A stretch of DNA of 64,000 nucleotides from assembly GCA_002786715.1 (NCBI GenBank), contig PCTW01000038.1, positions 206,304 to 270,303 of the forward strand. Direction: 5' to 3'. The position numbers and the translations under genes were made by a program. The stretch comes from Bdellovibrio sp. CG22_combo_CG10-13_8_21_14_all_39_27. Lineage in GTDB: Bacteria; Bdellovibrionota; Bacteriovoracia; Bacteriovoracales; Bacteriovoracaceae. Below are positions 1-64,000 of this stretch, one piece after another. The number at the start of each line of letters is the position of its first letter. Position 1 is the stretch's first letter. The notes under the pieces were generated by a model, which saw only the letters and a list, made by a program, of their open reading frames with translations, made no database searches and was not told the DNA's origin.

Positions 1-135
1 ACTCAAATACAGTGGTTCCGATTTACTGTAAGATAATCCAGTCGGTAAATCTTTATTCAAAAATGTACCTCCCTAAAGAGAATAGGCTCTGCTAAAGATA
101 ATAAATATCATTCAGAAGTAATTAGAGGAGTTCTT

Positions 136-1383
136 ATGACTAAGAAGTTTTACTACAGCAAAGTTGATAAATTATTGATGAATTTTAAAGAAAATCTGAA
201 AGAACAAGTAAACCCACGTGTAACAATTGAAATTGATAATGCCGGTCAGTATGTTGAAACCCACATGATGATAGATCGTCTAACAGTATCATTCTCATAT
301 CCAATTGGAATAGACTGGAAAGATATACCAAAAATTCAGAAGTCAATCTATGGAACAAATCCGAAAGAACTTGATGAATGGGGGGTGCGTTTAACTACCA
401 AAATAAAAGCAGACACTTTAGGAGACCTAGGCTCACTGTATGGATGGTGTGAAATTAATGGGAATCATCTACTAAATGGGCAAAAGGGAAATTGGGGTAG
501 ATCAAATACTGATACGCTAGATGGTAAAAGTAATGTGCTAATAAATCGTCAAGATGCAGGTTATGGCAGGAACTTAAGAAGATTCATTTATAATCGGCTT
601 ATTCCAGAAATAGGAAACTGCTTTAGCAATTCGATTGAGTCAACTCTCGGGCAAGAATTCCCTGTTCCATATGGGGTAACTACTTCTTTCAATCATGTTG
701 AGCATTGTCTAGACATAGTCACTACATTAGTTGGAACGAGGGATTTTATGAGAATGTTCACCTACCTAAGGGATGAATTTCGAATGATTAGTGTGTCTCC
801 TTCGAGCAAAAATGGGATTCTCAAGGGAGCAAAATTTGAGATAGAAAAAGGTAAATATATTGTAATTTATTTTAAATCTATTGATCTAATCAGATTAGAG
901 ATTCGTAATGAAAAAGATTATATTCAGGAAAAAATAAAAAAATATAGAGACATCTTTTTATTTTGCGATGAACTTCAAAAAATTGATACCTCAATATTCA
1001 AAAATACAGTAGTCGAAGCTTCAACATACAGGAGTGAATTAGATGCAGATGAAGCATTTTTGGAGTTAAGAAGTATTATTAAGGAGAGTTACTTTCCATC
1101 TTTTCTCAGAAAGATATGTGAAGGGGATGGTACGTTTGTTGTTAAGTCGAGTAACCAAAATCAATATAGGGAAGTCAGGAGATTGCTAAGGTTAGAGATT
1201 GTTAAAAAGTGGCCGAAACAAGGAACTTATATTTTAAATCAACGTTATAAAGAGTTGATTAAATTGCGCGGGATATCCGCTCGAATTTTGAACCAAAATG
1301 AATTTAAAGAAGCTGAACTTAATACACTATCTGTGTTGAATCCAAAAAGAATTACTAGCGATTTAAAGATTTCAAAAGGTTGA
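136..1383 (+). CDS. Hypothetical island protein, possibly a Rep_trans (MOB_T-like) rolling-circle initiator or relaxase
   Basis: 415-aa ORF with GGAG-type RBS (aggagttcttATG). It has three ordered motifs reminiscent of Rep_trans: IDRLTVSF, VEHCLDI, and IVIYFKS..IRLEIRNEK (compare riYDK..RvElr). The similarity is judged from memory only. Confidence 0.45.
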   Translation: MTKKFYYSKVDKLLMNFKENLKEQVNPRVTIEIDNAGQYVETHMMIDRLTVSFSYPIGIDWKDIPKIQKSIYGTNPKELDEWGVRLTTKIKADTLGDLGSLYGWCEINGNHLLNGQKGNWGRSNTDTLDGKSNVLINRQDAGYGRNLRRFIYNRLIPEIGNCFSNSIESTLGQEFPVPYGVTTSFNHVEHCLDIVTTLVGTRDFMRMFTYLRDEFRMISVSPSSKNGILKGAKFEIEKGKYIVIYFKSIDLIRLEIRNEKDYIQEKIKKYRDIFLFCDELQKIDTSIFKNTVVEASTYRSELDADEAFLELRSIIKESYFPSFLRKICEGDGTFVVKSSNQNQYREVRRLLRLEIVKKWPKQGTYILNQRYKELIKLRGISARILNQNEFKEAELNTLSVLNPKRITSDLKISKG

Positions 1384-1437
1384 TCTATATGCTCCATAAA
1401 AGAAGTGAATTTAATTTTCAGAACAACTTGATCTATA
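1380..1437 (+). repeat. 10-bp direct repeat TTGATCTATA x2 (1380-1389 and 1428-1437) in the gap between the Rep-like ORF and the Zn-ribbon ORF
   Basis: Read directly from the sequence. The two exact copies lie 48 bp apart in an intergenic spacer. Confidence 0.5.
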
Positions 1438-1459
1438 GACTTCTCAAAAGACTCAAGAG

Positions 1460-1708
1460 ATGAAATTCTGTAGTAACCCCAATTGTATTCGCAGGGAAAG
1501 CAAATTAGATTTGTCTTGTTTTTATAAAAAAGCTGGTCGATACGATTCACGCTGCAAAGAGTGCGTTAAAAATTTAAAAATTAAGAACCGTAAAATGAAA
1601 TTAAGGAAAGTACATTCAAAGTTTGAGGTGATATTTGATTATCCAGATCAAAAAGTTTTTGCAAGTGCAATGATGCCTTTAATGTTTGGGAGAGATTTTG
1701 AAGACTGA
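1460..1708 (+). CDS. Small basic zinc-ribbon protein (CxxC...CxxC)
   Basis: CSNPNC ... CKEC followed by a Lys/Arg-rich tail. It overlaps the recombinase start by 23 nt, which is an operon-like arrangement. Confidence 0.4.
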   Translation: MKFCSNPNCIRRESKLDLSCFYKKAGRYDSRCKECVKNLKIKNRKMKLRKVHSKFEVIFDYPDQKVFASAMMPLMFGRDFED

Positions 1709-3335
1709 AAAATTTGTACCATGTGTAATATACGGTAGAAGTTCAGACGATGAAACAATGTCTAAGGATCACAATTCGACTGAACAACAGCTTTACATTT
1801 GCAAAGGACTCGTTGAAATTGTAAGTCTTAAAAAGGGAGCAGAGTATCGAGTAATAGAAGAATTAATTGAAAATGATGCAATCAGCGGAGCAACGAAAAA
1901 ACGTCCAAAATATCAAGTTATGATTTCCTTAATAAGGCAGGGAAGAGTTAGAGCGATCTTTGCAAAAGAACTATCTCGCCTAAGTCGCAACATGGGAGAT
2001 TTTTGTGAGTTGATTTCTCTTTGCAAAGAAATGAATACTTCAATTTATATGAGAAATATAGAATATGAGTGTGGAAACGTCTTTGCTGAGATGATGGTTA
2101 AGCAATTAGCCGTTTTTAGTGAATTCGAGAGAAATATCAATATTGATAGAACTAAATCGAGCATTAGATCTCGAATGAAAAATAATGCAATCATTCATGG
2201 TGGTCCAGTTATTCTTGGTTTTAAAAAAGATGAAGAAAAAGTTGGAACTTGGATACCTTTTCAAAAAGAAATTGATCAAGTTGTGTTCATATTCCAGCTT
2301 TTTCTTGAGCTTTCCACTTATGCAAGTGTTTGCAGGAAACTTAATGAAATGGGAATAAAAACAAAAACCAATCGAAAATTTACTAAAGAATCATTGAAGA
2401 GAATTCTTACAAATACAAAATATATTGGAAAGATGCGAGTAACAAAAGATAAAGGGGATAATTCTCCAGATGTATTTGTTGATTTACCGTTTGGGGAAAT
2501 AATTACTGAAGAGATATTTAGAGATGTTCAAAATAAAATTCATGATATTGAACAAAATCGCGGTAGATATAATCGTACAGGTAAGAGAGTTTATCCCCTG
2601 ACAGGATTATTAAAGTACGAAGATGGTTCATCTTTTACCGGAGAGGTGGGCGGAAAGAAAAAGCTCTATTATTATAATCAAAAACATAGAAAGAGAGTTG
2701 ATGCACTTTCAATTGAAAATGCAGTCCTTATGTCGTTCAATTATTTTAGTGATGATCAAAAAATGGCAGCTTACGTTCGAGAACTTAGAAAGGGTCATAA
2801 TACTCGCTTGGAATTAGTTTCTTCTCAAATTATTGACGTCCAAAAAGAGATAGATAGCTTAGATGGTGAAATTGATGGATATCTAAAAAGTTTGTCCATC
2901 ATGAATTCAAAACACGTAGGTATTGAGACAATTGAAATTTTAGGTCGTCGAATTTCAAGATGCAAAGAGCTTCAAGATGAGAAAAAAAATATCCTTGAAC
3001 AGCTTGTTGAGAATCGAGAACTGGTAAAGTTAGAGTCGATTGAATACATGCCACTTGCTAAAACGATGGAAATTATTTTCTCTAAACTTAGGAGCGCAGA
3101 CAACGAAGTAAAGAGAGGGATTTTAAGAAACGTGTGTCGCGAGATTATTCTCCTAAAAAATAATCAAATAAGAATTGAGTGGTCAGCTAAGTCTTGTGGT
3201 TCTGGAGGACAAGACTTAGCTTTAAGGGATAAATGGGGTGGCCGATGGGGCTCGAACCCACGACAACCAGAATCACAATCTGGCGCTCTACCAACTGAAC
3301 TACGGCCACCATATTCACAAGAACTGAATTTATAA
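1686..3335 (+). CDS. Large serine recombinase (resolvase/invertase N-domain, recombinase domain, coiled-coil). The 3' end is uncertain because the ORF runs through the tRNA-His antisense.
   Basis: The N-terminal VIYGRSSDD carries the catalytic Ser context. KELSRLSRN and FSEFERN resolvase-type motifs are present, followed by a recombinase-domain-like stretch (ILGFKKD...TKESLKRILTNTKYIGK) and a coiled-coil. The last ~35 codons (WGGRWGSNPRQPESQSGALPTELRPPY) are the antisense translation of the tRNA. Confidence 0.8.
   Translation: MGEILKTEKFVPCVIYGRSSDDETMSKDHNSTEQQLYICKGLVEIVSLKKGAEYRVIEELIENDAISGATKKRPKYQVMISLIRQGRVRAIFAKELSRLSRNMGDFCELISLCKEMNTSIYMRNIEYECGNVFAEMMVKQLAVFSEFERNINIDRTKSSIRSRMKNNAIIHGGPVILGFKKDEEKVGTWIPFQKEIDQVVFIFQLFLELSTYASVCRKLNEMGIKTKTNRKFTKESLKRILTNTKYIGKMRVTKDKGDNSPDVFVDLPFGEIITEEIFRDVQNKIHDIEQNRGRYNRTGKRVYPLTGLLKYEDGSSFTGEVGGKKKLYYYNQKHRKRVDALSIENAVLMSFNYFSDDQKMAAYVRELRKGHNTRLELVSSQIIDVQKEIDSLDGEIDGYLKSLSIMNSKHVGIETIEILGRRISRCKELQDEKKNILEQLVENRELVKLESIEYMPLAKTMEIIFSKLRSADNEVKRGILRNVCREIILLKNNQIRIEWSAKSCGSGGQDLALRDKWGGRWGSNPRQPESQSGALPTELRPPYSQELNL
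3185..3221 (-). other. Perfect 13-bp inverted repeat hairpin (AGCTAAGTCTTGT / ACAAGACTTAGCT, 11-nt loop) 13 nt downstream of the tRNA-His 3' end. It may be the tRNA terminator or part of the att region.
   Basis: Arms at 3185-3197 and 3209-3221 were read directly. No clean T-run follows on the minus strand, so the terminator assignment is tentative. Confidence 0.35.
3234..3310 (-). tRNA. tRNA-His (anticodon GTG) with encoded G-1, discriminator C73 and encoded CCA
   Basis: The reverse complement is GGTGGCCGTAGTTCAGTTGGTAGAGCGCCAGATTGTGATTCTGGTTGTCGTGGGTTCGAGCCCCATCGGCCACCCCA. It folds by hand into a cloverleaf: acceptor GTGGCCG/CGGCCAC, anticodon stem CCAGA/TCTGG, loop TTGTGAT, T-loop TTCGAGC. 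Confidence 0.92.
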
Positions 3336-3421
3336 ATGAGTTGGAAGTTGTTCGTCAACCATAGTTGCAATGATTTTATGCTGATTGTGCGTGGCGCATG
3401 GGAGAAACCGACTTAAATCCT

Positions 3422-3451
3422 TTGACGGCAAGTTATCGAAATGCCTAAAAT
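3422..3451 (+). promoter_or_regulatory. Sigma-70-like promoter (TTGACG - 18 nt - TAAAAT) upstream of the 3496 gene
   Basis: -35 at 3422-3427 and -10 at 3446-3451, about 45 nt upstream of the ATG. Confidence 0.4.
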
Positions 3452-3495
3452 TAAGATATTAAATACTAATTTTCTCATTAACCAAGGAAGGGTCA

Positions 3496-4110
3496 ATGAA
3501 ATTTATTAAAGCAATTTTATCTACAAGTGTTCTCATGGCCGTTTCAGGCGCTTTTGCGGCCGGAACTGGTTACTCAACTTATCCTCTCAGCATGGAAAAA
3601 ACACTGATTGGAGCCGAGTTTACTGGCATTACTTCTAATGGCGGTGGTGTTGGTGTTCAGGGTCGTTTTACTCAAAGAGTGAACAGCAAATTTAATTATG
3701 ATGCTGGTATTGGTATTTCTGGTGGTCAACGTTCTTCAAGAATTTTTGCTGGTGCAGATTACGAACTTTTTCCAGATTATGAAAATCAACCAAAAATTTC
3801 GTTGAAATCGACAATTCAAAATTCAAAAGATTTTGATCGTCGCGTGAACTCAGTGAGCCTAGCCCCGACTGTTTCAAAAGGCTTTAGCTTTTGGGGTGAA
3901 GAAGCTTTCCCATTTATCTCGCTTCCTTATGCGATTAATTTGGATAGCCAATCAAGCACATACAATACAAGTTTTAATGTTAACGTCGGTATCACTGGTA
4001 AACTTCCAATCGAAGGCTATAGCAATTTGATTGGTATGCTAGAAGCTACAGTGAGCGTAAAAGACAGTTTTACAGGAATTTTCGCAGGTGTATCTTACCC
4101 TATCAACTAA
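3496..4110 (+). CDS. Small outer-membrane beta-barrel-like protein
   Basis: Signal peptide MKFIKAILSTSVLMAVSGAFA. The sequence is Gly/aromatic-rich with an alternating pattern, and GGAAGG is the RBS. No specific family was recognised. Confidence 0.5.
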   Translation: MKFIKAILSTSVLMAVSGAFAAGTGYSTYPLSMEKTLIGAEFTGITSNGGGVGVQGRFTQRVNSKFNYDAGIGISGGQRSSRIFAGADYELFPDYENQPKISLKSTIQNSKDFDRRVNSVSLAPTVSKGFSFWGEEAFPFISLPYAINLDSQSSTYNTSFNVNVGITGKLPIEGYSNLIGMLEATVSVKDSFTGIFAGVSYPIN

Positions 4111-4141
4111 ACATGTAATAGTGTGCCGTTGTTGATAGTAG

Positions 4142-4180
4142 AAACCGAAGTGTGCCAGAATGGATCACTTCGGTTTTTTT
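4142..4180 (+). terminator. Rho-independent terminator
   Basis: 11-bp stem AAACCGAAGTG/CACTTCGGTTT with a 13-nt loop, then a T7 run. Confidence 0.75.
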
Positions 4181-4192
4181 CGTTTGGGGATT

Positions 4193-4921
4193 ATGAAGCC
4201 AAAAATCATTTTTTCAGATTTTGATGGAACACTAACAGATGGAGTGAAGTTCACTGCTGAGTTCTTACAGGTGGTTGATCTATTGGAAAATAATAATATT
4301 CCAATGGTGATTGTTACTGGTCGCTCAAAATCTTGGGCCCATTTTTTTCTGACTCATTTTCCCAGTCTTAAGGTCGTTATTTCAGAGGGCGGAGGCGTCA
4401 TTAGTCGCGCAGGAGACGACACCATCATTTCTGATGAGCTGATGGTAGAAGTAGATGTGATTGAGAAATTAGGGCATTTTTGCCATAAGCTTCAGGTTCG
4501 TTTTCCCAATCTTCCATTAACAGCTGATTCTTTTGGCCGCCAATGTGACCGCGCCATCGATTTAATCGATCTAAAAAAAATCCCCTCACTTCAAGATGAA
4601 GTGGAACAATTTATGAAAGAAGAAGAAGTGAATTTTTCTGTTTCGAGTGTGCACTTGAATTTTTGGTGTGGAGATATTTCAAAGTTTAAGGCCGTCGATT
4701 ATTACCTTCATCATCTCGGGTTATCTGAAAGCAATTGTCTCTACTTTGGAGATGCTCCCAATGATCAAAGCATGTTCAAACACTTCACTCACAGTGTGGG
4801 CGTGAGTAATATAGAGAAAGTTATAGATCAGCTTACATTTAAACCGAAAGTGGTGCTTAAGGGCGTGGAGAATCGGGGACCCATGGGTGTGCTGGCTTAT
4901 TTAACTGATCTGCTGAAATAA
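4193..4921 (+). CDS. HAD-IIB (Cof/SPP-like) phosphatase
   Basis: Motif I is FSDFDGTL and motif IV is GDAPND. The start was moved from 4160 to the in-frame ATG at 4193, because 4160 lies inside the terminator hairpin and 4193 has a GGGGA RBS. Confidence 0.7.
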   Translation: MKPKIIFSDFDGTLTDGVKFTAEFLQVVDLLENNNIPMVIVTGRSKSWAHFFLTHFPSLKVVISEGGGVISRAGDDTIISDELMVEVDVIEKLGHFCHKLQVRFPNLPLTADSFGRQCDRAIDLIDLKKIPSLQDEVEQFMKEEEVNFSVSSVHLNFWCGDISKFKAVDYYLHHLGLSESNCLYFGDAPNDQSMFKHFTHSVGVSNIEKVIDQLTFKPKVVLKGVENRGPMGVLAYLTDLLK

Positions 4922-5976
4922 TTTTCAATCTTATCTTTGATATCTTGTTCTAACTTTTCAATATTAACGTCTAAGTTTTCTTTCATCCAGTCGGCGAGAT
5001 CGTAGGGGAGATGACTGGTAAAAATTTGGTTTTGGCCTTTATAAGGTAAACAAACCGAAATGGCGTGCAAGGCCTGTCTTGGGATTTGCATAAGATCATG
5101 ATCAGACTCTTCGGCCAGCAAATCCTTAAAGCGTTGAAACATGGGATAGCCACCGAGATAGAGTTTATCTCCCAAAAGAGGAAGCCCGTGAACTTGGGCA
5201 TGAACTCGGATCTGATGTTGGCGACCCGTTTTGGGATAGGCCAAACCCAAGACATAATCTCCTTGTTGATAAAGGATATTAAACTCAGTTTCTGCATGTT
5301 TTCCAAATTCAGAATCTTGGGGAAAGGCTTCAATTATAACTCGGCGAGGTCCTTCGTCTTCACCGCCTAGTCTTTCATTGGCAATAAAGAAATCAAGATT
5401 TTTAAAGTTTTCATTTTTAATCGCAATAAAGAAATAGCACTTACGAACGCGATCATTTTCAAAATGATCTGTCACGGCCGCGGAAGCTTTAGGATTTTTT
5501 CCCAGCATGAGGATGCCTGAAGTTTCACGATCTAAGCGATGAAGGGAATGGATTGTTTTGTCGTGAAGATTTTCAAAGAAAACAGTAGCACAATAGAAAA
5601 GGTGTTTTCCCGTGGGGTGAGTGGTCATGTAGGGAGGTTTGGAGATCACAATAAGATCGTCATCTTCAAAAACAATTTCAGGATCGACGTCAATATCCAG
5701 TTTTTTTCCACGCCAATATTCATCTTCATGAACAGTTCGATGAATTTTCAAAACGACATGATCGAGATGATGAACCGTTGAATTAGGACGATGCTTACCT
5801 GGTCGGCCAATGATTTGAATTTCACCGTCTTTAATTTTTTGCTTAATTTGCTCGCGAGAAAATCCGCCTAAGTGAAGCATGACAAACTGATCGAGCCTCA
5901 TCCCGTGATGGGAGGGCTCGGCTTCATAGGTCGCTTCATAAGTGGTCGAAGTAAATTTTTTGTTAGCAATCGCCAT
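4897..5976 (-). CDS. RluA-family 23S rRNA pseudouridine synthase with N-terminal S4 domain (RluC/RluD-like)
   Basis: HRLDRETSGILMLGK is the catalytic Asp motif. GRQHQIRVH is present, and RLDQFV...IKDGEIQI is the S4-like stretch. Confidence 0.85.
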   Translation of the reverse strand: MAIANKKFTSTTYEATYEAEPSHHGMRLDQFVMLHLGGFSREQIKQKIKDGEIQIIGRPGKHRPNSTVHHLDHVVLKIHRTVHEDEYWRGKKLDIDVDPEIVFEDDDLIVISKPPYMTTHPTGKHLFYCATVFFENLHDKTIHSLHRLDRETSGILMLGKNPKASAAVTDHFENDRVRKCYFFIAIKNENFKNLDFFIANERLGGEDEGPRRVIIEAFPQDSEFGKHAETEFNILYQQGDYVLGLAYPKTGRQHQIRVHAQVHGLPLLGDKLYLGGYPMFQRFKDLLAEESDHDLMQIPRQALHAISVCLPYKGQNQIFTSHLPYDLADWMKENLDVNIEKLEQDIKDKIENYFSRSVK

Positions 5977-5982
5977 GAAACA

Positions 5983-8181
5983 TTAATAGCGCTCTTTAAT
6001 GATCATTTTCAAGAGGGTAAGTGCCCCATTATGCGAATATCCATACTTTTTCTGGATATTAACGAAAAGTTTCTCGAGTTGGGCCCGATTTTCTTTCGAA
6101 AGTGGGGTTTTTGGGGTGCCACTCTTGTCATTGAGCTCGGCCTCATAAAAAACCACGTTCTTGGCAACATTCTCGATCGCTTTCTTTTGCTCCAAGCGAA
6201 AGCTCTCTTTCAAGTTCTTAACCAAGTCTTTAAAGACCTCGGTGTAGACAATCGGCTTACCTGGATTATCGAGTGAGTAGGCACCCAGTTTTGAAAGATG
6301 ATGCGATCTAAACTTATCCGCATCTTCTTTCAATGAAATATTGATTTCGAATTCTTTTACGAAATAACTGTCCACTTCTTCGTAGCGTCCTGTGATTGTA
6401 TTTTTGACTTTCTCTTTTTTAATGATCGCAGTGATATTCTCGATGTAACGGCGGATATAATCCTCGTAAGATCTTTCATCAACCATTCCAAGTGAGTCTC
6501 GAAGCTCTTGATCAAATTGATCGAGGCAATGGGACTTGATGAGATCAATAAAGCGTGCCGGATTATGATAATCTGCCATCGGAGTCATATTTAAGAAATC
6601 ATAATCGTTCTTCTTGGTGATGAGCCTTTGCAGATACTCAATGATTTCATAGAAAGTAATATTCTTATGGCGAGAAGAGAGCTTGTAGATGATATTTTTT
6701 AAATCTCGTGGCGAAATTCCAAATTTACCTTCATAGAGTCCATCATTTTCAAATTCGGTTAAGACCTCTTCATAGCCTTGAAGAATGATCTGACGAGATT
6801 CCATATCAAGCTTTTCGGGAAGACGTTTTTCCGCTAGAAATAAGGCTTTTTCCAAAGGATTCATATTCGTGGCAATTTGAGCGAGTTTCTTATCCTCAAA
6901 GTTTTTTACTTGAGGACAGCGAATTCTAGAAAGGACAGAAAAGAGACAAAGTGCTTCAAGTGAATGAGGTTCAAAAGTAACTTTATCTTTTAAGCCTTCA
7001 ACTTGTTCTTTATAAATTTTCATTTCTTCTTGGAAGTTGAGAAGGTACGGCACTCGGACAAAATTAAACCGTCCCTTAAATGAATTAAAATCTGGGTGCT
7101 GTTTGAAAGCAGCCAGGTGAATTTCGTTTGAAGTACCAAGAAAGAAGACATCAAGCTCTGTTAAAATTCCACCGAGATTAATATTTTTTGTCTCCATCGT
7201 CATGAGGAGATATTTGTAGGTATCAAGTGGTCTCTTCAAAAGGTCCGAGTATTCAAGGACTCCTCGGTTTGAAAGGACAACCTCACCTTGAAGTGAAAAA
7301 AGATTAAGTGATTGAAGCGAAGGTGGAAGAGCACCTAGGCGCTTATCCATAGTAATTTGTTGCATGCGAGCATCAACATGAATTTGAGGTTCAATTGTAA
7401 CGGCCGAAGTTGAGTATCTTTTTGAGATGAAGAAACGCTCAACGCGAATATGCTTTAAGACATCCTGATGCTGACCTTTGTAGTTTTTCAAAAGTGCATC
7501 GTAGATCATACGATTGCGTTTAGAGAGATCTCCTGTATACAAATAGGATTTGCGAACAGAATCAAGCACATCAGGAAAATCCACGAGCATTTCATCAATC
7601 ATCTTTTGACGATATTCCATCGGTATCAACAAAATGGGGTGATCTTTTAGCTCAGAAGGTAAAATAGCACTGATATCTTTGTCTTCTAGGTAGGCAAAGG
7701 TATTAAGATCGCCTTGGGTGGCAACTGACTTTAGGCCGAGTGACCCTTTGATGAAGTTATCAATGGGAAAAACCCAACTAAATGAATAAAGGGCACCGTC
7801 TTCAGACTTTGAGTACTCTTCAGAGCCTTTAATAAATTTTCTTACCATTGATGATTTTGAAGAACCGTTGGGTCCAACCAGCAAAAGGAATTTATTATTA
7901 AAACCTTCTTCCTTGAAATTGATGAGGTTTTGAAGGAGATGTTCTTGAACTCTTTGCTGACCATAGATGGCAGGAGAATCGGTGTGATCCATTTCAAAAA
8001 GTTTATATTCCCCGTTTTCACCACGGCCAAAGAATTGGATCATGTCTAAGAAATATTGATAAGAAGGACGAACTTCGCGACGAGGATTCCTTTGTAGGAC
8101 TTCCATATAGTCTTGAAAAGAAAGAACTTCTTTTTTCCCCTCTTCTTCACGACTTGCTTTATCAATCCAATCCAAAATCAT
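5983..8181 (-). CDS. prkA: PrkA-family serine protein kinase (AAA+ type)
   Basis: Walker A LLVGPNGSSKSS. The length (732 aa) and overall PrkA-like sequence fit (LEYSDLLKRPLDTYKYLL, FFLGTSNE). Confidence 0.88.
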   Translation of the reverse strand: MILDWIDKASREEEGKKEVLSFQDYMEVLQRNPRREVRPSYQYFLDMIQFFGRGENGEYKLFEMDHTDSPAIYGQQRVQEHLLQNLINFKEEGFNNKFLLLVGPNGSSKSSMVRKFIKGSEEYSKSEDGALYSFSWVFPIDNFIKGSLGLKSVATQGDLNTFAYLEDKDISAILPSELKDHPILLIPMEYRQKMIDEMLVDFPDVLDSVRKSYLYTGDLSKRNRMIYDALLKNYKGQHQDVLKHIRVERFFISKRYSTSAVTIEPQIHVDARMQQITMDKRLGALPPSLQSLNLFSLQGEVVLSNRGVLEYSDLLKRPLDTYKYLLMTMETKNINLGGILTELDVFFLGTSNEIHLAAFKQHPDFNSFKGRFNFVRVPYLLNFQEEMKIYKEQVEGLKDKVTFEPHSLEALCLFSVLSRIRCPQVKNFEDKKLAQIATNMNPLEKALFLAEKRLPEKLDMESRQIILQGYEEVLTEFENDGLYEGKFGISPRDLKNIIYKLSSRHKNITFYEIIEYLQRLITKKNDYDFLNMTPMADYHNPARFIDLIKSHCLDQFDQELRDSLGMVDERSYEDYIRRYIENITAIIKKEKVKNTITGRYEEVDSYFVKEFEINISLKEDADKFRSHHLSKLGAYSLDNPGKPIVYTEVFKDLVKNLKESFRLEQKKAIENVAKNVVFYEAELNDKSGTPKTPLSKENRAQLEKLFVNIQKKYGYSHNGALTLLKMIIKERY

Positions 8182-8248
8182 CCTCGACCTCCCGATCTTG
8201 TACCCCTATAATTTTACTCTCGTACAACTGAAGTCGCATTATATTTTC

Positions 8249-9436
8249 ATGATGAGAAAAAAAGCCCTCCTTGCTCTCTTATTTATCACGCCATTCGCCA
8301 TTTTTTATGGCCAAAAATTCTTATTATCTGAGAAGAATGTTCAATTGAATTACCAAACAGTCAAAGAAAAGGCCCTTTTAGTCTCAAATGAATGGTTAAA
8401 TCCTAGTTGGGGCAAAAGAGAACTTGAACAAAATTGTCCCTCATTATTTCAAAAGATGAGTCAGGTTGATGAGCGTTATTTGCGCTGCAATCCGGAATAC
8501 TTAAAATGTCGCTTTAAAGACACTGGCAAAGCTTGGAAAGTAGATTTTTTCTCAGAGAAATTTCCTCAGCTCGGCTATTCCCCTGTCTTTAAAAGTCTAT
8601 CGCATAACACCTCTTATCCTTCGAAGGGGTTGGAAATGGCTTTAGTAATCAATGATCAAAGGCAAATGATCTTTTTGGAGAATGAGTGCCGCAAAGTATA
8701 TCTGCCTCAAAGGCGATACCTTTATCTCCATTCAGATATCAAAGAAAAATGGTATTGGGATAATTTTAAACGGTTTATTTATATTGATCAGTACATGGTT
8801 CGCAATCAAGAAGTTAAAGAATGGCAGATCGTAACCGGTCAAGCGGTGCAATCAGAATTAAAAACTTATGCACCAGCCACTCATCTATCGCTCTCTGAAA
8901 TGAAAAACTATTGTTCCTTTGTTGGTGGGCATCTTTTACAGGCGCATATCTATGATGCCGCGGCTGTTTATCCCAAGCAGCCCAATGATCCGAAACCTGA
9001 CTCTATTACAGCAGGTCCATTTCCATGGACCACGAAGCGAATGAGTGAGGAACTTTTTCTTTTTCAAAAAAATCCTAAGCGCCCTTTTAAAATTGAAAAA
9101 ATTTGTGCCCATATGAATTCGCAAGAATGTTCGCAATTCCATCAAATTCTTTATGGCAACCAAGCTTTCAGCTCTTGGTCAGGTATGAGTGATATTATGA
9201 ATGGTGTTAGTGAAGTGCTAGACAATCCAATTGAGCCTGAAAAAAATGTGGTTTTTTTTGACCAGCAATTATCTTCTGCCTCTCCCTATTTTCAACTTGG
9301 AAAAAGAATACATTGGGATGAGCAAGAGAAAGAGGAAAGAAATTTTCCTGAACTTGAAAGTTTTCCTGAGTTTAAGTGGCCCCTTCCTCTAGGATTTCGC
9401 TGTATGTATTACTCTTGGGAGAAAGCCACTCCATGA
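8249..9436 (+). CDS. Secreted/membrane-anchored protein with a divergent FGE-sulfatase (SUMF1/DUF323)-like domain
   Basis: MMRKKALLALLFITPFAIF is a signal or anchor sequence. LSEMKNYCSFVGGHLLQAHIYDAAA resembles the FGE-domain A..YC.W.G.RLPTE.EW..AA motif, and the C-terminal LGFRCMY resembles the family's terminal GFRc motif. The start was trimmed from 8198. Confidence 0.4.
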   Translation: MMRKKALLALLFITPFAIFYGQKFLLSEKNVQLNYQTVKEKALLVSNEWLNPSWGKRELEQNCPSLFQKMSQVDERYLRCNPEYLKCRFKDTGKAWKVDFFSEKFPQLGYSPVFKSLSHNTSYPSKGLEMALVINDQRQMIFLENECRKVYLPQRRYLYLHSDIKEKWYWDNFKRFIYIDQYMVRNQEVKEWQIVTGQAVQSELKTYAPATHLSLSEMKNYCSFVGGHLLQAHIYDAAAVYPKQPNDPKPDSITAGPFPWTTKRMSEELFLFQKNPKRPFKIEKICAHMNSQECSQFHQILYGNQAFSSWSGMSDIMNGVSEVLDNPIEPEKNVVFFDQQLSSASPYFQLGKRIHWDEQEKEERNFPELESFPEFKWPLPLGFRCMYYSWEKATP

Positions 9437-10299
9437 AAAATTTATTTGCTTTAATGTTTTTACTTGTTTTAAGTTCATGTCTTGAAAAAAAGATCGACCT
9501 CAAAACTTCTATATCTCATTTACAAAATACAATTTTCACAAGCTCTTCAATCAAGACTCTCATTAAAGAAGACCTGATATGGCCTGAAGTTAAAACTCCA
9601 CTTAATGTGAAGATGGCCTTTTTCCAATTGGATCAAAAATGTTTGTGGGGACTATTAACAAAGGACGATCTTACGCTTGGACTATCGCTTATGAAGGATG
9701 AAGGCGAATGTCGAGATCATCTAGCGCATGATGCCCTCTGGTTAATCTCTCTCAAAAAAAACAGTGCTGTGCGATTGGTACGTGATCAAATGAAGTATAT
9801 TCAGATCAAAAGCAATTCGGAAAAGGCAATTGATTTTAAAATTGAACTTCCAAGCGTGGCGACAACTTCACCTTTGGCGTTTCAACGATTTGATGATGGA
9901 TTAAAGCTGAGAGGTATTCCTTCTGTTCTATTTACGACAGATGAGACGTTACAATCAGATCAATTTAAAACTTATGCTTCATCTACGGCTGAGTTCACGA
10001 CTACTCGTCTCAACGTTTGTCATCAAATGAACGAGTTTTGTGAAGTCATACATGAGTATGATTGTGAAAAATGTGATCAGGGTTGGATTGAAGTCTTTGA
10101 TCATGGCTGCCCTGGAGGTGGATCTAAGTATTGCGCGCGGGAACAATGCGGGAGAAAAAATCAACCGGCTTGTCTCCTGGGGATCGATTGGGTAAGTCCT
10201 GATATTGCTAAGAACTGTACGATTGAAGATCCACGAGTCTTTTGTTCACCTGGAACAACCATGTATTGTGATTCAGATGGTGTGGCGATTTGCTTGTAG
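9433..10299 (+). CDS. Lipoprotein with a C-terminal Cys-rich module (14 Cys in about 95 aa)
   Basis: Lipobox LVLSSC. The ATG at 9433 overlaps the upstream TGA (ATGA). The C-terminus begins CHQMNEFCEVIHEYDCEKCDQGW... Confidence 0.55.
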   Translation: MKNLFALMFLLVLSSCLEKKIDLKTSISHLQNTIFTSSSIKTLIKEDLIWPEVKTPLNVKMAFFQLDQKCLWGLLTKDDLTLGLSLMKDEGECRDHLAHDALWLISLKKNSAVRLVRDQMKYIQIKSNSEKAIDFKIELPSVATTSPLAFQRFDDGLKLRGIPSVLFTTDETLQSDQFKTYASSTAEFTTTRLNVCHQMNEFCEVIHEYDCEKCDQGWIEVFDHGCPGGGSKYCAREQCGRKNQPACLLGIDWVSPDIAKNCTIEDPRVFCSPGTTMYCDSDGVAICL

Positions 10300-11367
10300 T
10301 TAAGGTTGAATCGTTTTACCTAAGAATAGCGCTGGCTCGATGGCAAAGTGCTCATCTTTAATGATGTCGATTCGCTTTGCTTGAATTTCTGGATAATCAG
10401 TTTCGACATGACAGTCTCCAGTACCCTTAAAGAAGCGATGGCAAAGCTTAAGGTAGGGAAGGAGGATTTGATTCTTTTCATTATCATCTTTAGAGAAGAC
10501 GACAGGTAAAACGTATTTACCATGAGTAGGAATTTGAGCTATGGGTATCCCCATATACTGACCACGCCCTTCTCTCTCCATGCCATTGATGACGATGAGA
10601 TCGACTCCTTTTGGTGGAATAATCTTGAGGATTTTCTCTAGGGGATCATCCTTGGGGCAGGTCACGGTAAAAGGTGTAATAGTATGAGAAAAGTCGATAG
10701 CTTCTCTCGCCGCAGGAAAGTGGCAACGATGCTGAATATGCAGTGCTAGGATGATAAAATCGTAGTTTTGCTTGCGAGCACTTGGCCAATCTTCTAAAAA
10801 CATCTTGAGGGGGTCATCAAATAAAAAGCGATTATTCTTTTTATTAAACTCATCGCTGAGTGAAAAATAGGAAATATAGTTGATGACGCCAACACGAAAT
10901 TTTTTAGTGCGAATTTCTTGAATCATTCCAAGAGGCTGAGCTTTCTTAGCATCTTGAATATTACTTATAATAAATTTTTGAATCGGATTTTTTTCAAAGT
11001 CCCGAGTGAGTAAATGGTTGAGGTCGGCTTCATCTGGAAAAATAAAAGGGGCCATTTCCTTGGCATCATCCTGGCCACGCAATCCAGAGCGAATAATAAG
11101 AGTTTGGTCGCCCACTCTTTCTTGAAGAATGCGATTATAAATACTCAGGATTTGTTCACCGCCGGCAGGCATTGGTGGAAGTTTGGAATTAGTCGTTTGA
11201 TCTTGCTCAGGCGAAGGATTAAAAGGCGGATAGATCGCCACGAGAAGGCTATTCTTTGTGAGAATATGATCGAGTCCAGAAGATTCCGGAAAAGAATAGA
11301 TGTGTTTTCCTACTTCTTGTTTACAGCTAAAAGCCAAAAGGAAAACGAGAAGAAGCCCGACTTTCAT
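10300..11367 (-). CDS. Lipoprotein, weakly 5'-nucleotidase/metallophosphoesterase-like (degenerate)
   Basis: Lipobox LLAFSC. DFIILALHIQH and VDLIVING loosely recall calcineurin-like phosphoesterase blocks, but the catalytic residues are not evident. Confidence 0.4.
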   Translation of the reverse strand: MKVGLLLVFLLAFSCKQEVGKHIYSFPESSGLDHILTKNSLLVAIYPPFNPSPEQDQTTNSKLPPMPAGGEQILSIYNRILQERVGDQTLIIRSGLRGQDDAKEMAPFIFPDEADLNHLLTRDFEKNPIQKFIISNIQDAKKAQPLGMIQEIRTKKFRVGVINYISYFSLSDEFNKKNNRFLFDDPLKMFLEDWPSARKQNYDFIILALHIQHRCHFPAAREAIDFSHTITPFTVTCPKDDPLEKILKIIPPKGVDLIVINGMEREGRGQYMGIPIAQIPTHGKYVLPVVFSKDDNEKNQILLPYLKLCHRFFKGTGDCHVETDYPEIQAKRIDIIKDEHFAIEPALFLGKTIQP

Positions 11368-12524
11368 ACATGGATGTCTATTTTTAACAATTTGTTAAAT
11401 GCTGAAGTAAGTGATTTTAAAATGACTGAATATTCATCACCCTTAGAGCATAAGCCTAAGCTGATTCTAATTGCGCCGCGGCCCACATCATCTTTTACGC
11501 CCATGGCCTTAAGAACTTTACTTGTTGTCGGAGAGTTATCTGAACAGGCTGATGAAGTCGTTACAAAAATATCATCACTTTCAAGCTCCATTTGAACAGC
11601 TTGACCATGAACTCCTGGATAAGAAATAAAGCTCGTCGTTGCTAAACGATCGGCTTCGCCTCCTAAAATAATCAGTTTCGGAAATTTATCTTGAAGGGCT
11701 TTTTCAAATTGGAGTCTGTTTTCTTTTAATTCTTCGAGGCGCAATTTCTTCTTATCAAATTCAGTGAGCGCCACTGCAAGTGTTTCATAACCAAGATAAT
11801 GTTGAGTACCCCCACGCAGGTTTCTTTCCTGACCACCGCCGATAATCATTGGAATCATGCGTGAAGGTTCACGCACCATAAGAATTCCAGTACCAGTCAT
11901 CGCACCAATTTTATGACCAGAAAGAACAGCGTAATCAACACCTGACTCATCGAAATTGAAAAGGTCTTTTCCAATGAGTTGAGTGGTGTCACAGAGAAAA
12001 GGAATAGTATGTTTACGACAGAGTTGAGCGATTTCTTTATAAGGCTGAATTACGCCCGTTTCATTATTCGCGGCCATGATAGAAACGAGGAGAACTTGTT
12101 CGCCATCTTTTGCCAGCCATTGCTTAAGCAATTCAAAGTCCACTGTGCCATTGCTGAGACAAGGAAGTACTCTATGCTCAAGATTAAAATATTTTGCGTA
12201 ATGATTAGCGGAATTGACAACAGCAGAGTGCTCAATACCTGAAGTGATGAGAATTTTCTTCTCTTTAAAGTGAGTTAAAACTTCCGAATAGAATACGTGA
12301 GAGATTCCTTCAGTTGATCCTGAATTGAAATAAAGATGTTTGGGAAGTGTCCCTAAAGATTTAGCACACACGGCTCGTGCATTTTCCATTCCCATTAAAA
12401 CTTTTTGTCCCATAAAGTGTATGGCATTGGGATTGGCAAAAGGACCTTTCACAATTCTTTGGCTTAAGTATTCTTGAACGTCTTGGCAAAGAGGAGCAGA
12501 GCCATTGTAGTCTGCATAGATCAT
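11364..12524 (-). CDS. Cysteine desulfurase (class V aminotransferase, NifS/IscS-like)
   Basis: The PLP-Lys motif is SGHKIGAMTG and the active-site Cys loop is TSSACSDNSPTTSKVLKAMG. The gene lies 20 bp downstream of nadA, and its own 3' end overlaps the start of the next gene (10300-11367) by 4 nt. Confidence 0.85.
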   Translation of the reverse strand: MIYADYNGSAPLCQDVQEYLSQRIVKGPFANPNAIHFMGQKVLMGMENARAVCAKSLGTLPKHLYFNSGSTEGISHVFYSEVLTHFKEKKILITSGIEHSAVVNSANHYAKYFNLEHRVLPCLSNGTVDFELLKQWLAKDGEQVLLVSIMAANNETGVIQPYKEIAQLCRKHTIPFLCDTTQLIGKDLFNFDESGVDYAVLSGHKIGAMTGTGILMVREPSRMIPMIIGGGQERNLRGGTQHYLGYETLAVALTEFDKKKLRLEELKENRLQFEKALQDKFPKLIILGGEADRLATTSFISYPGVHGQAVQMELESDDIFVTTSSACSDNSPTTSKVLKAMGVKDDVGRGAIRISLGLCSKGDEYSVILKSLTSAFNKLLKIDIHV

Positions 12525-12544
12525 GTTTTACCCCATTAAGATTC

Positions 12545-13651
12545 TTAGTGGCTGAGATCAAGCATTCGCTGCAAAGCTTTGAGCGAAGATGACTTGATGT
12601 CTTCTGACACACTAATGATATTGATGGGCTTATCTTCCTTTATTGCTCTGAAACTGGCAAGTAACCAGCGCGGTCTAACGCGATACATAGTCGTGCATAA
12701 ACACTGGTAAGGAGAGAGAGAAAAGATTTTTTTATCAGGATAAAGATGAGCAAGGCGATTAACTAAATTAATTTCAGTACCGACAGCAATGCTTGAGCCA
12801 GCAGGCATCTTTTTAATTTGGTTGATGATATAAGAAGTCGATCCCGCATCATCAGCGCCTTGAACAACTTCAAAGTTGCATTCCGGGTGTACCAAAATAT
12901 GAGTCTGCGGAGAATTTTTGCGAAGAGCGTGAATGTGATCGAGGGTAAAACCTTGATGAACAGAACAGTAGCCGTACCACAAAATGACTTTGGCCTTCTG
13001 AACTTGCTCAGCAGTTAACCCACCATTAATTAATTTCGGATTGTAGATGACCATCTCATCAAGTTTGAGACCCATTTTATAACAAGTATTGCGACCTAAG
13101 TGTTGATCGGGAAAGAATAAAAGTTTTTGGCCAGTTTTAAAGGCCCATTCAATAATTTTTTGAGCATTAGATGAAGTACAAATGGCGCCGTCATGGTCAC
13201 CGACGAAAGCTTTCAGCGTAGCAGCACAATTAATGTACGTTATCGGGACAATTTTATCAGTTGTTGCAGAAGTTAAAAAACTCCAACACTCATCAATGTC
13301 AGATCTCTCCGCCATATCGGCCATGGAACAACCGGCGCGCAAATCGGGTAGAACAACTTTTTGGTGAGGCTTAGCAAGAATGTCAGCGGTTTCGGCCATA
13401 AAATGTACGCCACAAAACATAATATACGGCTTGTCGAGTTTAGCTGCTTCTTGTGCTAGCGCTAGAGAGTCACCTGTCACATCGGCAAAGCGAATAACAT
13501 CATCTTGCTGGTAGTGATGACCTAAGACCACCACCTGATCAGCAAGTTCTTTTTTGATTTTAGTTAATTCAACTAAAACTTCTTCGTCACTCAATTCGGC
13601 TTGAGGCACAGGTGGTGTATGAGTTGGTTCATTTCCAAAAAGATTAAGCAT
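12545..13651 (-). CDS. nadA: Quinolinate synthase
   Basis: Motifs FCGVHFMAETADIL, AGCSMADMA, ICTSSNA and VHPEC are present, and the length is typical. Confidence 0.9.
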   Translation of the reverse strand: MLNLFGNEPTHTPPVPQAELSDEEVLVELTKIKKELADQVVVLGHHYQQDDVIRFADVTGDSLALAQEAAKLDKPYIMFCGVHFMAETADILAKPHQKVVLPDLRAGCSMADMAERSDIDECWSFLTSATTDKIVPITYINCAATLKAFVGDHDGAICTSSNAQKIIEWAFKTGQKLLFFPDQHLGRNTCYKMGLKLDEMVIYNPKLINGGLTAEQVQKAKVILWYGYCSVHQGFTLDHIHALRKNSPQTHILVHPECNFEVVQGADDAGSTSYIINQIKKMPAGSSIAVGTEINLVNRLAHLYPDKKIFSLSPYQCLCTTMYRVRPRWLLASFRAIKEDKPINIISVSEDIKSSSLKALQRMLDLSH

Positions 13652-13659
13652 TGATAACC

Positions 13660-13986
13660 CTAGGTATGAGGAATTGAAACGGGAAACCCATTCTCAACCC
13701 AATCCAGAATTCCGCCTTCGAGGTTATACAGATCTTCAAAACCTTGATCTTGGAGATACATGGCCGCGCGCAAAGATCTTTTGCCACTTCGGCATTGAAG
13801 GACGACCTTGGCTTGCTTGTGTTTTAAAACTTTTGAATCTTCCTCAAAGCTACTAAGAGGAATGAGAGTGGCTCCATGAATATGGCCGTTATTCCATTCT
13901 TCAAGTTCACGGCAATCCACAAGGATAAGATCTTCTTTTTTATCCATTTGCTCTTTGAGTTCTGAAACAGTCATCGAATTGATCAT
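13660..13986 (-). CDS. Single-domain rhodanese sulfurtransferase
   Basis: The active-site loop is CRSGKRS. The protein is 108 aa and sits 8 bp upstream of nadA. Confidence 0.8.
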   Translation of the reverse strand: MINSMTVSELKEQMDKKEDLILVDCRELEEWNNGHIHGATLIPLSSFEEDSKVLKHKQAKVVLQCRSGKRSLRAAMYLQDQGFEDLYNLEGGILDWVENGFPVSIPHT

Positions 13987-14170
13987 AAATATTCTCCTTA
14001 AGCTAAGCTCTTTTTGACATTTTCATTATAAAGCGTCCAGTTTGAAAGTCTTTGATGTAGATTAAGTCTAAAGGGCATTTATTGTGCGCTGCGCTTCGGC
14101 CTGCATCTAAATTTTGACGAACCGTGTATCGTTCCATACAATTTTAAAGAGTTATATACGGAGGTGATTC

Positions 14171-14944
14171 ATGGAAGTTATCACAGTGGCCAACAACAAG
14201 GGTGGCGTAGGCAAGACGATGCAGTGTTATCAACTGATTTGTCATCTTGCAAACAAGGGCCATAAAGTTTTGGCGATCGATCTCGATTCCCAAGGAAATT
14301 TAAGTTCTACTTTTGATGTGCATATTCAGCGCACTCTGATTCCAGAGTGGCTAATCGGTGATGTGAACCTTGAAGATGTGGTCGTGCCTTCTGAAGGAAA
14401 AGAAGAATTCCATCAGAACATCACATTGATTCCAGCTTCTCGTCATCTCTCTAATCTTTCTAAACTTTTGATTTTATCAGAGGCAGAGATTAGAAAAAAT
14501 GCTGGAAGAAAAGAGCGCCTTTTGAAAATGAGACTGAAAGAAGCCGAAGGAATGTTTGATTACGTCGTAATCGATACTCCTCCCATGCTTGGTGATGAAT
14601 TGATCATGGCGCTTGTGACTTCAACTCGAGTGTTGATTCCTACTCAGGCTCAAGATTATTCAATCGATGGTCTTGAAGAATTGATGGATACTTTTGAAAT
14701 CATCAAGGAAACAGAAAACTCTAATATGCAATTTTCAATCATTCCTTCGATGGTTAATACCAGAAGAAAAATTGAGAGACAAAGACTCGAGGAACTTGAG
14801 CAATCATTTGCTTGCACTCCTCCAGTTCGCAATCTTGTTCAGATGCAAGAATCTATTTCCACTAAGAGACCAGTGTTCTTAATGGGAAGCAAAAGTTCTG
14901 GCAAAGAAGATTATGCGAATCTTTGGAAATCATTAGACCTGTAA
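14171..14944 (+). CDS. parA: ParA/Soj-type partition ATPase
   Basis: Deviant Walker A NNKGGVGKT, plus DLDSQGN and VVIDTPP. The RBS is GGAGGTG. Confidence 0.85.
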   Translation: MEVITVANNKGGVGKTMQCYQLICHLANKGHKVLAIDLDSQGNLSSTFDVHIQRTLIPEWLIGDVNLEDVVVPSEGKEEFHQNITLIPASRHLSNLSKLLILSEAEIRKNAGRKERLLKMRLKEAEGMFDYVVIDTPPMLGDELIMALVTSTRVLIPTQAQDYSIDGLEELMDTFEIIKETENSNMQFSIIPSMVNTRRKIERQRLEELEQSFACTPPVRNLVQMQESISTKRPVFLMGSKSSGKEDYANLWKSLDL

Positions 14945-14977
14945 TAAACATTTGTACTCAAGGACGAGGGTAATTGT

Positions 14978-15850
14978 ATGGCAAAAAATTTTGCTCCACG
15001 GACATCTAAAAAAGAAATCAAAAAAGTAGATCTCAGTGCAAAGATTGGTGGCAAAGATATTTTTAGAGCTGCCGATGAAAAGCTTCTTCAGGGCGCAAGA
15101 CTCGATGATGTAGAATTATCGAAGATTGTGGTTCGCGATCAAGTTCGTACTAAGTTTAATGATGACTCGATTAGAGAACTTGCGGCCAACATTAAAATGA
15201 ACGGTCTGATTCAGCCGCTCGTTATTCACCGTGAAGGAAATAAGTTTGTTCTGATCTGTGGTGAGCGTCGCTTCCGCGCTATGACTTCAGTACAAATGGA
15301 AAAATGCCCATGCTTTATCCTCGAAAATAAAACGCCACAAGAATTAATGGCGATTCAGTTCTCGGAAAACTCTGCCCGTGAAGAACTTCATTATATAGAT
15401 AAAGCTGATGGTATTTTGAATTATCATATTGCCACTAAGGCCTCTGAGAGAAAAATCGTCGATGCTTTGGGCATTTCTAAGTCAGAAGTTCATCGTGGAT
15501 TAATCATTGCTCGTCTGCCTGAGAAAGTGAAAGAAGCCGCTAAGAACTTTGATATCGAAAAGTACGTTTTACTTGAGCTTGATGCTCTTCCCAAATCAGC
15601 ACTTAAAGACAAAGTGATCGCTAAAATTGTTGAGGGTGGAATTTCAAAGCGCCTTCATTTGAAACGTTTTTTAAGTGCCGGTTCTGCAGTCATGCCTAAG
15701 AAGAAAACAGGCAAGAGTAAAACCGCCACAACTAAGGTTTCGGCCAATGCCCTGATGAAGCTTCTTCAGAGCAAATCGAGCGATCTCGATCCTAAGACTC
15801 AAAAAGCACTTAAGAACCTAATGGAAGAGGCTCGCGAAATCCTCGCTTAA
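14978..15850 (+). CDS. parB: ParB/Spo0J-type partition protein
   Basis: The ParB box is LIQPLVIHREG...ICGERRFRA, and the HTH-like stretch is ALGISKSEVHRGLIIARLP. Confidence 0.85.
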   Translation: MAKNFAPRTSKKEIKKVDLSAKIGGKDIFRAADEKLLQGARLDDVELSKIVVRDQVRTKFNDDSIRELAANIKMNGLIQPLVIHREGNKFVLICGERRFRAMTSVQMEKCPCFILENKTPQELMAIQFSENSAREELHYIDKADGILNYHIATKASERKIVDALGISKSEVHRGLIIARLPEKVKEAAKNFDIEKYVLLELDALPKSALKDKVIAKIVEGGISKRLHLKRFLSAGSAVMPKKKTGKSKTATTKVSANALMKLLQSKSSDLDPKTQKALKNLMEEAREILA

Positions 15851-15874
15851 GCCCTTGATATAGCATAGCTTCTT

Positions 15875-15890
15875 TGGCATCAGCCTTGCT
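15875..15890 (+). promoter_or_regulatory. Sigma-54 (-24/-12) promoter TGGCAT-N5-TTGCT
   Basis: tGGcatcagccttGCt has the correct GG..GC spacing (12 nt). It lies 27 nt upstream of the ATG at 15917, which has an AAAGGGG RBS. Confidence 0.6.
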
Positions 15891-15916
15891 TATATATACC
15901 TATGAAAGGGGTATAT

Positions 15917-16774
15917 ATGAGAAATTTAAAGCATTTAGAAAAGAAAACAAACACTGAAAAAAAGACAGGCCGTCTAAATTTTAGACACTTTGTTTTGGGC
16001 CTTACGGCTTCAGCTTTTTGCCTCTCTTTAAGTGCTCAAGAGATGGTGCAAGAGCTTTCATTTAAACAATTAAATCCAGATTATAAGATTCGCGATCGCG
16101 CTCCATCTAATTTTATTCCTAATGATGAAGTTTGGGGTGCTCCAGTTGAAAATAAAGAATTTATTCAAAAAATCTTCGTTGAAACAGACGAAGGCACCTT
16201 AAGAAATGCCAATAATCAATTTATCGCTTGGGAAGAGACAGCTGAGTACGCACGTCTATGGAACTTAGAAACAACAGGTCTTTACGTAGTTCCTGATCAA
16301 AAGGGAAGAAAAGCCTTTTTTGATCGTCAACTTCTTCAATATGCCGACAAAAGATTATCTGGTGAAGTGAGAAATGCGGAAGAGGGAAGTACAATGCATG
16401 CAGTAGGACAAGCGCAAAAAGCACTTCGTCCCAATGCGGAGGCTCAAATTTTTCCATCGGTTAAATTGAAGTTTAAGGCCCGCGTGCTTCAAGGTAAGGC
16501 CTATATGATTGTCGATAATCCTTATGTAGACGCTCAGGCTCAAATCAATATGAAAGGTGAAGCTTCGATGAATGTTAAGCGCCAGTTTGCTTCGCTTGGA
16601 GTGGCGACTGAAGTGGATTACCAAGTAAGTAGTGAAAGTTGGGTAGCAAGAGTTGATAAAACGATCACAAATCGAATAACGGCCCGTGTTACTTCTGCTC
16701 AAAGTCAAAAAGCCATGGCGTTTTCAAATGAGTCAAATCGCACGGTTGAATTAGTCTTTGGAATGCCTTTCTAA
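15917..16774 (+). CDS. Outer-membrane-type secreted protein
   Basis: The signal-like segment is LGLTASAFCLSLSAQE and the C-terminal residue is Phe (VFGMPF). The start was chosen at the second ATG because of its RBS and the promoter geometry. Confidence 0.5.
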   Translation: MRNLKHLEKKTNTEKKTGRLNFRHFVLGLTASAFCLSLSAQEMVQELSFKQLNPDYKIRDRAPSNFIPNDEVWGAPVENKEFIQKIFVETDEGTLRNANNQFIAWEETAEYARLWNLETTGLYVVPDQKGRKAFFDRQLLQYADKRLSGEVRNAEEGSTMHAVGQAQKALRPNAEAQIFPSVKLKFKARVLQGKAYMIVDNPYVDAQAQINMKGEASMNVKRQFASLGVATEVDYQVSSESWVARVDKTITNRITARVTSAQSQKAMAFSNESNRTVELVFGMPF

Positions 16775-16855
16775 ACACTGTTAATCTCGATTAATTTCCG
16801 TTAAATTAACCCCAAATTTTTTAAATGAGTACATTCACTTGGGAAGGAGTTTGGG

Positions 16856-18115
16856 ATGAACTTAATGGATAATCCGCTATACAAAGATGCACTTGCTCAG
16901 CTTTATCAAGCCGGCAATACAATGGGCCTTGATCCGAATATTCTGGAAAGACTAAAGCACCCGAAACGCGCACTTGTCGTTTCAGTTCCTATTCGTCTTG
17001 ATGATGGTTCTGTTCGCACGTTTATGGGCTATCGAGTGCAACACAATATGACGATTGGACCGGGAAAAGGTGGTATTCGTTTTCACCCAAATGTGGATTT
17101 AGCAGAAACTGCTGGTCTCGCAATGTTGATGACATTTAAATGTGCTCTGGTTGGACTTCCTCTTGGCGGTGCCAAAGGTGGCATTAACGTCGATCCTAAC
17201 GAACTCTCTCGTCAGGAACTTCAAGCACTCACTCGTCGTTACGCTACAGAAATTTCAATGATCGTCGGACCTAACATGGATATTCCTGCACCAGATATTG
17301 GTACAGACGGACAAACTATGGCGTGGTTCATGGATACATACTCTCAAATTAAAGGTTTCGCCGTTCCTGGCGTTGTTACAGGTAAGCCAATTTCAGTTGG
17401 TGGTTCTCTCGGCAGAACGGAATCAACAGGTAAAGGTGTCGTTTATTGTGTGAACTTCGCAGCTCAAAAAATGGGAATGAAAATAGATCACACTACTAGA
17501 GTTGTTATTCACGGCTTTGGTAAAGTGGCAATTCCTGCAGCCATGGATCTTATGGCCCAAGGAGCGAAAATTATCGCTGTCTCTGACGTGTCAGGGGCGA
17601 TCTATAATCCAGAGGGAATTGATATTAAGAAGGCTGTTGAATGGACTCGTGAAAAACGATTCTTAAAAGGCTTACCAGGTGTTGAGCATATAAGTAACGA
17701 AGAGTTGATTGGCATGGAGTGTGATGTTTTTATTCCCGCGGCCATCGACGGTATTATTACTGAAGCGAACATGCATACAGTAAGAACAAAGATTATTGCA
17801 GAAGGAGCCAACGGCCCACTTACAAAAGGTGCGGTTGATTATCTTCACAATAAGGGCGTTTTCATTATTCCAGATATTCTATGTAACGCCGGTGGTGTGA
17901 TCGTTTCATACTTCGAATGGGTACAAGGTATGCAGAATTTCTTCTGGGGATTAGATGAAATCAATAAGAAACTTCACGACATTCTGAAGCAATCATTTTC
18001 AGAAGTTGTTGGAGCTGCCGATCAATACAAAGTAAATATGAAGACTGCAGCCTTAATCGTTGCTCTTCGTCGCCTCGAGCGCGCTATGAAGCTCAGAGGA
18101 TTGTTCCCAGGATAA
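16856..18115 (+). CDS. Glutamate dehydrogenase (Glu/Leu/Phe/Val dehydrogenase family)
   Basis: GPGKGGIRFHP, GLPLGGAKGG and the Rossmann motif IHGFGKV. Confidence 0.9.
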   Translation: MNLMDNPLYKDALAQLYQAGNTMGLDPNILERLKHPKRALVVSVPIRLDDGSVRTFMGYRVQHNMTIGPGKGGIRFHPNVDLAETAGLAMLMTFKCALVGLPLGGAKGGINVDPNELSRQELQALTRRYATEISMIVGPNMDIPAPDIGTDGQTMAWFMDTYSQIKGFAVPGVVTGKPISVGGSLGRTESTGKGVVYCVNFAAQKMGMKIDHTTRVVIHGFGKVAIPAAMDLMAQGAKIIAVSDVSGAIYNPEGIDIKKAVEWTREKRFLKGLPGVEHISNEELIGMECDVFIPAAIDGIITEANMHTVRTKIIAEGANGPLTKGAVDYLHNKGVFIIPDILCNAGGVIVSYFEWVQGMQNFFWGLDEINKKLHDILKQSFSEVVGAADQYKVNMKTAALIVALRRLERAMKLRGLFPG

Positions 18116-18615
18116 TGCGATTTTCTTTAATTCTTTTTTTCTTTTTGTCATCATGCTTGAGAGCGGAAGTTCTCAAGCACGATGTTATCGCTCGAGATGA
18201 ACAATACATTGCTTTCAATGACGTTTGTGAATTCATGGGACACAAGCACAATCTGATTATAGAACATGACAGTTTGACCACGCTTGATTGTATGGGATCA
18301 AAAGTAAATGTCTTTGAATATTGTCTAAAGAAATATGGAAAAGAGAAAAAAATTCTTCGCGGTTACATTCAAACAAAATTAAAAGAAGTCGTCTGTGAAA
18401 GTGGAGAGCAAGTGACTCTCTCTATTGGCTGTGACAAGCGAGACCAGCATTTTTGCAAAGATCCGATTAAGGGCTGTGAAGAATTGCGAAAGATCTATGC
18501 TTATTCTTTAACGCTTTTCCATCATTCGTTTATTCCTAAAGATGTCGATGATGGGCTCAATTGTTATTATAGCTTAGAAAAAAATGAAGCTAAGCCAAAT
18601 CCAAAAAATCCTTAA
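18115..18615 (+). CDS. Cys-rich lipoprotein
   Basis: Lipobox FFLSSC, and 10 Cys in the mature part. The ATG overlaps the preceding gene's stop codon (TAATG). Confidence 0.5.
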   Translation: MRFSLILFFFLSSCLRAEVLKHDVIARDEQYIAFNDVCEFMGHKHNLIIEHDSLTTLDCMGSKVNVFEYCLKKYGKEKKILRGYIQTKLKEVVCESGEQVTLSIGCDKRDQHFCKDPIKGCEELRKIYAYSLTLFHHSFIPKDVDDGLNCYYSLEKNEAKPNPKNP

Positions 18616-18686
18616 ATTCATAACTTACCTCACGTCTTCATAAAAGAGACTTTTGCTTTCTTTGACTTTCATCAAAGGAGGTCACA

Positions 18687-19217
18687 ATGGTCGATCAAAT
18701 TTTATGCGCCCTTCCCCTTGGTCGCGAACAACTGCTCACGCCCATCTTTGGCTACGCTAATAGAGGAGTGCCAGGAATTGAAATTATTGGCCTTGGTCAA
18801 CAAGGGCGAAGTCTCAAGGAAAAAATGATTTATCTGAACAAACTCAATGGTTGGGATATTCCTCTAAGGAAATACCTTTTGTGTTTAGAAAGTGAAGAAT
18901 GGGAATTGGTGAAGAAGGGAGATCGCAGAAATATAGAGCTTCCCCTATGGCTTCTGTATTTAAAATTAGCAGGCAAAATTAAAATGCGAACGATGAAAGA
19001 TGTCATTGCCGCCGGAAAGATAAGTTCGCGTGGAGAGATTGAGTGTATCAACTTTCATCCGGCCGCTAGAGCAGAGTGGAGTTTGCAAGAATTGATTCCT
19101 ATTGTAGGACAACTGGAACAAGGGCAGCGCTCTATTCTGCTTGATGAGCTTCTCCTACCCTTGAGACAGGAAGCTGAACCCAAACTTCGCTTGATAGAAA
19201 ATTGTTTAAATGGATAG
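18687..19217 (+). CDS. Stand-alone ComM/YifB (Mg-chelatase ChlI) N-terminal Lon-like domain protein
   Basis: GVPGIEIIGLGQQGRSLKEKM...LRKYLLCLES...IELPLWLLYLKLAG aligns by eye with the YifB N-terminus GLPGLTMVGLPETTVKEARDRV...KITINLAPADL...YDLPIAVALLAA. No AAA+ module follows. Confidence 0.4.
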   Translation: MVDQILCALPLGREQLLTPIFGYANRGVPGIEIIGLGQQGRSLKEKMIYLNKLNGWDIPLRKYLLCLESEEWELVKKGDRRNIELPLWLLYLKLAGKIKMRTMKDVIAAGKISSRGEIECINFHPAARAEWSLQELIPIVGQLEQGQRSILLDELLLPLRQEAEPKLRLIENCLNG

Positions 19218-20183
19218 TGTTTTAACCAGCTCCATATTTTGAGGTAGGTACTCATCTTTCTTCTTCAAGCATTCTTGAAGAGGAACAGAGGTCACTTCAC
19301 CTTTGATATAAGCAGTAACAAAAGCTTGTTTTCCTGCCAGAATTTCAGAAACGGCCCGGTAACCCATTTTAGAAGCGATAAAGCGATCTATCGCAGATGG
19401 GTTACCCCCTCTTTGAATATGACCCAAAATACAAACATGGGCATCGATTCCAAATTTTTCTTTCAGTCCTTTCTGAGCTTCATAAGCAAGTCCTGGCTTA
19501 TTTCCTTCGGCGCATATGATAATCGAAGAATTTTTTCCACGAGACATACCGCGCTTAATATCTGAAGCAATCGAATCAAAATCGATTTCATCTTTAGGAT
19601 AAATAACATTTTCTGCACCGGTGCAAACACCTACATGAAGGGCAATTGCAGGAGAGCGTCTTCCCATTACTTCGACGATAAAAGTACGAGCATGTGAGTG
19701 AGCAGTATCGCGAATCTTATCCACAGCATCCACTGCCGTTTGAACAGCCGTATCAAATCCAATGGTGTAATCAGTTCCGCTAATATCGTTATCAATTGTT
19801 CCTGGAATACCTGCGACGATGACTTTATGTTCTTCGTGGAGGGCCCAGGCGCCATTAAAAGATCCGTCTCCGCCTATCACGACGAGGGCATCAATCTTTT
19901 TACGTCTTAAGATATGGGCAGCTTCTTTACGAATATCGGGTTCGTGAAATTCTTTGCAACGTGAGGTTTGAAGAATCGTTCCACCGTGTTGAAGAATATT
20001 TCCTACACTCGAAGCATTCATCGGAATAAAATTTCCTTCGAGTAAGCCTTGATACCCTCTGACTATTCCATAAGGTTGAAGTCCATTATTGATGGCCGTT
20101 CTCACAACAGCGCGAATAGCACAATTCATCCCAGGAGAATCGCCGCCGCTACAAAGTATGCCGATATTTTTAATTTGTGTCAT
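19206..20183 (-). CDS. pfkA: ATP-dependent 6-phosphofructokinase
   Basis: Motifs GILCSGGDSPGMN, VIGGDGS, GTIDNDI and MGR. The start was trimmed to MTQIKN (20183) because the longer ORF overlaps gpmI. Confidence 0.9.
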   Translation of the reverse strand: MTQIKNIGILCSGGDSPGMNCAIRAVVRTAINNGLQPYGIVRGYQGLLEGNFIPMNASSVGNILQHGGTILQTSRCKEFHEPDIRKEAAHILRRKKIDALVVIGGDGSFNGAWALHEEHKVIVAGIPGTIDNDISGTDYTIGFDTAVQTAVDAVDKIRDTAHSHARTFIVEVMGRRSPAIALHVGVCTGAENVIYPKDEIDFDSIASDIKRGMSRGKNSSIIICAEGNKPGLAYEAQKGLKEKFGIDAHVCILGHIQRGGNPSAIDRFIASKMGYRAVSEILAGKQAFVTAYIKGEVTSVPLQECLKKKDEYLPQNMELVKTLSI

Positions 20184-20193
20184 AGCTTTATCC

Positions 20194-21729
20194 TTATTCA
20201 AAAATGGTATTACCTTCAAATGTTGGTGGATATTCAATATTGAGTCCATGAAGCACAGTGGGTGCCACATCTTTCAATGCTTTCTCTTTATGAGTTTCAA
20301 TGAGCTGCTGATTTAAAAGTTTCGGATGAATGGCGCAAAAAGGAACAGGGGCTCCAGTGTGAGAAGTGTGAGGAGAGCCGTCTTCGTAAACCATTTGATC
20401 ACAATTGCCATGATCAGCAGTGACGAGCATTAATATATTTTCATGCTGACATTTTTCATAGAGAAGTTTTAAACACTGATCGAGAACTTCAACAGCTTTC
20501 ACCGCTGGAAGATACTTGCCAGTATGTCCCACCATGTCGCCATTAGCGAAGTTCACTAGATAAAAAGTATAAGTAGGATCAGATAGAGCAGCCAGCAATT
20601 GCTTGGTTACTTCAGGGGCGCTCATTTCAGGCTTTAAATCGTAAGTCGCAATTTCCTTTGGAGAAGGAATTAGCGTTTGCTTCTCTCCAGGAAAAGGCTT
20701 CTTCTCCCCACCATTAAAAAAATAAGTGACGTGGGCGTACTTCTCAGTTTCAGCAATTTTAAATTGAGAATATCCTTTTTGGGACAGATATTCACTTAGT
20801 CCTCCAGGTACTCTTTCTTTGTCGAAGAGAATCGGCAAGGGGACTTCATCTGGCACATAGGGAGTCATGCATAAAAAATAACCAAGCTTTGCATCGGTTT
20901 TGAACTCCTTAAATTTCGGATCGGTAAAGGCAAGTGTTATCTGAATGGCGCGGTCTGGACGAAAGTTAATAAAAAATAAACAGTCATCTTTTTTTATCGC
21001 ATAATCTTTCTTAAACAGAATTGGATTTACAAACTCATCATAACGTCCATCTTTGTACTCACTCTGCAAATACTCTAGTGGATCAATGGTCTTGATCTCA
21101 GCTTGGCCCGTCATCATTTTATAAGCGCGTTCGATTTTTTCCCAGCGACGATCGCGGTCCATTCCTATCGATCGCCCCTGCATACTCGCGAAAGTGAGAC
21201 CCGGAACTTGATTGAGCATCTCGATATACTTCCCACCACAATCTTGAGCTGTATCTCTTCCATCCATAAAAGCATGGAAATAGATTTCAAAATCTCCATG
21301 TGATTGAATAGCTTTAACGGTTTCTATCAGATGATTAATGTGGGAATGGACTCCCCCATCTGAGAGAAGTCCCATCAGGTGAATGCGTTTGGTTTTAGTT
21401 TCTGCAGTCTTGCAAAGCTCGATTAACAAAGGAAGATTGGCAAAACTTTTATTTTCTATGGATTCATTAATTCGTACGAGATCCTGACGGACAGGCTTTC
21501 CTGCTCCAAGATTCATGTGTCCTACTTCGGAATTTCCAGGAACACCTTTTGGCAATCCAACTGCAGTGCCGCCAGCTTCAATTGTTGTGAAAGGATAGTT
21601 GTTAAAGAGAAAATCAATAGTCGGCTTTTTGGCATCTTTAACAGCATTTTTCTGAGAGTTCGCATTGATTCCAAAACCATCTAAAATAATGAGGAGAACT
21701 TTTTGCGAAATACCTTTAAGAAGAGCCAT
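20194..21729 (-). CDS. gpmI: 2,3-bisphosphoglycerate-independent phosphoglycerate mutase
   Basis: Motifs GNSEVGHMNLGAG, SDGGVHSH and TADHGN; 511 aa. Confidence 0.92.
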   Translation of the reverse strand: MALLKGISQKVLLIILDGFGINANSQKNAVKDAKKPTIDFLFNNYPFTTIEAGGTAVGLPKGVPGNSEVGHMNLGAGKPVRQDLVRINESIENKSFANLPLLIELCKTAETKTKRIHLMGLLSDGGVHSHINHLIETVKAIQSHGDFEIYFHAFMDGRDTAQDCGGKYIEMLNQVPGLTFASMQGRSIGMDRDRRWEKIERAYKMMTGQAEIKTIDPLEYLQSEYKDGRYDEFVNPILFKKDYAIKKDDCLFFINFRPDRAIQITLAFTDPKFKEFKTDAKLGYFLCMTPYVPDEVPLPILFDKERVPGGLSEYLSQKGYSQFKIAETEKYAHVTYFFNGGEKKPFPGEKQTLIPSPKEIATYDLKPEMSAPEVTKQLLAALSDPTYTFYLVNFANGDMVGHTGKYLPAVKAVEVLDQCLKLLYEKCQHENILMLVTADHGNCDQMVYEDGSPHTSHTGAPVPFCAIHPKLLNQQLIETHKEKALKDVAPTVLHGLNIEYPPTFEGNTIFE

Positions 21730-21773
21730 TTGTCACCTGCGTCAAATATGTCTAATTTAAGCCCTGTTTTACC

Positions 21774-23399
21774 TTAAAAGGTGTAAGTCAGTCCAGAACT
21801 CATGGTTAGAGTCTTAACTATTTGAGAATCACGCCTTTTTCTCTGAGAATTACTGAACGAAGCGTTGAATGAGAGCTCTGGTAAAAATTTGAATTGGTAA
21901 GTATAGGAAGCACCGAAATACCACTCAAGGTAGCTCTCGCTTTGTTCATTATTCGTTTTGCTCTCGATACTGAGATCAGTAAAGAGTGCATGTCGATCAG
22001 CAAGGTCACTAAAATTACTGATAGAAAAAGAAGTTAATTCAGAATGGCCCAAGGTCGATGTCTCCGTTTTTCGTGGAGTATGCCTTAAAGAGTATGAAGG
22101 CATAAAATACTTTGAGAAGCGATACGGAGAATAATCAATCTGAAATGAAAGAGCATAAGTATTTTCGGAACTTGATGAGACCGTTAAATCATAGGGAAGT
22201 GAATAGGAAATAATTCCTGATTTTAAAGAGTGTGAGTATTGAGGAGTGATAATGTGCAATGTTGAAGATTGTTGTATGGGATCTTCAGTAGAGGGCCTTA
22301 AGTAAAAAATATTAAAATTGTAACGAAGCTTCCACTGACTTTTATCTTCTGCACTACTTTTAAGTTCAGTGGTTAAGGCCATGGTTCGACTGTCTTTTAA
22401 GTTGAGGAGAGGATCAGCCGCCTTCTCATCAATAAATGTTCCACCAAGAAGAAAATTGAGATCTGATTCGAAAGTGTGAAGAAAGAACGCATTGAAGCCA
22501 CGAGAATGAACGTAACCATTTTTTTTCTTATAAAATGTTTCGTTGTTGGAACCTGTAAAATTGCTGAGTTCCTCTTCGGTTAAATCGTGAGAGTTGCTAC
22601 TATATTTTAAATTATAAAAAGCACTTGTTGAAATCAAAGTGCCTTTGAGAGCTTGAAGATAAGCAGATGAGAATTCTTTAACGACGGGAGAGCTTTTACT
22701 GTCGAGATATACAGACTTTAAGTAGAGACTGCCAGCATCTGTAAATCCTGATTTTAACAAAGTCTCGCCTAATAAAAATTCTAATTCTTTTGATTTGTTT
22801 TTGTCAGGATTCTTATCGTGCTCAAAGAGTTCTTGAGCCTCAAGAATATGATCAATGGCGATATCATAGTTTTCAAGCTGACTATTAATTCTTGCAAGGG
22901 CCATTTGAGTATCAGCTTCTCTAATTTTATAAAACTGACAAATGCTCAAATATTTAAAGGCGAGGAGAGTCAGCTGATTTTTAGATTGCGGTAAGCCATC
23001 TTGCTCTATTGCTTGAAGATAGAGAGAAGCAATTTCAAAATAAAGTTCTTTGGCTGTTTCATTGGGAACTGGAACTCTTTCCAAAAAACGAGGAAAGGAT
23101 TTAGTCACTCTCGTTTTAAGCAAATAGGGTCCGTGAAACTTTCTCACCAAATAATAATAAACTCGAAAGCCTTTAGCATAGTCGCGATGATCGAAATGAT
23201 AGCGGGCCAGAAGTTTAAAACTTGGAACATGAATTGTTTTAGAATTGAGGTTCATGGTGAGAAGGCGAACGGCATCAGCTTCACGACCATCAATCATCGC
23301 CAACTCGGCCTTGGCGTAGCGAACTTCTTGGATCTCCGCTAAGGAAATAGCATGAACGCTCAAGGGCATGAGAATTAGGTAAATCAAAAGTAATTTCAC
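21774..23399 (-). CDS. Outer-membrane protein: N-terminal TPR-like helical region plus C-terminal beta-barrel
   Basis: Signal peptide ...MPLSVHA. The first ~250 aa contain helical repeats, the C-terminal half has an alternating beta pattern, and the protein ends in LTYTF. Confidence 0.5.
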   Translation of the reverse strand: MKLLLIYLILMPLSVHAISLAEIQEVRYAKAELAMIDGREADAVRLLTMNLNSKTIHVPSFKLLARYHFDHRDYAKGFRVYYYLVRKFHGPYLLKTRVTKSFPRFLERVPVPNETAKELYFEIASLYLQAIEQDGLPQSKNQLTLLAFKYLSICQFYKIREADTQMALARINSQLENYDIAIDHILEAQELFEHDKNPDKNKSKELEFLLGETLLKSGFTDAGSLYLKSVYLDSKSSPVVKEFSSAYLQALKGTLISTSAFYNLKYSSNSHDLTEEELSNFTGSNNETFYKKKNGYVHSRGFNAFFLHTFESDLNFLLGGTFIDEKAADPLLNLKDSRTMALTTELKSSAEDKSQWKLRYNFNIFYLRPSTEDPIQQSSTLHIITPQYSHSLKSGIISYSLPYDLTVSSSSENTYALSFQIDYSPYRFSKYFMPSYSLRHTPRKTETSTLGHSELTSFSISNFSDLADRHALFTDLSIESKTNNEQSESYLEWYFGASYTYQFKFLPELSFNASFSNSQRKRRDSQIVKTLTMSSGLTYTF

Positions 23400-23559
23400 A
23401 TATTTAGTTTAAGAGATGGGGCTACTTTTGAAAATGAGGGGAAAGATAGGTCCTTGAATACAGGTGTCGCCTATAATTGTTGACGCTTTTACTCAAGAGA
23501 AGTCCACGTTCAGCCGATAAGTCCTTGTAACTTCGAAGTTAACAAAGTCTGGGGCTATT

Positions 23560-25290
23560 ATGAAAAAGATGAAAATGGTGGCGATATTTCTCTCAATTTT
23601 TACCTTCTTCTTAAGCAGCGGTGCTTACTGTCAGGACCATGCTGGAAGAATCGTCAAAGTCTTTGGTGAAGCCAAGCTAATCAATATCGATGGTCAAGAA
23701 AAGTCTCTTCATATTGGGGACTACGTTCATGAAGGTGAGCAGATTGAAACAAGTAAAAGCAGTATGGTTAAACTGCTTATGAACGATGATACCCTTTTTC
23801 ACGTGGGACCCAATTCCCACTTTGTATTAGAGAAGTTTCAGCTTATTACAAAGTCGGATCGCCAAGCGGTTTATCATCTTTTGAAAGGAAAGATGCGCTC
23901 TTTATTTACAATTAAAGCTGAGAAAGACCAATTGAAAATTAAGACACCAAATGCGGCGATGGGTGTTCGAGGAACGGAAATTGTCTCAGATGTTTATATG
24001 AAAGATGAAAAACTTCAAACAGACATTGCTTTAGTTTCAGGCAAGCTCGAAATTGAAGGAATTGATGACAAGGGACAAGGTAGTGTTTACGAACTTAATG
24101 CTGGAGAGCTTTTTTCGGCCAGAGTTTCTGAGGGAAAATCCAATGCTATTAAGAATGCGATTAAGCTTGATGAAAAAGTATTGCAACAGTTAAGAGGAGG
24201 AGAGAAATCTGGAAAGCTTTTTCTTCACGATGCGATGAAAGCAGCTGGACAAGATATTACAGCTCGTTTTGATTTCTCATCACAAAGACCACGCTTCAGA
24301 CGAAAATCAGAAGATCGAGCTCCCGCATCAGTAAACGAAAAGTCTCTTGAGGAAGATAAGCATATTAATCTGAGAGAAGTTTCACAGAGCGTGAAAGGCA
24401 TCCATGAAAACATTGCTGATTCGATTCGAGCAGCTGTCGAAAAAGTAGTGGAATCAGAATCAGATGCCAAAGCTGACGTCGAAACTGAAATGAAAGCACT
24501 CTCTATAGCACGCAAGAAGATTAAAGAAGTGAGAGATGATATTGTTCGAGAAACGGCCGATGAAGCTACTTCAAAAGCAACTGATATCATTTTAAACAAA
24601 GGGGATAAGCATTTCAGCTCTACTTCAACAGGGACTGGAATTAGTGAAATTGCACGCGAGGCAAGAGAAACAGGAAGTACTTTCGCTAAAAAATTGGCGA
24701 TTGAGAAATTGGAAGACCGAGCAGCTTCTAAAGTCCAAGGGCAAGTTGAAAACGAGATCTATAATAAGACCATGGAAACTGTTGAGACTAAAACTATGGC
24801 CAAAGCTCTTAGTGCAGCTTTGGCCGCTGCTAAAAAATCTTCGATGGAGTCAGGTATCGAAATGAATAGCGATATCGAAAAATTGGCGAGGTCTCTTGCT
24901 GAAGCGGCGACTCAAAAGGCTTCTGGAATTGCAGCAGATAAGGCGGTTCGAGAGGCTTCGCAAAAGGCGATGGCCCAAGCGGTAAAGGAAGCCTCTCAAG
25001 AAATTGCAGAGCGAGCGGCCAGGATAGCAGGCGATAAAGCAGCTAATGAGTCTGTTCGCAAAACTCAAATGGAGATTCGCAATCGACTGATGAAAGGCAA
25101 TATCATGGAAAAAAGCATGCGCCTTCCTGCTAGCGTTCAAATGGATCAGCAAAGAAGAATTGATAGAGAAATTCAAAATACCACCATCCTTAATAAGGAA
25201 ACGGAGCAAATTCGCCTTCAACAAGAAGAGTACAAGCTATTGCCTCCGCCGGACACAACACTCAAATGCGGATCCACTCTAGGGTGTTAA
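23560..25290 (+). CDS. Secreted FecR-domain protein with a long Ala/Lys/Glu-rich coiled-coil tail
   Basis: Signal peptide present. The FecR-like block is GDYVHEGEQIETSKSSMVKLLMNDDTLFHVGPNSHFVL ... MGVRGTE, and the C-terminal ~330 aa are low complexity. Confidence 0.6.
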   Translation: MKKMKMVAIFLSIFTFFLSSGAYCQDHAGRIVKVFGEAKLINIDGQEKSLHIGDYVHEGEQIETSKSSMVKLLMNDDTLFHVGPNSHFVLEKFQLITKSDRQAVYHLLKGKMRSLFTIKAEKDQLKIKTPNAAMGVRGTEIVSDVYMKDEKLQTDIALVSGKLEIEGIDDKGQGSVYELNAGELFSARVSEGKSNAIKNAIKLDEKVLQQLRGGEKSGKLFLHDAMKAAGQDITARFDFSSQRPRFRRKSEDRAPASVNEKSLEEDKHINLREVSQSVKGIHENIADSIRAAVEKVVESESDAKADVETEMKALSIARKKIKEVRDDIVRETADEATSKATDIILNKGDKHFSSTSTGTGISEIAREARETGSTFAKKLAIEKLEDRAASKVQGQVENEIYNKTMETVETKTMAKALSAALAAAKKSSMESGIEMNSDIEKLARSLAEAATQKASGIAADKAVREASQKAMAQAVKEASQEIAERAARIAGDKAANESVRKTQMEIRNRLMKGNIMEKSMRLPASVQMDQQRRIDREIQNTTILNKETEQIRLQQEEYKLLPPPDTTLKCGSTLGC

Positions 25291-25292
25291 AT

Positions 25293-25329
25293 TGTCTAAA
25301 CTTTAGACACAGGCATCAAACATTAGACA
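25293..25329 (+). promoter_or_regulatory. Palindrome TGTCTAAA-C-TTTAGACA plus a third TTAGACA half-site. It is a candidate enhancer-binding-protein site upstream of the sigma-54 promoter.
   Basis: Perfect 8+1+8 palindrome at 25293-25309, with an extra half-site at 25323-25329. These lie 42-78 bp upstream of the -24 element. Confidence 0.35.
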
Positions 25330-25370
25330 TTGAGTCCCCACCTAAAAGCTTGATTTAAGAACAGAGTCTT

Positions 25371-25386
25371 TGGCATCGCCATTGCA
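25371..25386 (+). promoter_or_regulatory. Sigma-54 (-24/-12) promoter TGGCAT-N5-TTGCA
   Basis: tGGcatcgccattGCa lies about 70 nt upstream of the ATG at 25458, which has a GGAAGGAG RBS. Confidence 0.65.
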
Positions 25387-25457
25387 TCTCACTTCCATGA
25401 AACAAACTATAAACTTAATAGACAGTCTAACTGTCACGTTTTTGGAAGGAGTATTTT

Positions 25458-26051
25458 ATGAAGCGCAAGAATTGGTTAAAATTCTTTGCCATAATGGGGC
25501 TTGCCGCGGTGGTAGTCGCTTGTGGAAAAGATAATAAGAATGCTGGCGAAGCTGTAACGGCTGTAACAAACCCAGTCTTTGTGGGTCAAAATCAACAAGT
25601 ATCTGCTGATTATAATTCGTTTTTGAGTCGTGTTGATAACTCTCAATTTGCTGCTGTCTCACAATCAAGAACATTTTATTATTCGCGATTAAGTGGAACA
25701 TCAAGTGATAATAACTGTAAAACTTTTTTAGGGTTTATTAATTACTGTAGCTACTCAAGCTCATCAAGCTATTCGACAGCTGGATCTTTTACGAGATACT
25801 ACTCAGCTTTCAATGGTGCAACGACTCACGAGCTTGGCACGAATATTACTGATGTCCATAACAATATGAAAAACTTAGTTCGCAACATTAAAGACTTTAG
25901 AATTGGAAATGGTTATACACAGATTTTTTACATCTTAACTAACGATGATATTGTGTATGCTTTCGATTTTAGTCAACCATTAGCAGCTAACCCTGTATAT
26001 CAATCAAAGGCTGATGGCACTGGTTATACTCTTATTCCTTCATATTACTAA
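25458..26051 (+). CDS. Lipoprotein of unknown function
   Basis: Lipobox VVACGK, and the mature protein is Ser/Tyr-rich. Confidence 0.5.
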   Translation: MKRKNWLKFFAIMGLAAVVVACGKDNKNAGEAVTAVTNPVFVGQNQQVSADYNSFLSRVDNSQFAAVSQSRTFYYSRLSGTSSDNNCKTFLGFINYCSYSSSSSYSTAGSFTRYYSAFNGATTHELGTNITDVHNNMKNLVRNIKDFRIGNGYTQIFYILTNDDIVYAFDFSQPLAANPVYQSKADGTGYTLIPSYY

Positions 26052-26081
26052 GCTTCCCCCGGCTTAGTGAGTTGTCAAATA

Positions 26082-26109
26082 AAGCCCTCTTCCCCCGGAG
26101 GGCTTTTTT
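26082..26109 (+). terminator. Rho-independent terminator
   Basis: Stem AAGCCCTC/GAGGGCTT followed by a T-run. Confidence 0.7.
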
Positions 26110-26203
26110 ACGTCTAAGTGCTACAGTCAATTAATATCATCTTTTCTCCACTCCACATTCGCGGCATAATAAGAAATCTAGAAAATGTAATTGGAGAAGA
26201 ATC

Positions 26204-26995
26204 ATGAAAATGTGTGCTGTCGTTTTATTGGGCTTATTATCCGTTACTCCTTTGATGGCCCAAGATTATTGGAAAAATGCCTGCAGCACATCCAAGGAGT
26301 ATATTACGACTCTCAATTTTCTAAGAGATCACAAGGAATTTGGCCTAGAGGAAAAAGGGATTCAATCGATAGCAGATAATGTTTCAAAGGGATGTACGGA
26401 TTCAGCTCTTCGATTTATTAAGGCGACAGATATGTTAGTAAAGGCCAGCCTGCCAACAGTAACTGCGCTCGAAGAAGGGCAAAGATTGGCCGTTAAAAGC
26501 AACGCTGAAACTGAAAATTTTGTTAGCATTTTTAAGAGAATCTACTTGGAGAAGTTTTTTGATTTACCCGCCAGTGATGCCTTGGCCCTGGCCAAGAAAA
26601 TCACCGTGGAGTTGGAACGCGATCACGTCAGAGTGTTGAGCGATTTTAATGAACTCTCTGACTTCTGTCTTAATAGAAAAGGTCTCGATCTCTCGCTTAA
26701 AACCTGCAGTGATATGATTGGAAAAATTATTCCCAAAGGCGAAGATCAAGCTCCAAGCATCGCCCGCGCATTCGTTGATCTGATTGAATTTATGACTGTC
26801 GATTCTAAAGGCCCACAAATTCCACTTAAACAAGCGATTGATGAATCTATCAAAATTCTCGACCATGGATCACGTGCTGCTGATAACTATATTTTGGCGT
26901 TTAAATTTGCGATTTCTGAAAAAGGTTTGAGCATGAAAAATAAAGATGCCATGGCCTTTTCAGCAACCATGGCATCACGATCTGTTAAAAATTAA
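26204..26995 (+). CDS. Secreted helical protein of unknown function
   Basis: Signal peptide MKMCAVVLLGLLSVTPLMA and RBS GGAGAAG. Confidence 0.45.
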   Translation: MKMCAVVLLGLLSVTPLMAQDYWKNACSTSKEYITTLNFLRDHKEFGLEEKGIQSIADNVSKGCTDSALRFIKATDMLVKASLPTVTALEEGQRLAVKSNAETENFVSIFKRIYLEKFFDLPASDALALAKKITVELERDHVRVLSDFNELSDFCLNRKGLDLSLKTCSDMIGKIIPKGEDQAPSIARAFVDLIEFMTVDSKGPQIPLKQAIDESIKILDHGSRAADNYILAFKFAISEKGLSMKNKDAMAFSATMASRSVKN

Positions 26996-27686
26996 AAGAA
27001 ACTAAAAGGGCCGGTACTATTTGATCTTTACCTGGGACTTTCATCAGTCCAGTGCTTGCTACAGGTGCAAAGATTTTTCTCTTGTAGAGTTCTTGTTCTC
27101 GCGCAGTATCTTCCCATTGATTGCTAAAAAGCATCGGAAGAAGAGATCCAACAGCGGCAAGCCCATCAATAATTTGTGACTTTGTATCTTTCTTAGAATT
27201 TGAAAGGAGATAAAGTGAAGCGGCACCATTGGTGGCAAAAGAGAGATACCTCATCGTCTTTCCAAGTCTTCCTAATCGATTGATTTGCTCTTCCGCAAGA
27301 CGCTCTCTTGTGAGTTGTTCTCTTTCAGATTTGACAGGCATATCCTTAATTTCTTGATAGGCACGACGATAACCTTGATAGCTGAAAGACATGTAGGCAT
27401 TGAGAGCAAGCCACGAACCACCAACCACGATTCCAACCAAAGGTGAACGTTTTTCGGGGTCACTTGAGGTATCTACGTCTTGCATGATACCAGCGGTAAG
27501 AGTGAGAAGCGCAGAAGCAGTGATAGGCATTTGAAATCCAAGTCTATTTTGCGACTCTTTGTCCGCTTCAATTTTGAGACGATCCGATGCTCTTGGGGTG
27601 ACATTGAGTTCCGGATAATCAGAGGCAAACGCTAAGCCATTCATAGAAAAAGCTAAAAGTAAAAGAGCAGCTCGAAGAGAGTTCAT
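26985..27686 (-). CDS. Secreted or membrane protein of unknown function
   Basis: Signal peptide ...MNGLAFA. It has hydrophobic segments and the terminal residues are FNF. Confidence 0.45.
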   Translation of the reverse strand: MNSLRAALLLLAFSMNGLAFASDYPELNVTPRASDRLKIEADKESQNRLGFQMPITASALLTLTAGIMQDVDTSSDPEKRSPLVGIVVGGSWLALNAYMSFSYQGYRRAYQEIKDMPVKSEREQLTRERLAEEQINRLGRLGKTMRYLSFATNGAASLYLLSNSKKDTKSQIIDGLAAVGSLLPMLFSNQWEDTAREQELYKRKIFAPVASTGLMKVPGKDQIVPALLVSFNF

Positions 27687-27766
27687 TTCTTCATCCTTGA
27701 AAAGAGTTCATAGTGTTATTATCCTCATTATAGATTGATCGATAAAAATTCCAATGAATAAAGGAC

Positions 27767-28933
27767 ATGTCCATGAAAAAACTTATCTCTTTAGCAATTT
27801 GCTTCGGACTGAATTGGTCTTCCTTTGCAAGTATGGCCAAGGTTAAAAAAGTCAAAGGCGAAGTCACAAAACTTTCAATTGGAATGAGAGAAGCTGTGTT
27901 ACTGAAAGAGGGGGATGCGCTTTCAAAAGATACCTCACTGCTTTCTCACGATAAAAGTTTTGCCATTATTGTCTACGAAGATGGAACTCAAGTTACTTTA
28001 GGTCCAAATAGTAAAATTATTATCGATAAAATTGAGAAGACTGATCAGCAATTTGTTTCTTTGTTGACGGGGAAGATCAAAGCCGAAGTTGAAAAGGCGA
28101 CTAAAGAAAAGAAGAATTCAAAAATGTTGGTTAAAACTCGTTCTGCAGCGCTCGGCGTTCGCGGAACGGTATTTCAAACGACTTATAACCCAGAGTCAAG
28201 AATTACTTCCCTTATTACGTTGAGAGGAAAAGTGGCGATGGCGAAAATGCCGGAGAAGGCTCAGGTTCCGACCAAAGTCGAGGCCAAGCAAGTTCTTCAA
28301 ACGGAAACTCAGCAGATGGATAAGCTTTTGAATAAATCTGGGGTTATCGTTGAAAAAGGTGAGTATTCTGGTGTTTCTGATAATCTCGCTCATGCAACAG
28401 CTCCTGTTTCTATTGCACCAGAGCAAGTCGCTAAATTAACTTTGAATAAAACCCTTGGTGCTACTGTAGAAAAGTTTGATCAGAAAATTGTAGAAGCACA
28501 AATTGTAAAGACCACAAAAGAAATGGAAGAGAAGGCCAAAACAGAAACTCCAATTAAAGAAGCTAAATTTGATGCTAAAAAAGAAATCTACACTCCTCGT
28601 CCTGGGGGGTTGGTCGACATCGACTCAGGTGTCTATGTTCCTCCTGCTAAAGAGTCTGCATATATCGATAACCTCAACGCCTTTACTGCTACCAAAAAAA
28701 TTGGAAGTTTAACTGAAGATGGACAATACATTCCACCGAAGGGGCTCAAGCTAGAAGCGGGGAAAGGATTTGTCGTTACCGATGAGGGGCAAAAATCTAG
28801 TGAAACTGTTGTTGCAAGCGCTAAGGAACTTAACCAAGATATTGCTGCACAAATTATTAAACCGAAGAAGGCTAAACTCGAAGAGTTGGAAGATGACGCC
28901 TACGAAAAATATTTTAATGCTGATGAACTTTAA
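27767..28933 (+). CDS. Secreted FecR-domain protein (paralogue of 23560..25290)
   Basis: GDALSKDTSLLSHDKSFAIIVYEDGTQVTLGPNSKIII ... LGVRGTV parallels the FecR block of the 23560 gene. Confidence 0.6.
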   Translation: MSMKKLISLAICFGLNWSSFASMAKVKKVKGEVTKLSIGMREAVLLKEGDALSKDTSLLSHDKSFAIIVYEDGTQVTLGPNSKIIIDKIEKTDQQFVSLLTGKIKAEVEKATKEKKNSKMLVKTRSAALGVRGTVFQTTYNPESRITSLITLRGKVAMAKMPEKAQVPTKVEAKQVLQTETQQMDKLLNKSGVIVEKGEYSGVSDNLAHATAPVSIAPEQVAKLTLNKTLGATVEKFDQKIVEAQIVKTTKEMEEKAKTETPIKEAKFDAKKEIYTPRPGGLVDIDSGVYVPPAKESAYIDNLNAFTATKKIGSLTEDGQYIPPKGLKLEAGKGFVVTDEGQKSSETVVASAKELNQDIAAQIIKPKKAKLEELEDDAYEKYFNADEL

Positions 28934-28984
28934 TAAGCATTTCAAGGTATAATATTAAAAATATAATTAAGCAAAGGACAACTT

Positions 28985-30703
28985 ATGGCCAAGTTTAGAA
29001 CTGATCTCCGTGACGTCTATTTCAATTTATTTGATTATCTCAAAGTTTCAGACGGAACTGATTTTCAAGATCAAGATTTAAAAGACATTGTTGAACAATT
29101 TAATAAATTCGTTGAAAGCGAAATTTGGCCAACTCGTGAAGTTGGAGATCGCGAAGGTGTAAAACTAACTGCTGATGGAGTTAAGGTTCCAGCTTGCTTC
29201 AAACCCGCATTAGAACAGTATTATCAAAATGGTTGGTTTGCCCTCGGTAAACCGGAAGAAATTGGCGGCATGCCAGCTCCTCACTCTGTAGGCTTTGTTT
29301 GTACCTCTATTTTTTGTGGCGCAAACATGGGCTTTTCTATGTATTCAGGATTATCAGAAGGGGCCATGAACGTTATCAATCAAATTGGTGATCAAAAGCA
29401 AAAGGATCTCTTTATTCCAAAAATGATGGAAGGTACTTGGGGCGGGACAATGTGCTTAACTGAACCTGGTGCAGGTTCGGATGTCGGAGCCTGTAAAACA
29501 TCTGCAACTCCTCAAGCTGATGGAAGCTATTCCATGAAAGGAGTTAAAATTTTTATCTCTTCAGGTGAAAATGATCTTTATAAAAATATTATTCATTTGG
29601 TCTTAGGTCGCACTCCAGGTGCTCCAGCTGGAACAAAGGGACTCTCTCTTTTTGTCGTTCCACGATTTCATATCAATGACGACGGAAGCTCTGGCGCAGC
29701 CAATGGAGTAAAGTGCACCAAGATTGAAGAGAAAATGGGAATTCATGCTTCTGCAACTTGTGAGCTTACCTTTGGTTCAGATGGAGAATGCAAAGGCTAT
29801 CTTATCGGAAAAGAATTTGATGGCATGGCCAACATGTTTATCATGATGAATGAAGCTCGATTATTAGTCGCCATGCATGGGGAATCACAAGCTGCACTTT
29901 CTTACCAATTGGCTGAACAATATGCTAAAGAGCGCATTCAATTTGGTACGGAAATTGTTCACCATATGGATGTTAAAAGATTGTTGTTAAAAACAAGAGC
30001 GAAGTCTCGCGGTCTTCGTGCTCTCAATTTATTTGCGGCCCATATCTTAGATCTCTCTCATAAAAATCCAGACTATGAGAATCTTTTGGCCCTCTTGGTT
30101 CCCATCTGTAAAAGCTATTGTTCTGATGAAGGTTTCAATGTCTGCGTTGATGCAGTTCAAATTCATGGTGGATATGGTTACTGTTCTGAATACGGTATTG
30201 AGCAATTTGTTCGCGATGAAAAAATTGCTACCATTTATGAAGGAACAAATGCCATTCAAGCGATTGACTTCATTATGAGAAAAATTTTGCGTGATGGTGG
30301 AAAAACATTTGTTTCCCTTGGGGAAAGAATGAGCAAGAGTTTAAAAGATAATGCTCAAGCTGACTGGAAAGTAGAGCAAGAAATGATTGCTCATTTTTTA
30401 CAAGAATCTCAGGCAATTGTAAGCAGAATGGCCGATTGGGCGAAAAACAATAAGTCTGATTTGATTTTGTCTCAAGCAACTGATTTTCTCAACTATTGTG
30501 GTCATCTTGTTTCAAGTTGGATTCTCATGGAGCATGCGGCAATTGCGCACAAGGCAATGAGCGGTGCTTCAGGTGAGGAAAAGCAATACCTTCAATCCAA
30601 AATTGATGACTTTCGATTTTTCTGTCGTCATGTGTTGAGTATGAATTATGGTCTCGTTCATAGATTTTCAATGTCTGAAGAAATTCCTGTTATGGAGCTT
30701 TAG
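28985..30703 (+). CDS. Long-type acyl-CoA dehydrogenase
   Basis: Motifs CLTEPGAGSD, ERIQFG and IYEGTNAIQA; 572 aa with a C-terminal extension. Confidence 0.85.
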   Translation: MAKFRTDLRDVYFNLFDYLKVSDGTDFQDQDLKDIVEQFNKFVESEIWPTREVGDREGVKLTADGVKVPACFKPALEQYYQNGWFALGKPEEIGGMPAPHSVGFVCTSIFCGANMGFSMYSGLSEGAMNVINQIGDQKQKDLFIPKMMEGTWGGTMCLTEPGAGSDVGACKTSATPQADGSYSMKGVKIFISSGENDLYKNIIHLVLGRTPGAPAGTKGLSLFVVPRFHINDDGSSGAANGVKCTKIEEKMGIHASATCELTFGSDGECKGYLIGKEFDGMANMFIMMNEARLLVAMHGESQAALSYQLAEQYAKERIQFGTEIVHHMDVKRLLLKTRAKSRGLRALNLFAAHILDLSHKNPDYENLLALLVPICKSYCSDEGFNVCVDAVQIHGGYGYCSEYGIEQFVRDEKIATIYEGTNAIQAIDFIMRKILRDGGKTFVSLGERMSKSLKDNAQADWKVEQEMIAHFLQESQAIVSRMADWAKNNKSDLILSQATDFLNYCGHLVSSWILMEHAAIAHKAMSGASGEEKQYLQSKIDDFRFFCRHVLSMNYGLVHRFSMSEEIPVMEL

Positions 30704-30765
30704 AGAATTAGGTGCTAGCATTGAACCAATTATACTTTTAACGTTTTTTAAATTTTAGGGTTTTA

Positions 30766-31596
30766 ATGGATTTGAAAAGACTTTTCGAGGAAATCTCGGT
30801 CTTTTCAAAGGAGAAGCACGGCAGCACCGATTACTACAAAGAAGAGCTTTTTGTAATGGGTGAGAGCGAGAACGAGTTCGCTCCTTTGAAATACCTCATC
30901 AAGAAATTGGATTTCCTACAATCGGATGCCGATCTTAAATCGCAAGGGTTTGTTTGCGACTCGTATGATCTTTATGATCTCAATAGTTTTGATAAATGGT
31001 ACGAGTATCAATTCTCTCAAAAACTAAAGCGTTCATTTGCCAAGAACATAAGTCTTCTTTTGTTGCCAAATAATAAGGCCATCTTTGATGCCGTTGAACT
31101 TGCTCATAAATCTTATGATGTTCTCAAAAAACAAAATATTCTTTTAAATAGCAAGAATCTTCCTGTGCAGTTAGGTGAGTGGTACAGCAAATGCATTTTT
31201 GGATTGAATCAAACCAAGTCCGCTTCGCAAAGAGGATTTGATTTTTACATCGGGGACAAGAGAGTTGAGATCAAAGTATCTTGGAACGATGTCACTTCTC
31301 CAAAAGGCGTGAAGATTAGAAAAAGTTTGGTAGATCTCTCCGACTATTGCATTATTATGTACATCGGTCGCAATTTTATGATTCGTGAAATTTGTTTTCT
31401 CGATTCAGACTTTGTCGCGAGAAAGTTTGGCGGTAAAGGACATACGGTCTTTTTAAAAGATTCAGATGTGTCTCAATACTTTTTTAGCCAAAGTACAAAG
31501 CATGTCGACAAGGTTTCAAACCCTGTTTCTCTTCTCAAATTTTCTAGCCCCACATTTGCTATGAAAATTGCAGAAAATTTCCCGAAACAAAATTAA
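30766..31596 (+). CDS. Hypothetical protein with a PD-(D/E)xK nuclease-like core
   Basis: LGEWYSKCIFGL...RGFDFYIGDKRVEIKVS fits a GE...D-x(n)-E-x-K restriction-endonuclease-like signature. The N-terminal 130 aa are unassigned. Confidence 0.4.
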   Translation: MDLKRLFEEISVFSKEKHGSTDYYKEELFVMGESENEFAPLKYLIKKLDFLQSDADLKSQGFVCDSYDLYDLNSFDKWYEYQFSQKLKRSFAKNISLLLLPNNKAIFDAVELAHKSYDVLKKQNILLNSKNLPVQLGEWYSKCIFGLNQTKSASQRGFDFYIGDKRVEIKVSWNDVTSPKGVKIRKSLVDLSDYCIIMYIGRNFMIREICFLDSDFVARKFGGKGHTVFLKDSDVSQYFFSQSTKHVDKVSNPVSLLKFSSPTFAMKIAENFPKQN

Positions 31597-32783
31597 TAAA
31601 GATTGTAACGGACGAGACGGCTATCAATGTCTCCGTTGCGGAGTTCAATTCTCTTGGAAGTCTGTAGGGCAATACTTTTGCGAAGGTTTGGATCTCCCAA
31701 AAGAAGATAGGCCCGAAAACCTTTAAAGTTTTGCTTCATTGTTTCACCAAATTCGTGAATAAGTTCTTGGGCCTCTTCCACTTCTTCCATACGTTTACCG
31801 TAAGGAGGATTGGTGACGATGATTCCACTTTCCGCAGGAGCCGAGAGTGTTTGCGCCTTTTGACGAGTGAGTTTGACAATTTTTGGAGAGAGTCCAAGCT
31901 TTAACAAAGATTCTTCAACCATTTCAAGCGCTCTTGGAGCAATATCGTTCCCATAAAGTTGCAAGCTTTCGGCCACGACTTTATTTTTCTTAAAAGTATC
32001 TTTCATCTCTTCTACACAATTCATCCATACATCATGTTGAGCGTTATTGCGTTTAAAGTAAGCGTGATTAAAAAAAGCAAAGCCATGAGTGAATCTAAGA
32101 ATTGATGGAGGAAGACCTGCTCCGATCATTGCCGCTTCAACCAGAATTGTTCCCGATCCACAAAAGGGATCCATAAAAACTTCTGTGCGATTCCAATCAG
32201 TGTGAAGAACGCAACCTGCGGCTAAGTTCTCACGCAAAGGAGCTTCGTGTCCTTTGCCTCTGTAACCTCTGTGATGGAGAGGCATGCCAACGAGATCGAG
32301 AGAGAGGGTGCATTTCCAATAGCCTGGCTTTGGTGTCTTTTCAATGCGAAGGAGAAAAGACATATCTGGAGATTGAAGTTCAATATTAGGTCTCTCGCCC
32401 CACTTATCTCTTAGGCGATCACACATTCCATCTTTAGTTAACTGAGAGAGATAAATGCTGTTTCGAAAAGTTCCTTGAGCTTCTTTATCGAGAAGGGTGG
32501 TAATCTTGAGAGTTTGATCTCTCATAAACCATTCTTCCCAAGCAAAGTTCGAAACTTTTTTGACGATTTCCTTTTCGTTAGTGATCTCAAATTCCGTAAC
32601 GTTTAAAAAAATACGACTGGCAATCCGAGTCCATAGCATGAATTTATAGAGGCTTTCCCATTCACCTTTGAGATGAACGCCACCTCGACCAGGGAAAGGG
32701 TTGAGGTTAAAAGCTTTCGCCTCTTCATTTAAAAGCGTCTCGAGTCCCATCGGACAAGAGGCAAAGTATCGGTTCATGCCCAC
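31593..32783 (-). CDS. THUMP-domain class I SAM-dependent RNA methyltransferase (RlmL/YpsC-like)
   Basis: SAM motif DPFCGSGT and catalytic motif TNPPYG. The N-terminal region is THUMP-like. Confidence 0.85.
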   Translation of the reverse strand: MGMNRYFASCPMGLETLLNEEAKAFNLNPFPGRGGVHLKGEWESLYKFMLWTRIASRIFLNVTEFEITNEKEIVKKVSNFAWEEWFMRDQTLKITTLLDKEAQGTFRNSIYLSQLTKDGMCDRLRDKWGERPNIELQSPDMSFLLRIEKTPKPGYWKCTLSLDLVGMPLHHRGYRGKGHEAPLRENLAAGCVLHTDWNRTEVFMDPFCGSGTILVEAAMIGAGLPPSILRFTHGFAFFNHAYFKRNNAQHDVWMNCVEEMKDTFKKNKVVAESLQLYGNDIAPRALEMVEESLLKLGLSPKIVKLTRQKAQTLSAPAESGIIVTNPPYGKRMEEVEEAQELIHEFGETMKQNFKGFRAYLLLGDPNLRKSIALQTSKRIELRNGDIDSRLVRYNLY

Positions 32784-33715
32784 TCCATTTCAAAAAAACT
32801 CAGGGCCCTGTTTAGCAAATCTTGGTAGGAATTGGCCATTTTCCGGTCAAGTGCGCCTTCCTTAAAACGTTTAATCCTCCATAAAGCAATAGAGTAGAGC
32901 CCCAGCAATATCGCTTCTTTTAAATGGGCACGTTCTTCAGTTGGGAGAGGTCTAACAGATTGATAGCCTTCTAACAATGAATCAATGAGGGCAGGGTGAA
33001 TTCTACCCTTTTCAAGGCAGGTTCCTGAGATACAAATGCCTAAATCGAAGACCAATTGGTCTATTCCGGCCTGTTCAAAGTCAAGAATGGCCTTTAAGTG
33101 GTTTTGATCAAACAGGGTGTTGTCGTAATAAAGGTCGCCGTGGACTAAGCCACGCTTGAAGTCTGTTTCTCTATACGCCCTAAGTCCATCTGGAAAGAGG
33201 GTAAAAAACGATTCACGAAAATCAGGTGGGCAGATATCAGACTGGGCATACTTGTTAATCACATTAACTGGAAAGCCAACTTCTTCGTGTTTTCTGATTG
33301 CCTGCATTTCTCTGTCGCTCCATTCGATTGAATGAAGTGCCGCAATTCCTTTTCCAATTTCACAGCAAGTGCTATCTGCAGGTCCTGGAGGAATTCCTTG
33401 AACAAAGGGAAAAAGAACTCCATGCAAATTTTTTATTTCATAGACAGTCTTTTTTGAGTTCGTTGAAAGAGGAGCAATTGAAAATTTAAAACCCTTCTTT
33501 TTCAATGCTGATAAAATATCCATTTCCTGTTGGATTTGAATTTTATTTTTATCATTGGAAACTTTAAGTAAATAGGTATCTTGAGTGGTCTGCACTCGGT
33601 AATTTGAATTTGATATTCCAAGCGACAGAGATTTAAATTGGAGAAGATCTCCAATATTGTAATGTTGTAAAATTTCTCGCAATTGATCTTGCGTCAGCTT
33701 TGTATAGTCACCCAT
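32774..33715 (-). CDS. thrB: Homoserine kinase type II (protein-kinase fold, ThrB2/APH family)
   Basis: YNIGDLLQFKSLSLGISNSNYRV and HGDLYYDNTLF match the type II ThrB pattern as I recall it. A generic phosphotransferase cannot be excluded. Confidence 0.65.
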   Translation of the reverse strand: MGDYTKLTQDQLREILQHYNIGDLLQFKSLSLGISNSNYRVQTTQDTYLLKVSNDKNKIQIQQEMDILSALKKKGFKFSIAPLSTNSKKTVYEIKNLHGVLFPFVQGIPPGPADSTCCEIGKGIAALHSIEWSDREMQAIRKHEEVGFPVNVINKYAQSDICPPDFRESFFTLFPDGLRAYRETDFKRGLVHGDLYYDNTLFDQNHLKAILDFEQAGIDQLVFDLGICISGTCLEKGRIHPALIDSLLEGYQSVRPLPTEERAHLKEAILLGLYSIALWRIKRFKEGALDRKMANSYQDLLNRALSFFEMEWA

Positions 33716-33766
33716 GGCCCATCATAAAATGTTTGAGTTTAGAAAGAAAGACTTTATACTTCTTGA

Positions 33767-34408
33767 ATGAAAACTGATTTAAGCGATATAGAACTTTTTC
33801 TTTTTGATATGGATGGGACCTTGGTAAATACTGAGCCTTTTCATCTGATGGCAATGAAGAATGTTCTCAGTTCAAAAGGCTTAGCTATTGATTTGACTAG
33901 TCAAGTAGAGCATTTTGCAGGAATGACTGACCAACTGGTTTTAAAAGAGCTTTATCCAGATATGTATGACGATGAAATCAAGGCGATTATTGAGGCTAAA
34001 AATCAGCAATTGGTAGCAGAATTTTCTCATTTTTCTCCATCACATTTAAGTCAATATCTCGCACCAGGCATCCTCCCATTTTTAAAAAGCATTAAGTCTT
34101 TGAATAAAAAGATGGCCGTCGTTTCGGCCAGCGAAGACATAGTTGTTGATGCTACTTTAAAGGCTTTCGAATTAACAAATTTCTTTGAGTTTTGGCTCGG
34201 GCGCAATCAAACAGAGCGAACCAAACCTCATCCAGACCCGTATTTACTAGCTATGCATCGCACGAAGAAAGGGCCAGAAGTTACTGTCATCTTTGAAGAT
34301 TCAGTCAATGGAATGAAAGCGGCCAAGGATTCTGGTGCTCATGCTATCCTTGTCTCACCTTTTGTTGCTCAAAATGGTCATAAAAGCTTCGATGTTTTTT
34401 CTCTCTAA
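33767..34408 (+). CDS. HAD-IA phosphatase (beta-phosphoglucomutase-like)
   Basis: Motifs LFDMDGTLVNTE, VVSAS and FEDSVNGMKAAKDSG. Confidence 0.75.
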   Translation: MKTDLSDIELFLFDMDGTLVNTEPFHLMAMKNVLSSKGLAIDLTSQVEHFAGMTDQLVLKELYPDMYDDEIKAIIEAKNQQLVAEFSHFSPSHLSQYLAPGILPFLKSIKSLNKKMAVVSASEDIVVDATLKAFELTNFFEFWLGRNQTERTKPHPDPYLLAMHRTKKGPEVTVIFEDSVNGMKAAKDSGAHAILVSPFVAQNGHKSFDVFSL

Positions 34409-34497
34409 GTGAACAATGGTTGGATTGTGACAACAGTCTTGCTATAGTTTGGTGTTTTTTAAGAACCAATTGTTTCACTGCGCCATGAGGAGGCTTC

Positions 34498-35799
34498 ATG
34501 AGTTTTACCGATTATAAAGTTAAAGATATGTCCCTAGCTGATTGGGGACGTAAAGAAATAGAAATCGCCGAAAGCGAAATGCCAGGATTAATGGCCCTTC
34601 GTAAAGAATACGGCCCAAAGAAGCCATTGAAAGATGCACGCATTGCTGGTTGTCTTCACATGACAATTCAAACAGCGGTGTTGATCGAAACATTGGTTGA
34701 GCTTGGAGCTACCATCAGATGGTCATCATGTAATATTTTTTCTACTCAAGATCACGCTGCTGCGGCCATCGCTGCTGCTGGCATTCCTGTTTTTGCTTGG
34801 AAAGGCATGACGGAAGAAGAATTCAACTGGTGTATTGAAAAAACTCTTTATTGGGAAGATGGCAAGCCACTCAATATGATTCTTGATGATGGTGGTGACT
34901 TAACAAATATGGTTCTCGATCAATTTCCACAATTAGTGAAAGAGATCAGAGGATTATCTGAAGAAACAACAACGGGTGTTCACCGTTTGTATGAAAGAGT
35001 CAAAAAAGGCACTCTTCCAATGCCAGCAATCAATGTAAACGATTCAGTTACAAAATCAAAATTCGACAACCTTTACGGATGTCGTGAGTCTTTAGTAGAT
35101 GGTATCAAGCGCGCAACTGACGTGATGATCTCTGGTAAAGTTTGTGTGGTTGCTGGTTTCGGTGATGTTGGTAAAGGTTCAGCTGCTTCTCTCGCGGGAA
35201 TGGGCGGACGAGTAATCGTTACTGAAATCGATCCTATCTGTGCTCTTCAAGCGGCGATGGAAGGATATGAAGTTATTCCTATGGATGAAGCGGCTAAGCG
35301 TGGGGACATTTTCGTGACATCAACTGGATGTGTAGACGTTATTACTTCAAAGCATTTAGATAGTATGAAAGACGGAGCGATCGTTTGTAACATCGGTCAC
35401 TTTGATTCAGAAATTCAAATCTCTCACCTCAATAATCATCCAGAAATTAAAAAAGTAAACATCAAGCCTCAAGTGGATATGTATGTTTACCCTAACGGTA
35501 AGCGCGTGATCGTTCTAGCAGAAGGTCGTCTCGTGAATTTAGGTTGCGGAACAGGTCACCCATCATTCGTGATGAGTAATTCATTTACCAACCAAGTAAT
35601 GGCGCAATTAGAGATTTGGAACAATTATAAAAATTATGAAAATAAAGTTTATATGCTTCCAAAACATCTTGATGAAAAAGTGGCTGAGCTTCACCTGGCA
35701 AAAATTGGCGTAAGATTGGATAAATTAACTCCAGCTCAAGCTGATTATCTTGGTGTTAAGCCAACTGGACCATTCAAGCCAGATCATTACCGTTACTAA
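34498..35799 (+). CDS. ahcY: Adenosylhomocysteinase
   Basis: Motifs [29 protein letters not shown] and NIGHFDSEI; ends in DHYRY. Confidence 0.95.
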
Positions 35800-35811
35800 G
35801 AAAAGGGGATT

Positions 35812-36258
35812 GTGATGGCAAAGCTCTTCATCGCTTGTGATCACGCGGCTTACCTTGAAAAAGTTGAGCTCATTAAATTTCTAACCAAATTAGGCCATGA
35901 GGTCCAAGATCTTGGACCTCATTCAGCCGATCGAGTCGATTATCCAGATTTTGCCCGCGAAGTTTGCAAAGAAGTTCAACATGAAAAGGGGCTTGGTATT
36001 CTTTTGTGTGGCTCAGGAATCGGAATGTCGATTGCGGCCAATCGTTACAAGAATATTCGAGCTGCCCTTTGCCGAACGGAAAAAGAGGCTGAGCTTTCTA
36101 AACAGCACAATAACGCTAATATTTTATGTCTTGGTGCGAGAATTAACACTCAAGCAGAACTAGAGAGCATTACAAAAGCATGGCTATTGTCTGAATTTGA
36201 AAAAGGTCGTCATTCAGACCGAGTCGCTAAGTTTAATGATTTAGGAGAGGTCCTCTAA
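35812..36258 (+). CDS. rpiB: Ribose-5-phosphate isomerase B
   Basis: Motifs ACDHAAY and CGSGIGMSIAANR. The start is GTG at 35812 or ATG at 35815. Confidence 0.9.
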   Translation: MMAKLFIACDHAAYLEKVELIKFLTKLGHEVQDLGPHSADRVDYPDFAREVCKEVQHEKGLGILLCGSGIGMSIAANRYKNIRAALCRTEKEAELSKQHNNANILCLGARINTQAELESITKAWLLSEFEKGRHSDRVAKFNDLGEVL

Positions 36259-36965
36259 TGGAACTTCCACGTAAAAAACTTGAGATTCTAGGTTATGCTT
36301 TTATCTTCACCCTTGCCATTCTTGGTCAGTACTTTGCTCGCACAGACCTAGCTTTTTTTGAAGGTACTTATGTTCGTGAAGATTCTTTTATTGAATGGCT
36401 TCAATTTACAGGTTTATTTTTTGGTTTTTTAGTTTGTCTTTATCGAATGATTATTCTCAAGCCATTTCGCAGTTGGACGTTTCTTCTGGGCTTAGCTTTA
36501 CTTGCTTTTCTTTTCTTTTTTGGAGCGGCAGAGGAAATTTCGTGGGGACAAAGAATTTTTGATTTTAAAACACCTGAATGGTTTATGGCCCATAATACTC
36601 AAGGTGAATTCAATCTTCACAATTTAAAATTTGGAAACTTTAAAGTGAACCGAATCATCTTTGGAACTGTTTTAGGAATTATCATTGGATTCTATTTTTT
36701 AATCCTTCCACTTCTTTACAAAAAAATGAAGAAGCTCAAGGATTTTGCAGATGGTTTTGCCATCCCTGTGCCAAAGCTTTATCACATCATCGCTTATATT
36801 CTTCTCGCCATAATTGCTAAGAGTATTCCTAGTCCTAAGAAAGGCGAGATTTTAGAATTTGGTGGGATTTGGATATTTATTCTGATGATTTTTGAACCGT
36901 ATAATCGCGAATTTTTCAGTCGTAAATTAAAGCCTATTCACGAAACGCCGCCACCGCAATCGTAA
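36258..36965 (+). CDS. Polytopic membrane protein of unknown function
   Basis: It has 5-6 hydrophobic helices and a conserved-looking loop, AAEEISWGQRIF. The ATG overlaps the rpiB stop (TAATG). Confidence 0.5.
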   Translation: MELPRKKLEILGYAFIFTLAILGQYFARTDLAFFEGTYVREDSFIEWLQFTGLFFGFLVCLYRMIILKPFRSWTFLLGLALLAFLFFFGAAEEISWGQRIFDFKTPEWFMAHNTQGEFNLHNLKFGNFKVNRIIFGTVLGIIIGFYFLILPLLYKKMKKLKDFADGFAIPVPKLYHIIAYILLAIIAKSIPSPKKGEILEFGGIWIFILMIFEPYNREFFSRKLKPIHETPPPQS

Positions 36966-37655
36966 GACGGCAAAGAGCGCTTCAAAAATAATTCCTCCGG
37001 CCATTTTAGACTGACCATCTCTTCTTTCATAAAAGATAATAGGAACTTCTTTGACGTTGAGTCCACGACTCCAAACTTTGTAATTGAGCTCGAGTTGAAA
37101 AATGTATCCGCTGGAGATGATGTCATCGAGATTAATTGACTCAAGGGCGCGACGGTTGAAGCATTTAAAGCCACCAGTTGTATCAAAAACAGGAATACTC
37201 GTTACAAAACGGGTATAAATTGAAGCCAGATAAGAGAGAAGAAGCCTCTTGAAAGGCCAGTTGATAATACGAATTCCATCGATATAACGAGAACCAATCA
37301 CGAGATCATTGGTTTGAGCAGCTGTTAGTAAATCAGGGATTTGTTTAGGATCGTGAGAAAAATCGCAATCCATTTCAAAAACAAATTCATACTTTCTTTC
37401 AAGCGCCCATTTGAATCCTGTGACGTACGCTGTGCCTAAACCAAGCTTACCTGTGCGCTCAATCATAAAAAGATTATTGGGATATTGCTGTTGGAATTTC
37501 TTAACAACATCAGCTGTACCGTCTGGTGAACCGTCTTCGATAATGAGAAGTGAAATCGCTGGATAAAGAGCAAACAAAGTCGTGATCATTTTCTCAATAT
37601 TATCAATTTCATTATACGTAGGAATGATGATGAGTGTTTGGTGGTAAGGCAGCAA
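36927..37655 (-). CDS. Polyprenol-phosphate mannose synthase-like GT2 (Ppm1/DPM1 type)
   Basis: Motifs IIIPTYNE, IIEDGSPDGT, EMDCDFSHDP and YERRDGQSKM. Confidence 0.8.
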   Translation of the reverse strand: MLPYHQTLIIIPTYNEIDNIEKMITTLFALYPAISLLIIEDGSPDGTADVVKKFQQQYPNNLFMIERTGKLGLGTAYVTGFKWALERKYEFVFEMDCDFSHDPKQIPDLLTAAQTNDLVIGSRYIDGIRIINWPFKRLLLSYLASIYTRFVTSIPVFDTTGGFKCFNRRALESINLDDIISSGYIFQLELNYKVWSRGLNVKEVPIIFYERRDGQSKMAGGIIFEALFAVLRLRWRRFVNRL

Positions 37656-37673
37656 GGTTGCTCCAGTGAAATT

Positions 37674-38066
37674 TTAGAGACTATTATTGTTTCTACTATT
37701 ACACCCGAGACACCGTTTTATCAAATCTTTGCGCAGTTTATTGGTGGTTTTATAGAAGTAATCAACTGCTTTTTGGCCCATTTTACTATCGAGGAGCCAT
37801 GTCCATTGGGAGACTTTTGGATTGAGTTTTAAAAGCCATTCCACGGCCTCTGGACCGCGATAAATCTTACCTTCGTCACAAATGACATGGACTTCGTCCA
37901 AGCAAGCGTCAGGGTCTAATTCTTTAAAGAGCTCATAAGTTAAGGGAGAGTTGATATCGAAGTAAGAGAGGTTTTCAAAACCCTCTGCTCTTTCGAGAGT
38001 TTGTTTAAAGCGAGTGCACATAGGGCATTCGCCATCATAAAAGAGAGCTGGTACTTTTCTTTCCAT
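37674..38066 (-). CDS. DCC1-like thiol-disulfide oxidoreductase (DUF393)
   Basis: N-terminal motif LFYDGECPMCTRF; 130 aa. Confidence 0.7.
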   Translation of the reverse strand: MERKVPALFYDGECPMCTRFKQTLERAEGFENLSYFDINSPLTYELFKELDPDACLDEVHVICDEGKIYRGPEAVEWLLKLNPKVSQWTWLLDSKMGQKAVDYFYKTTNKLRKDLIKRCLGCNSRNNNSL

Positions 38067-38092
38067 AAAACCATCCTTGGTTTCGCCAATTT

Positions 38093-39676
38093 TTATTCAA
38101 TACTTAATCTTCTCAATCCTGTGATTTGGTAACGGCGAGAAATAATTTCAAAAATAGGGCGAGACTTATCTTTATTTATTTGAGCTTCTTGTGCCGCTTT
38201 TTCTGCGAAGTCTAGAGATTTAATACTACTACCGCTTGATTTTTGCTTTAGCTTATTAAATGGATTTTGAAAACCTGATGATGAACTAGCTTTGCGTCCA
38301 TAATTGTTTCCACCTGAGAACGAAACAGTTTTAACACCAGAGCTTGAACCTGAGTATTTGGCATAATAGGGAGAGACCTTGCCCGACTCTTGAAATCTAG
38401 CGAGGTATTTACCGGAGCCAGGAACATTGAGATTTGCTGCAGCTAATGTTTTAGCAAAGCTTGATGGAAGCCCCATATTTTCTAGTTCGCTGACGAGTCC
38501 TGCTTTGCTGGATGGTACAGAAGGTGATGTTAACCCGAGTTGATTTGCGGCTTCTTGCATTCTTGATTTATTTCTTGCAGCTCTTTGTCCAGCTGTCGCG
38601 AGAGTGGTTTTTCCATTTTTTAGTTCACCACGAGTAAGAGCTTTAAAGGCATCTCCATCTGGTGATCCTAAAAAGGCATTCCCAAAATTAGTCCCGCCAA
38701 CCATTGAAACAAACTCTTTATCAAAACATGTATTTGAACCTAGACAGCGACATTTTGGATCGGCCTTGAGTTGGTTATCAACACAAGTCATACGAATTGA
38801 TTCTTGAGCGATTTTATTATTGCCAAGATAGGGAGCACAGGCAGAAGTGTCATACATTGTTTCAGGTTGAGCACAGTAACAATCAGTCTCTGTAATTTTG
38901 TTACAATCGCCAGCTCCTGGAAGTTTGTCGGCAATTCCTTTGATCTCATCTGCATATTCATTATTTTTCTTGATTTCACTCATATAAAATGAAGTCATGA
39001 GACCTGCCCCTGCGAGCTTCACCCAATAACTTGTAGTAGGCGAAATACCACCCATAGTTCCCATGTAGACATAACAACCTAATGTTCCGCCCCAGCCAAC
39101 TGCTGCGATAGTTGAAGTTTGCGCTTTGGCTCGATGAGAAGCTGCGGCCTTATAGAGCAAGGTCTTTTGTACGTTTTCGCCTGGTTTGTTGACGCCACTA
39201 ATATTGGATTGTTGCATTTGCTGCATCACTTGACCGGCCATCTCTGTTCCCATGGCCACATAAGCGCAATAATCTTTTTGAGTTTTTTCGTCCTTTGGAG
39301 TGTCTTTAGGCCATTCTTTTGCTCCGTCTGGAGGACTTTTCTCAAATCCGCTTCCAATATTACCTACAATCATAGCGTACATACTTGAGAGCATTTTAAA
39401 CATCTGACTATCGACACCCATAAACTTGGTACGACCTTGACCTTGGCAGGCATTAGGATCATCGAGCTTGGCACATTCTTCTTGCATGGTTCTTTGCGAA
39501 AGTCCTTCGTGAATGAAGGTTTTAGTTTCGTATCTTTCTTGATCGGTCATATCCATATTGTTTGGGTTTTTCGGATCATCTTTTTTATCTTCCGAACCAT
39601 CGTGGCGTACCACTTGGGCCCAAGCGAGTTGAGAAAGTAGGCACAAAATAAGAATCAAAAACTTATGCTTACGCAA
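38093..39676 (-). CDS. Large secreted Cys-rich protein with a Ser/Gly-rich C-terminal region
   Basis: Signal peptide ...LSQLAWA. A central cluster of Cys is present (DCNKITETDCYCAQPETMYDTSACAPY...CVDNQLKADPKCRCLGSNTC), and the Ser-rich tail reads SGSSSGVKTVSFSGG..SSSSG. Confidence 0.5.
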   Translation of the reverse strand: MRKHKFLILILCLLSQLAWAQVVRHDGSEDKKDDPKNPNNMDMTDQERYETKTFIHEGLSQRTMQEECAKLDDPNACQGQGRTKFMGVDSQMFKMLSSMYAMIVGNIGSGFEKSPPDGAKEWPKDTPKDEKTQKDYCAYVAMGTEMAGQVMQQMQQSNISGVNKPGENVQKTLLYKAAASHRAKAQTSTIAAVGWGGTLGCYVYMGTMGGISPTTSYWVKLAGAGLMTSFYMSEIKKNNEYADEIKGIADKLPGAGDCNKITETDCYCAQPETMYDTSACAPYLGNNKIAQESIRMTCVDNQLKADPKCRCLGSNTCFDKEFVSMVGGTNFGNAFLGSPDGDAFKALTRGELKNGKTTLATAGQRAARNKSRMQEAANQLGLTSPSVPSSKAGLVSELENMGLPSSFAKTLAAANLNVPGSGKYLARFQESGKVSPYYAKYSGSSSGVKTVSFSGGNNYGRKASSSSGFQNPFNKLKQKSSGSSIKSLDFAEKAAQEAQINKDKSRPIFEIISRRYQITGLRRLSIE

Positions 39677-39834
39677 GGCGAAACCTCTTTGATTTAGTCC
39701 TCTTCATTTTAACATCTGCTTGATTTCTGGCCTAGTAAGCAAGAAATGCAACTTTTTTCAGGTCATAAAATTGATGAGTTAGAAGATTTTTGTCGTAATT
39801 TCGGATAGTTACAAAATGGGTCCAAAGATTGGCG

Positions 39835-39851
39835 GTTTGACACTGTCAAAC
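39835..39851 (+). promoter_or_regulatory. Perfect 17-bp palindrome GTTTGACA-C-TGTCAAAC, a candidate operator overlapping TTGACA boxes upstream of the DtxR-family gene
   Basis: Read directly from the sequence. It lies inside the longest ORF call (39816), which argues for a downstream start. Confidence 0.4.
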
Positions 39852-39893
39852 TCTAATTTGACGACTATGACAAGATGCTTTAGAACTTCACTT

Positions 39894-40442
39894 ATGACAA
39901 ACAAACATCAAAATCATCAAGAAGATCTGCTTTCCCATTCCATGGTTCATTACCTACTCACTATTCATAAACTTCGTGAGTCAAAAGGTTATGCGCGAGT
40001 TACAGATATTGCGAAAGATCTGGAGCTCACAAAAGGTAGTGTATCAACGGCCATTAATAATTTAAAAAAGAAAGAGCTGGTTATTGAGGAAGAGGATTCT
40101 AAGTTTTTGCTATTAACTCATGCAGGTCATGATGAAGTACATCGCATTTTATCTTCGCGAACTTTACTCTATTACTTTTTGAGAGATTTTGTAGGTGTCG
40201 GAGAAGAATTGGCCGAGAAAGATTCCTGCCAAATGGAACACCTTATGAGTCCGGAAACAAGCCACAAGTTTTTTCAGTTCATGAAAGACTTGGCCTGTTC
40301 ATGTGAAAGAGCTGAAAAACAAGGTGTAAAGCTTCCTAGCCATTTTCAATTTCAAACCGCCCTTGATTTTTGCCAATTCGAAAACATGGATCAATTCTCT
40401 GAGAGTCAAATTGGCGATAAACATCTACCAGAGCAAAAATAA
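39894..40442 (+). CDS. DtxR/MntR-family metal-dependent transcriptional regulator
   Basis: HYLLTIHKLRESKGYARVTDIAKDLELTKGSVSTAINNLKKKELV is the wHTH, followed by the RTLLYYFL..VG..EELAEKDSCQMEH metal-site region. The start is uncertain (39816, 39867 or 39894). Confidence 0.72.
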   Translation: MTNKHQNHQEDLLSHSMVHYLLTIHKLRESKGYARVTDIAKDLELTKGSVSTAINNLKKKELVIEEEDSKFLLLTHAGHDEVHRILSSRTLLYYFLRDFVGVGEELAEKDSCQMEHLMSPETSHKFFQFMKDLACSCERAEKQGVKLPSHFQFQTALDFCQFENMDQFSESQIGDKHLPEQK

Positions 40443-41137
40443 TGTTTTTGAAGTTGCTGATTCTGACTACAATCGTGAATGCTGAAACAGTAAACTTTTG
40501 CTTTGATCGAGAGATTCCTCTTGAAAGAGCAAAAAACGAATTATCTACAATCTCCACTCAAAGCGATCAAATTGATATGCGCCGCGGGCCTCATTGTCTT
40601 GAGGTCACTGTATCGGAATCGAGAATAGAGCTCTTTGATAAATATTTAAGAAGAGTTTTTCCAGGCAAAGTGAGTAAGCGAAATATTTTTTCAGGTTTTG
40701 ATGAACCCAAGCCAATGATTCCTGATTCTCATTGCAATATTGAAATTGAGCAAAAAGGAACTGGAACCTCACAAGGTAATCAGTACAGAGTTGGATCAGA
40801 AAATATGGCCAGACAAACAAACATCAATGAAACGACTTCTTCAAAAATGAGAATGGTTTTGACTAAGGGAAGAACAGGAAGATTAAAAGTTAATGATAGA
40901 GATGTTGAGATCTCCTGTTTTCCTCGAGGTAGGCAATTTCAAGTAGATGTATCAATTGCTCAGTCAAAAGGTTCAGTCGCCACTTCTCTTACGGTGTCAT
41001 CTGGACAGCAAATTGATCTGGGGGATATTGTCGAACAATTCGAAAGAAATGGCAGGTTGCTTGATATTAATCAAGGCGTACAAGTGAACAAAGAGAAAGG
41101 ACAATTGAAAAGTCAGTATTTTCTTACTGTTCAATAG
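40442..41137 (+). CDS. Secreted protein of unknown function, translationally coupled to the DtxR-family gene
   Basis: Signal peptide MFLKLLILTTIVNA. The ATG overlaps the upstream TAA (TAATG). Any resemblance to secretin-type beta domains (TSLTVSSGQQIDLGDIV) is only vague. Confidence 0.45.
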   Translation: MFLKLLILTTIVNAETVNFCFDREIPLERAKNELSTISTQSDQIDMRRGPHCLEVTVSESRIELFDKYLRRVFPGKVSKRNIFSGFDEPKPMIPDSHCNIEIEQKGTGTSQGNQYRVGSENMARQTNINETTSSKMRMVLTKGRTGRLKVNDRDVEISCFPRGRQFQVDVSIAQSKGSVATSLTVSSGQQIDLGDIVEQFERNGRLLDINQGVQVNKEKGQLKSQYFLTVQ

Positions 41138-42854
41138 TGGGTCTTAAATAATAGTGCGAAATAAATTTTTGACCATTGGGATTCCAGCCCTCGCGTGTGA
41201 ATAAGTACCAAAAATAATTTTTAAAATTCATTTTTTCAAAATCTGGCCACCACCAGTAGCGAAGCGGAATAATTTCTCGGGCATGAGTCGATGAAAGTTT
41301 TTGCTCCCATTCTAAGTCCGGTAAATCTACGAGCACATGCTGATAGTTGCTAGCATCGCTTACATCAGGGTTAAATACGTAGCCCTCTTTTCCATAAAGA
41401 AACCAAGTGAGAGGCCAAGTATTACTGTCTAAGGCGAGTATAGAACTATGAGTTTGTTCTAGTTCTTGGGCGAGACTATTAGAGAGATCTTCATAGCTTT
41501 TACTAGTGTGCACTTGGGAGATTAATTCCTGTGCTTGATGGGAATCGAGGAAATTAATTTGAATTGCGAGCAGAATATTTACTGAGAGAAAGATCACCAT
41601 CGCAATAGATGAAGGCCAACGACCGATAAGCTGTCTGATATAAATCCAAAAATAGATATAACCAACGACGATAAAATACATTGTGAGCCAAGGAACTTTT
41701 TCGCCCAGATAAGAGTAGGTAAAAAGCAGAGAGAAAAAGGAATAACTAAGTAGCGCCAAGTCTTGTCTGCGATCAAGTAAATGCTTTGTCGTAAAGCCAA
41801 TTCCTGAGATGAGAAAAATCCAAAAAAGATAGGCATCGAGAGGGATCTTGAGTTTTAGCCAAGTTGAAAGAAACTCTCTTGAAAAGTGATGTTCCATGCC
41901 CCAATGAGTAAGGACTCCAAGCAAGATGACTAATAGATAAGTGAATTTCGTTTTTAACGTTGATGAGAAGAAATTGTGAATATAATAAATGACCATTAAA
42001 AAAAGAAGTGGAATTTCGTACCAACTTAAAAAGAGAAATGAATAGGAAAAGGGGCCAGATATTCTTTCTTGATGGTGTTGTTGAACCCAATAAGAGAGAC
42101 TCTTTCGGTAAAGACCGTCGAGAATTCCCTCGGGATAAACAAAGCCAGCAGAATAGAAATAAGCACAGGAGGCAATCGCTAAAACAATTCCGAAAAAGAG
42201 AGGAATGGGAGCGCTTGAAAACCAGGGAAATATTCTTGAGAGGTAGGGTTCAACTGATCTTTTAGTGGAAATGATATACTCATAAATGAGAAAAATAAGA
42301 ATTAATAGTGCATGTACATAACTATTTTCTTTCACACAAAAAGCCAAACCTAAGGAACACCAGAAAAGAAGTTGGCGAGACCAATCGTGAATGAGGACGG
42401 TCGAAATGACCAGGGTGCAAGTAAAGGCCAGCATCAAAAGGTCATGTCTTAGAAATCGTCCCCAATAAATTAAAGAAGGAGAAAGGGCCAAGAGGAGAAT
42501 GATTTCAACAGTTCTTCTATTTCCCAACTTTTGACGAAAAAAAAGAGGAGCGATAAGGGGAACAAGTGAAAAGAGCATAGTGAGCAGGCGCGCACTCCAT
42601 TTGGAAACGCCAAAAAAATGGTATGACCAAGGAAGGAGATTATAAAGAAGTGGCCCATGTAACATGGGATCGTAATGATAAAAAAGATTTTTGGCATCAG
42701 TGTAATAATAGAGTCCATAAGTGGCATGGAGGGATTCATCATGATGGAACGGTCGCACATCAAGATTATGATAGCGTAAAAGAAAACCAAGTCCCAAAGC
42801 CAAAAGGGTCCATAAAACGAAAGGTATAGTTAGTTTTCTTTCAATTGTTCTCAT
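41124..42854 (-). CDS. GT-C fold membrane glycosyltransferase, TIGR03663-like (PMT/ArnT-related)
   Basis: It has about 13 hydrophobic helices. The N-terminal loop carries HHDESLH (DE) and MLHGPLLY (HGP), which are the invariant residues I recall for TIGR03663. Its start overlaps the upstream stop by 4 nt. Confidence 0.7.
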   Translation of the reverse strand: MRTIERKLTIPFVLWTLLALGLGFLLRYHNLDVRPFHHDESLHATYGLYYYTDAKNLFYHYDPMLHGPLLYNLLPWSYHFFGVSKWSARLLTMLFSLVPLIAPLFFRQKLGNRRTVEIILLLALSPSLIYWGRFLRHDLLMLAFTCTLVISTVLIHDWSRQLLFWCSLGLAFCVKENSYVHALLILIFLIYEYIISTKRSVEPYLSRIFPWFSSAPIPLFFGIVLAIASCAYFYSAGFVYPEGILDGLYRKSLSYWVQQHHQERISGPFSYSFLFLSWYEIPLLFLMVIYYIHNFFSSTLKTKFTYLLVILLGVLTHWGMEHHFSREFLSTWLKLKIPLDAYLFWIFLISGIGFTTKHLLDRRQDLALLSYSFFSLLFTYSYLGEKVPWLTMYFIVVGYIYFWIYIRQLIGRWPSSIAMVIFLSVNILLAIQINFLDSHQAQELISQVHTSKSYEDLSNSLAQELEQTHSSILALDSNTWPLTWFLYGKEGYVFNPDVSDASNYQHVLVDLPDLEWEQKLSSTHAREIIPLRYWWWPDFEKMNFKNYFWYLFTREGWNPNGQKFISHYYLRPTIEQ

Positions 42855-44206
42855 GCTTGAAAAGTCAGCTCCTTTTCATTATTTTCCATTCTATTTACCC
42901 ATTCCACTCCCTGCATAAAAGAATGATCTTGATTACTCACCTCATACTTCCAACCACCAAATCTGCCTCTAGAGAAAATCTGAAGGTCATCTAAAGTTGG
43001 AATTATTTTCTTTAAACGCGTATCGCGATCAAGAAAAGGAGTAGGGTAGCCATGTTCTGCAAAATATTGCCATTTCGAAACGATTTGATCTTGAGCTGAA
43101 ATTAGTTTGGTATTAATCAGTCCTTGAATAACTTCTTCGACTAATGCATCTCGACGAACTTTTTTAAAATGAGACTCGCTCACTTCAACCATAAGTGAAA
43201 AATAGGGCCCACCTTTGTCGGGGACATTCATAGGACTATAGTTTGAAAAAAGTGTTACTCGATAGAAAGGACAATTATCTTCAGGGAAATACATCCAGCA
43301 CTTGGTTGAAAGTTCGTGATGTGGCTTGCCCTTGATTCCTATGCCAATGATATGTGTTGATGAATATTTAAAGTCTGCCGCTTCTTTGACTATTTTTTGA
43401 TCGAGTCCAATGATTTTTTTTGTCAGATTATCTAAGGGCATCGTTGATAGAATGTGTTCATATTGAATTTGATTCCCATTGTCGGTATTTATTGTCTTCT
43501 CATGAGCATGAATACTTTTTACCGCTGTATTAAGACGAATTTTGTCAAAGCCAATTTTTTTACTTAAGGATTTCCAAATAGCGCCAGTCCCACCTGACTT
43601 TGGAAAACGAAACATATTATTGGGTCCCCAGGAAACATCATCTCGATTGAGTTTAATGTTTTCTTCAATTCGCTTGATATCAATGGTGCTTACTCTTTCA
43701 CCAACCCAAGAACTATTCATTTGGTGAGGTTCATAGGCCCAAACTTTAAAATTATAGGGAAATAGAAAATGGCGAGCGATTCCTGTTCCAAATTGATTAA
43801 GAATCCAATCATGGAAATTTTTTATTTCTCGTTGTGGATTATTTTTTAATTCTTTTAAACATTCGTCGCGAATTTCTGTAGGTAATCGGTGAATATTATT
43901 TTGAAAAGGATAGGGAATAAATCGATTGTGCATCCAAACCCAAGATTCTCGCTGATGATCAAGCCATCCATCGGTACCTAATGCAATATCCATTGCTTTA
44001 TCAAAATAAGGATAATGTGAAAATTGAACATGACCGCCGATATCCCAAGTGAATCCCTGTTCATCAATGAAACTCGTGGCCAAGCCTCCATAAAAAGAAG
44101 ACTTTTCCAAAATAATAAAATCGTGAATTCCTAATTCTTTAAGACGATAAGCTGCTCCGATTCCAGTCGGACCACAGCCAATAATGGCGTATCGAAATTT
44201 TTCCAA
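42851..44206 (-). CDS. glf: UDP-galactopyranose mutase, eukaryote type (FAD-dependent)
   Basis: The FAD motif is IIGCGPTGIGAA. Long blocks are near-identical to my recollection of fungal/kinetoplastid UGM: GGHVQFSHYPYFD, PYPFQNNI, PYNFKVWA, WVGERVS, WGPNNMFRFPKSGGTGAIW, YSSTHIIGIGIKG, KCWMYFPEDNCPFYRVTLFSNYSP, HGYPTP and SRGRFGGWKYEVSNQDHSFMQGVEWV. Confidence 0.8.
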   Translation of the reverse strand: MEKFRYAIIGCGPTGIGAAYRLKELGIHDFIILEKSSFYGGLATSFIDEQGFTWDIGGHVQFSHYPYFDKAMDIALGTDGWLDHQRESWVWMHNRFIPYPFQNNIHRLPTEIRDECLKELKNNPQREIKNFHDWILNQFGTGIARHFLFPYNFKVWAYEPHQMNSSWVGERVSTIDIKRIEENIKLNRDDVSWGPNNMFRFPKSGGTGAIWKSLSKKIGFDKIRLNTAVKSIHAHEKTINTDNGNQIQYEHILSTMPLDNLTKKIIGLDQKIVKEAADFKYSSTHIIGIGIKGKPHHELSTKCWMYFPEDNCPFYRVTLFSNYSPMNVPDKGGPYFSLMVEVSESHFKKVRRDALVEEVIQGLINTKLISAQDQIVSKWQYFAEHGYPTPFLDRDTRLKKIIPTLDDLQIFSRGRFGGWKYEVSNQDHSFMQGVEWVNRMENNEKELTFQA

Positions 44207-44214
44207 GCTCTTCC

Positions 44215-44994
44215 CTAAGCAACATTATCGAGATTTGTACTCTTCTCAATATTGTCGAGGGAATTGATTCTCTCGTAAAGAGAAAGTTTGAAAGAAAGGA
44301 CTTGGTAGAGCGAACGTGCGCAAGCTTTAATTAAGCCCCAGCTGATAAGCGAAGGTTTACCCGAGAGCCTTTTTTGATGTTTCACTGGATATTCTGGAAA
44401 TGATTTGAGTCGAATACTTGATATAACTGATAAAAAAACATTCGGTGCAAATAAGTCTGGGGGAAGAACAGAAAGGGAATTTCTTAAAAAATCACTTCTC
44501 ATCAATCTAAATGGTGTATTGGCATCTTTAATTGAAACTTCGAAGAGATAATGAAGAATTCCTTTTAAAAGTCGGCTAATTACTTTTCTCTTAAAGGGAT
44601 CTTGTCTTTGAGCTCTTATTCCAACGAGAAAGGGAGAGGTTTTTCTGTTCTCCCACAGTTTTTCAAAATCTGTTGGATCAAATTGATCATCACTGTCAGT
44701 CTGAAAAATCCATTGAGGATGAAAAATGAGTGCTTGGTGATAACCCGCCATGATGGCCTTACCATGCCCTTCATTCTCCTTATTTAAGATGTATAATCTT
44801 GGATTTTGCTTTTGAAAAACTTCGAGCGCCGCTAAGCTGCCATCGGTTGAGCCATCGTTGACGACGACCATGGTGTAAGAGAGTCCCATGCTATCAAATT
44901 GAGCAGACCATTTCGATAAAACATCAAGAATACAAACTTCTTCATTGTAGACTGGCATGACCAAACAGACAGAAGTTCCTTTATGGATATTCAT
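44215..44994 (-). CDS. GT2 glycosyltransferase of the polyprenyl-phosphate sugar synthase type (GtrB/ArnC/DPM1-like)
   Basis: Motifs LVMPVYNEE, VVNDGSTDGS, QTDSDDQFDP and the C-terminal HQKRLSGKPS. The start was trimmed to MNIHKG (44994); the upstream 64 codons lack coding character. Confidence 0.72.
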   Translation of the reverse strand: MNIHKGTSVCLVMPVYNEEVCILDVLSKWSAQFDSMGLSYTMVVVNDGSTDGSLAALEVFQKQNPRLYILNKENEGHGKAIMAGYHQALIFHPQWIFQTDSDDQFDPTDFEKLWENRKTSPFLVGIRAQRQDPFKRKVISRLLKGILHYLFEVSIKDANTPFRLMRSDFLRNSLSVLPPDLFAPNVFLSVISSIRLKSFPEYPVKHQKRLSGKPSLISWGLIKACARSLYQVLSFKLSLYERINSLDNIEKSTNLDNVA

Positions 44995-45327
44995 GTGAAT
45001 TAACCTTGATTCCGCCACCAAAATCGGTGCAACTTTAATTCTAAAACAACGAACTTTAGTTATGTAGCGGGCAAAGCTGTCCCACTGGGCACTAACTATT
45101 GAAAATTTTTGAAGAAAACAAGAATGATCGGATAAGGAGACAGTTGAGAAAAATGATTTTTTAATTTCAATGTCACGGCGTGCCACACAATCAGACTTTT
45201 TGTCTCAATCTTTGTCCAGGAACTTATAGCAGCAAACTTGTTATTGGGAGTACCTCTGGTATTATGGGTCGCAAATGGGTCTTATTTGACCTTTAATTTC
45301 ATCAATATTTAAGTCCAGGAGAATGAT

Positions 45328-47361
45328 ATGAATAATCCATTATTGCAGAAATTTGAAACACCCTTTGAAACCGTTCCTTTTGATTTAATCAAAGAAGAAC
45401 ATTTTCTACCGGCACTACAAAAAGCGATTGAGTTAGGAAAAGAAGAAATTACAAAAATTAAAACAAATCCAGAAAATCCCAATTTTTATAATGTATGCGA
45501 AGCGATGGAAAATGCGGGGCACTATGTGGATGTTGTTGCGGGTGTCTTTTTTAACCTTCATGGTTCAAATACAAATGAAAAACTTCAGGCAATTGCTAAA
45601 GAATTTTCGCCAATCCTCACTGAATATTCAAATGACATCACTCTTGATGTTGAATTGTTTTCAAAGGTTAAAGCTGTCTATGATCGCAAAGACTCGCTTA
45701 ACTTAAATCAGGAAGAAAAAATGCTTCTTGAAAAGCAATACAAAAACTTTGCTAGAAACGGTGCCCTTCTCAATGACTCACAAAAAGATGAAATGAGAAA
45801 AATTGATAAAGAGCTTTCAAGTCTTAAGCTACAGTTTGGTGACAATGTTTTGAAAGAAACAAACGACTATCTGATGTTGATTGAAAAGAAAGAAGATCTC
45901 TCCGGACTTCCTGAAGGCGTTGTCGAGGCAGCTGCACATGTGGCAAAGGAAAAAGGTCACGAAGGAAAATGGGCCTTCACTCTCGACTATACTAGTTATG
46001 TTCCCTTTGTCACTTATGCAGACAATAGAAAACTCAGAGAAGAAATTTCGAGAGCCTTTGGTTCTAAAGCTTTTAAGAATAATGATCACGACAATCAAAA
46101 CATTGTGAAGAAAATTGTTGAGTTTAGAGACCAAAGAGCGAAACTCTTGGGATATGCGACTCATGCCCATTTTGTTCTCGAAGAAAGAATGGCGGGCAAT
46201 CCTGATACCGTAAATTCATTCATCAACAATATGCTTGATCACGCTAAACCTTTTGGGAATAAAGATGTTGAAGAAGTAAAGGACTTCGCTCAAAGAAATG
46301 GATTTACAGAAGAGTTTATGGGATGGGATTTTTCTTATTGGTCGGAAAAACTCAAAATGGAAAAGTACAGCATCGATGATGAGGTTCTTCGTCCTTATTT
46401 TAAGTTAGAAAATTGCGTAGAAGGAATTTTCAAAGTCGCCAATCTCCTCTACGGAATTAATTTTAGAGAACGCAAAGACATTCCAACATATCACGAAGAT
46501 GTAAAAGCCTATGAAGTTACTGATGAAAGTGGTCTTCACTTATCCGTCTTCTATACTGACTTTTATCCAAGAGCTGGCAAGAGAGCAGGGGCTTGGATGT
46601 CGGGATTTAGAGATCAGCACATGTCAGAAGGCAAGGATCATCGTCCTCATGTCATTATCGTTTGTAACTTTCCGAAGCCAACAAGTAACAAGCCTTCTCT
46701 CTTAAGCTTTAGAGAAGTAACAACTCTTTTCCATGAGTTTGGTCATGCCCTTCATGGTATGCTTTCTAAGTGTAAGTATCAAAGTTTATCAGGAACTTCT
46801 GTCTACTGGGACTTCGTTGAACTTCCTTCTCAAATTATGGAAAATTGGGTAACAGAAAAAGAATGCTTAGACTTGTTCGCTGTTCACTATGAAACAGGAA
46901 AGAAGATTCCACCAGAATTGATTGAAAAATTAAAGAAGAGTTCAAACTTTCAAGAAGGCTATGGAACTCTAAGACAGTTAACATTTGCTTCACTCGATAT
47001 GGCTTGGCATACAACGACTCCTTCTGAGATCAAAGAGGTTTCAGAGTTTGAAAAAATGGCAACTGAGAAAACACGTCTTCTGCCTAGAGTAGAGGGAACT
47101 TCTATGAGCTGTTCTTTCTCTCATATTTTCCAGGGAGGATATTCTTCTGGTTATTATTCTTATAAATGGGCCGAAGTTTTAGATGCAGATGCTTTTGAGC
47201 TGTTTAAGCAAAAGGGTATTTTTAACAAAGAAGTGGCCAAGAAATTTAGAGATAACGTTTTATCTCGCGGTGGGAGTGAGCACCCGATGACACTCTTTAA
47301 GAAATTTAGAGGTCATGAGCCTTCGCCAGAAGCCTTACTCAAAAGAGCAGGTTTAGTTTAA
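45328..47361 (+). CDS. M3-family zinc metallopeptidase (peptidyl-dipeptidase Dcp / oligopeptidase A-like)
   Basis: The HEFGHALH zinc motif is present. The protein is 677 aa and has M3-type blocks (FYPRAGKRAGAW, GGYSSGYYSYKWAEVL). Confidence 0.9.
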   Translation: MNNPLLQKFETPFETVPFDLIKEEHFLPALQKAIELGKEEITKIKTNPENPNFYNVCEAMENAGHYVDVVAGVFFNLHGSNTNEKLQAIAKEFSPILTEYSNDITLDVELFSKVKAVYDRKDSLNLNQEEKMLLEKQYKNFARNGALLNDSQKDEMRKIDKELSSLKLQFGDNVLKETNDYLMLIEKKEDLSGLPEGVVEAAAHVAKEKGHEGKWAFTLDYTSYVPFVTYADNRKLREEISRAFGSKAFKNNDHDNQNIVKKIVEFRDQRAKLLGYATHAHFVLEERMAGNPDTVNSFINNMLDHAKPFGNKDVEEVKDFAQRNGFTEEFMGWDFSYWSEKLKMEKYSIDDEVLRPYFKLENCVEGIFKVANLLYGINFRERKDIPTYHEDVKAYEVTDESGLHLSVFYTDFYPRAGKRAGAWMSGFRDQHMSEGKDHRPHVIIVCNFPKPTSNKPSLLSFREVTTLFHEFGHALHGMLSKCKYQSLSGTSVYWDFVELPSQIMENWVTEKECLDLFAVHYETGKKIPPELIEKLKKSSNFQEGYGTLRQLTFASLDMAWHTTTPSEIKEVSEFEKMATEKTRLLPRVEGTSMSCSFSHIFQGGYSSGYYSYKWAEVLDADAFELFKQKGIFNKEVAKKFRDNVLSRGGSEHPMTLFKKFRGHEPSPEALLKRAGLV

Positions 47362-47367
47362 TTCGTT

Positions 47368-48612
47368 CTAAATTGTCGTTTCAACATAAGCCTCTCGATG
47401 CACTTGTGTAAGAGAGGCTTTTTTTAATTCTTTTGTATCTTTCATAAAATGCCGAATAAATATGACAGTCACGAAAAAGAGGGAAGCCCCAAGTAAAATA
47501 GAATGGGGAGAGTAGATGTTGCCAATAACTCCAACAATGGTGCTACCCAAAATGTTGGGCGTGATAAAGGACATCTCAGAGAGGGACATCACACGATTTA
47601 AATATTCTGAATCGACAGTCGTTGAAAAATAATTTAATTGATTGCTAACCCTGAGAAATACAGAAAAGCCCCAAATGCCAAAAAGGACCAAGCATAAATA
47701 GTAATTAGTAATATAATTGAAAAAGATAAAAAGAATTCCTTCGGTCGTAATGAGTAAAAGTATAAGCTTTCCTAAATGCATTTTGATTTTATTGGTCGAG
47801 GCCATCGTTCCACCAATAAAACCACCCAACCCAAAACAGGCCATCAGAACCCCATATTGATTCTTGGACCATCCCAAACTCTCAGTGGTGTAGGGAATGA
47901 GAAGAGAAATTAAAATACCAATAGAAAAACCAGCGACGCAGTTGTTTATCAAAATTGCTCGAACATCTAATCGTTTCGACACAAATTCCAGACCTTGTTT
48001 GAAGTCTTGAATAAGAGAGAAAGCAGGAGGCTTACTCGTCTTTTTCAATTGTATTCTACGAAGTAAGTATATTCCAAGGACATAAGTTGAGAGATCAAAA
48101 AGCAAAATTTCATTGATGCCGTTGAGCAAAGAGTAGAGAACGGCTCCGAAAAAGGGGCCAGTAATATGAAGTACAGCGAAGGTTGAGGCAAAAAGAGAAT
48201 TGGCATTTTTCATTTCCCCTGGAGGAACCACGTCGACAATTAAAGTTTGGCGTGTAGGTCTGAAAACACCTGTAAAAAAAGCAATAACAGCAGTTGCTCC
48301 GATTATCGTACTTGGAGTTTGGACAAAGAACAAAAGAATGATAGCAGGCATTCTAAAGAATTCGGTTGCGATTAGAATGTTTCGGCGATCGTATTTTTCT
48401 CCGAGGGGTCCTCCGATGATATTTCCTATGGTCATACTAATCAAAAAGAGCGCACGAGAAATACCGAGAATGGCGGCATTTTTCTGAGAGAGATCAAATA
48501 ATAATAATGTAAGAGCAGTTTCTGTTAAAAACGAACCCAATTCAGAGGTTAAGCCCGCAACATATAAACGTGAAAAGTTTTTATAAATGAGGGCCCGAAA
48601 TAATGGAATCAT
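47368..48612 (-). CDS. MFS transporter
   Basis: It has about 12 hydrophobic helices. The MFS loop-like motif is GPLGEKYDRRN. Confidence 0.75.
   Translation of the reverse strand: MIPLFRALIYKNFSRLYVAGLTSELGSFLTETALTLLLFDLSQKNAAILGISRALFLISMTIGNIIGGPLGEKYDRRNILIATEFFRMPAIILLFFVQTPSTIIGATAVIAFFTGVFRPTRQTLIVDVVPPGEMKNANSLFASTFAVLHITGPFFGAVLYSLLNGINEILLFDLSTYVLGIYLLRRIQLKKTSKPPAFSLIQDFKQGLEFVSKRLDVRAILINNCVAGFSIGILISLLIPYTTESLGWSKNQYGVLMACFGLGGFIGGTMASTNKIKMHLGKLILLLITTEGILFIFFNYITNYYLCLVLFGIWGFSVFLRVSNQLNYFSTTVDSEYLNRVMSLSEMSFITPNILGSTIVGVIGNIYSPHSILLGASLFFVTVIFIRHFMKDTKELKKASLTQVHREAYVETTI
47388..47425 (+). terminator. Rho-independent terminator of the M3 peptidase gene, overlapping the 3' end of the convergent MFS ORF
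   Basis: Stem AAGCCTCTC/GAGAGGCTT with a 15-nt loop and a T7 run. Confidence 0.65.
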
Positions 48613-49595
48613 GAGAGGCTAAGTTGTCCTAATTTTGCATGGGCCGTTTTGTATTCGCCTATGATTTTATCGACAAAGTCCTTAACTTTCATTTCTCGAT
48701 CAATGAATTCAATTGAAGGACCGGCACACCAAACCGTTTTATAGGTGGCAGAGAAAGCAGCTTTCTCAAGCGCTTTCATGCCTTTATAAAAGGTGAGCAT
48801 CTTGGCATATTTTTTTAATTGTTTATTTTTATTTAAAACTTTCTCAACCACATTTTGATCGAGACCAATTTTCTTCACGTAAGGAGTTACGATCACTGTA
48901 CAAGGCGAACCAGAAACTTTTGTCGTCAGAGCAATATCTTTAGCACCAAAATCTAAGCAAGCTTTTTTATATTCAGCACTCACTGGGCTCTCAACGCAAG
49001 AAATAAAAGGTGAACCAACCGAAACGCCTTCTGCCCCAAGGGCAAGTACAGATAAAAGTCCTTCGCCTGTTCCAACACCACCTGCTGAAATTACCGGAAG
49101 TTTACAGGATTTTCTGAGCATGGGGACCAGAATTGAAGCAGGAATGGGCCCTGCATGTCCGCCAGCTCCAGAGTTTACGGCAATGAGTGCATCAGCCCCA
49201 AGTTTTTCTACTTTGAGAGCATACTCAACATCCACAACATCACAAAGCACTCGCACTCCTTTAGGTTGTAAGCGTTTAATTGTTTCTTCAGGACTGCCTA
49301 ATGAAGTGATGACAAAGTCAGGATTAATCCGTTCACAAATTTCCATTTGCTTTTCAAGGACGATATTTGATTTGTTAACAATAAGGTTGACTCCAAAAGG
49401 GCCCTTGCAATTGTCTTTTAGACGTTTCATTCCTTCTTCGAAAAGTTCTGGGGTTCGATAATTCAGGGCCGGTATGCAGCCCATGATTCCACTTTCGGCG
49501 GCAGCAATGAGCATCTCTTCGTTGGAAACGAGAAACATGGGGGCCATGATAATGGGGTACTTAATGTTGAACTCTTTAGTAATCCATGTTTGCAT
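48609..49595 (-). CDS. Nitronate monooxygenase / FabK-like FMN oxidoreductase
   Basis: Motifs YPIIMAPM, NSGAGGHAGP and ISAGGVGTGEG. The MFS gene's start overlaps this gene's stop codon (4-nt overlap). Confidence 0.8.
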   Translation of the reverse strand: MQTWITKEFNIKYPIIMAPMFLVSNEEMLIAAAESGIMGCIPALNYRTPELFEEGMKRLKDNCKGPFGVNLIVNKSNIVLEKQMEICERINPDFVITSLGSPEETIKRLQPKGVRVLCDVVDVEYALKVEKLGADALIAVNSGAGGHAGPIPASILVPMLRKSCKLPVISAGGVGTGEGLLSVLALGAEGVSVGSPFISCVESPVSAEYKKACLDFGAKDIALTTKVSGSPCTVIVTPYVKKIGLDQNVVEKVLNKNKQLKKYAKMLTFYKGMKALEKAAFSATYKTVWCAGPSIEFIDREMKVKDFVDKIIGEYKTAHAKLGQLSLS

Positions 49596-49759
49596 TTTTA
49601 CTCCATGCGGATCGCGTTAATCCTATAATAGCTAATATTCACTGACACTTGAGGCCCAGTGTAAGAACATATTAGACCAATTTGAGGTCTTTTGCCTTCT
49701 GAAAAGTTACACTAACTGAAGCTTCAAGGATGAGCGATAGTTATATTTACGGAGGTATT

Positions 49760-50947
49760 ATGAAATTCCATAGGACGTGGATCACTTTAGGGGCAGTACT
49801 TTTTAGTATGCAAGCCTATTCACAATCTTTTTGGGCAACAATTGACAAAGATGTACTTAGCACAATGGAAAAGAATCAGTTTTTCGGTGAAAAAGGCATT
49901 AAATCGACAGGCGATAACATTGCCGTTGTTGAAATTGACGAAAGAAACTTAGGACATTTAAGTTCTATCATGCACGAAGAATTTCGCCGTTGCGGTGGGT
50001 TTGTTCGTCACGATTCACTCGAAGAAGCCATGGGAGTTCTCGACAACGAGCAATTCATGAAGAGCATGAACAAGGCGGAAGTTGCCAATTACACTATCGA
50101 TCAAGATGCAACTGTTAATACCATGATTGCACAAGTTCAAGAGATGAACATCAGATCTCAAATTGAAAAGATGTCTAGTTTCAAAAACCGTTATTACAAA
50201 TCTAGCACAGGCGAAGATTCACAACGCTATGTCTTTGATACCTGGTCTTCACTTATTCAAGGTCGCACTGATGCCAAAGTTGAATATTTCCGCCACTCAG
50301 GATGGGGACAACCAACAGTTATCATGACCCTAGAAGGTGCTTCATCTGAAACTATCGTTTTGGGTGGTCACGCTGATTCAATTGCCGGATGGATGGGCGG
50401 AGCTAATGCGACGGCACCAGGTGCTGACGACAATGCTTCAGGAATTTCAACACTGACTGAAGTTATACGCATTCTTATGGCGAATAACTTTCAACCGCAA
50501 AAAACGATCAAGTTCATGGCTTATGCTGCAGAAGAAGTTGGACTTCTCGGATCAAAAGAAGTGGCAGCTAGCTTCAAAAAAGATAACTTGAATGTTATTG
50601 GTGTAATGCAACTCGATATGACGAACTTCAATGGTTCTCAAGAAGATATCGTTTTAATGACGGATTACACGAATGAAGCTCAAAACCAATTTATTGGATC
50701 ATTAATTGATCATTATCTTCCAGGAATTAAGTGGGGATATGATAAGTGTGGTTACGGATGTAGCGATCATGCATCATGGCATAATCAAGGTTACCCAGCT
50801 TCAATGCCTTTCGAATCACGCAAAGGTGCTATGAATAGAAATATCCATACCTCTCGCGATAGGTTAGATGTTTCTGGTGGCCATGCACGTCACGCTCTTA
50901 AGTTCTCACAAATGGCCATCGCATTTGTCGTTGAATTAGATAAGTGA
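49760..50947 (+). CDS. Secreted M28-family aminopeptidase (Vibrio/Aeromonas leucyl aminopeptidase-like)
   Basis: Signal peptide present. Motifs GGHADS, GADDNASG, AAEEVGLLGS and GCSDH. The start at 49760 has a GGAGG RBS. Confidence 0.85.
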   Translation: MKFHRTWITLGAVLFSMQAYSQSFWATIDKDVLSTMEKNQFFGEKGIKSTGDNIAVVEIDERNLGHLSSIMHEEFRRCGGFVRHDSLEEAMGVLDNEQFMKSMNKAEVANYTIDQDATVNTMIAQVQEMNIRSQIEKMSSFKNRYYKSSTGEDSQRYVFDTWSSLIQGRTDAKVEYFRHSGWGQPTVIMTLEGASSETIVLGGHADSIAGWMGGANATAPGADDNASGISTLTEVIRILMANNFQPQKTIKFMAYAAEEVGLLGSKEVAASFKKDNLNVIGVMQLDMTNFNGSQEDIVLMTDYTNEAQNQFIGSLIDHYLPGIKWGYDKCGYGCSDHASWHNQGYPASMPFESRKGAMNRNIHTSRDRLDVSGGHARHALKFSQMAIAFVVELDK

Positions 50948-50974
50948 TAAAATCATTTTAGTATTTCTTAAGTG

Positions 50975-51002
50975 AGCGCCCCTAAATGGGGCGCTTTTTT
51001 TT
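50975..51002 (+). terminator. Rho-independent terminator
   Basis: Stem AGCGCCCC/GGGGCGCT with a 5-nt loop and a T8 run. Confidence 0.8.
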
Positions 51003-51018
51003 AAAGGGTGAAACCATA

Positions 51019-53751
51019 GTGTCATCAACCGATATTCCCGATCTGATCGATTTCGACTCTCTCTCCTCAATCCTTGAATCCGAAAGAAAAAGCTTATTGA
51101 AGATCAATAACTTTTCTCAAGACGATGAAGGTTTTGTTCGTTCCACTGAAGATGCCAATAAGATTTTAGAAACTCTTAAATTTATTCAAAAAGATTTATC
51201 CACATTGTTTGGAGAGTTTCCCACATTAATGGGACTTTTCGACACTGAGTTTGTTGCTTTTGAAGAATTTATTCAAAGAGACTTTATTCTCGATATTCTC
51301 TTTCTCGAAGATTGTATGATTCCTGAAAAGGAAATGTTCTTCTTTGGACAAGATGGTGGTCTCAATCCCAATATCTTGGAACTCCATTTAAAAACATTGC
51401 GCGATTGGATTGCGCTTAAAAAAGATAAGCACGTCGCCAATCAAACGCTGATTAAAGACAATTTTAATATTGATATGAAATCGCAGGCAATGGAATGTCA
51501 GTGTGTTGCTTGTCAGGCTGATTTTAGAACTCGGCTCAGAGAATATCTCTACGATCAATGTGTAGAAATTGTGAATGCCGGAAAAGCTAAGATCGAGGAA
51601 GTATTTGAAACGGGTAAAGGGGATGTTAGCGAGCTCTACACAGATATGCAGAAGAGCTTAGATAAAATTTTTCACAGTGTTCGTTTTAAACTCAAACGTT
51701 CAACTGTCAATAGACTTGAATCACAAGTTAAGTCTTATATGCGTGAAATTTTTACTGCTCCTTCAGAATTGGCGGCGAAGCAGAAAAATTATCTTGTACC
51801 TTTCTTTAAGAAGTTAATGGTTCAAGAGGAATTGAATCAAGATTTGATCACAGATGAGGAATATGATCGCTTTTTGGCCCAGTTAAATACCAATATTTGG
51901 CGCAATGACCGATTTCTCGAACGAGAATTTAAAAAACTTTTAAAGTCTGTGATGTTTTTGAAACGCAAAGATATCTCAGGCAAAATTTTGCAAGATTATC
52001 TCGGAGAGTTTTGGATTCACTCTCAAGCGCGAACCATTACTCGTAAAATTATCTATCATATGGGTCCTACCAACTCAGGTAAAACCTATCATGCCATCGA
52101 AGCCCTATGCCAGGCTAAGAAGGGCTGCTATCTCGCTCCGTTGAGACTTTTGGCGGCTGAGCTTTACGATAAAATGAATACTAAAGGTGTGACAACGACG
52201 CTTTTGACTGGTGAAGAGATTATTGAAGTGGAAGGGGCAACCCATTATGCTTCAACAATCGAAATGGCCAAGCTCCATGAGTATTTTGATTGTTGTGTCA
52301 TTGATGAAATTCAAATGATCACCGATTCCCAGAGAGGATGGGCCTGGACACGTGCCTTAGTTAACGTCTTTGCTGATGAGGTTCATATTTGCGGTGACGC
52401 CAGTGTGCTCAATCTGGTTAAAAAGATTGTCGAACTGTGCGGAGATGTTCTTGAAGTTCGCAATTATGAAAGAATGACTAAATTGAATGTAGAGAATCGC
52501 CCAATAACTTTGGGTGAACTTCAAAAGTCAGACGCACTCATTGTCTTTTCACGGCGAAATGCCTTGAAGTATAAAACGGATCTAGAACGATTAGATTTTA
52601 AAGTTTCTATCGTTTATGGTCGACTTTCTCCAGAAGTAAGAAGGGAGCAAGCCCGTAAATTTGACCAAGGTGAAACCGATATCATCGTGGCCACAGATGC
52701 CATTTCGATGGGGATGAACCTCCCTATTAGAAGAATCGTTTTCTCGACACTCACTAAATATATTGATAGCAAAGAACATCCCATAACTGAGAGTGAGATT
52801 AAGCAGATTGCAGGTCGAGCGGGTCGTTACCAACGTTACCCAACAGGCTTTGTGACTTGTTTGCAAAAAGAAGAAAATGGACTAGACCAAATTCGCGATG
52901 CTCTTGAGGCAACTCTCGAGCAACAAGATAAATGTATGGTGGGTCCCGATTTAGAAATCTTTTCGCAAGTGAATGAAGCCCTTGAGAGCAATGGACTTTC
53001 ACGCTTGAGACTCTCAGAGTTCTTGCGTCTTTTTAACACGATGATCTTTCAATTACCTTTCTTCTGTGTTGATTTGAAAGAAATGATCGAACTTGCAGAA
53101 ATGGTTGAAGATGCGGATGTCGGCAATAAATTAACAAGTGCAGAGACTTTTGGATTTGCCTGTTCGCCAGTAAATCTTGGGTTGTTAGAGCATGTTCAGT
53201 ATTACGTTTGGATATTGAATAATTATGTCACTGGGAACATGATCCATAATGAAAAAATTGATTTTAAATCTGGAGACATTGATTATCTCGAAACTACAAT
53301 TAAGTGCGTAGAGCTTTATCAATGGTTATCGCGCCATTTTGGAAAGAATCTCTTTGTCTTCGATGAACAAGATCTTCTCCATAATAAAGGTCAAGCGATC
53401 GAACAGCTCAATACATTATTGTCGGATAAAATCGTACCGACGTGTTCGAGTTGCGGGACTAAGTTATCAGATAAATCGAAATTCGCTATTTGCGAAGAAT
53501 GTTTCAAAACGAGAAGGTTTAGAAATAACCGCGGATCTCAACGAGGTTTTGGAAATAAACCTGGTAGAGAGGGTGACAAAGGTCCTGAGTCTGGTCCCAA
53601 TAATAATCGCAATAGAGGACCTCGGAAATTTGATCGTCGCCCTGGTGGCCAGAAGAGCGGTCCTGGCGCAGGTGGACCTCCGGGTGCACCCGGAGGAGGT
53701 TCTGATAATGGACCACGGCGCCGACGAAAGCGTTCTAACTTTAAAAAGTAA
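51019..53751 (+). CDS. Suv3-type (SUPV3L1-like) ATP-dependent RNA helicase with an unassigned ~340-aa N-terminal region, a C-terminal Zn-ribbon and an Arg/Gly/Pro-rich tail
   Basis: GPTNSGKTYHAIEAL, VIDEIQMITDSQRGWAWTRAL, ATDAISMGMNLPIRRIVF and QIAGRAGR match the human/yeast Suv3 core as I recall it. A GTG start at 51019 was chosen because the ATG at 50986 lies in the upstream terminator. Confidence 0.82.
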   Translation: MSSTDIPDLIDFDSLSSILESERKSLLKINNFSQDDEGFVRSTEDANKILETLKFIQKDLSTLFGEFPTLMGLFDTEFVAFEEFIQRDFILDILFLEDCMIPEKEMFFFGQDGGLNPNILELHLKTLRDWIALKKDKHVANQTLIKDNFNIDMKSQAMECQCVACQADFRTRLREYLYDQCVEIVNAGKAKIEEVFETGKGDVSELYTDMQKSLDKIFHSVRFKLKRSTVNRLESQVKSYMREIFTAPSELAAKQKNYLVPFFKKLMVQEELNQDLITDEEYDRFLAQLNTNIWRNDRFLEREFKKLLKSVMFLKRKDISGKILQDYLGEFWIHSQARTITRKIIYHMGPTNSGKTYHAIEALCQAKKGCYLAPLRLLAAELYDKMNTKGVTTTLLTGEEIIEVEGATHYASTIEMAKLHEYFDCCVIDEIQMITDSQRGWAWTRALVNVFADEVHICGDASVLNLVKKIVELCGDVLEVRNYERMTKLNVENRPITLGELQKSDALIVFSRRNALKYKTDLERLDFKVSIVYGRLSPEVRREQARKFDQGETDIIVATDAISMGMNLPIRRIVFSTLTKYIDSKEHPITESEIKQIAGRAGRYQRYPTGFVTCLQKEENGLDQIRDALEATLEQQDKCMVGPDLEIFSQVNEALESNGLSRLRLSEFLRLFNTMIFQLPFFCVDLKEMIELAEMVEDADVGNKLTSAETFGFACSPVNLGLLEHVQYYVWILNNYVTGNMIHNEKIDFKSGDIDYLETTIKCVELYQWLSRHFGKNLFVFDEQDLLHNKGQAIEQLNTLLSDKIVPTCSSCGTKLSDKSKFAICEECFKTRRFRNNRGSQRGFGNKPGREGDKGPESGPNNNRNRGPRKFDRRPGGQKSGPGAGGPPGAPGGGSDNGPRRRRKRSNFKK

Positions 53752-53759
53752 TTTGAACC

Positions 53760-54569
53760 ATGAACATTGATCATTATGCTGAGACATTACTTCATCAAGG
53801 CGATTTAGATCATAAGTTGATCTCCCCTAAGCTGGTAACGAGCTTTAACAAATTTCAATTGCAGAATATCCCAGACTTGCCTGGCCGCTGTGAGAAAATG
53901 AAGATTTCCGACGAGCGAGTCTCTTTTCCTAAAAATTTAACAGATCTTAATCAAAGAGCAAAAGCTCTGCACTTTTTTGCCAACCATGAGCTGTTGGCGA
54001 TCGAGATGTTGGCGGCAGCATTATTAAAGTTTGATCTCGATGAAACTGCCCAGAAAATTGTTTTAGCGACGATTGCGGATGAGCAAAAACATTTTCGTCT
54101 TTACTGCGAACGTATGAAAGACTTTGGTTGCGAGTTTGGCGACTATCCCGTTAATGATTTCTTCTGGCGCCAACTTTTAAAAATTGAAACTTTTGAGTCT
54201 TTTTATGCACTCGTTGCACTATCACTTGAACAGGCCAATTTAGACTTTGCTCAATACTACAAAGACGTTTTTATTCGTCTGGGAGATCCACAAACAGCAA
54301 ATGTTCTCGATATTGTTTTAAAAGATGAAGAGCGGCATGTTCATTTTGGAATCGATCATCTCGCATCTAAAATTGAAAATAGCGAAGAACTTTGGGACTA
54401 TTACCAACAACTTTTACCCTACAATTTCACACCAGCTCGGGCCCGTGGCAATATGTTTAATGAGCAATCTCGAATTAACGCAGGTTTCCCTGAGCACTAT
54501 ATAGAAAAGATTAAAAATTTTAAAGATGAATATAAAATTGTGAATCGCAAGCAATGGAAGCAAAAATGA
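53760..54569 (+). CDS. DUF455 ferritin-like di-iron protein
   Basis: Four-helix di-iron pattern: FANHELLAIEM, ADEQKHFRLYCERMKDFGCEFGDYPV, LEQANLD and GDPQTANVLDIVLKDEERHVHFG. It begins 8 bp after the helicase stop. Confidence 0.78.
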   Translation: MNIDHYAETLLHQGDLDHKLISPKLVTSFNKFQLQNIPDLPGRCEKMKISDERVSFPKNLTDLNQRAKALHFFANHELLAIEMLAAALLKFDLDETAQKIVLATIADEQKHFRLYCERMKDFGCEFGDYPVNDFFWRQLLKIETFESFYALVALSLEQANLDFAQYYKDVFIRLGDPQTANVLDIVLKDEERHVHFGIDHLASKIENSEELWDYYQQLLPYNFTPARARGNMFNEQSRINAGFPEHYIEKIKNFKDEYKIVNRKQWKQK

Positions 54570-55651
54570 GTTTTCTTCCTGGCTTTAATTTTGAACAACG
54601 ACTTTTTTTTCCTCAACAACCAGTAAATAATCTAATCTCTGAAGAGTTTGATTATTTAATCTTATTGCTAGAGTATGAGGCTCTTGCAACGGATCGAGTT
54701 TTTGATCAAGACTATTTATCTTATTTAAAAAAGATTAAAGAGGACGATGTTATCATTTCTTCAAGTAAAGATGGAAGTCATTACTGGTGGGGAGAGATTA
54801 CGGATATTGAATTAAGCCAGAAAATAAATTCTAAAATTTTTTCTCATCAAGTAGCGAAAAACTTCGACCTTGTTCCTGAATCATGTCGACTCATCGAAAA
54901 TGCCTTTGATTTTAAAAATCATATTCAACAATATAAAGAATATCATCGTTGGGTGGTGAAGAGCCCTTATTCCTTCTCTGGTCTAGGCAATAAGGTCTTT
55001 GATAGTACGCATCTACCTCAACTCGAGTGGAATGAGCCGGTGCTATTAGAACCTTGGTTTAACCGAACTCTGGATATTGGAATGACATATTTAAAGCAAA
55101 GTCGATTTCAAGATTATTTTGGAGTTCAAAATTTGAACGATCCACAAGGCCGCTTCAAAGGAGCTTTGATTCAGCCTTTTATGCCAGAAGTTGAAGAACT
55201 TCATGGGAAACTGAAGCCTGCTCTTCACTATCTCTCAACACTTTCCCCTGAAAATAATTTACAGATCGATGCCTTTTACTATCTCGAAGAGGGTGAGAGA
55301 AAAATTTATCCCTTGGTTGAAATTAATTGTCGCAAAACTATGGGCTGGGTGACGTGGAGCTTGTGGAAGAAATTCGGGACTCAGAATATTGGAGTTTTCT
55401 TGATGTGGCCTACAAGCGCTTTGAAAAAGAGTGAATCGTGGAAAAGTTTTGAAAATAGTATTGGTGATCAAATGTGGACGAAAAATACAGCGAAAGGCTT
55501 TTTACCACTTTCGCCATTAGACCGAAAATTTATGACTTTCTTTTTAGTCGAATCAAATATTAAACAAGCGCAGAATCAAATAGTGGAATTATGGAACAAG
55601 CTCTCGAAGAAAGAGAGTCCACTACCGCTTGAATTTATGATTTACTTCTAA
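54566..55651 (+). CDS. ATP-grasp-like ligase of unknown specificity
   Basis: WVVKSPYSFSGLGNKVF is the Lys plus Gly-rich loop, VLLEPWF is hinge-like, and YPLVEINCRKTMG is the E-x-N Mg site. The ATG at 54566 overlaps the DUF455 TGA (ATGA). Confidence 0.5.
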   Translation: MSFLPGFNFEQRLFFPQQPVNNLISEEFDYLILLLEYEALATDRVFDQDYLSYLKKIKEDDVIISSSKDGSHYWWGEITDIELSQKINSKIFSHQVAKNFDLVPESCRLIENAFDFKNHIQQYKEYHRWVVKSPYSFSGLGNKVFDSTHLPQLEWNEPVLLEPWFNRTLDIGMTYLKQSRFQDYFGVQNLNDPQGRFKGALIQPFMPEVEELHGKLKPALHYLSTLSPENNLQIDAFYYLEEGERKIYPLVEINCRKTMGWVTWSLWKKFGTQNIGVFLMWPTSALKKSESWKSFENSIGDQMWTKNTAKGFLPLSPLDRKFMTFFLVESNIKQAQNQIVELWNKLSKKESPLPLEFMIYF

Positions 55652-56251
55652 TAATAATTCGCCAGCCTCATCAGCCGTTCTTCCCCAGGATACGATCCCA
55701 TCCTGATGACCTTTCATTACGAAGAGACCTGAAGGTTTATTATACGTTAGTTTTTGAACAGCAACGGCCATATCAATGGTTCCATAGGGAATCGAAGCGG
55801 CTGTTGAAAGATAATTGTGATTTATCATTTCATTCCAGAGATGTGTATCGTGACCATGAAAGACAGCGCTAATTTCTTGATTCGCTAAATAAATTGCAGC
55901 ATGAGTAAGGGACTCACTCGAAGGTTTCATGGGCCCTTCTGAATTAACAATATTCTTTTCAAGGTCATAACTGTGAACGAGCGTGTATTCATTTGCAGTG
56001 AGAACGGGAAGGTGACCAGTTTGTGTTCCAGTGATTAAGAACTCTGGTTGATCGTTTCTTCCAAATCTCTTTATCAAAAGGGAGAGGTTACCATATCCGA
56101 TATGATCACTCTTATATTCACCGATTAATTCGATGGCGTAGAGCTTTTTACGCCAATTCTCGAGTGAATTGATCGTGTTAATGTCCACCTTAAGCGGCAT
56201 TTCTTGATTGTTTAGTGTGAATTTAATGACCCCATCATCAATAATTGTCAT
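55622..56251 (-). CDS. Class II aldolase/adducin-family protein
   Basis: SESLTHAAIYLANQEISAVFHGHDTHLW and GHQDGIVSWGRTADEAGELL fit the class II aldolase metal-His and C-terminal motifs. Confidence 0.62.
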   Translation of the reverse strand: MTIIDDGVIKFTLNNQEMPLKVDINTINSLENWRKKLYAIELIGEYKSDHIGYGNLSLLIKRFGRNDQPEFLITGTQTGHLPVLTANEYTLVHSYDLEKNIVNSEGPMKPSSESLTHAAIYLANQEISAVFHGHDTHLWNEMINHNYLSTAASIPYGTIDMAVAVQKLTYNKPSGLFVMKGHQDGIVSWGRTADEAGELLLEVNHKFKR

Positions 56252-56356
56252 AAAATTAAAGCCTCGATCTGAATTTTCGATAAGTTATCTACAAGAATTT
56301 AAAATTCATGTACGATAGAAATTATAGACTAAAACACTGGAAGTAAAATAGTCGCC

Positions 56357-57547
56357 ATGAGTAAGTTGGATGAACTAAAAGAAAAGTTTGAAGAAGTCAT
56401 CGAAAGTTTGAAATCCAAACTGAAGCGCGGTGGCAAATCTAAAGACGAAGATGAAGACGATGAAGACGAGGAAGTCGACACTGAGGAAAGTACCAGTGAA
56501 GTCGACATAGATGAAATTACAGAGAAAGCTTCTAAGAAAGTAAAAGCTGATGCTGACGACGAAGATGATGAAGACGAAGAAGATGACGATGACGATAAGA
56601 CAGATCCTAAAAAAGTAGCACCGACCGACAAAGAAAAGAAAAAACAATTAATGATAAGAGTTGGATTGGGAATTGTTATTCTCTATCTTGCAGCTGATCA
56701 ATTTTTATTAACTGAATCAACAGATGAGTTACCGGTAGTTCAGGAGATAAAACCCAAAAGACCTAAAAGAAAGAAAAAACCAAAGACCGAGACAGCAGCT
56801 CCGAATGCAGAAGCAACGACGCCTGATGCTCAGGCGGTTCCAGCTGAGAATACTGCAAGTGCTGAGCAGCCTGCAGTTGATATTCCACCAGAGACTCCTG
56901 CTGAGGTGATGAAAACTCCTGAAGAGACTGTGCAGCCAGTTGTTGTAGAAACACCAAAAGAACCGACTCCTACACCAGTAGTTGAGCAGGCACCCGAGAT
57001 TGTTGAACCACCATCGATGGGAGTTGAAGAAACTCCAGCCATAGTTGAGACAGCCCCTGAAGTAACAGCTGAGCCAACTCCAGCAGAGACAACCATTCTT
57101 GATGACCCAGCTCCAGAGACGACACCAACGGTAGAAACCACCACTGGTCAACAAGATGAAATGAGTAAAGAGATTGATACTTTGGTAGATAATGTTGAAG
57201 AACCAAAGAAAGACCCAGTTGATAAGATGAATAAAATGTTGGATAGCAAAGCTGACTTCATTGCTCCTCCTAACTATGAAAGAACTGGAAGAGGATTGGT
57301 TTACAACTGCACAGGAAAACATTGGGCTTGCGTAGATAAGCTAAGTTATTTTCAATGTCGTGGGAATGAAGTATGGAGTAAGCAAAATAAGAAAAATCCA
57401 GAATGTGTTATTAAAAACGTTTATGCCTCTGATAAAGACTGTGAAGCGATACAAGGTTATTACGTTAAATTCAATGAGCCGACGGGATTTTGTACAGATG
57501 CAACTCCAACGAAAACTCAAGTCGAAGAAACAGATCTCAATATGTAA
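56357..57547 (+). CDS. Single-pass membrane protein: acidic D/E-rich N-terminus, one TM helix, a Pro/Thr/Glu/Val-rich spacer and a Cys-containing C-terminal domain
   Basis: DEDEDDEDEE.. and DDEDDEDEEDDDDD tracts. The TM helix is LMIRVGLGIVILYLAADQFLL and the PT-rich region is PEETVQPVVVETPKEPTPTPVVEQAPE. The C-terminal ~100 aa contain 8 Cys. Confidence 0.55.
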   Translation: MSKLDELKEKFEEVIESLKSKLKRGGKSKDEDEDDEDEEVDTEESTSEVDIDEITEKASKKVKADADDEDDEDEEDDDDDKTDPKKVAPTDKEKKKQLMIRVGLGIVILYLAADQFLLTESTDELPVVQEIKPKRPKRKKKPKTETAAPNAEATTPDAQAVPAENTASAEQPAVDIPPETPAEVMKTPEETVQPVVVETPKEPTPTPVVEQAPEIVEPPSMGVEETPAIVETAPEVTAEPTPAETTILDDPAPETTPTVETTTGQQDEMSKEIDTLVDNVEEPKKDPVDKMNKMLDSKADFIAPPNYERTGRGLVYNCTGKHWACVDKLSYFQCRGNEVWSKQNKKNPECVIKNVYASDKDCEAIQGYYVKFNEPTGFCTDATPTKTQVEETDLNM

Positions 57548-57555
57548 TTATTTTT

Positions 57556-58314
57556 TTAAGCGGCGTCTTTATTGAACTCACCTTCAATAATAGTGAGTTT
57601 GAAAGTTCCTTCTTTTTTGGCTTCTTCTCTAGCCATCGCAGCACAGAAGTGTTCAACCAATTGAGGATCAAATTGTGAGCCTGAAAACTCCTTGAGTTCG
57701 CTGAAAGCAACTTCATAAGCGAGACCTTTTCTGTAAGGGCGCGTAGAAGTCATGGCATCAAAGGTATCAGCAATAAGAATAATTCTTGAGAAAAGGGGAA
57801 TTTCTTCTCCTTTGAGTGAGTCCGGATACCCACGGCCATCGTATCTCTCATGATGGTGTTTGGCATATTTGGCAACGAGTTCAAAGGGCTCGAAGCCTTC
57901 AAGAATTTCAGCAGACTTTGAAGGGTGAGCTTTCATTTCTAAGAACTCTTCTTCTGTCAGGCGCGCTGGCTTTAAAAGAACTTTATCAGGTACACCAATT
58001 TTTCCAATATCGTGAAAAAGGGCGGCGAGTTCTAAGTCATAGAGTTCATCACCACTAAGTTCCAATTCTTTACCAAGGACGAGAGCATAATAGGTTACTC
58101 TCATGCTATGACCAAAAGTATAATGGTCCTTACAATCTAGGGCGTGAAGAATCGCTCTTACTGCCATTTCACAGAAATCTTTTTGCTTGCGTTTAAGGTC
58201 TTGAACTTCGCGAGATAGGTTCATGAGCGCAACATTAGTTACGATTTCAGTCATAGAAATGACATTGTCATTTGAATACTCTTCGCCTTTTTTTAATGCT
58301 GCTTTCGTTGCCAT
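57556..58314 (-). CDS. HD-GYP domain phosphodiesterase (cyclic-di-GMP type)
   Basis: Motifs HSMRV, LFHDIGKIGVPD and HHERYDGRGYP. Confidence 0.85.
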   Translation of the reverse strand: MATKAALKKGEEYSNDNVISMTEIVTNVALMNLSREVQDLKRKQKDFCEMAVRAILHALDCKDHYTFGHSMRVTYYALVLGKELELSGDELYDLELAALFHDIGKIGVPDKVLLKPARLTEEEFLEMKAHPSKSAEILEGFEPFELVAKYAKHHHERYDGRGYPDSLKGEEIPLFSRIILIADTFDAMTSTRPYRKGLAYEVAFSELKEFSGSQFDPQLVEHFCAAMAREEAKKEGTFKLTIIEGEFNKDAA

Positions 58315-58586
58315 AATCTGCCTTTTCTAACACTTAGTGTAATTCTAACTGAACCTCTCAGGTTTTTCGGAATCTAGATCAGTAAACTTGAGCTAAAGCT
58401 CATGAAATTCGAGTTATTTCAGCTAGCTGCCATAATTTCGACAATTTAAAGTGATGCCCAGAAATAGGGGCAGAATGAAAAAAATCATCGTTGTTTTAAT
58501 GGGTTAGCGCTCATCTGGGCTAGCCCCTCAAGAGTGAACATGTTAGTCTTTTATCTACATTTTGACTTAGCTAAAGGATTGGCTTC

Positions 58587-59753
58587 ATGGATCAGATGGC
58601 CGTCTTATATCACGGTAAACGGATCAAGGCGTATATTTCAACTCTCGAAAAGGATTTCAGTAATGAGGTCAATGTCGAGTGGGTTAACCTATCAAGTAAA
58701 GAAGATATTCTCCATTGGCTATCACAGAACACCATCCGATTTTCAGCAATTATCGTCGAATATTTTGGCGAGGAAATTGATACTTCATTACCTGCGATGA
58801 GAACTCCTATTTTGCTCGCTGCTAATTTTCAAGAATTGGGAGATGACGAATGGGGGCTTCGACAAATCTGTTCTAAAAGTAAAAAACTTCATGGAGTCAT
58901 TGATACTGCGAGAGATATCCAATTCTTCTATCCATTGATCAGAAGTTCTATTCAACTAGGTAGAACATTATTAGAAATGGCGAATCTCTCTGAGACGGGA
59001 ATGAAAATGTCTCACATCATGTCGATGGCGTTAGGCGAACTTACTCGAGTTAAAAAACTTCACGAAAGATTAGTTCCTCTTCGCAATGAAACTTTTAAAG
59101 GACTTAAAGTCTTTTCAAAATTTGCGGCGGGAGAGAGTTCGGGAGGAGAGTTCTTTGATATTTTTACCACAGATCAAAAAATTAATATTCTTCTCTCTAG
59201 TGCAACTTCTTATGTTGCTTCTAGTGTGATCCTTTCGCATTTCGAAAATTTACGAAAAATAGTAAACATAGATAGATCTGTGCTCGAAACCTTTCTGGAA
59301 GAATTGACCTGTGAACTGCGAGATCTCGAATTGATTGATCGCGATAGACCGGAAATGCTTGAACTCGCCATTGCCCAAATTGATTTAAGAACCATGGTGT
59401 GTTCTGGATTTTTCTTTGGACGCCAAGAAATTATGACAACTAAAGAAATTGCTGTTGCGGCCAACCAATACCCCTTGAATGAAAACTTTTTTGAGACGGC
59501 CTATCAAGAGTTTAAGTTAAAGCGAAATGAAAAATATCTGGTTTATTCACCTGGAGTTAAAAAGAATACCAATGGAATGATTAACAATCTCACTTATCGT
59601 GAATTCTTAAAGTCTCAAGACGATAAATCCAGTAAAGAAATATTAAACGAAGCCTTTTTTCAATTGAAGAAAAACTCGGCCAAAGACTTTTTAAAATATG
59701 ACGCCACCGTCATTTGTTTAGAGGTAGATCCCAATGCCATTGTACAAGTTTAG
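58587..59753 (+). CDS. PP2C/SpoIIE-family phosphatase with an N-terminal degenerate receiver-like domain
   Basis: GESSGGEFFDIF resembles the SpoIIE SGDFYD motif. The N-terminal ~120 aa are CheY-like in pattern, but AIIVEYFG has Glu where the phospho-Asp is expected. Confidence 0.6.
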   Translation: MDQMAVLYHGKRIKAYISTLEKDFSNEVNVEWVNLSSKEDILHWLSQNTIRFSAIIVEYFGEEIDTSLPAMRTPILLAANFQELGDDEWGLRQICSKSKKLHGVIDTARDIQFFYPLIRSSIQLGRTLLEMANLSETGMKMSHIMSMALGELTRVKKLHERLVPLRNETFKGLKVFSKFAAGESSGGEFFDIFTTDQKINILLSSATSYVASSVILSHFENLRKIVNIDRSVLETFLEELTCELRDLELIDRDRPEMLELAIAQIDLRTMVCSGFFFGRQEIMTTKEIAVAANQYPLNENFFETAYQEFKLKRNEKYLVYSPGVKKNTNGMINNLTYREFLKSQDDKSSKEILNEAFFQLKKNSAKDFLKYDATVICLEVDPNAIVQV

Positions 59754-60363
59754 TATCTTAGCCTTATCATTACTTTTTTCCATCTCAAGCTGGGCTTTTG
59801 ACGACAATGCTTGTCTGCAAAACTCATTTGATGTGGTGGTCTCTCATAAAGCTCCACCTTTGGGGTTGTCCAAAAACGTACTGACCATTAAAAAAGATGG
59901 ATGTGTTCTCAATATTGAACACACGAAATGGTATTTCATGAAGAAAGCTTGGTTGATTGATGTTTGTCGCGAGCCGGTTCACATCAAACGAAATAGTACT
60001 TCGGTCGAAGTCTTAAAGCGTGCCTATGCTTGTTCAAGCGAAGATCAAAGTGATTTCTGTAAAGACTATTACTTAATGAGAGAGCTGCTTCAAGACGATG
60101 GACTGATCTTTGCTGAAGGTGAAAAAGAAAATTTGAACTCTGATCATGGCAAAGTTTATTGCGCTTACGTTCTTCTCGATGCCCATCTTCAAAAGGGTAT
60201 GGTTTTAAGCCGCGATCAAGTTTATGAAGGCGTGATTGTTCCTTTGACAGGGAAAATGTCAGCTCCTTCAAGCTCTTCAACTACTGAGAAAGAAGAAGTA
60301 ATAGAGGATTCAGCACGTCCTCTTGAGCCAACTAAGAATGATCCTTCGACGGGAACGTTTTAG
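59734..60363 (+). CDS. Secreted Cys-containing protein with a Ser/Thr/Glu-rich tail
   Basis: Signal peptide ...FSISSWA and 8 Cys. It overlaps the upstream gene by 20 nt. Confidence 0.45.
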   Translation: MPLYKFSILALSLLFSISSWAFDDNACLQNSFDVVVSHKAPPLGLSKNVLTIKKDGCVLNIEHTKWYFMKKAWLIDVCREPVHIKRNSTSVEVLKRAYACSSEDQSDFCKDYYLMRELLQDDGLIFAEGEKENLNSDHGKVYCAYVLLDAHLQKGMVLSRDQVYEGVIVPLTGKMSAPSSSSTTEKEEVIEDSARPLEPTKNDPSTGTF

Positions 60364-61544
60364 CTTTTAGATTTCTTAAACGCTCGATCAAGATCAGCCA
60401 AAAGATCATCAATATCTTCAATACCAACTGATAAGCGAATTAAGTTGTCGTGAATGCCCAATTCTTCGCGAATTTTCTTAGGAACTGAAGCGTGAGTCAT
60501 GATCGCTGGATGCTCAATTAAAGACTCTACTCCTCCTAAGCTTTCGGCCAGTGCGAATAATTCAACAGACTCCAAAAACTTGCGAGAAGCTTTCAATCCA
60601 CCTTTGATAAAGAAAGTGATCATGCCGCCGTAACCAGACATCTGCTTTTTCGCAATCTTATGTTGAGGATGGGTAGTGAGACCAGGATAAACCACAGACT
60701 CAACTTGAGGATGCTTTTCAAGATATTGAGCAACGATCATGGCGTTCTTGGCATGGGCTTCCATACGAAGAGCTAATGTTTTCACTCCTCGGAGTACCAG
60801 CCAACTGTCAAATGGTGACATGCAAGGACCGATTGAGTTTTGTAGACGGAAAAACTCTTTTGAAAGTTTCTCATCGTTGGTCATCAAAGCACCGCCAACC
60901 ACATCAGAATGGCCATTGATATATTTTGTCATCGAGTGGAGAACAATGGTTGCTCCAAGCTCGAGAGGCTTTTGGAAATAAGGACTCATGAAAGTGTTAT
61001 CAACAGCGACTATCGCTTTCGCTTTCGTCGCAAGCTTGCAGATGGCTTCAATATCAGAAATTTTAAGCATTGGATTGGTTGGACTCTCGAGCCAAACCAA
61101 AGCTGGCTTATGTTTCTTGATGGCAGCTTCTACTGCCTTGACGTTTGTTGTGTCGATAAAATGAAACTTATGAAGAGAGCTAAAAACGGTTGTGAAAAGT
61201 CTATAAGTCCCACCATAAACATCATCACCACAAAGAATCGTTGAGCCTGGTTTAAGCGTGTGCATGATCAGCATTTCAGCAGATAGTCCGCTGGCCGTGA
61301 CATGACAATGTTTGGCATTTTCGAGGGCGGCGAGACATTGTTCAAGCCTCGTTCTGGTGGGATTGTGAGAGCGGGTATACTCATAACCTTTATGGATACC
61401 TGGTGAAGATTGCACATAAGTTGAGGTTTGATAAATCGGAGGCATGATCGCACCGGTTGTTGGATCTGGTTCTCCTCCAACGTGCAAAGCTTTAGTTGAA
61501 AAGGCATGATCATTTTTTTTCGTTTTCGTCGTTTTTTTCGTCAT
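60360..61544 (-). CDS. Cystathionine gamma-lyase/beta-lyase family PLP enzyme (Cys/Met metabolism)
   Basis: HSMTKYINGHSDVVGG is the PLP-Lys motif. AESLGGVESL is present; 394 aa. Confidence 0.85.
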   Translation of the reverse strand: MTKKTTKTKKNDHAFSTKALHVGGEPDPTTGAIMPPIYQTSTYVQSSPGIHKGYEYTRSHNPTRTRLEQCLAALENAKHCHVTASGLSAEMLIMHTLKPGSTILCGDDVYGGTYRLFTTVFSSLHKFHFIDTTNVKAVEAAIKKHKPALVWLESPTNPMLKISDIEAICKLATKAKAIVAVDNTFMSPYFQKPLELGATIVLHSMTKYINGHSDVVGGALMTNDEKLSKEFFRLQNSIGPCMSPFDSWLVLRGVKTLALRMEAHAKNAMIVAQYLEKHPQVESVVYPGLTTHPQHKIAKKQMSGYGGMITFFIKGGLKASRKFLESVELFALAESLGGVESLIEHPAIMTHASVPKKIREELGIHDNLIRLSVGIEDIDDLLADLDRAFKKSKS

Positions 61545-61555
61545 ATTAAATCTCT

Positions 61556-62938
61556 TTATGAATTTTGAGTTACTGATACATATTGAAGAACATCAATATC
61601 GGTCAAGATATCGACAATCTTCTCACCTTGAGTAACGAGGGCCACTTCTTTTTTCAGAAGGCCGTCGGCAACACTAGAGAGAAGATCATTGGCATCGACA
61701 ATTCTGAACTGAGGATTAATCGCCAGTGAAATATTGTCGTCTTTTTTGAATTCACCCATAACAACAGGTCTCAAAAGATTCTTTTCAGAAACAATCCCAA
61801 GAACACCATTTCTTCCAATGACAGGGATTTGTGAAACACCATTTTTTTCCATCAAGTTAATGACTTCACCAATTGTTGATGTATCTTGAACGGTAACGAC
61901 TCCGCGATTGGTCTTACCAAGAAGTTTCAAGACATCTTTGATTTGAACGTTAAATGAATGATCGAGATAACCGTTATTACTCATCCAATCGTCATTAAAG
62001 ATTTTAGAAGCATATCTGTTGCCAGAGTCGTGCAACATCACAATGATTTTTTGAGGTTTATCGAGACCTTTGGCATATTCAATAGCACCAAGAATAGCAG
62101 CACCAGAAGAGCCTCCAGCGTAAATTCCTTCTTGCTTTAAAAGTTTACGAGTCATGATAAAGCTTTCTTTATCTCCCACTGTAACCCAGTGATCAATGAC
62201 ACTGAAGTCGTAGTTTTGAGGAATAAAGTCTTCACCAATTCCTTCGAGAACATAAGATTTGGCAGGAATCATTTTTCCCGTCTTGGCATAATCGGCGAGG
62301 ATTGATCCGACTGGATCAACGGCAACGATTTTTACATGAGGCATTCTTTCTTTAAAATATTTTCCACATCCGGTAATAGTTCCACCCGTTCCAACTCCGG
62401 CAACGAAAGCATCGAAGTCTCCTTGAGTTTGGTCGTAGATCTCAGGCGCAGTCCAGTGATAATGAGTATCGCGGTTATTGAGGTTGTCGTATTGATTGAC
62501 GTAAAAAGCATTCGGAATGGTTGTCGCTAATTGCTTTGAAACTGAATAATAAGAACGTGGATCATCAGGTTCAACATTGGTAGGGCAAACTACAACTTTG
62601 GCACCAAAGGCGCGGAGGTTGTTGATTTTTTCTTGTGACTGTTTGTCGGCCAAAACGAAAATACACTTGTAACCATTAATGGCCGCCCACATGGCAAGAC
62701 CAACACCTGTATTTCCCGATGTTCCTTCAATGATTGTTCCACCTGGCTTCAGTGTTCCTTCTTTGATGGCCTGATCAAGCATATAGCTACCGATGCGATC
62801 TTTAGTCGAACCGCCCGGATTCATATATTCCATTTTGACGTAGATTTCAGATTCAACACCAGTGACAACTGAATTGAGTTTCACAATTGGCGTGTTTCCG
62901 ATTGCATCGAGTACGTTTTTTTTCGCACCTTTCATCAT
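61556..62938 (-). CDS. Cystathionine beta-synthase (CysK-fold plus a C-terminal CBS-domain pair)
   Basis: GGSTKDRIG carries the PLP-Lys and GTSGNTG is present. The C-terminal ~130 aa form a tandem CBS-like region (TVQDTSTIGEVINLMEKNGVSQIPV). Confidence 0.85.
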   Translation of the reverse strand: MMKGAKKNVLDAIGNTPIVKLNSVVTGVESEIYVKMEYMNPGGSTKDRIGSYMLDQAIKEGTLKPGGTIIEGTSGNTGVGLAMWAAINGYKCIFVLADKQSQEKINNLRAFGAKVVVCPTNVEPDDPRSYYSVSKQLATTIPNAFYVNQYDNLNNRDTHYHWTAPEIYDQTQGDFDAFVAGVGTGGTITGCGKYFKERMPHVKIVAVDPVGSILADYAKTGKMIPAKSYVLEGIGEDFIPQNYDFSVIDHWVTVGDKESFIMTRKLLKQEGIYAGGSSGAAILGAIEYAKGLDKPQKIIVMLHDSGNRYASKIFNDDWMSNNGYLDHSFNVQIKDVLKLLGKTNRGVVTVQDTSTIGEVINLMEKNGVSQIPVIGRNGVLGIVSEKNLLRPVVMGEFKKDDNISLAINPQFRIVDANDLLSSVADGLLKKEVALVTQGEKIVDILTDIDVLQYVSVTQNS

Positions 62939-62951
62939 AAAAAATCCCCTT

Positions 62952-64000
62952 TTATTTTAGTGCTTCTTCAATTTCAAGCGCCGCTGCCCAAGTTGAGAGG
63001 CGGGCGATAATTGAATAGACTGCTTCCTTGCACTGATAATCATTATTTTGTTTAATTTCACTAATACAGTATTTTCTGAAGACAGCGCCTTTGGCATTCA
63101 AGTTGTCAGTTGAGCTGCGCTCTTGATTGGCGCGCATAAAGCCGCCAAGACTTTTTCCACCGACAAGATAGATCGTCACTTCTGCTGGCATATCATCGTA
63201 GCGAATTGCCGTTTCAATTCCTTCTTGAATGATAACGGAGGTAAATTTGATTTTATTTTTGCCCACATCCATCTTGTTGCGTTCACGACGGTTCATTTCA
63301 AGAATTTCTTTTCCTGATTTGACCACCATGATGCCCATGCCATAGGTACCTTGGCTGGCTTTTACAAAGATCGATTTGCCTTCGCCAACTTTGGCGATCA
63401 GTTTATCCACTTCCGCTGCTAATTCTTCAACGCCTTCTTTAGAACTGAAGTCGATATTTTCCTTAGAACTAAATTGAGCTTCGAGCAGTAAAGGATCGAT
63501 TTGAAATTTATCCGCAAAGTTAAGAACCACTTTATTATAAAATGAAAAATGCTTGATCTTCTGACGAGCAAACCAACCAATGAGTGGAGTTGGCACGATT
63601 GGCGTTGTGATTGATTTCCACGGCATTTGTAGCGGAGAAGACTGGTCATTATTTAAAATCGCCACATCGACTTTTGTCTCTCCAGCAAAAAGCTCATTGT
63701 TCACTTCTTTGAGTTGAACAATTTCGACATCATATTGAGATTGAGAAACCAGTGCGAGTTTGGGCGATTCTTGGAACAGTGCCTGATCAGGTGAGGCGAT
63801 AATAACAGTGAAGCCTGCTTCGCGAATAGTTTTACTTAAAATCGCTAAATGATCGAGATAGAAAAGATTTTTGGTGTGCGACTCTGGAATGATAGCAATT
63901 GTCTGTGCATCGCTCTTAAGTGCTTTTATTTGAGTTTTAAATTCTTTGGCACAGGCTTCGAGGTCAAGTGAGCAGACATTATTAAAACCTGCTGGGTACA
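62952..64000 (-). CDS. gshA: Glutamate-cysteine ligase, TIGR02049-like type (5' end outside the window)
   Basis: IFVKASQGTYGMGIMVV is present. My hand translation of the frame upstream of the listed GTG (63704) stays open to position 64000 and reads ...YPAGFNNVCSLDLEA...IIPESHTKNLFYLDH... The family assignment is from memory. Confidence 0.55.
   Translation of the reverse strand, partial: YPAGFNNVCSLDLEACAKEFKTQIKALKSDAQTIAIIPESHTKNLFYLDHLAILSKTIREAGFTVIIASPDQALFQESPKLALVSQSQYDVEIVQLKEVNNELFAGETKVDVAILNNDQSSPLQMPWKSITTPIVPTPLIGWFARQKIKHFSFYNKVVLNFADKFQIDPLLLEAQFSSKENIDFSSKEGVEELAAEVDKLIAKVGEGKSIFVKASQGTYGMGIMVVKSGKEILEMNRRERNKMDVGKNKIKFTSVIIQEGIETAIRYDDMPAEVTIYLVGGKSLGGFMRANQERSSTDNLNAKGAVFRKYCISEIKQNNDYQCKEAVYSIIARLSTWAAALEIEEALK

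Follow-up and report, generated by a model that had tools for sequence, protein, structure and literature searches.

A polyprenyl-phosphate sugar synthase of the GT2 family and a polytopic GT-C protein are paired in the GtrA/GtrB/GtrC, ArnC/ArnT, GacI/GacL and CsdC/CsdD/CflA systems and in mycobacterial PpgS/Rv3779, and the Agl22/Agl23 system of Haloarcula hispanica likewise joins a DPM1-like GT2 to a member of the TIGR03663 family. To our knowledge, the only well-known case in which GT-C enzymes deliver a furanose from a polyprenyl-phosphate donor is that of mycobacterial DPA with the Emb/Aft enzymes, where DPA arises from PRPP, with the epimerisation taking place on the lipid, and no GT2 draws on a nucleotide furanose. 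In the window, by which we mean the whole 64-kb stretch of Bdellovibrio DNA analysed here, a GT2 and a GT-C gene are again paired; what differs is a furanose-forming mutase built into the pair and, if our reading is right, the rare sugar galactofuranose (Galf) on the lipid. We hold it to be a little better than an even bet that this operon (Table 1) encodes a three-step route that places Galf on an extracytoplasmic acceptor via a lipid-linked donor.

Table 1. Features of the candidate galactofuranose operon and its borders
Feature	Position	Strand	Length and basis
GT2 family glycosyltransferase, polyprenyl-phosphate sugar synthase class (ArnC/GtrB/DPM1-like)	44215..44994	-	259 aa; profile and fold
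Long ("eukaryote-type") UDP-galactopyranose mutase (UGM)	42851..44206	-	451 aa, TTG start; homology and active site
TIGR03663 (Agl23 family) polytopic membrane protein, GT-C fold	41124..42854	-	576 aa; profile and model
Divergent intergenic region, operon versus M3 peptidase gene	44995..45327		gene positions
Secreted protein, unassigned family	40442..41137	+	231 aa; convergent with the GT-C gene

A preliminary description of this DNA had proposed an operon of three minus-strand genes, and our check of the reading frames in the window found all three ORFs, on that strand and closely packed. The 4-nt overlap that it gave for the mutase and GT-C genes is as described (42851-42854), but the gap between the GT2 stop codon and the TTG start codon of the mutase (44206, with GGAAGAG just before it) is 8 nt and not 9 bp; the mutase is translationally coupled on both sides. 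No convincing terminator was found within the operon. The promoter presumably lies in the divergent intergenic region, in which a consensus scan returned no more promoter-like sites than in shuffled sequence. Given that the locus is identical on 19 public contigs, GCA_002787595.1 among them, and that orthologous loci with 35-60% protein identity occur in other genomes, we regard it as a real conserved operon and not a chance arrangement. At its distal end the gene for the 231-aa secreted protein overlaps the 3' end of the GT-C gene by 14 nt. This protein has no match in Pfam or NCBIfam, and its ortholog (cluster c26) is the neighbour of the GT-C gene in Bdellovibrionota whether or not the locus contains the mutase; it is a possible, though uncertain, component of the glycosylation system.

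Judged by its sequence, the flavoenzyme is a true long UGM and is predicted to convert UDP-Galp to UDP-Galf. In a search of PDB sequences it matched the UGMs of Trypanosoma cruzi (4dsg, E=1.3e-145, query residues 6-440) and Aspergillus fumigatus (3ute, E=5.9e-130) but no short-type bacterial Glf structure at E≤0.01, and the classical Glf model TIGR00031 gave 18.4 bits (E=8e-4), below its cut-off of 303.75 bits. Comparison with the active-site residues of A. fumigatus UGM (AfUGM) tabulated in PMC3322874 (H63, F66, R91, F158, M159, Y162, N163, W167, R182, P206, N207, W315, Y317, R327, E373, Y419, R447, Y453, N457 and Q458) showed 19 of the 20 to be identical, the sole change being M159 to leucine; AfUGM R182 and R327 correspond to R171 and R316 of the window mutase, and most of these residues are invariant in 11 bacterial homologs. 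All of the eukaryote-class-specific active-site residues are kept, so that the protein is like eukaryotic UGMs, and unlike classical Glf, at F66, R91, N163, P206, N207, W315, Y317, N457 and Q458. The earlier assignment to the eukaryote-type enzymes, and not to short Glf, is thus upheld, and the motifs quoted for it (PYPFQNNI, PYNFKVWA, FPEDNCPFYR..FSNYSP and SRGRFGGWKYEVSNQDHSF) were all found.

The top Pfam match of the mutase is Amino_oxidase (1.6e-19), and its public names include "amine oxidase", "protoporphyrinogen oxidase" and "FAD-dependent oxidoreductase", which would suit a flavoprotein of one of the first two kinds in an operon that has nothing to do with galactofuranose. We find this hardly credible, since the Pfam match reflects the shared FAD-binding fold only, the matches to the solved eukaryotic UGMs run the full length, and protoporphyrinogen oxidase models reach just 17-24 bits where their cut-offs lie at 98 to 560; the UGM substrate-binding residues, which the preliminary description had singled out for telling the two apart, are kept. 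With UGM homology, active site and oxidase model scores taken together, the amine oxidase or protoporphyrinogen oxidase identity is refuted at the sequence level.

Long UGMs are widespread in bacteria: at least 578 species-genomes have one, at least 10 phyla are represented, and the family comprises at least 8000 protein clusters; in the top 120, every cluster with a name is bacterial. Their usual annotation in bacteria is "amine oxidase". A recent acquisition from a eukaryote, such as prey-associated or environmental fungi or protists, at which the preliminary description had hinted, would fit the 45-52% identity of the window mutase to fungal and kinetoplastid UGMs and its scant likeness to classical Glf. 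However, identity to proteins of other bacterial phyla is higher, at 55-60%, and a phylogeny of the kind called for in that description places the window copy with other Bdellovibrionota and away from the two eukaryotic sequences included, which form a separate bipartition in 100/100 bootstraps. Nor does the operon stand out from its surroundings in GC content (0.37-0.38), and with so broad a bacterial family in view a transfer of this kind is very improbable.

The longest GT2 reading frame has a GTG start (45186-44215, 323 aa), and the public gene call also reaches 45186. The ATG at 44994 is the better start, because it is preceded by AAGG and the resulting 259-aa protein fits the 235-270 aa of the orthologs. 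The protein matches Pfam Glycos_transf_2, and its best NCBIfam and PDB sequence matches are ArnC, GtrB and DPMS, to which the profile matches are full-length, taking in both GT-A catalytic domain and juxtamembrane region (ArnC 1e-29, positions 5-224; GtrB 1e-20, 4-227; DPMS 3e-14, 4-236), whereas other GT2 enzymes align only N-terminally, to about position 110-130. The top 22 Foldseek matches of its AlphaFold model (pLDDT 93.4) are all ArnC, DPMS or GtrB with TM-scores of ∼0.7, and GlfT2 is absent among the top 50. D94/D96 of the GtrB DxD metal site, R122 and R200 correspond to D100/D102, R127 and R209 of the window GT2, all invariant in 39 orthologs, and R127 and R209 supply both lipid-phosphate arginines of the GtrB type. 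The DxD motif named earlier is therefore present (D100-x-D102), but the C-terminal "R..G.S" is not, the actual R209-L-S-G-K-P-S being one residue longer. Together, fold, full-length homology and the two arginines show that the GT2 is an ArnC/GtrB/DPM1-class polyprenyl-phosphate glycosyltransferase, as had been claimed. No TM helices or hydrophobic segments are present in the 259-aa protein, and the C terminus of the model forms two amphipathic helices. C-terminal TM helices are present in ArnC, GtrB and archaeal DPMS and absent in human DPM1; TM-less members of the class exist, and the helices are not strictly defining.

The third protein scores 203.7 bits against TIGR03663 (cut-off 126.25; model positions 10-431 of 435) and matches Pfam PMT_2 at 1.7e-8. 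Its model (pLDDT 90.7, pTM 0.90) has ArnT as best Foldseek match, with ALG9, Pmt4, STT3, PimE, EmbC and AftB also among the top matches; the ArnT structures 5ezm/5f15 match at E=1e-6 to 1e-5 with a TM-score of only 0.45-0.51. Family score and ArnT-like fold agree with its earlier description as a GT-C-fold TIGR03663 member, and the DE and HGP signatures attributed to it are there as H37-H38-D39-E40 and H66-G67-P68. The HHDE motif directly follows TM1 (helix 10-28), where the first extracytoplasmic loop begins, and is invariant in 40 close and 33 distant relatives, down to 21-30% identity. From these features we infer a periplasmic glycosyltransferase that uses a lipid-linked sugar.

The current NCBI name of TIGR03663, "flippase activity-associated protein Agl23", was not considered in the preliminary description. 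Under that name the final step could be flipping and not transfer, and a flippase is the main rival role for this protein: the mutase and GT2 steps would be the same, the TIGR03663 protein would be an Agl23-type flippase or scramblase that moves polyprenyl-P-Galf, and the transferase would be encoded elsewhere. Such a role is in keeping with H. hispanica Agl23, a putative Glc- or Gal-P-Dol flippase that rescued yeast rft1-delta and, when purified, flipped the lipid-linked oligosaccharide M5GN2-PP-Dol in proteoliposomes (PMC11182771), and with the lack of a GtrA-like flippase gene (an ORF of 110-160 aa with 3-4 TM helices) in the 64-kb window; no GtrA-type gene was seen in the orthologous loci either. 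Despite this, we judge it quite unlikely. The model has the fold of GT-C glycosyltransferases and matches MurJ only at E=0.08 with a TM-score of 0.11 (Foldseek), the acidic HHDE motif stands at the GT-C catalytic position and persists to 21% identity with no obvious need for it in a scramblase, and PMT_2 GT-C proteins take the equivalent position in other phyla. The flippase and transferase roles are moreover not mutually exclusive.

In Bdellovibrionota relatives the three genes are kept together as a syntenic GT2-mutase-TIGR03663 triad with 35-60% identity, which accords with the arrangement proposed earlier. Of the 77 informative mutase-centred loci, 63 have a GT2 ortholog immediately upstream of the mutase, and this pair, found in Bacteroidota, Bdellovibrionota, Verrucomicrobia and Planctomycetia, is flanked across phyla by large polytopic proteins that are not orthologous to one another: TIGR03663 proteins in 7 loci, PMT_2 GT-C proteins in L011, L050 and L078, an unclassified 580-aa polytopic family in 26 Cytophagales loci and a 770-aa polytopic protein in L089. 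The architectural logic put forward in the preliminary description, a GT2 and UGM with a large polytopic protein, hence recurs with other partners in other phyla. Seen from the GT2, no more than 36 of 67 loci place the mutase beside it: in L092 and in L100/L103/L117 the GT2 is followed directly by TIGR03663, the mutase is likewise missing from L160 and from about 16 Cytophagales-type clusters, and four cluster architectures occur both with and without it. The GT2s of mutase-less clusters are 70-82% identical to the mutase-linked ones and fall into the same 65%-identity clusters, and in other genomes the same mutase type is found in ordinary polysaccharide clusters beside classical 350-aa GT2 enzymes. 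On the reading that we favour, the ancestral unit across bacteria is the GT2 with a polytopic protein, and the mutase is an optional addition, placed immediately behind the GT2, that presumably switches or defines the sugar delivered.

Given these mutase-less clusters, with GT2s so similar and a mutase in only about half of the GT2-centred loci, the GT2 may use another UDP-hexose and the mutase may serve other enzymes. The GT2 and GT-C proteins would then be a generic pair for decoration with a hexose (Glc, Galp or Man), and the mutase would feed UDP-Galf to cytoplasmic galactofuranosyltransferases elsewhere, for example in an O-antigen/EPS cluster, a reading with which both the four dual architectures and the mutases of polysaccharide clusters are consistent. 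We consider it rather unlikely, as the mutase keeps the same spot right after the GT2 in those 63 loci, which span at least 4 phyla, and is coupled on both sides in the window, where the GT2 is the sole cytoplasmic glycosyltransferase in the operon able to consume UDP-Galf; mutase-less genomes could, in addition, have a mutase elsewhere. Polyprenyl-P-galactofuranose is accordingly only the inferred product of the GT2, because the specificity for UDP-Galf is drawn from gene context and clusters of this kind can lack the mutase.

In the Galf route that we favour, the mutase, identified as such by its sequence, would convert UDP-Galp to UDP-Galf in the cytoplasm, and the membrane-peripheral GT2, whose class is clear and whose substrate is conjectured, would draw on UDP-Galf to load undecaprenyl phosphate with Galf, giving Und-P-Galf. 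Once the lipid has been flipped over the inner membrane, Und-P-Galf would be used on the periplasmic side by the TIGR03663 protein with its GT-C fold, with the HHDE loop after TM1 as the probable catalytic site and LPS or lipid A, a polysaccharide or a secreted protein as candidate acceptors. With no GtrA-like flippase encoded nearby, flipping may fall to the GT-C protein itself, as has been reported for Agl23, or to the product of a gene at another locus.

The preliminary description knew of no characterised polyprenyl-P-galactofuranose pathway in a Gram-negative bacterium, and neither such a donor nor such a pathway turned up in the literature searched, yet the core GT2-mutase gene pair is recurrent across hundreds of bacterial genomes. 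A broader proposal, which we put somewhat short of an even chance, is that Und-P-galactofuranose is a real and so far undescribed lipid-linked donor, made by a widespread TM-less GT2 that is fed by a long UGM and used by diverse GT-C or other polytopic enzymes on the envelopes of Bdellovibrionota, Bacteroidota, Planctomycetota and Verrucomicrobiota. In that case the mutase would be a plug-in cassette that turns an ancestral hexose-decoration pair to Galf, and the "eukaryotic" UGM class would be primarily a bacterial one, from which the enzymes of eukaryotes may derive.

Set beside the described systems, the window GT2 is like GtrB and ArnC in fold, full-length homology and its two lipid-phosphate arginines and unlike them in having no TM helices, and the GT-C model, nearest to ArnT, belongs to a protein of TIGR03663 and not of the GtrC, ArnT or YfhO families. 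Unlike Gtr/Arn-type systems, the window operon has a furanose-forming mutase between the two genes, and its lipid-linked sugar would be Galf, which has no precedent in the literature searched; unlike Gtr-type systems, it has no GtrA-type or Wzx-type flippase gene nearby. In comparison with archaeal Agl22/Agl23, the window system is bacterial, its lipid is presumably undecaprenyl phosphate and not dolichol, its GT2 is no ortholog of Agl22 (the haloarchaeal Dol-P-hexose transferase model NF041391 is unmatched), and the mutase has no counterpart there; whereas Agl23 is described as a Dol-P-hexose flippase (PMC11182771), fold and motif of the window protein point to a GT-C transferase. As for DPA/Emb/Aft, the GT-C model matches EmbC and AftB structurally, but sugar and organisms are different, and homology between the genes stops at the GT-C fold. 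The mutase, finally, shares domain layout as well as 45-52% identity with the UGMs of A. fumigatus, T. cruzi and Leishmania major, and is ∼50 residues shorter than AfUGM, whose insert near positions 345-368 it does not have. Eukaryotes import UDP-Galf into the Golgi, and GalfTs use it directly (PMC7278926), whereas the window enzyme is bacterial and is encoded in an operon with membrane glycosylation genes.

The three co-directional genes of the operon lie on the minus strand where the preliminary description had placed them. The packing reported there holds for the 4-nt overlap between the mutase and GT-C genes, but the spacer between GT2 and mutase is 8 nt rather than 9. Public gene calls start the GT2 at a GTG at 45186, giving a protein 64 residues longer (323 aa; extra stretch 44995-45186). 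None of the orthologs has anything corresponding to these added residues, which probably come from an over-called start; the 259-aa form agrees with the lengths of every ortholog found (235-270 aa). AAGG precedes the ATG of the GT2, and GGAAGAG precedes the TTG of the mutase. Scans for a terminator inside the operon and for promoters gave no signal above that of shuffled sequence. The GC content of the operon (0.37-0.38) is the same as that of its surroundings, and an identical mutase protein is encoded on 19 public contigs, including one from the MAG GCA_002787595.1, named 'Bdellovibrio sp. CG12_big_fil_rev_8_21_14_0_65_39_13'.

Genes of the mutase operon and neighboring features, in window coordinates
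Feature	Position	Strand	Remarks
GT2	ORF 45186-44215, probable start ATG 44994	-	259 aa from the ATG
Flavoprotein (mutase)	44206-42851	-	TTG start
Multi-span GT-C protein	42854-41124	-	co-directional with GT2 and mutase
231-aa secreted protein	40442-41137	+	no Pfam or NCBIfam match; 14-nt overlap with 3' end of GT-C gene
DtxR/MntR-type repressor	39816-40442		neighbor of 527-aa protein
527-aa secreted protein	38093-39676	-	Cys-rich, Ser-rich tail; no family match
DCC1-like thiol-disulfide oxidoreductase	37674-38066		neighbor of 527-aa protein
Second GT2	36927-37655	-	242 aa; DPM1/PpgS-like
235-aa membrane protein	36258-36965	+	at least 4 TM helices; no family match

Pfam recognizes in the flavoprotein only the generic Amino_oxidase/NAD_binding_8 fold, and the model for the classical bacterial Glf scores 18 bits against a cut-off of 304. 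In a search against solved structures, the protein matches over its full length the UDP-galactopyranose mutases (UGMs) of T. cruzi (E=1.3e-145) and A. fumigatus (6e-130), and none of the short bacterial UGMs. We mapped the 20 active-site residues tabulated for the A. fumigatus enzyme (AfUGM; PMC3322874) through the alignment to its structure; 19 are identical, the sole change being M159 to Leu. Both essential arginines are kept (AfUGM R182/R327, here R171/R316), and the histidine loop is identical too. The window protein also retains, in AfUGM numbering, F66, R91, N163, P206, N207, W315, Y317, N457 and Q458, which are all of the residues that separate the eukaryotic class of UGMs from the E. 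coli, Klebsiella, Mycobacterium and Deinococcus enzymes (PMC3322874). On these sequence grounds the flavoprotein is a long-type UGM. The preliminary description had considered that the protein might cluster with amine oxidases or protoporphyrinogen oxidases and lack the substrate-binding Arg/Tyr residues; such an identity was rejected on the family-model scores, the matches to UGM structures and the active site, in which the conserved residues include the class-specific ones.

In a protein search the mutase had at least 8000 related clusters, and the 120 highest-ranking ones are 56-100% identical to it; the named clusters among these include Bacteriovoracaceae, Aquirufa, Leptospiraceae, Siphonobacter, Spirochaetota and others, and almost all of the top clusters are labeled 'amine oxidase', 'protoporphyrinogen oxidase' or 'FAD-dependent oxidoreductase'. 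When one genome per species was scanned, this mutase type turned up in at least 578 genomes, spanning Bacteroidota, Bdellovibrionota, Leptospiraceae, Gloeobacterales, Verrucomicrobia, Lentisphaerae, Planctomycetia, Caldilineaceae, Polyangiaceae, Chthonomonadaceae and Gemmatimonadales. The window mutase is 55-60% identical to those of other bacterial phyla, compared with 52% to the T. cruzi and 45% to the A. fumigatus enzyme. In a neighbor-joining tree containing just two eukaryotic sequences, rebuilt from PDB alignments, it grouped with other Bdellovibrionota, and both eukaryotic sequences split off together in 100/100 bootstraps. Horizontal transfer from eukaryotes, a question raised in the preliminary description, is unsupported by these data, and a recent acquisition of this kind was rejected on the distribution, the tree and the ordinary GC content. 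What has been called the 'eukaryotic' UGM class is a large family in bacteria, where its members are routinely mislabeled. As a 'eukaryote-specific' class it has been pursued as an antifungal and antiparasitic drug target. A 2013 review still divided UGMs into 'prokaryotic' and 'eukaryotic' classes with 14-18% identity between them, so the bacterial breadth of the long enzyme seems to be under-appreciated; its abundance in bacteria bears on predictions of galactofuranose (Galf) from metagenomes and on arguments about inhibitor selectivity.

All available tests place the GT2 among the polyprenyl-phosphate glycosyltransferases. In NCBIfam and among PDB sequences it matches ArnC best, followed by GtrB, PgfS, PpgS and DPMS, and a profile built from 39 orthologs aligned with ArnC (1e-29), GtrB (1e-20) and DPMS (3e-14) across positions 4-236, whereas chondroitin synthase, TagF, GalT1 and similar enzymes aligned with the N-terminal nucleotide-binding half only. 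The first 22 Foldseek matches of the AlphaFold model (pLDDT 93.4) are exclusively ArnC, DPMS and GtrB, at TM-scores of ∼0.7. Neither the top 50 of these matches nor the top profile matches include GlfT2, the galactofuranosyltransferase of mycobacteria, which leaves an ordinary GlfT-like galactofuranosyltransferase unsupported. The key residues named in the GtrB paper are D94/D96, R122, D157 and R200, of which R122 and R200 are described as universally conserved in enzymes acting on lipid-phosphate acceptors. In the profile alignments, D94/D96, R122 and R200 correspond to D100/D102, R127 and R209 of the window GT2, all invariant in its family, and the family's own invariant D157 aligns with the Asp of the ArnC GDYGCMLR motif. 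The assignment to the GtrB/ArnC/DPM1 type made earlier is thus backed by profiles, fold and the lipid-phosphate arginines. The protein has no TM helix but two amphipathic helices at its end, and would have to act at the membrane surface. Human DPM1 and mycobacterial PpgS likewise work there without a TM helix.

The third protein scores 203.7 bits against TIGR03663 (cut-off 126), with a weak match to PMT_2, and its model (pLDDT 90.7, pTM 0.90) most closely resembles ArnT, ALG9, Pmt4, STT3, PimE, EmbC and AftB, a set of glycosyltransferases that use polyprenyl-phosphate sugars or lipid-linked glycans. Transporters, including MurJ, match only at TM-scores near 0.1. The positively charged N terminus is followed by TM1 (helix 10-28) and then by H37-H38-D39-E40, which stands where GT-C enzymes carry catalytic acidic residues and does not vary among 40 close homologs, nor among 33 relatives that share only 21-30% identity. 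H66-G67, R89, S125-P126, K175, W256, R264, E385, P388-W389-L390 and W480 are equally invariant. Family score and modeled fold confirm that this is a TIGR03663 multi-span protein with a GT-C fold and a conserved motif. With 1114 representative clusters at E≤1e-30, TIGR03663 is a large family, and its present NCBI name is 'flippase activity-associated protein Agl23'. PMC11182771 describes Haloarcula hispanica Agl23 as a putative Glc/Gal-P-dolichol flippase partnering the Dol-P-hexose synthase Agl22; it rescued a yeast rft1-delta strain and, when purified, flipped lipid-linked oligosaccharide in liposomes. The name and this reported activity make flipping of lipid-linked Galf, rather than its transfer, a serious alternative for the last step, but the GT-C fold and the acidic loop, which is invariant, speak for a catalytic role, alone or alongside flipping, and we regard a flippase-only role as unlikely. 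No gene for a GtrA-like flippase was found within the 64-kb window. The data bear on the question of flippase versus GT-C transferase for TIGR03663/Agl23 proteins.

The best case for coupling, and at the same time the main caveat, comes from gene context. Among the best 80 genome loci centered on the mutase, 77 had enough flanking sequence. In 63 of these the gene immediately upstream, in the same orientation, encodes an ortholog of the window GT2 (36-45% identity); the taxa represented are Bdellovibrionota, Cytophagales, Chitinophagales, Flavobacteriales, Verrucomicrobia and Planctomycetia. Protein lengths among the mutase and GT2 homologs gave no evidence of Rosetta-stone GT2-UGM fusions. 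The synteny of the whole triad, proposed earlier as a check, was found in relatives: among the loci sampled, a TIGR03663 gene follows the mutase in Bdellovibrionota/Oligoflexia only (L007, L013, L014, L024, L057, L064, L082, L090 and L091; L numbers denote sampled loci). Outside triads of this type, a different large polytopic protein occupies the neighboring place. L050 and L078 have a PMT_2 GT-C protein there and L011 has two; L089 has a protein of 770 aa and at least 9 TM helices; and 26 Cytophagales loci have an unclassified 580-aa family, in single or double copy, alongside Acyl_transf_3, MBOAT and AlgX-like acyltransferase genes. Such repeated pairing of GT2-UGM with polytopic envelope enzymes that are not orthologs of each other is expected if a lipid-linked donor feeds periplasmic transferases. 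The mutase might instead serve enzymes other than the operon's GT2, and mutase loci without this GT2 do carry classical 350-aa GT2 enzymes and resemble ordinary polysaccharide clusters; given the pairing in 63 loci, we think this rather unlikely.

Several of these loci hold further observations. Members of the 580-aa Cytophagales family (550-600 aa; L077:3000-4745 and 25 other loci) are encoded upstream of Acyl_transf_3-GT2-UGM, often in tandem duplicate, and share an invariant P-x-W-D-D just after TM1 and E-H-R ∼30 residues further on. They have no Pfam, NCBIfam or PDB-profile match, and hhalign against the TIGR03663 and PMT_2 sets also gave nothing; the P-x-W-D-D motif is the sole hint that they may be an undescribed GT-C-like family. 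In L038:8499-12323, L019:8519-13786 and similar Cytophagales loci, GT2-UGM is followed by a conserved 900-aa protein of unrecognized family, with an AlgX/AlgJ-like 340-aa protein downstream and, in some genera, an MBOAT protein; taken with the Acyl_transf_3 gene upstream, this set suggests an extracytoplasmic glycan that is O-acylated and carries Galf. In the uncultured Bdellovibrionales locus L011:8378-10416, a DPM1-like GT2 and a flavoprotein of 455 aa with an amine-oxidase fold, which shares only 24% identity with the mutase, lie downstream of the GT2-UGM-PMT_2 set, and may form a parallel module of GT2 and mutase-like flavoenzyme for another sugar.

The caveat comes from the reverse, GT2-centered sample (the best 80 of at least 567 metagenome loci, 67 informative), where 36 of the 67 have the mutase as the next gene after the GT2. 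In the rest, the mutase is absent from what are otherwise the same four architectures: M3 peptidase-MFS-GT2-TIGR03663-231-aa protein-DtxR of the Bdellovibrionota type on metagenome contigs (L100, L103, L117), 580-aa family-acyltransferase-GT2-c4-c5 (c4 and c5 being protein clusters) of the Cytophagales type (∼16 loci), GT2-PMT_2 of the Chitinophagales type (L160), and, in an Oligoflexia genome (L092:4198-7025), GT2 then TIGR03663 beside a DUF2298 protein. TIGR03662 was recorded as a frequent partner of TIGR03663, and DUF2298 may correspond to it. The mutase-less GT2s are 70-82% identical to their nearest mutase-linked counterparts and fall in the same 65%-identity clusters. Either the mutase gene of these genomes lies at another site, or the GT2/GT-C pair is the older unit, one for hexose decoration that received the mutase as an insertion; on the second view, donor specificity may not be the same or may be relaxed. 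Mutase-bearing and mutase-less clusters provide natural controls for substrate specificity. Another variant of the pair is L087:6001-8141, where the gene for a GT2 ortholog, 40% identical to the window GT2, shares 4 nt with that for a 478-aa polytopic protein with at least 6 TM helices and no family match, again without the mutase.

The 231-aa secreted protein of the window has an ortholog that adjoins the TIGR03663 gene in Bdellovibrionota loci, whether or not the mutase is present, and the protein could be a partner, an acceptor or a mere case of conserved gene order. The 527-aa protein is likewise kept at the same place in Bdellovibrionota loci. The second GT2 (Pfam 6.5e-28; matches to PpgS, AglJ and Dol-P-hexose transferase) overlaps the gene for the 235-aa membrane protein convergently by 39 nt and is 79-84% identical in related genera, far above the conservation of the mutase operon; the two may constitute a separate polyprenyl-P-sugar system.

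We regard the structure of the operon and its conservation as established. In the proposed pathway the mutase would convert UDP-Galp to UDP-Galf, the GT2 would place Galf from a presumed UDP-Galf donor onto undecaprenyl phosphate (Und-P) as the likely acceptor lipid, and the GT-C protein would transfer the lipid-linked Galf, rather than flip it, to a putative acceptor. If both the GT2 and the GT-C protein are inverting enzymes, the expected linkage would be alpha-Galf. The full chain, from mutase through lipid-linked Galf to GT-C transfer, is in our judgment modestly probable. The full-text literature searched contains no description of a lipid-linked Galf donor (Und-P-Galf or Dol-P-Galf), in keeping with the earlier statement that no characterized polyprenyl-P-galactofuranose pathway was known in a Gram-negative bacterium; such a donor, whether termed lipid-linked or polyprenyl, goes unmentioned in a 2020 review of Galf enzymes, and in the literature searched Galf is always delivered directly from UDP-Galf. 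If the pathway is real, a lipid-linked donor would be a second route of Galf delivery, would lengthen the short list of polyprenyl-P-sugars and would be the first furanose among them outside the mycobacterial arabinan pathway. The scheme itself is that of known GT2 plus GT-C extracytoplasmic glycosylation, and what distinguishes this operon is its built-in furanose-forming mutase.

Follow-up and report, generated by a model that had tools for sequence, protein, structure and literature searches.

Gene arrangement at the locus

The window, meaning the whole stretch of 64,000 nucleotides that was analysed and to which all coordinates refer, belongs to a predatory-type bacterium (Bacteriovoracaceae) and contains three plus-strand genes 3' of a G+C-rich hairpin, which encode a Suv3-type helicase, a DUF455 protein and an ATP-grasp enzyme. 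The features of the locus are as follows:

50925..50953, plus strand: sigma-70-like promoter candidate, TTGTCG-17-TAAAAT with extended TG (consensus match only, 9/12)
50974..51003, plus strand: G+C-rich hairpin with T8 run, intrinsic-terminator-like (9-bp stem, 7 G-C pairs)
51019..53751, plus strand: Suv3-type SF2 RNA helicase, 910 aa (PF22527, PF00271, PDB sequence matches)
53760..54569, plus strand: DUF455 ferritin-like di-metal protein, 269 aa (PF04305, AlphaFold)
54566..55651, plus strand: ATP-grasp carboxylate-amine ligase, previously unannotated, 361 aa (AlphaFold, Foldseek)
55622..56251, minus strand: class II aldolase/adducin-family gene (PF00596, E 1.4e-13)

Coordinates were re-derived and agreed with the gene order, the 8-bp gap and the ATGA overlap given in a preliminary description of this DNA. 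The helicase stop at 53751 is separated by 8 nt from the DUF455 start codon (ATG 53760), and the DUF455 stop codon TGA (54567-54569) overlaps the ATG of the third gene (54566) by 4 nt, while the third gene itself ends at 55651. All three genes share one strand, their spacers are minimal or overlapping and their order is kept in relatives, as is characteristic of an operon; internal terminators were represented just by weak 5-bp terminator-like sites at chance level. Judged from this layout, the DUF455 and ligase genes are predicted to be translationally coupled via the ATGA overlap and very probably co-transcribed with the Suv3 gene directly upstream. The downstream end of the unit is marked by the convergent aldolase/adducin gene, which shares 30 nt with the 3' end of the ligase gene and is convergent in 28 of 41 related loci as well.

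The most plausible start codon of the helicase is GTG 51019, which has AAGGGTGA 7-14 nt upstream; ATG 50986, proposed by a mechanical ORF call, was rejected as it sits within the hairpin. A strong terminator had been reported in front of the three genes, and a hairpin with a T8 run is indeed present there (folding energy -25.1 kcal/mol, z = -3.9 against shuffles), but its interpretation as a clean operon boundary could not be maintained, because its end is only 16 nt away from the helicase start codon and the sole promoter-like site near this start, which overlaps the stop codon of the preceding M28 peptidase gene, is situated upstream of the hairpin. As a consequence, helicase transcripts must read through the structure, which may act as an attenuator or as a terminator that leaks, or may be a stem-loop at the 5' end of the helicase mRNA. 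Many relatives likewise have hairpins between their M28 and Suv3 genes, in some cases extending across the start codon.

The Suv3-type helicase

In mitochondria, the RNA degradosome has SUV3/SUPV3L1 as its helicase (yeast Suv3-Dss1 mtEXO; human SUV3-PNPase). The protein encoded in the window is composed of a ~340-aa N-terminal region, a DExQ core (residues ~335-705), a CxxC...CxxC zinc ribbon and a basic tail rich in Arg, Gly and Pro. In Pfam it matched PF22527 (DEXQc_Suv3) with 213.4 bits (cut-off 27, E 1.6e-63) and PF00271 (Helicase_C) with 53.7 bits (cut-off 23.5), and the SUV3_C domain PF12513 scored 17.6 bits, below its cut-off of 27. A PDB sequence search retrieved yeast-type Suv3 (6f4a, E 9e-79) and human SUPV3L1 (E 2.7e-71), and the motif wording formerly likened to that of the human protein, GPTNSGKTYHA and DEIQM...RGWAWTRAL, was found in the helicase. 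Its N-terminal 340 aa gave no match in Pfam or PDB, and no ribonuclease was detected by Pfam among the gene products scanned between 49730 and 58314.

The DUF455 protein and the ATP-grasp ligase

DUF455 is a widespread domain, which is also named in papers on plants, fungi and corals, and in the nine papers found to name it neither a characterisation nor an assigned function was found. The protein of the window matched PF04305 with 155.9 bits (cut-off 34.3, E 1.8e-45), and its AlphaFold model is a helical bundle (pLDDT 93). Its predicted metal ligands are E77/E82, E108-x-x-H111, E157 and E190-x-x-H193, and all seven residues (E77, E82, E108, H111, E157, E190, H193) are invariant across 44 sequences; the ExxH-type motifs described earlier are present as DEQKH and DEERH. 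Fold matches in the PDB were weak (Foldseek, TM 0.40-0.47, E >= 0.067) and comprised aldehyde-deformylating oxygenase, PaaA and bacterioferritin; weak Pfam matches were AurF and Ald_deCOase. A link to the tRNA hydroxylase MiaE, as drawn in the preliminary description, found no backing, with no MiaE match in Pfam and none among the best 50 Foldseek matches in the PDB.

For the third protein no Pfam or NCBIfam match was obtained, and 31 members of its family displayed only scattered weak matches (best E 0.0008-0.04) to PF02222, GSH-S_ATP, DUF3182 and ATP-grasp_3. The ATP-grasp fold that had been proposed for it was nevertheless confirmed by structure prediction: the AlphaFold model (pLDDT 94.5, pTM 0.92) gave 450 PDB matches at E <= 0.001 in Foldseek, and the matches listed were all ATP-grasp enzymes, with a top TM of 0.72. 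Best matches were 8ynd (E 3.5e-14, TM 0.71) as well as PGM1 (3wvq), BesA, PylC and PurK. Key residues are K132 with an SGLG loop, E162 and D235...E252-x-N254-x-R256, so that the Lys/Gly loop (KSPYSFSGLG) and the E-x-N site (VEINCR) pointed out before are present and intact. Profile alignment placed K132-SPYSFSGLG on K-TRFGGYDGKG of PurK, and D235, E252, N254 and R256 on D...E-I-N-A-R of 8ynd; D235, N254 and R256 are invariant and E252 is nearly so. The suggested analogy to RimK or TTL was not borne out, as neither appeared in the best 50 Foldseek matches or in Pfam scans of the ligase family, where PGM1-like peptide ligases, BesA, PylC and PurK were retrieved instead among the structures. On the strength of the model, which shows the three-domain ATP-grasp fold, the third protein is considered a true ATP-grasp ligase, whose family profile collected 4071 representatives at E <= 1e-10.

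Split and fused forms

The split form, with DUF455 and ligase encoded by separate genes, was encountered in Bacteriovoracaceae-type loci, whereas elsewhere both domains are fused. In 38/38 assessable loci the fused DUF455-ATP-grasp protein is a single ORF of 650-870 aa (~700 aa). These loci span Verrucomicrobiota, Myxococcota, Planctomycetota, Latescibacterota, Lentisphaerales, Oligoflexus and others. Within the phylum to which the window belongs, three further families also have the fused form, and the protein collection contains at least 1395 fused clusters from many phyla. The fused proteins are annotated only as "DUF455 family protein", and their C-terminal domain is homologous to the third protein of the window. 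Domain order is identical in both forms, the split point lying within the linker. In a sample of 151 genomes of the phylum, every strong ATP-grasp match (E <= 2.3e-26) adjoins or is fused with a DUF455 gene, except for an additional paralogue and a single fragment at a contig end.

The analysis shows that one DUF455 subfamily is always joined to a PGM1-like ATP-grasp ligase, either by fusion or by overlapping genes. Read from these sequences, DUF455 and ATP-grasp protein would be two halves of one enzyme, and this pair is the real unit at the locus. The idea of an oxidative step paired with an ATP-dependent ligation step, advanced in the preliminary description, is thereby strongly backed. It could be objected that three unrelated neighbours without functional meaning, the third perhaps not even a real enzyme, were brought together, and the ten surrounding genes are likewise syntenic across the family though functionally unrelated. 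However, the fusion in many phyla, the near-perfect co-occurrence of both domains in the phylum sample, the conserved catalytic residues with confident models and the sheer number of profile representatives make this objection highly improbable. The fusion data effectively refute it for the second and third gene, and for the first gene it overlaps with the explanation regarded here as the best.

Conservation of the helicase neighbourhood

All three genes were present in 24/24 genomes of the same family sampled, and the distance from Suv3 stop to DUF455 start ranges from -89 to +37 nt in 36/40 related loci, mostly from -4 to +10 and often with overlap. The order is hence conserved in relatives, which had been named as a test of the three-gene association. 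Such close spacing and constant company would suit one RNA-directed module, in which Suv3 unwinds or presents structured RNA (tRNA, rRNA, mRNA), and oxygenase and ligase place a modification on a nucleoside or an RNA-bound protein or lengthen an existing one. RNA-related genes also occur beside the fusion: TrpRS directly precedes it in three Oligoflexia loci, and there are helicases close to loci L102, L126 and L131, among the RNA-related neighbours being a Suv3-like helicase 2 kb away at L102, a DUF3516 helicase at L126 and DbpA in Silvanigrella. These neighbours were judged not to be clearly more frequent than by chance.

Against a common module with Suv3 stands the narrow distribution of the adjacency, which was seen only in Bacteriovoracaceae/Halobacteriovoraceae-type loci, is embedded there in a ~10-gene syntenic block of functionally unrelated genes, and is broken in 4 loci by a gene inserted on the opposite strand. 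Furthermore, a strong Suv3-type helicase match is missing in 21/27 fusion-bearing genomes; in the six that possess Suv3, one helicase only is located near the fusion, with a TetR gene between, and two Oligoflexus genomes carrying both have no Suv3 within the examined flank of the fusion. With respect to RNA as the target no supporting evidence was obtained. The best structural matches of the ligase are small-molecule and peptide ligases and not RimK or TTL, and MiaE is missing from those of the DUF455 protein. The genome of the window carries a single MiaA, located on a different contig, and one stand-alone ligase homologue that was inspected had no MiaA in its vicinity. The claim of an RNA-modification module is thus not supported at present, and we regard such a module as unlikely in general. 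A version confined to the Bacteriovoracaceae, where Suv3 would expose a structured RNA and the split enzyme would either modify a protein bound to the RNA or build a novel nucleoside modification that is oxidised and amide-linked, appears slightly more doubtful still. If the RNA reading were true, DUF455-ATP-grasp would be the first ATP-grasp-based RNA-modification system and bacterial Suv3 would gain a defined partner.

From the comparison of genomes, Suv3 seems to be a family-specific neighbour that is dispensable to the DUF455/ligase pair. A functional tie to Suv3 is possible all the same, because the tight Suv3-DUF455 junction goes beyond ordinary synteny and is kept across ~45%-identical proteins. 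A bacterial lineage with a universal, mitochondrial-type Suv3 gene in a fixed genomic context offers a tractable setting for studying this helicase.

Indications of the substrate

No universal neighbour gene of the fusion was found across lineages. A second ligase copy in a same-family genome is one of four genes of an operon that also includes a carbamoyltransferase and a GT1 glycosyltransferase, and a peptidase of family M17 (aminopeptidase) adjoins the fusion in SAR324-like and in Oligoflexia genomes, the two arrangements being different. Both contexts hint at small-molecule or peptide chemistry, as do the nearest structures of the modelled ligase, which are peptide and amino-acid ligases.

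Some of these data are also consistent with the modification of a protein, in which hydroxylation of a residue would fall to the oxygenase and attachment of an amino acid, at a terminus or on a side chain, to the ligase, in the manner of RimK or tubulin-tyrosine ligase; in this family, Suv3 or a partner is the conceivable target. PGM1 is among the closest structural relatives, and its ligation target is, according to Noike et al. (2015), the N-terminus of a peptide of ribosomal origin; beside the M17 aminopeptidase in two lineages, a conserved small ORF (87-95 aa) is found downstream of the fusion in SAR324-like loci, and the helicase has a long basic tail. However, across phyla the enzyme is not accompanied by any conserved gene for a candidate substrate, RimK and TTL do not belong to its best 50 fold matches, and the paralogue beside carbamoyltransferase and glycosyltransferase points to small-molecule tailoring, so that protein modification is judged quite improbable.

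Proposed function

The reading we prefer, and consider reasonably probable, is that the second and third gene encode two subunits of one oxidase-ligase enzyme, which performs consecutive steps on a small-molecule or short-peptide substrate and from which Suv3 is separable. A single polypeptide of ~700 aa was probably split by an ancestor of the Bacteriovoracaceae-type group, and the two resulting subunits most likely form a heterodimer. By analogy with ferritin-like di-iron enzymes, the DUF455 half probably activates O2 and hydroxylates or otherwise oxidises the substrate. As far as the chemistry can be read from fold and active-site residues, the ligase half should form an amide bond by coupling an amine to a carboxylate previously activated as acyl-phosphate, and both halves most likely act one after the other on the same small molecule or short peptide. 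The helicase itself is best understood as an enzyme of RNA remodelling or RNA decay, which would share a transcript with the pair without being its obligate functional partner.

With this, a concrete two-step enzyme of predicted oxidation and amide ligation is defined and now open to expression and assay, and thousands of proteins labelled "DUF455 family protein" or "hypothetical" could be re-annotated once it has been assayed.

Comparison with known systems

The helicase resembles SUV3/SUPV3L1 in a strongly similar DExQ core with the motifs GPTNSGKT, DEIQ and QIAGRAGR. It differs in being bacterial, in its long N-terminus without detected Pfam or PDB relatives, and in a C-terminus formed by zinc ribbon and Arg/Gly-rich tail with SUV3_C below threshold; moreover, no exoribonuclease gene adjoins its own.

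With the ferritin-like di-iron oxygenases ADO (aldehyde-deformylating oxygenase), PaaA, AurF and MiaE the DUF455 protein shares a four-helix-bundle core and ligands in the order E / ExxH / E / ExxH. Among solved structures it lacks a close relative (best Foldseek E 0.067, TM <= 0.47), and its subfamily possesses a conserved N-terminal extension of ~60 residues (K19, P41, R43, F56, P57). The stand-alone DUF455 proteins of Bdellovibrio-type genomes are only 20-28% identical to it, whereas the window's subfamily is always accompanied by the ligase.

The ligase is closest to PGM1, the pheganomycin peptide ligase (PDB 3wvq/3wvr), and to the Streptomyces 'ATP-grasp peptide ligase' 8ynd/8ynq (E 3.5e-14 to 5e-12, TM 0.64-0.72), with which the D...E-x-N-x-R Mg/ATP motif aligns, and some fused homologues contain the Pre-ATP-grasp domain PF18604. 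Identity to these enzymes is however ~10-12%, the ligase of the window is located outside a natural-product gene cluster, and its family has invariant motifs of its own (WWG, NSK and an N-terminal E..L) and is always paired with or fused to a DUF455 domain.

The pair has a counterpart in the fused 'DUF455 family protein' of Verrucomicrobiota, Oligoflexia, SAR324, Myxococcota, Planctomycetota and others. The two domains and their order agree, the DUF455 half being 36-41% identical and the ligase half recognisably homologous. Whereas the fused form is without conserved neighbours, the enzyme of the window is encoded by two genes, predicted to be translationally coupled, directly behind a Suv3 helicase gene.

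Gene arrangement and leader of the helicase gene

Three closely spaced plus-strand genes, preceded by an M28 aminopeptidase gene and met by a convergent class II aldolase gene, make up the unit under study. Coordinates and spacing agreed with the preliminary description, which had reported an 8-bp gap followed by an ATGA overlap, and all sequence motifs it quoted for the three proteins were found.

Features of the locus (window positions)
49730-50947, M28 aminopeptidase gene, preceding the hairpin
50925-50953, promoter-like site, the only one near the helicase start, upstream of the hairpin
50974-51003, hairpin, its 9-bp stem containing 7 G-C pairs, followed by a T8 run
51019-53751, plus strand, Suv3-type helicase, 910 aa, GTG start
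53760-54569, plus strand, DUF455 protein, 269 aa, 8 nt after the helicase gene
54566-55651, plus strand, third protein (ATP-grasp), 361 aa, its ATG overlapping the DUF455 stop as ATGA
55622-56251, minus strand, class II aldolase gene, overlapping the final 30 nt of the three-gene unit

Inside the unit no convincing terminator was found. A strong terminator had been placed in front of it, and the hairpin there is indeed strong (-25.1 kcal/mol; z = -3.9 against shuffled sequences) and followed by the T8 run, but only 16 nt separate its end from the start codon of the helicase, and the sole promoter-like site lies upstream, so that helicase transcripts would have to cross it. Possible roles of the hairpin are those of a leaky terminator, of an attenuator, or of a 5' stem-loop or translational control element for the helicase. 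Among relatives a hairpin is frequent in the spacer between the M28 and Suv3 genes, the spacer of some is only 18 nt long, and in several the 3' arm takes in the GTG start. An alternative helicase start at ATG 50986 was rejected, since it is positioned inside the hairpin and the protein beginning at GTG 51019 is matched from its first residue onward in many relatives. Recent horizontal transfer was likewise rejected, with an even G+C content (33-46%) over 49-58 kb.

Characteristics of the three proteins

With 213 bits for PF22527, and with Suv3 6f4a (E 9e-79) and human SUPV3L1 (E 2.7e-71) as matches in the PDB search, the helicase is a true member of the Suv3 type. Its first ~340 residues (51019-52038) matched nothing in Pfam or the PDB, and sequence search returned no solved structure for this region, which contains a CQCVACQ motif; in most related loci, tblastn matches run from residue 1-12 across most of the protein. 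The C-terminus (53443-53751) comprises a CxxC...CxxC zinc ribbon and an Arg/Gly/Pro-rich tail.

For the second protein, membership of the ferritin-like clan together with MiaE had been suggested. This agrees with the match to PF04305 (156 bits), with the predicted ligands E77/E82, E108xxH111, E157 and E190xxH193, invariant in 44 of 44 sequences, and with the helical bundle of the AlphaFold model (pLDDT 93); MiaE, however, was absent from the 50 best PDB fold matches, which were weak (E >= 0.067, TM <= 0.47) and included aldehyde-deformylating oxygenase, PaaA and bacterioferritin. No solved DUF455 structure was retrieved by sequence search, and our literature search yielded no characterisation of DUF455: the name occurred in just nine papers, PF04305 and IPR007402 went unmentioned, and COG2833 appeared in a single paper on an unrelated subject. 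A second, stand-alone DUF455 subfamily in other families of the phylum (loci L021-L029, L032 and L038) outscores the window's protein on the Pfam model but, like the stand-alone DUF455 of Bdellovibrio-type genomes, shares a mere 20-28% identity with it. The ligase was not found in genomes with the stand-alone form, two of which were searched with a single protein and the sampled ones with a profile (zero matches).

Although Pfam and NCBIfam gave no match for the third protein, its fold and aligned active-site residues clearly mark it as an ATP-grasp enzyme, as had been proposed. The AlphaFold model is confident (pLDDT 94.5, pTM 0.92), and Foldseek placed the ATP-grasp peptide ligases 8ynd/8ynq (E 3.5e-14, TM 0.71) and PGM1 (3wvq) first, followed by SAOUHSC_02373, BesA, PylC, PurK and biotin carboxylase. 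In profile alignments, K132 and the SGLG loop fall on the ATP-binding Lys and Gly loop of PurK, and D235...E252-x-N254-x-R256 on D...E-I-N-A-R of 8ynd. A single MiaA was found in the genome of the window, located on a different contig; the stand-alone distant ligase homologue P0010 is neighboured by IspF and EPSP synthase, and neither by MiaA nor by DUF455.

Fused and split forms of the DUF455-ligase pair

The window's organism is a member of the Bacteriovoracaceae. In three further families belonging to its phylum, the DUF455 ORF measures 650-917 aa and ends in ~400 residues that share homology with the third protein of the window. Scanning with the DUF455 alignment, one genome per species, gave 80 loci: 41 with the split arrangement, all of Bacteriovoracaceae/Halobacteriovoraceae type (the nearest named relatives of the window's organism are Bacteriovorax, Halobacteriovorax and Peredibacter MAGs and genomes), 38 with a single fused ORF, and one cut by a contig end. 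The fusions belong to Verrucomicrobiota, Myxococcota, Planctomycetota, Latescibacterota, Lentisphaerales, Oligoflexus and unclassified Proteobacteria-type MAGs, and a homology search with one of them gave 1395 or more clusters, ~680-740 aa long and labelled only "DUF455 family protein" or "ferritin-like", with SAR324, Gemmatimonadota and Acidobacteriota represented among them. The ligase profile retrieved 4071 representatives at E <= 1e-10 from 1.84 billion proteins. Within the 151-genome phylum sample, strong ligase matches adjoin or are fused with a DUF455 gene in all 24 genomes of the window's family and in eight fused genomes elsewhere, the only exceptions being a single additional paralogue and a fragment at the end of a contig. 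As the split genes keep the order of the fused domains and the break sits in the linker, the classical fusion/fission signature of cooperating proteins is recognised. DUF455 and ligase would thus be one enzyme, here predicted from sequence to be split in two subunits.

Relation of Suv3 to the pair

The adjacency of all three genes proved tight within the family. A Suv3 gene was detected in 24 of 24 sampled family genomes (E ~1e-62), and the distance from Suv3 stop to DUF455 start was -89 to +37 nt in 36 of 40 loci, mostly -4 to +10, in agreement with gene-called contigs. The literature search revealed no link between Suv3 and Bdellovibrio-type bacteria. Across most Bacteriovoracaceae loci a syntenic block of about ten genes with seemingly unrelated functions (window 48609-60363) is kept in the order NMO (minus), M28 aminopeptidase, Suv3, DUF455, ligase, class II aldolase (minus), acidic/Pro-rich membrane protein, HD-domain protein (minus) and two further genes. 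Because the entire block is syntenic in the family, conserved gene order alone is no proof of shared function.

Adjacency is moreover interrupted in four loci of some Bacteriovoracaceae genera, where an opposite-strand gene (192 or ~510-520 aa) separates Suv3 from DUF455; those of L070, L060 and L140 were scanned and had no Pfam match.

Inserted opposite-strand genes (positions in the related loci)
L070, 6395-7957, minus strand
L076, 6406-7926, minus strand
L085, 6393-7943, minus strand
L140, 4290-5825, minus strand
L060, 7138-7713, minus strand

Outside the family the adjacency is absent. No Suv3 occurred within 8 kb of the fused enzyme except in L102, where a Suv3-like helicase is found 2 kb downstream with a TetR gene in between. 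Only one genome outside the family gave a strong Suv3 match in the phylum sample, 21 of 27 fusion-bearing genomes lacked one, and two Oligoflexus genomes possessing both fusion and Suv3 had no Suv3 in the flank examined around the fusion. Since Suv3 is mostly absent or distant where the enzyme is fused, the pair does not seem to need it. An independent Suv3-fusion linkage was rejected, given the intervening TetR gene in L102 and the helicase of a second fusion locus (L126), which is DUF3516 and not Suv3; three to four helicase neighbours in ~45 loci are not clearly above chance.

Neighbours of the fused enzyme and possible substrates

The preliminary description had suggested that all three proteins could form a module for modification or remodelling of RNA or RNA-binding proteins. 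The pairing of DUF455 and ligase is upheld by the fusions, whereas Suv3 as part of the module and RNA as its target are not. TrpRS lies directly upstream of the fusion in three Oligoflexia loci and helicases are scattered among its neighbours, which would suit an RNA-directed role, but the pair occurs without Suv3 in most fusion-bearing genomes, and both structural neighbours and the context of a second ligase copy favour other substrates, so that we consider an RNA-directed module improbable.

No universal neighbour emerged: ORF clustering over 38 fusion loci gave at most 3-4 loci per cluster, barring overlapping-frame artefacts, and seven gene-called contexts all differed. Peptidase M17, PNP_UDP_1 and TrpRS recur in a lineage-specific manner, as PNP_UDP_1-Peptidase M17-fusion in SAR324-like loci (L134, L135, L137) and as TrpRS-fusion-Peptidase M17 in Oligoflexia (L136, L097, L127). 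The SAR324-like loci also carry a conserved ORF of 87-95 aa downstream of the fusion, without Pfam match.

The second ligase copy, 334 aa and without DUF455, was found in one same-family genome (L139 on contig G069:C8, 5522-10501, minus strand). Its operon of four genes with 4-nt overlaps further encodes a 408-aa protein without assignment, a NodU/CmcH-type carbamoyltransferase and a GT1 glycosyltransferase, and is probably a glycoconjugate-tailoring cluster. Taken with the structural neighbours PGM1, BesA and PylC, of which PGM1 is described as coupling a non-proteinogenic amino acid with a ribosomal peptide (Noike et al. 2015), this context points more to amide ligation of small molecules or short peptides by the pair than to RNA work.

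Discussion

The reading we hold to be the rather probable one is that the second and third genes encode two subunits of a split oxidase-ligase, probably acting on a small molecule or peptide, and that the Suv3 helicase would share their predicted transcript yet be functionally separable. The DUF455-ligase would then be a well-defined, widespread and testable enzyme, and the locus a bacterial home for Suv3. While the domain classes themselves are familiar, neither their obligatory pairing nor the split, Suv3-coupled form has, to our knowledge, been described before.
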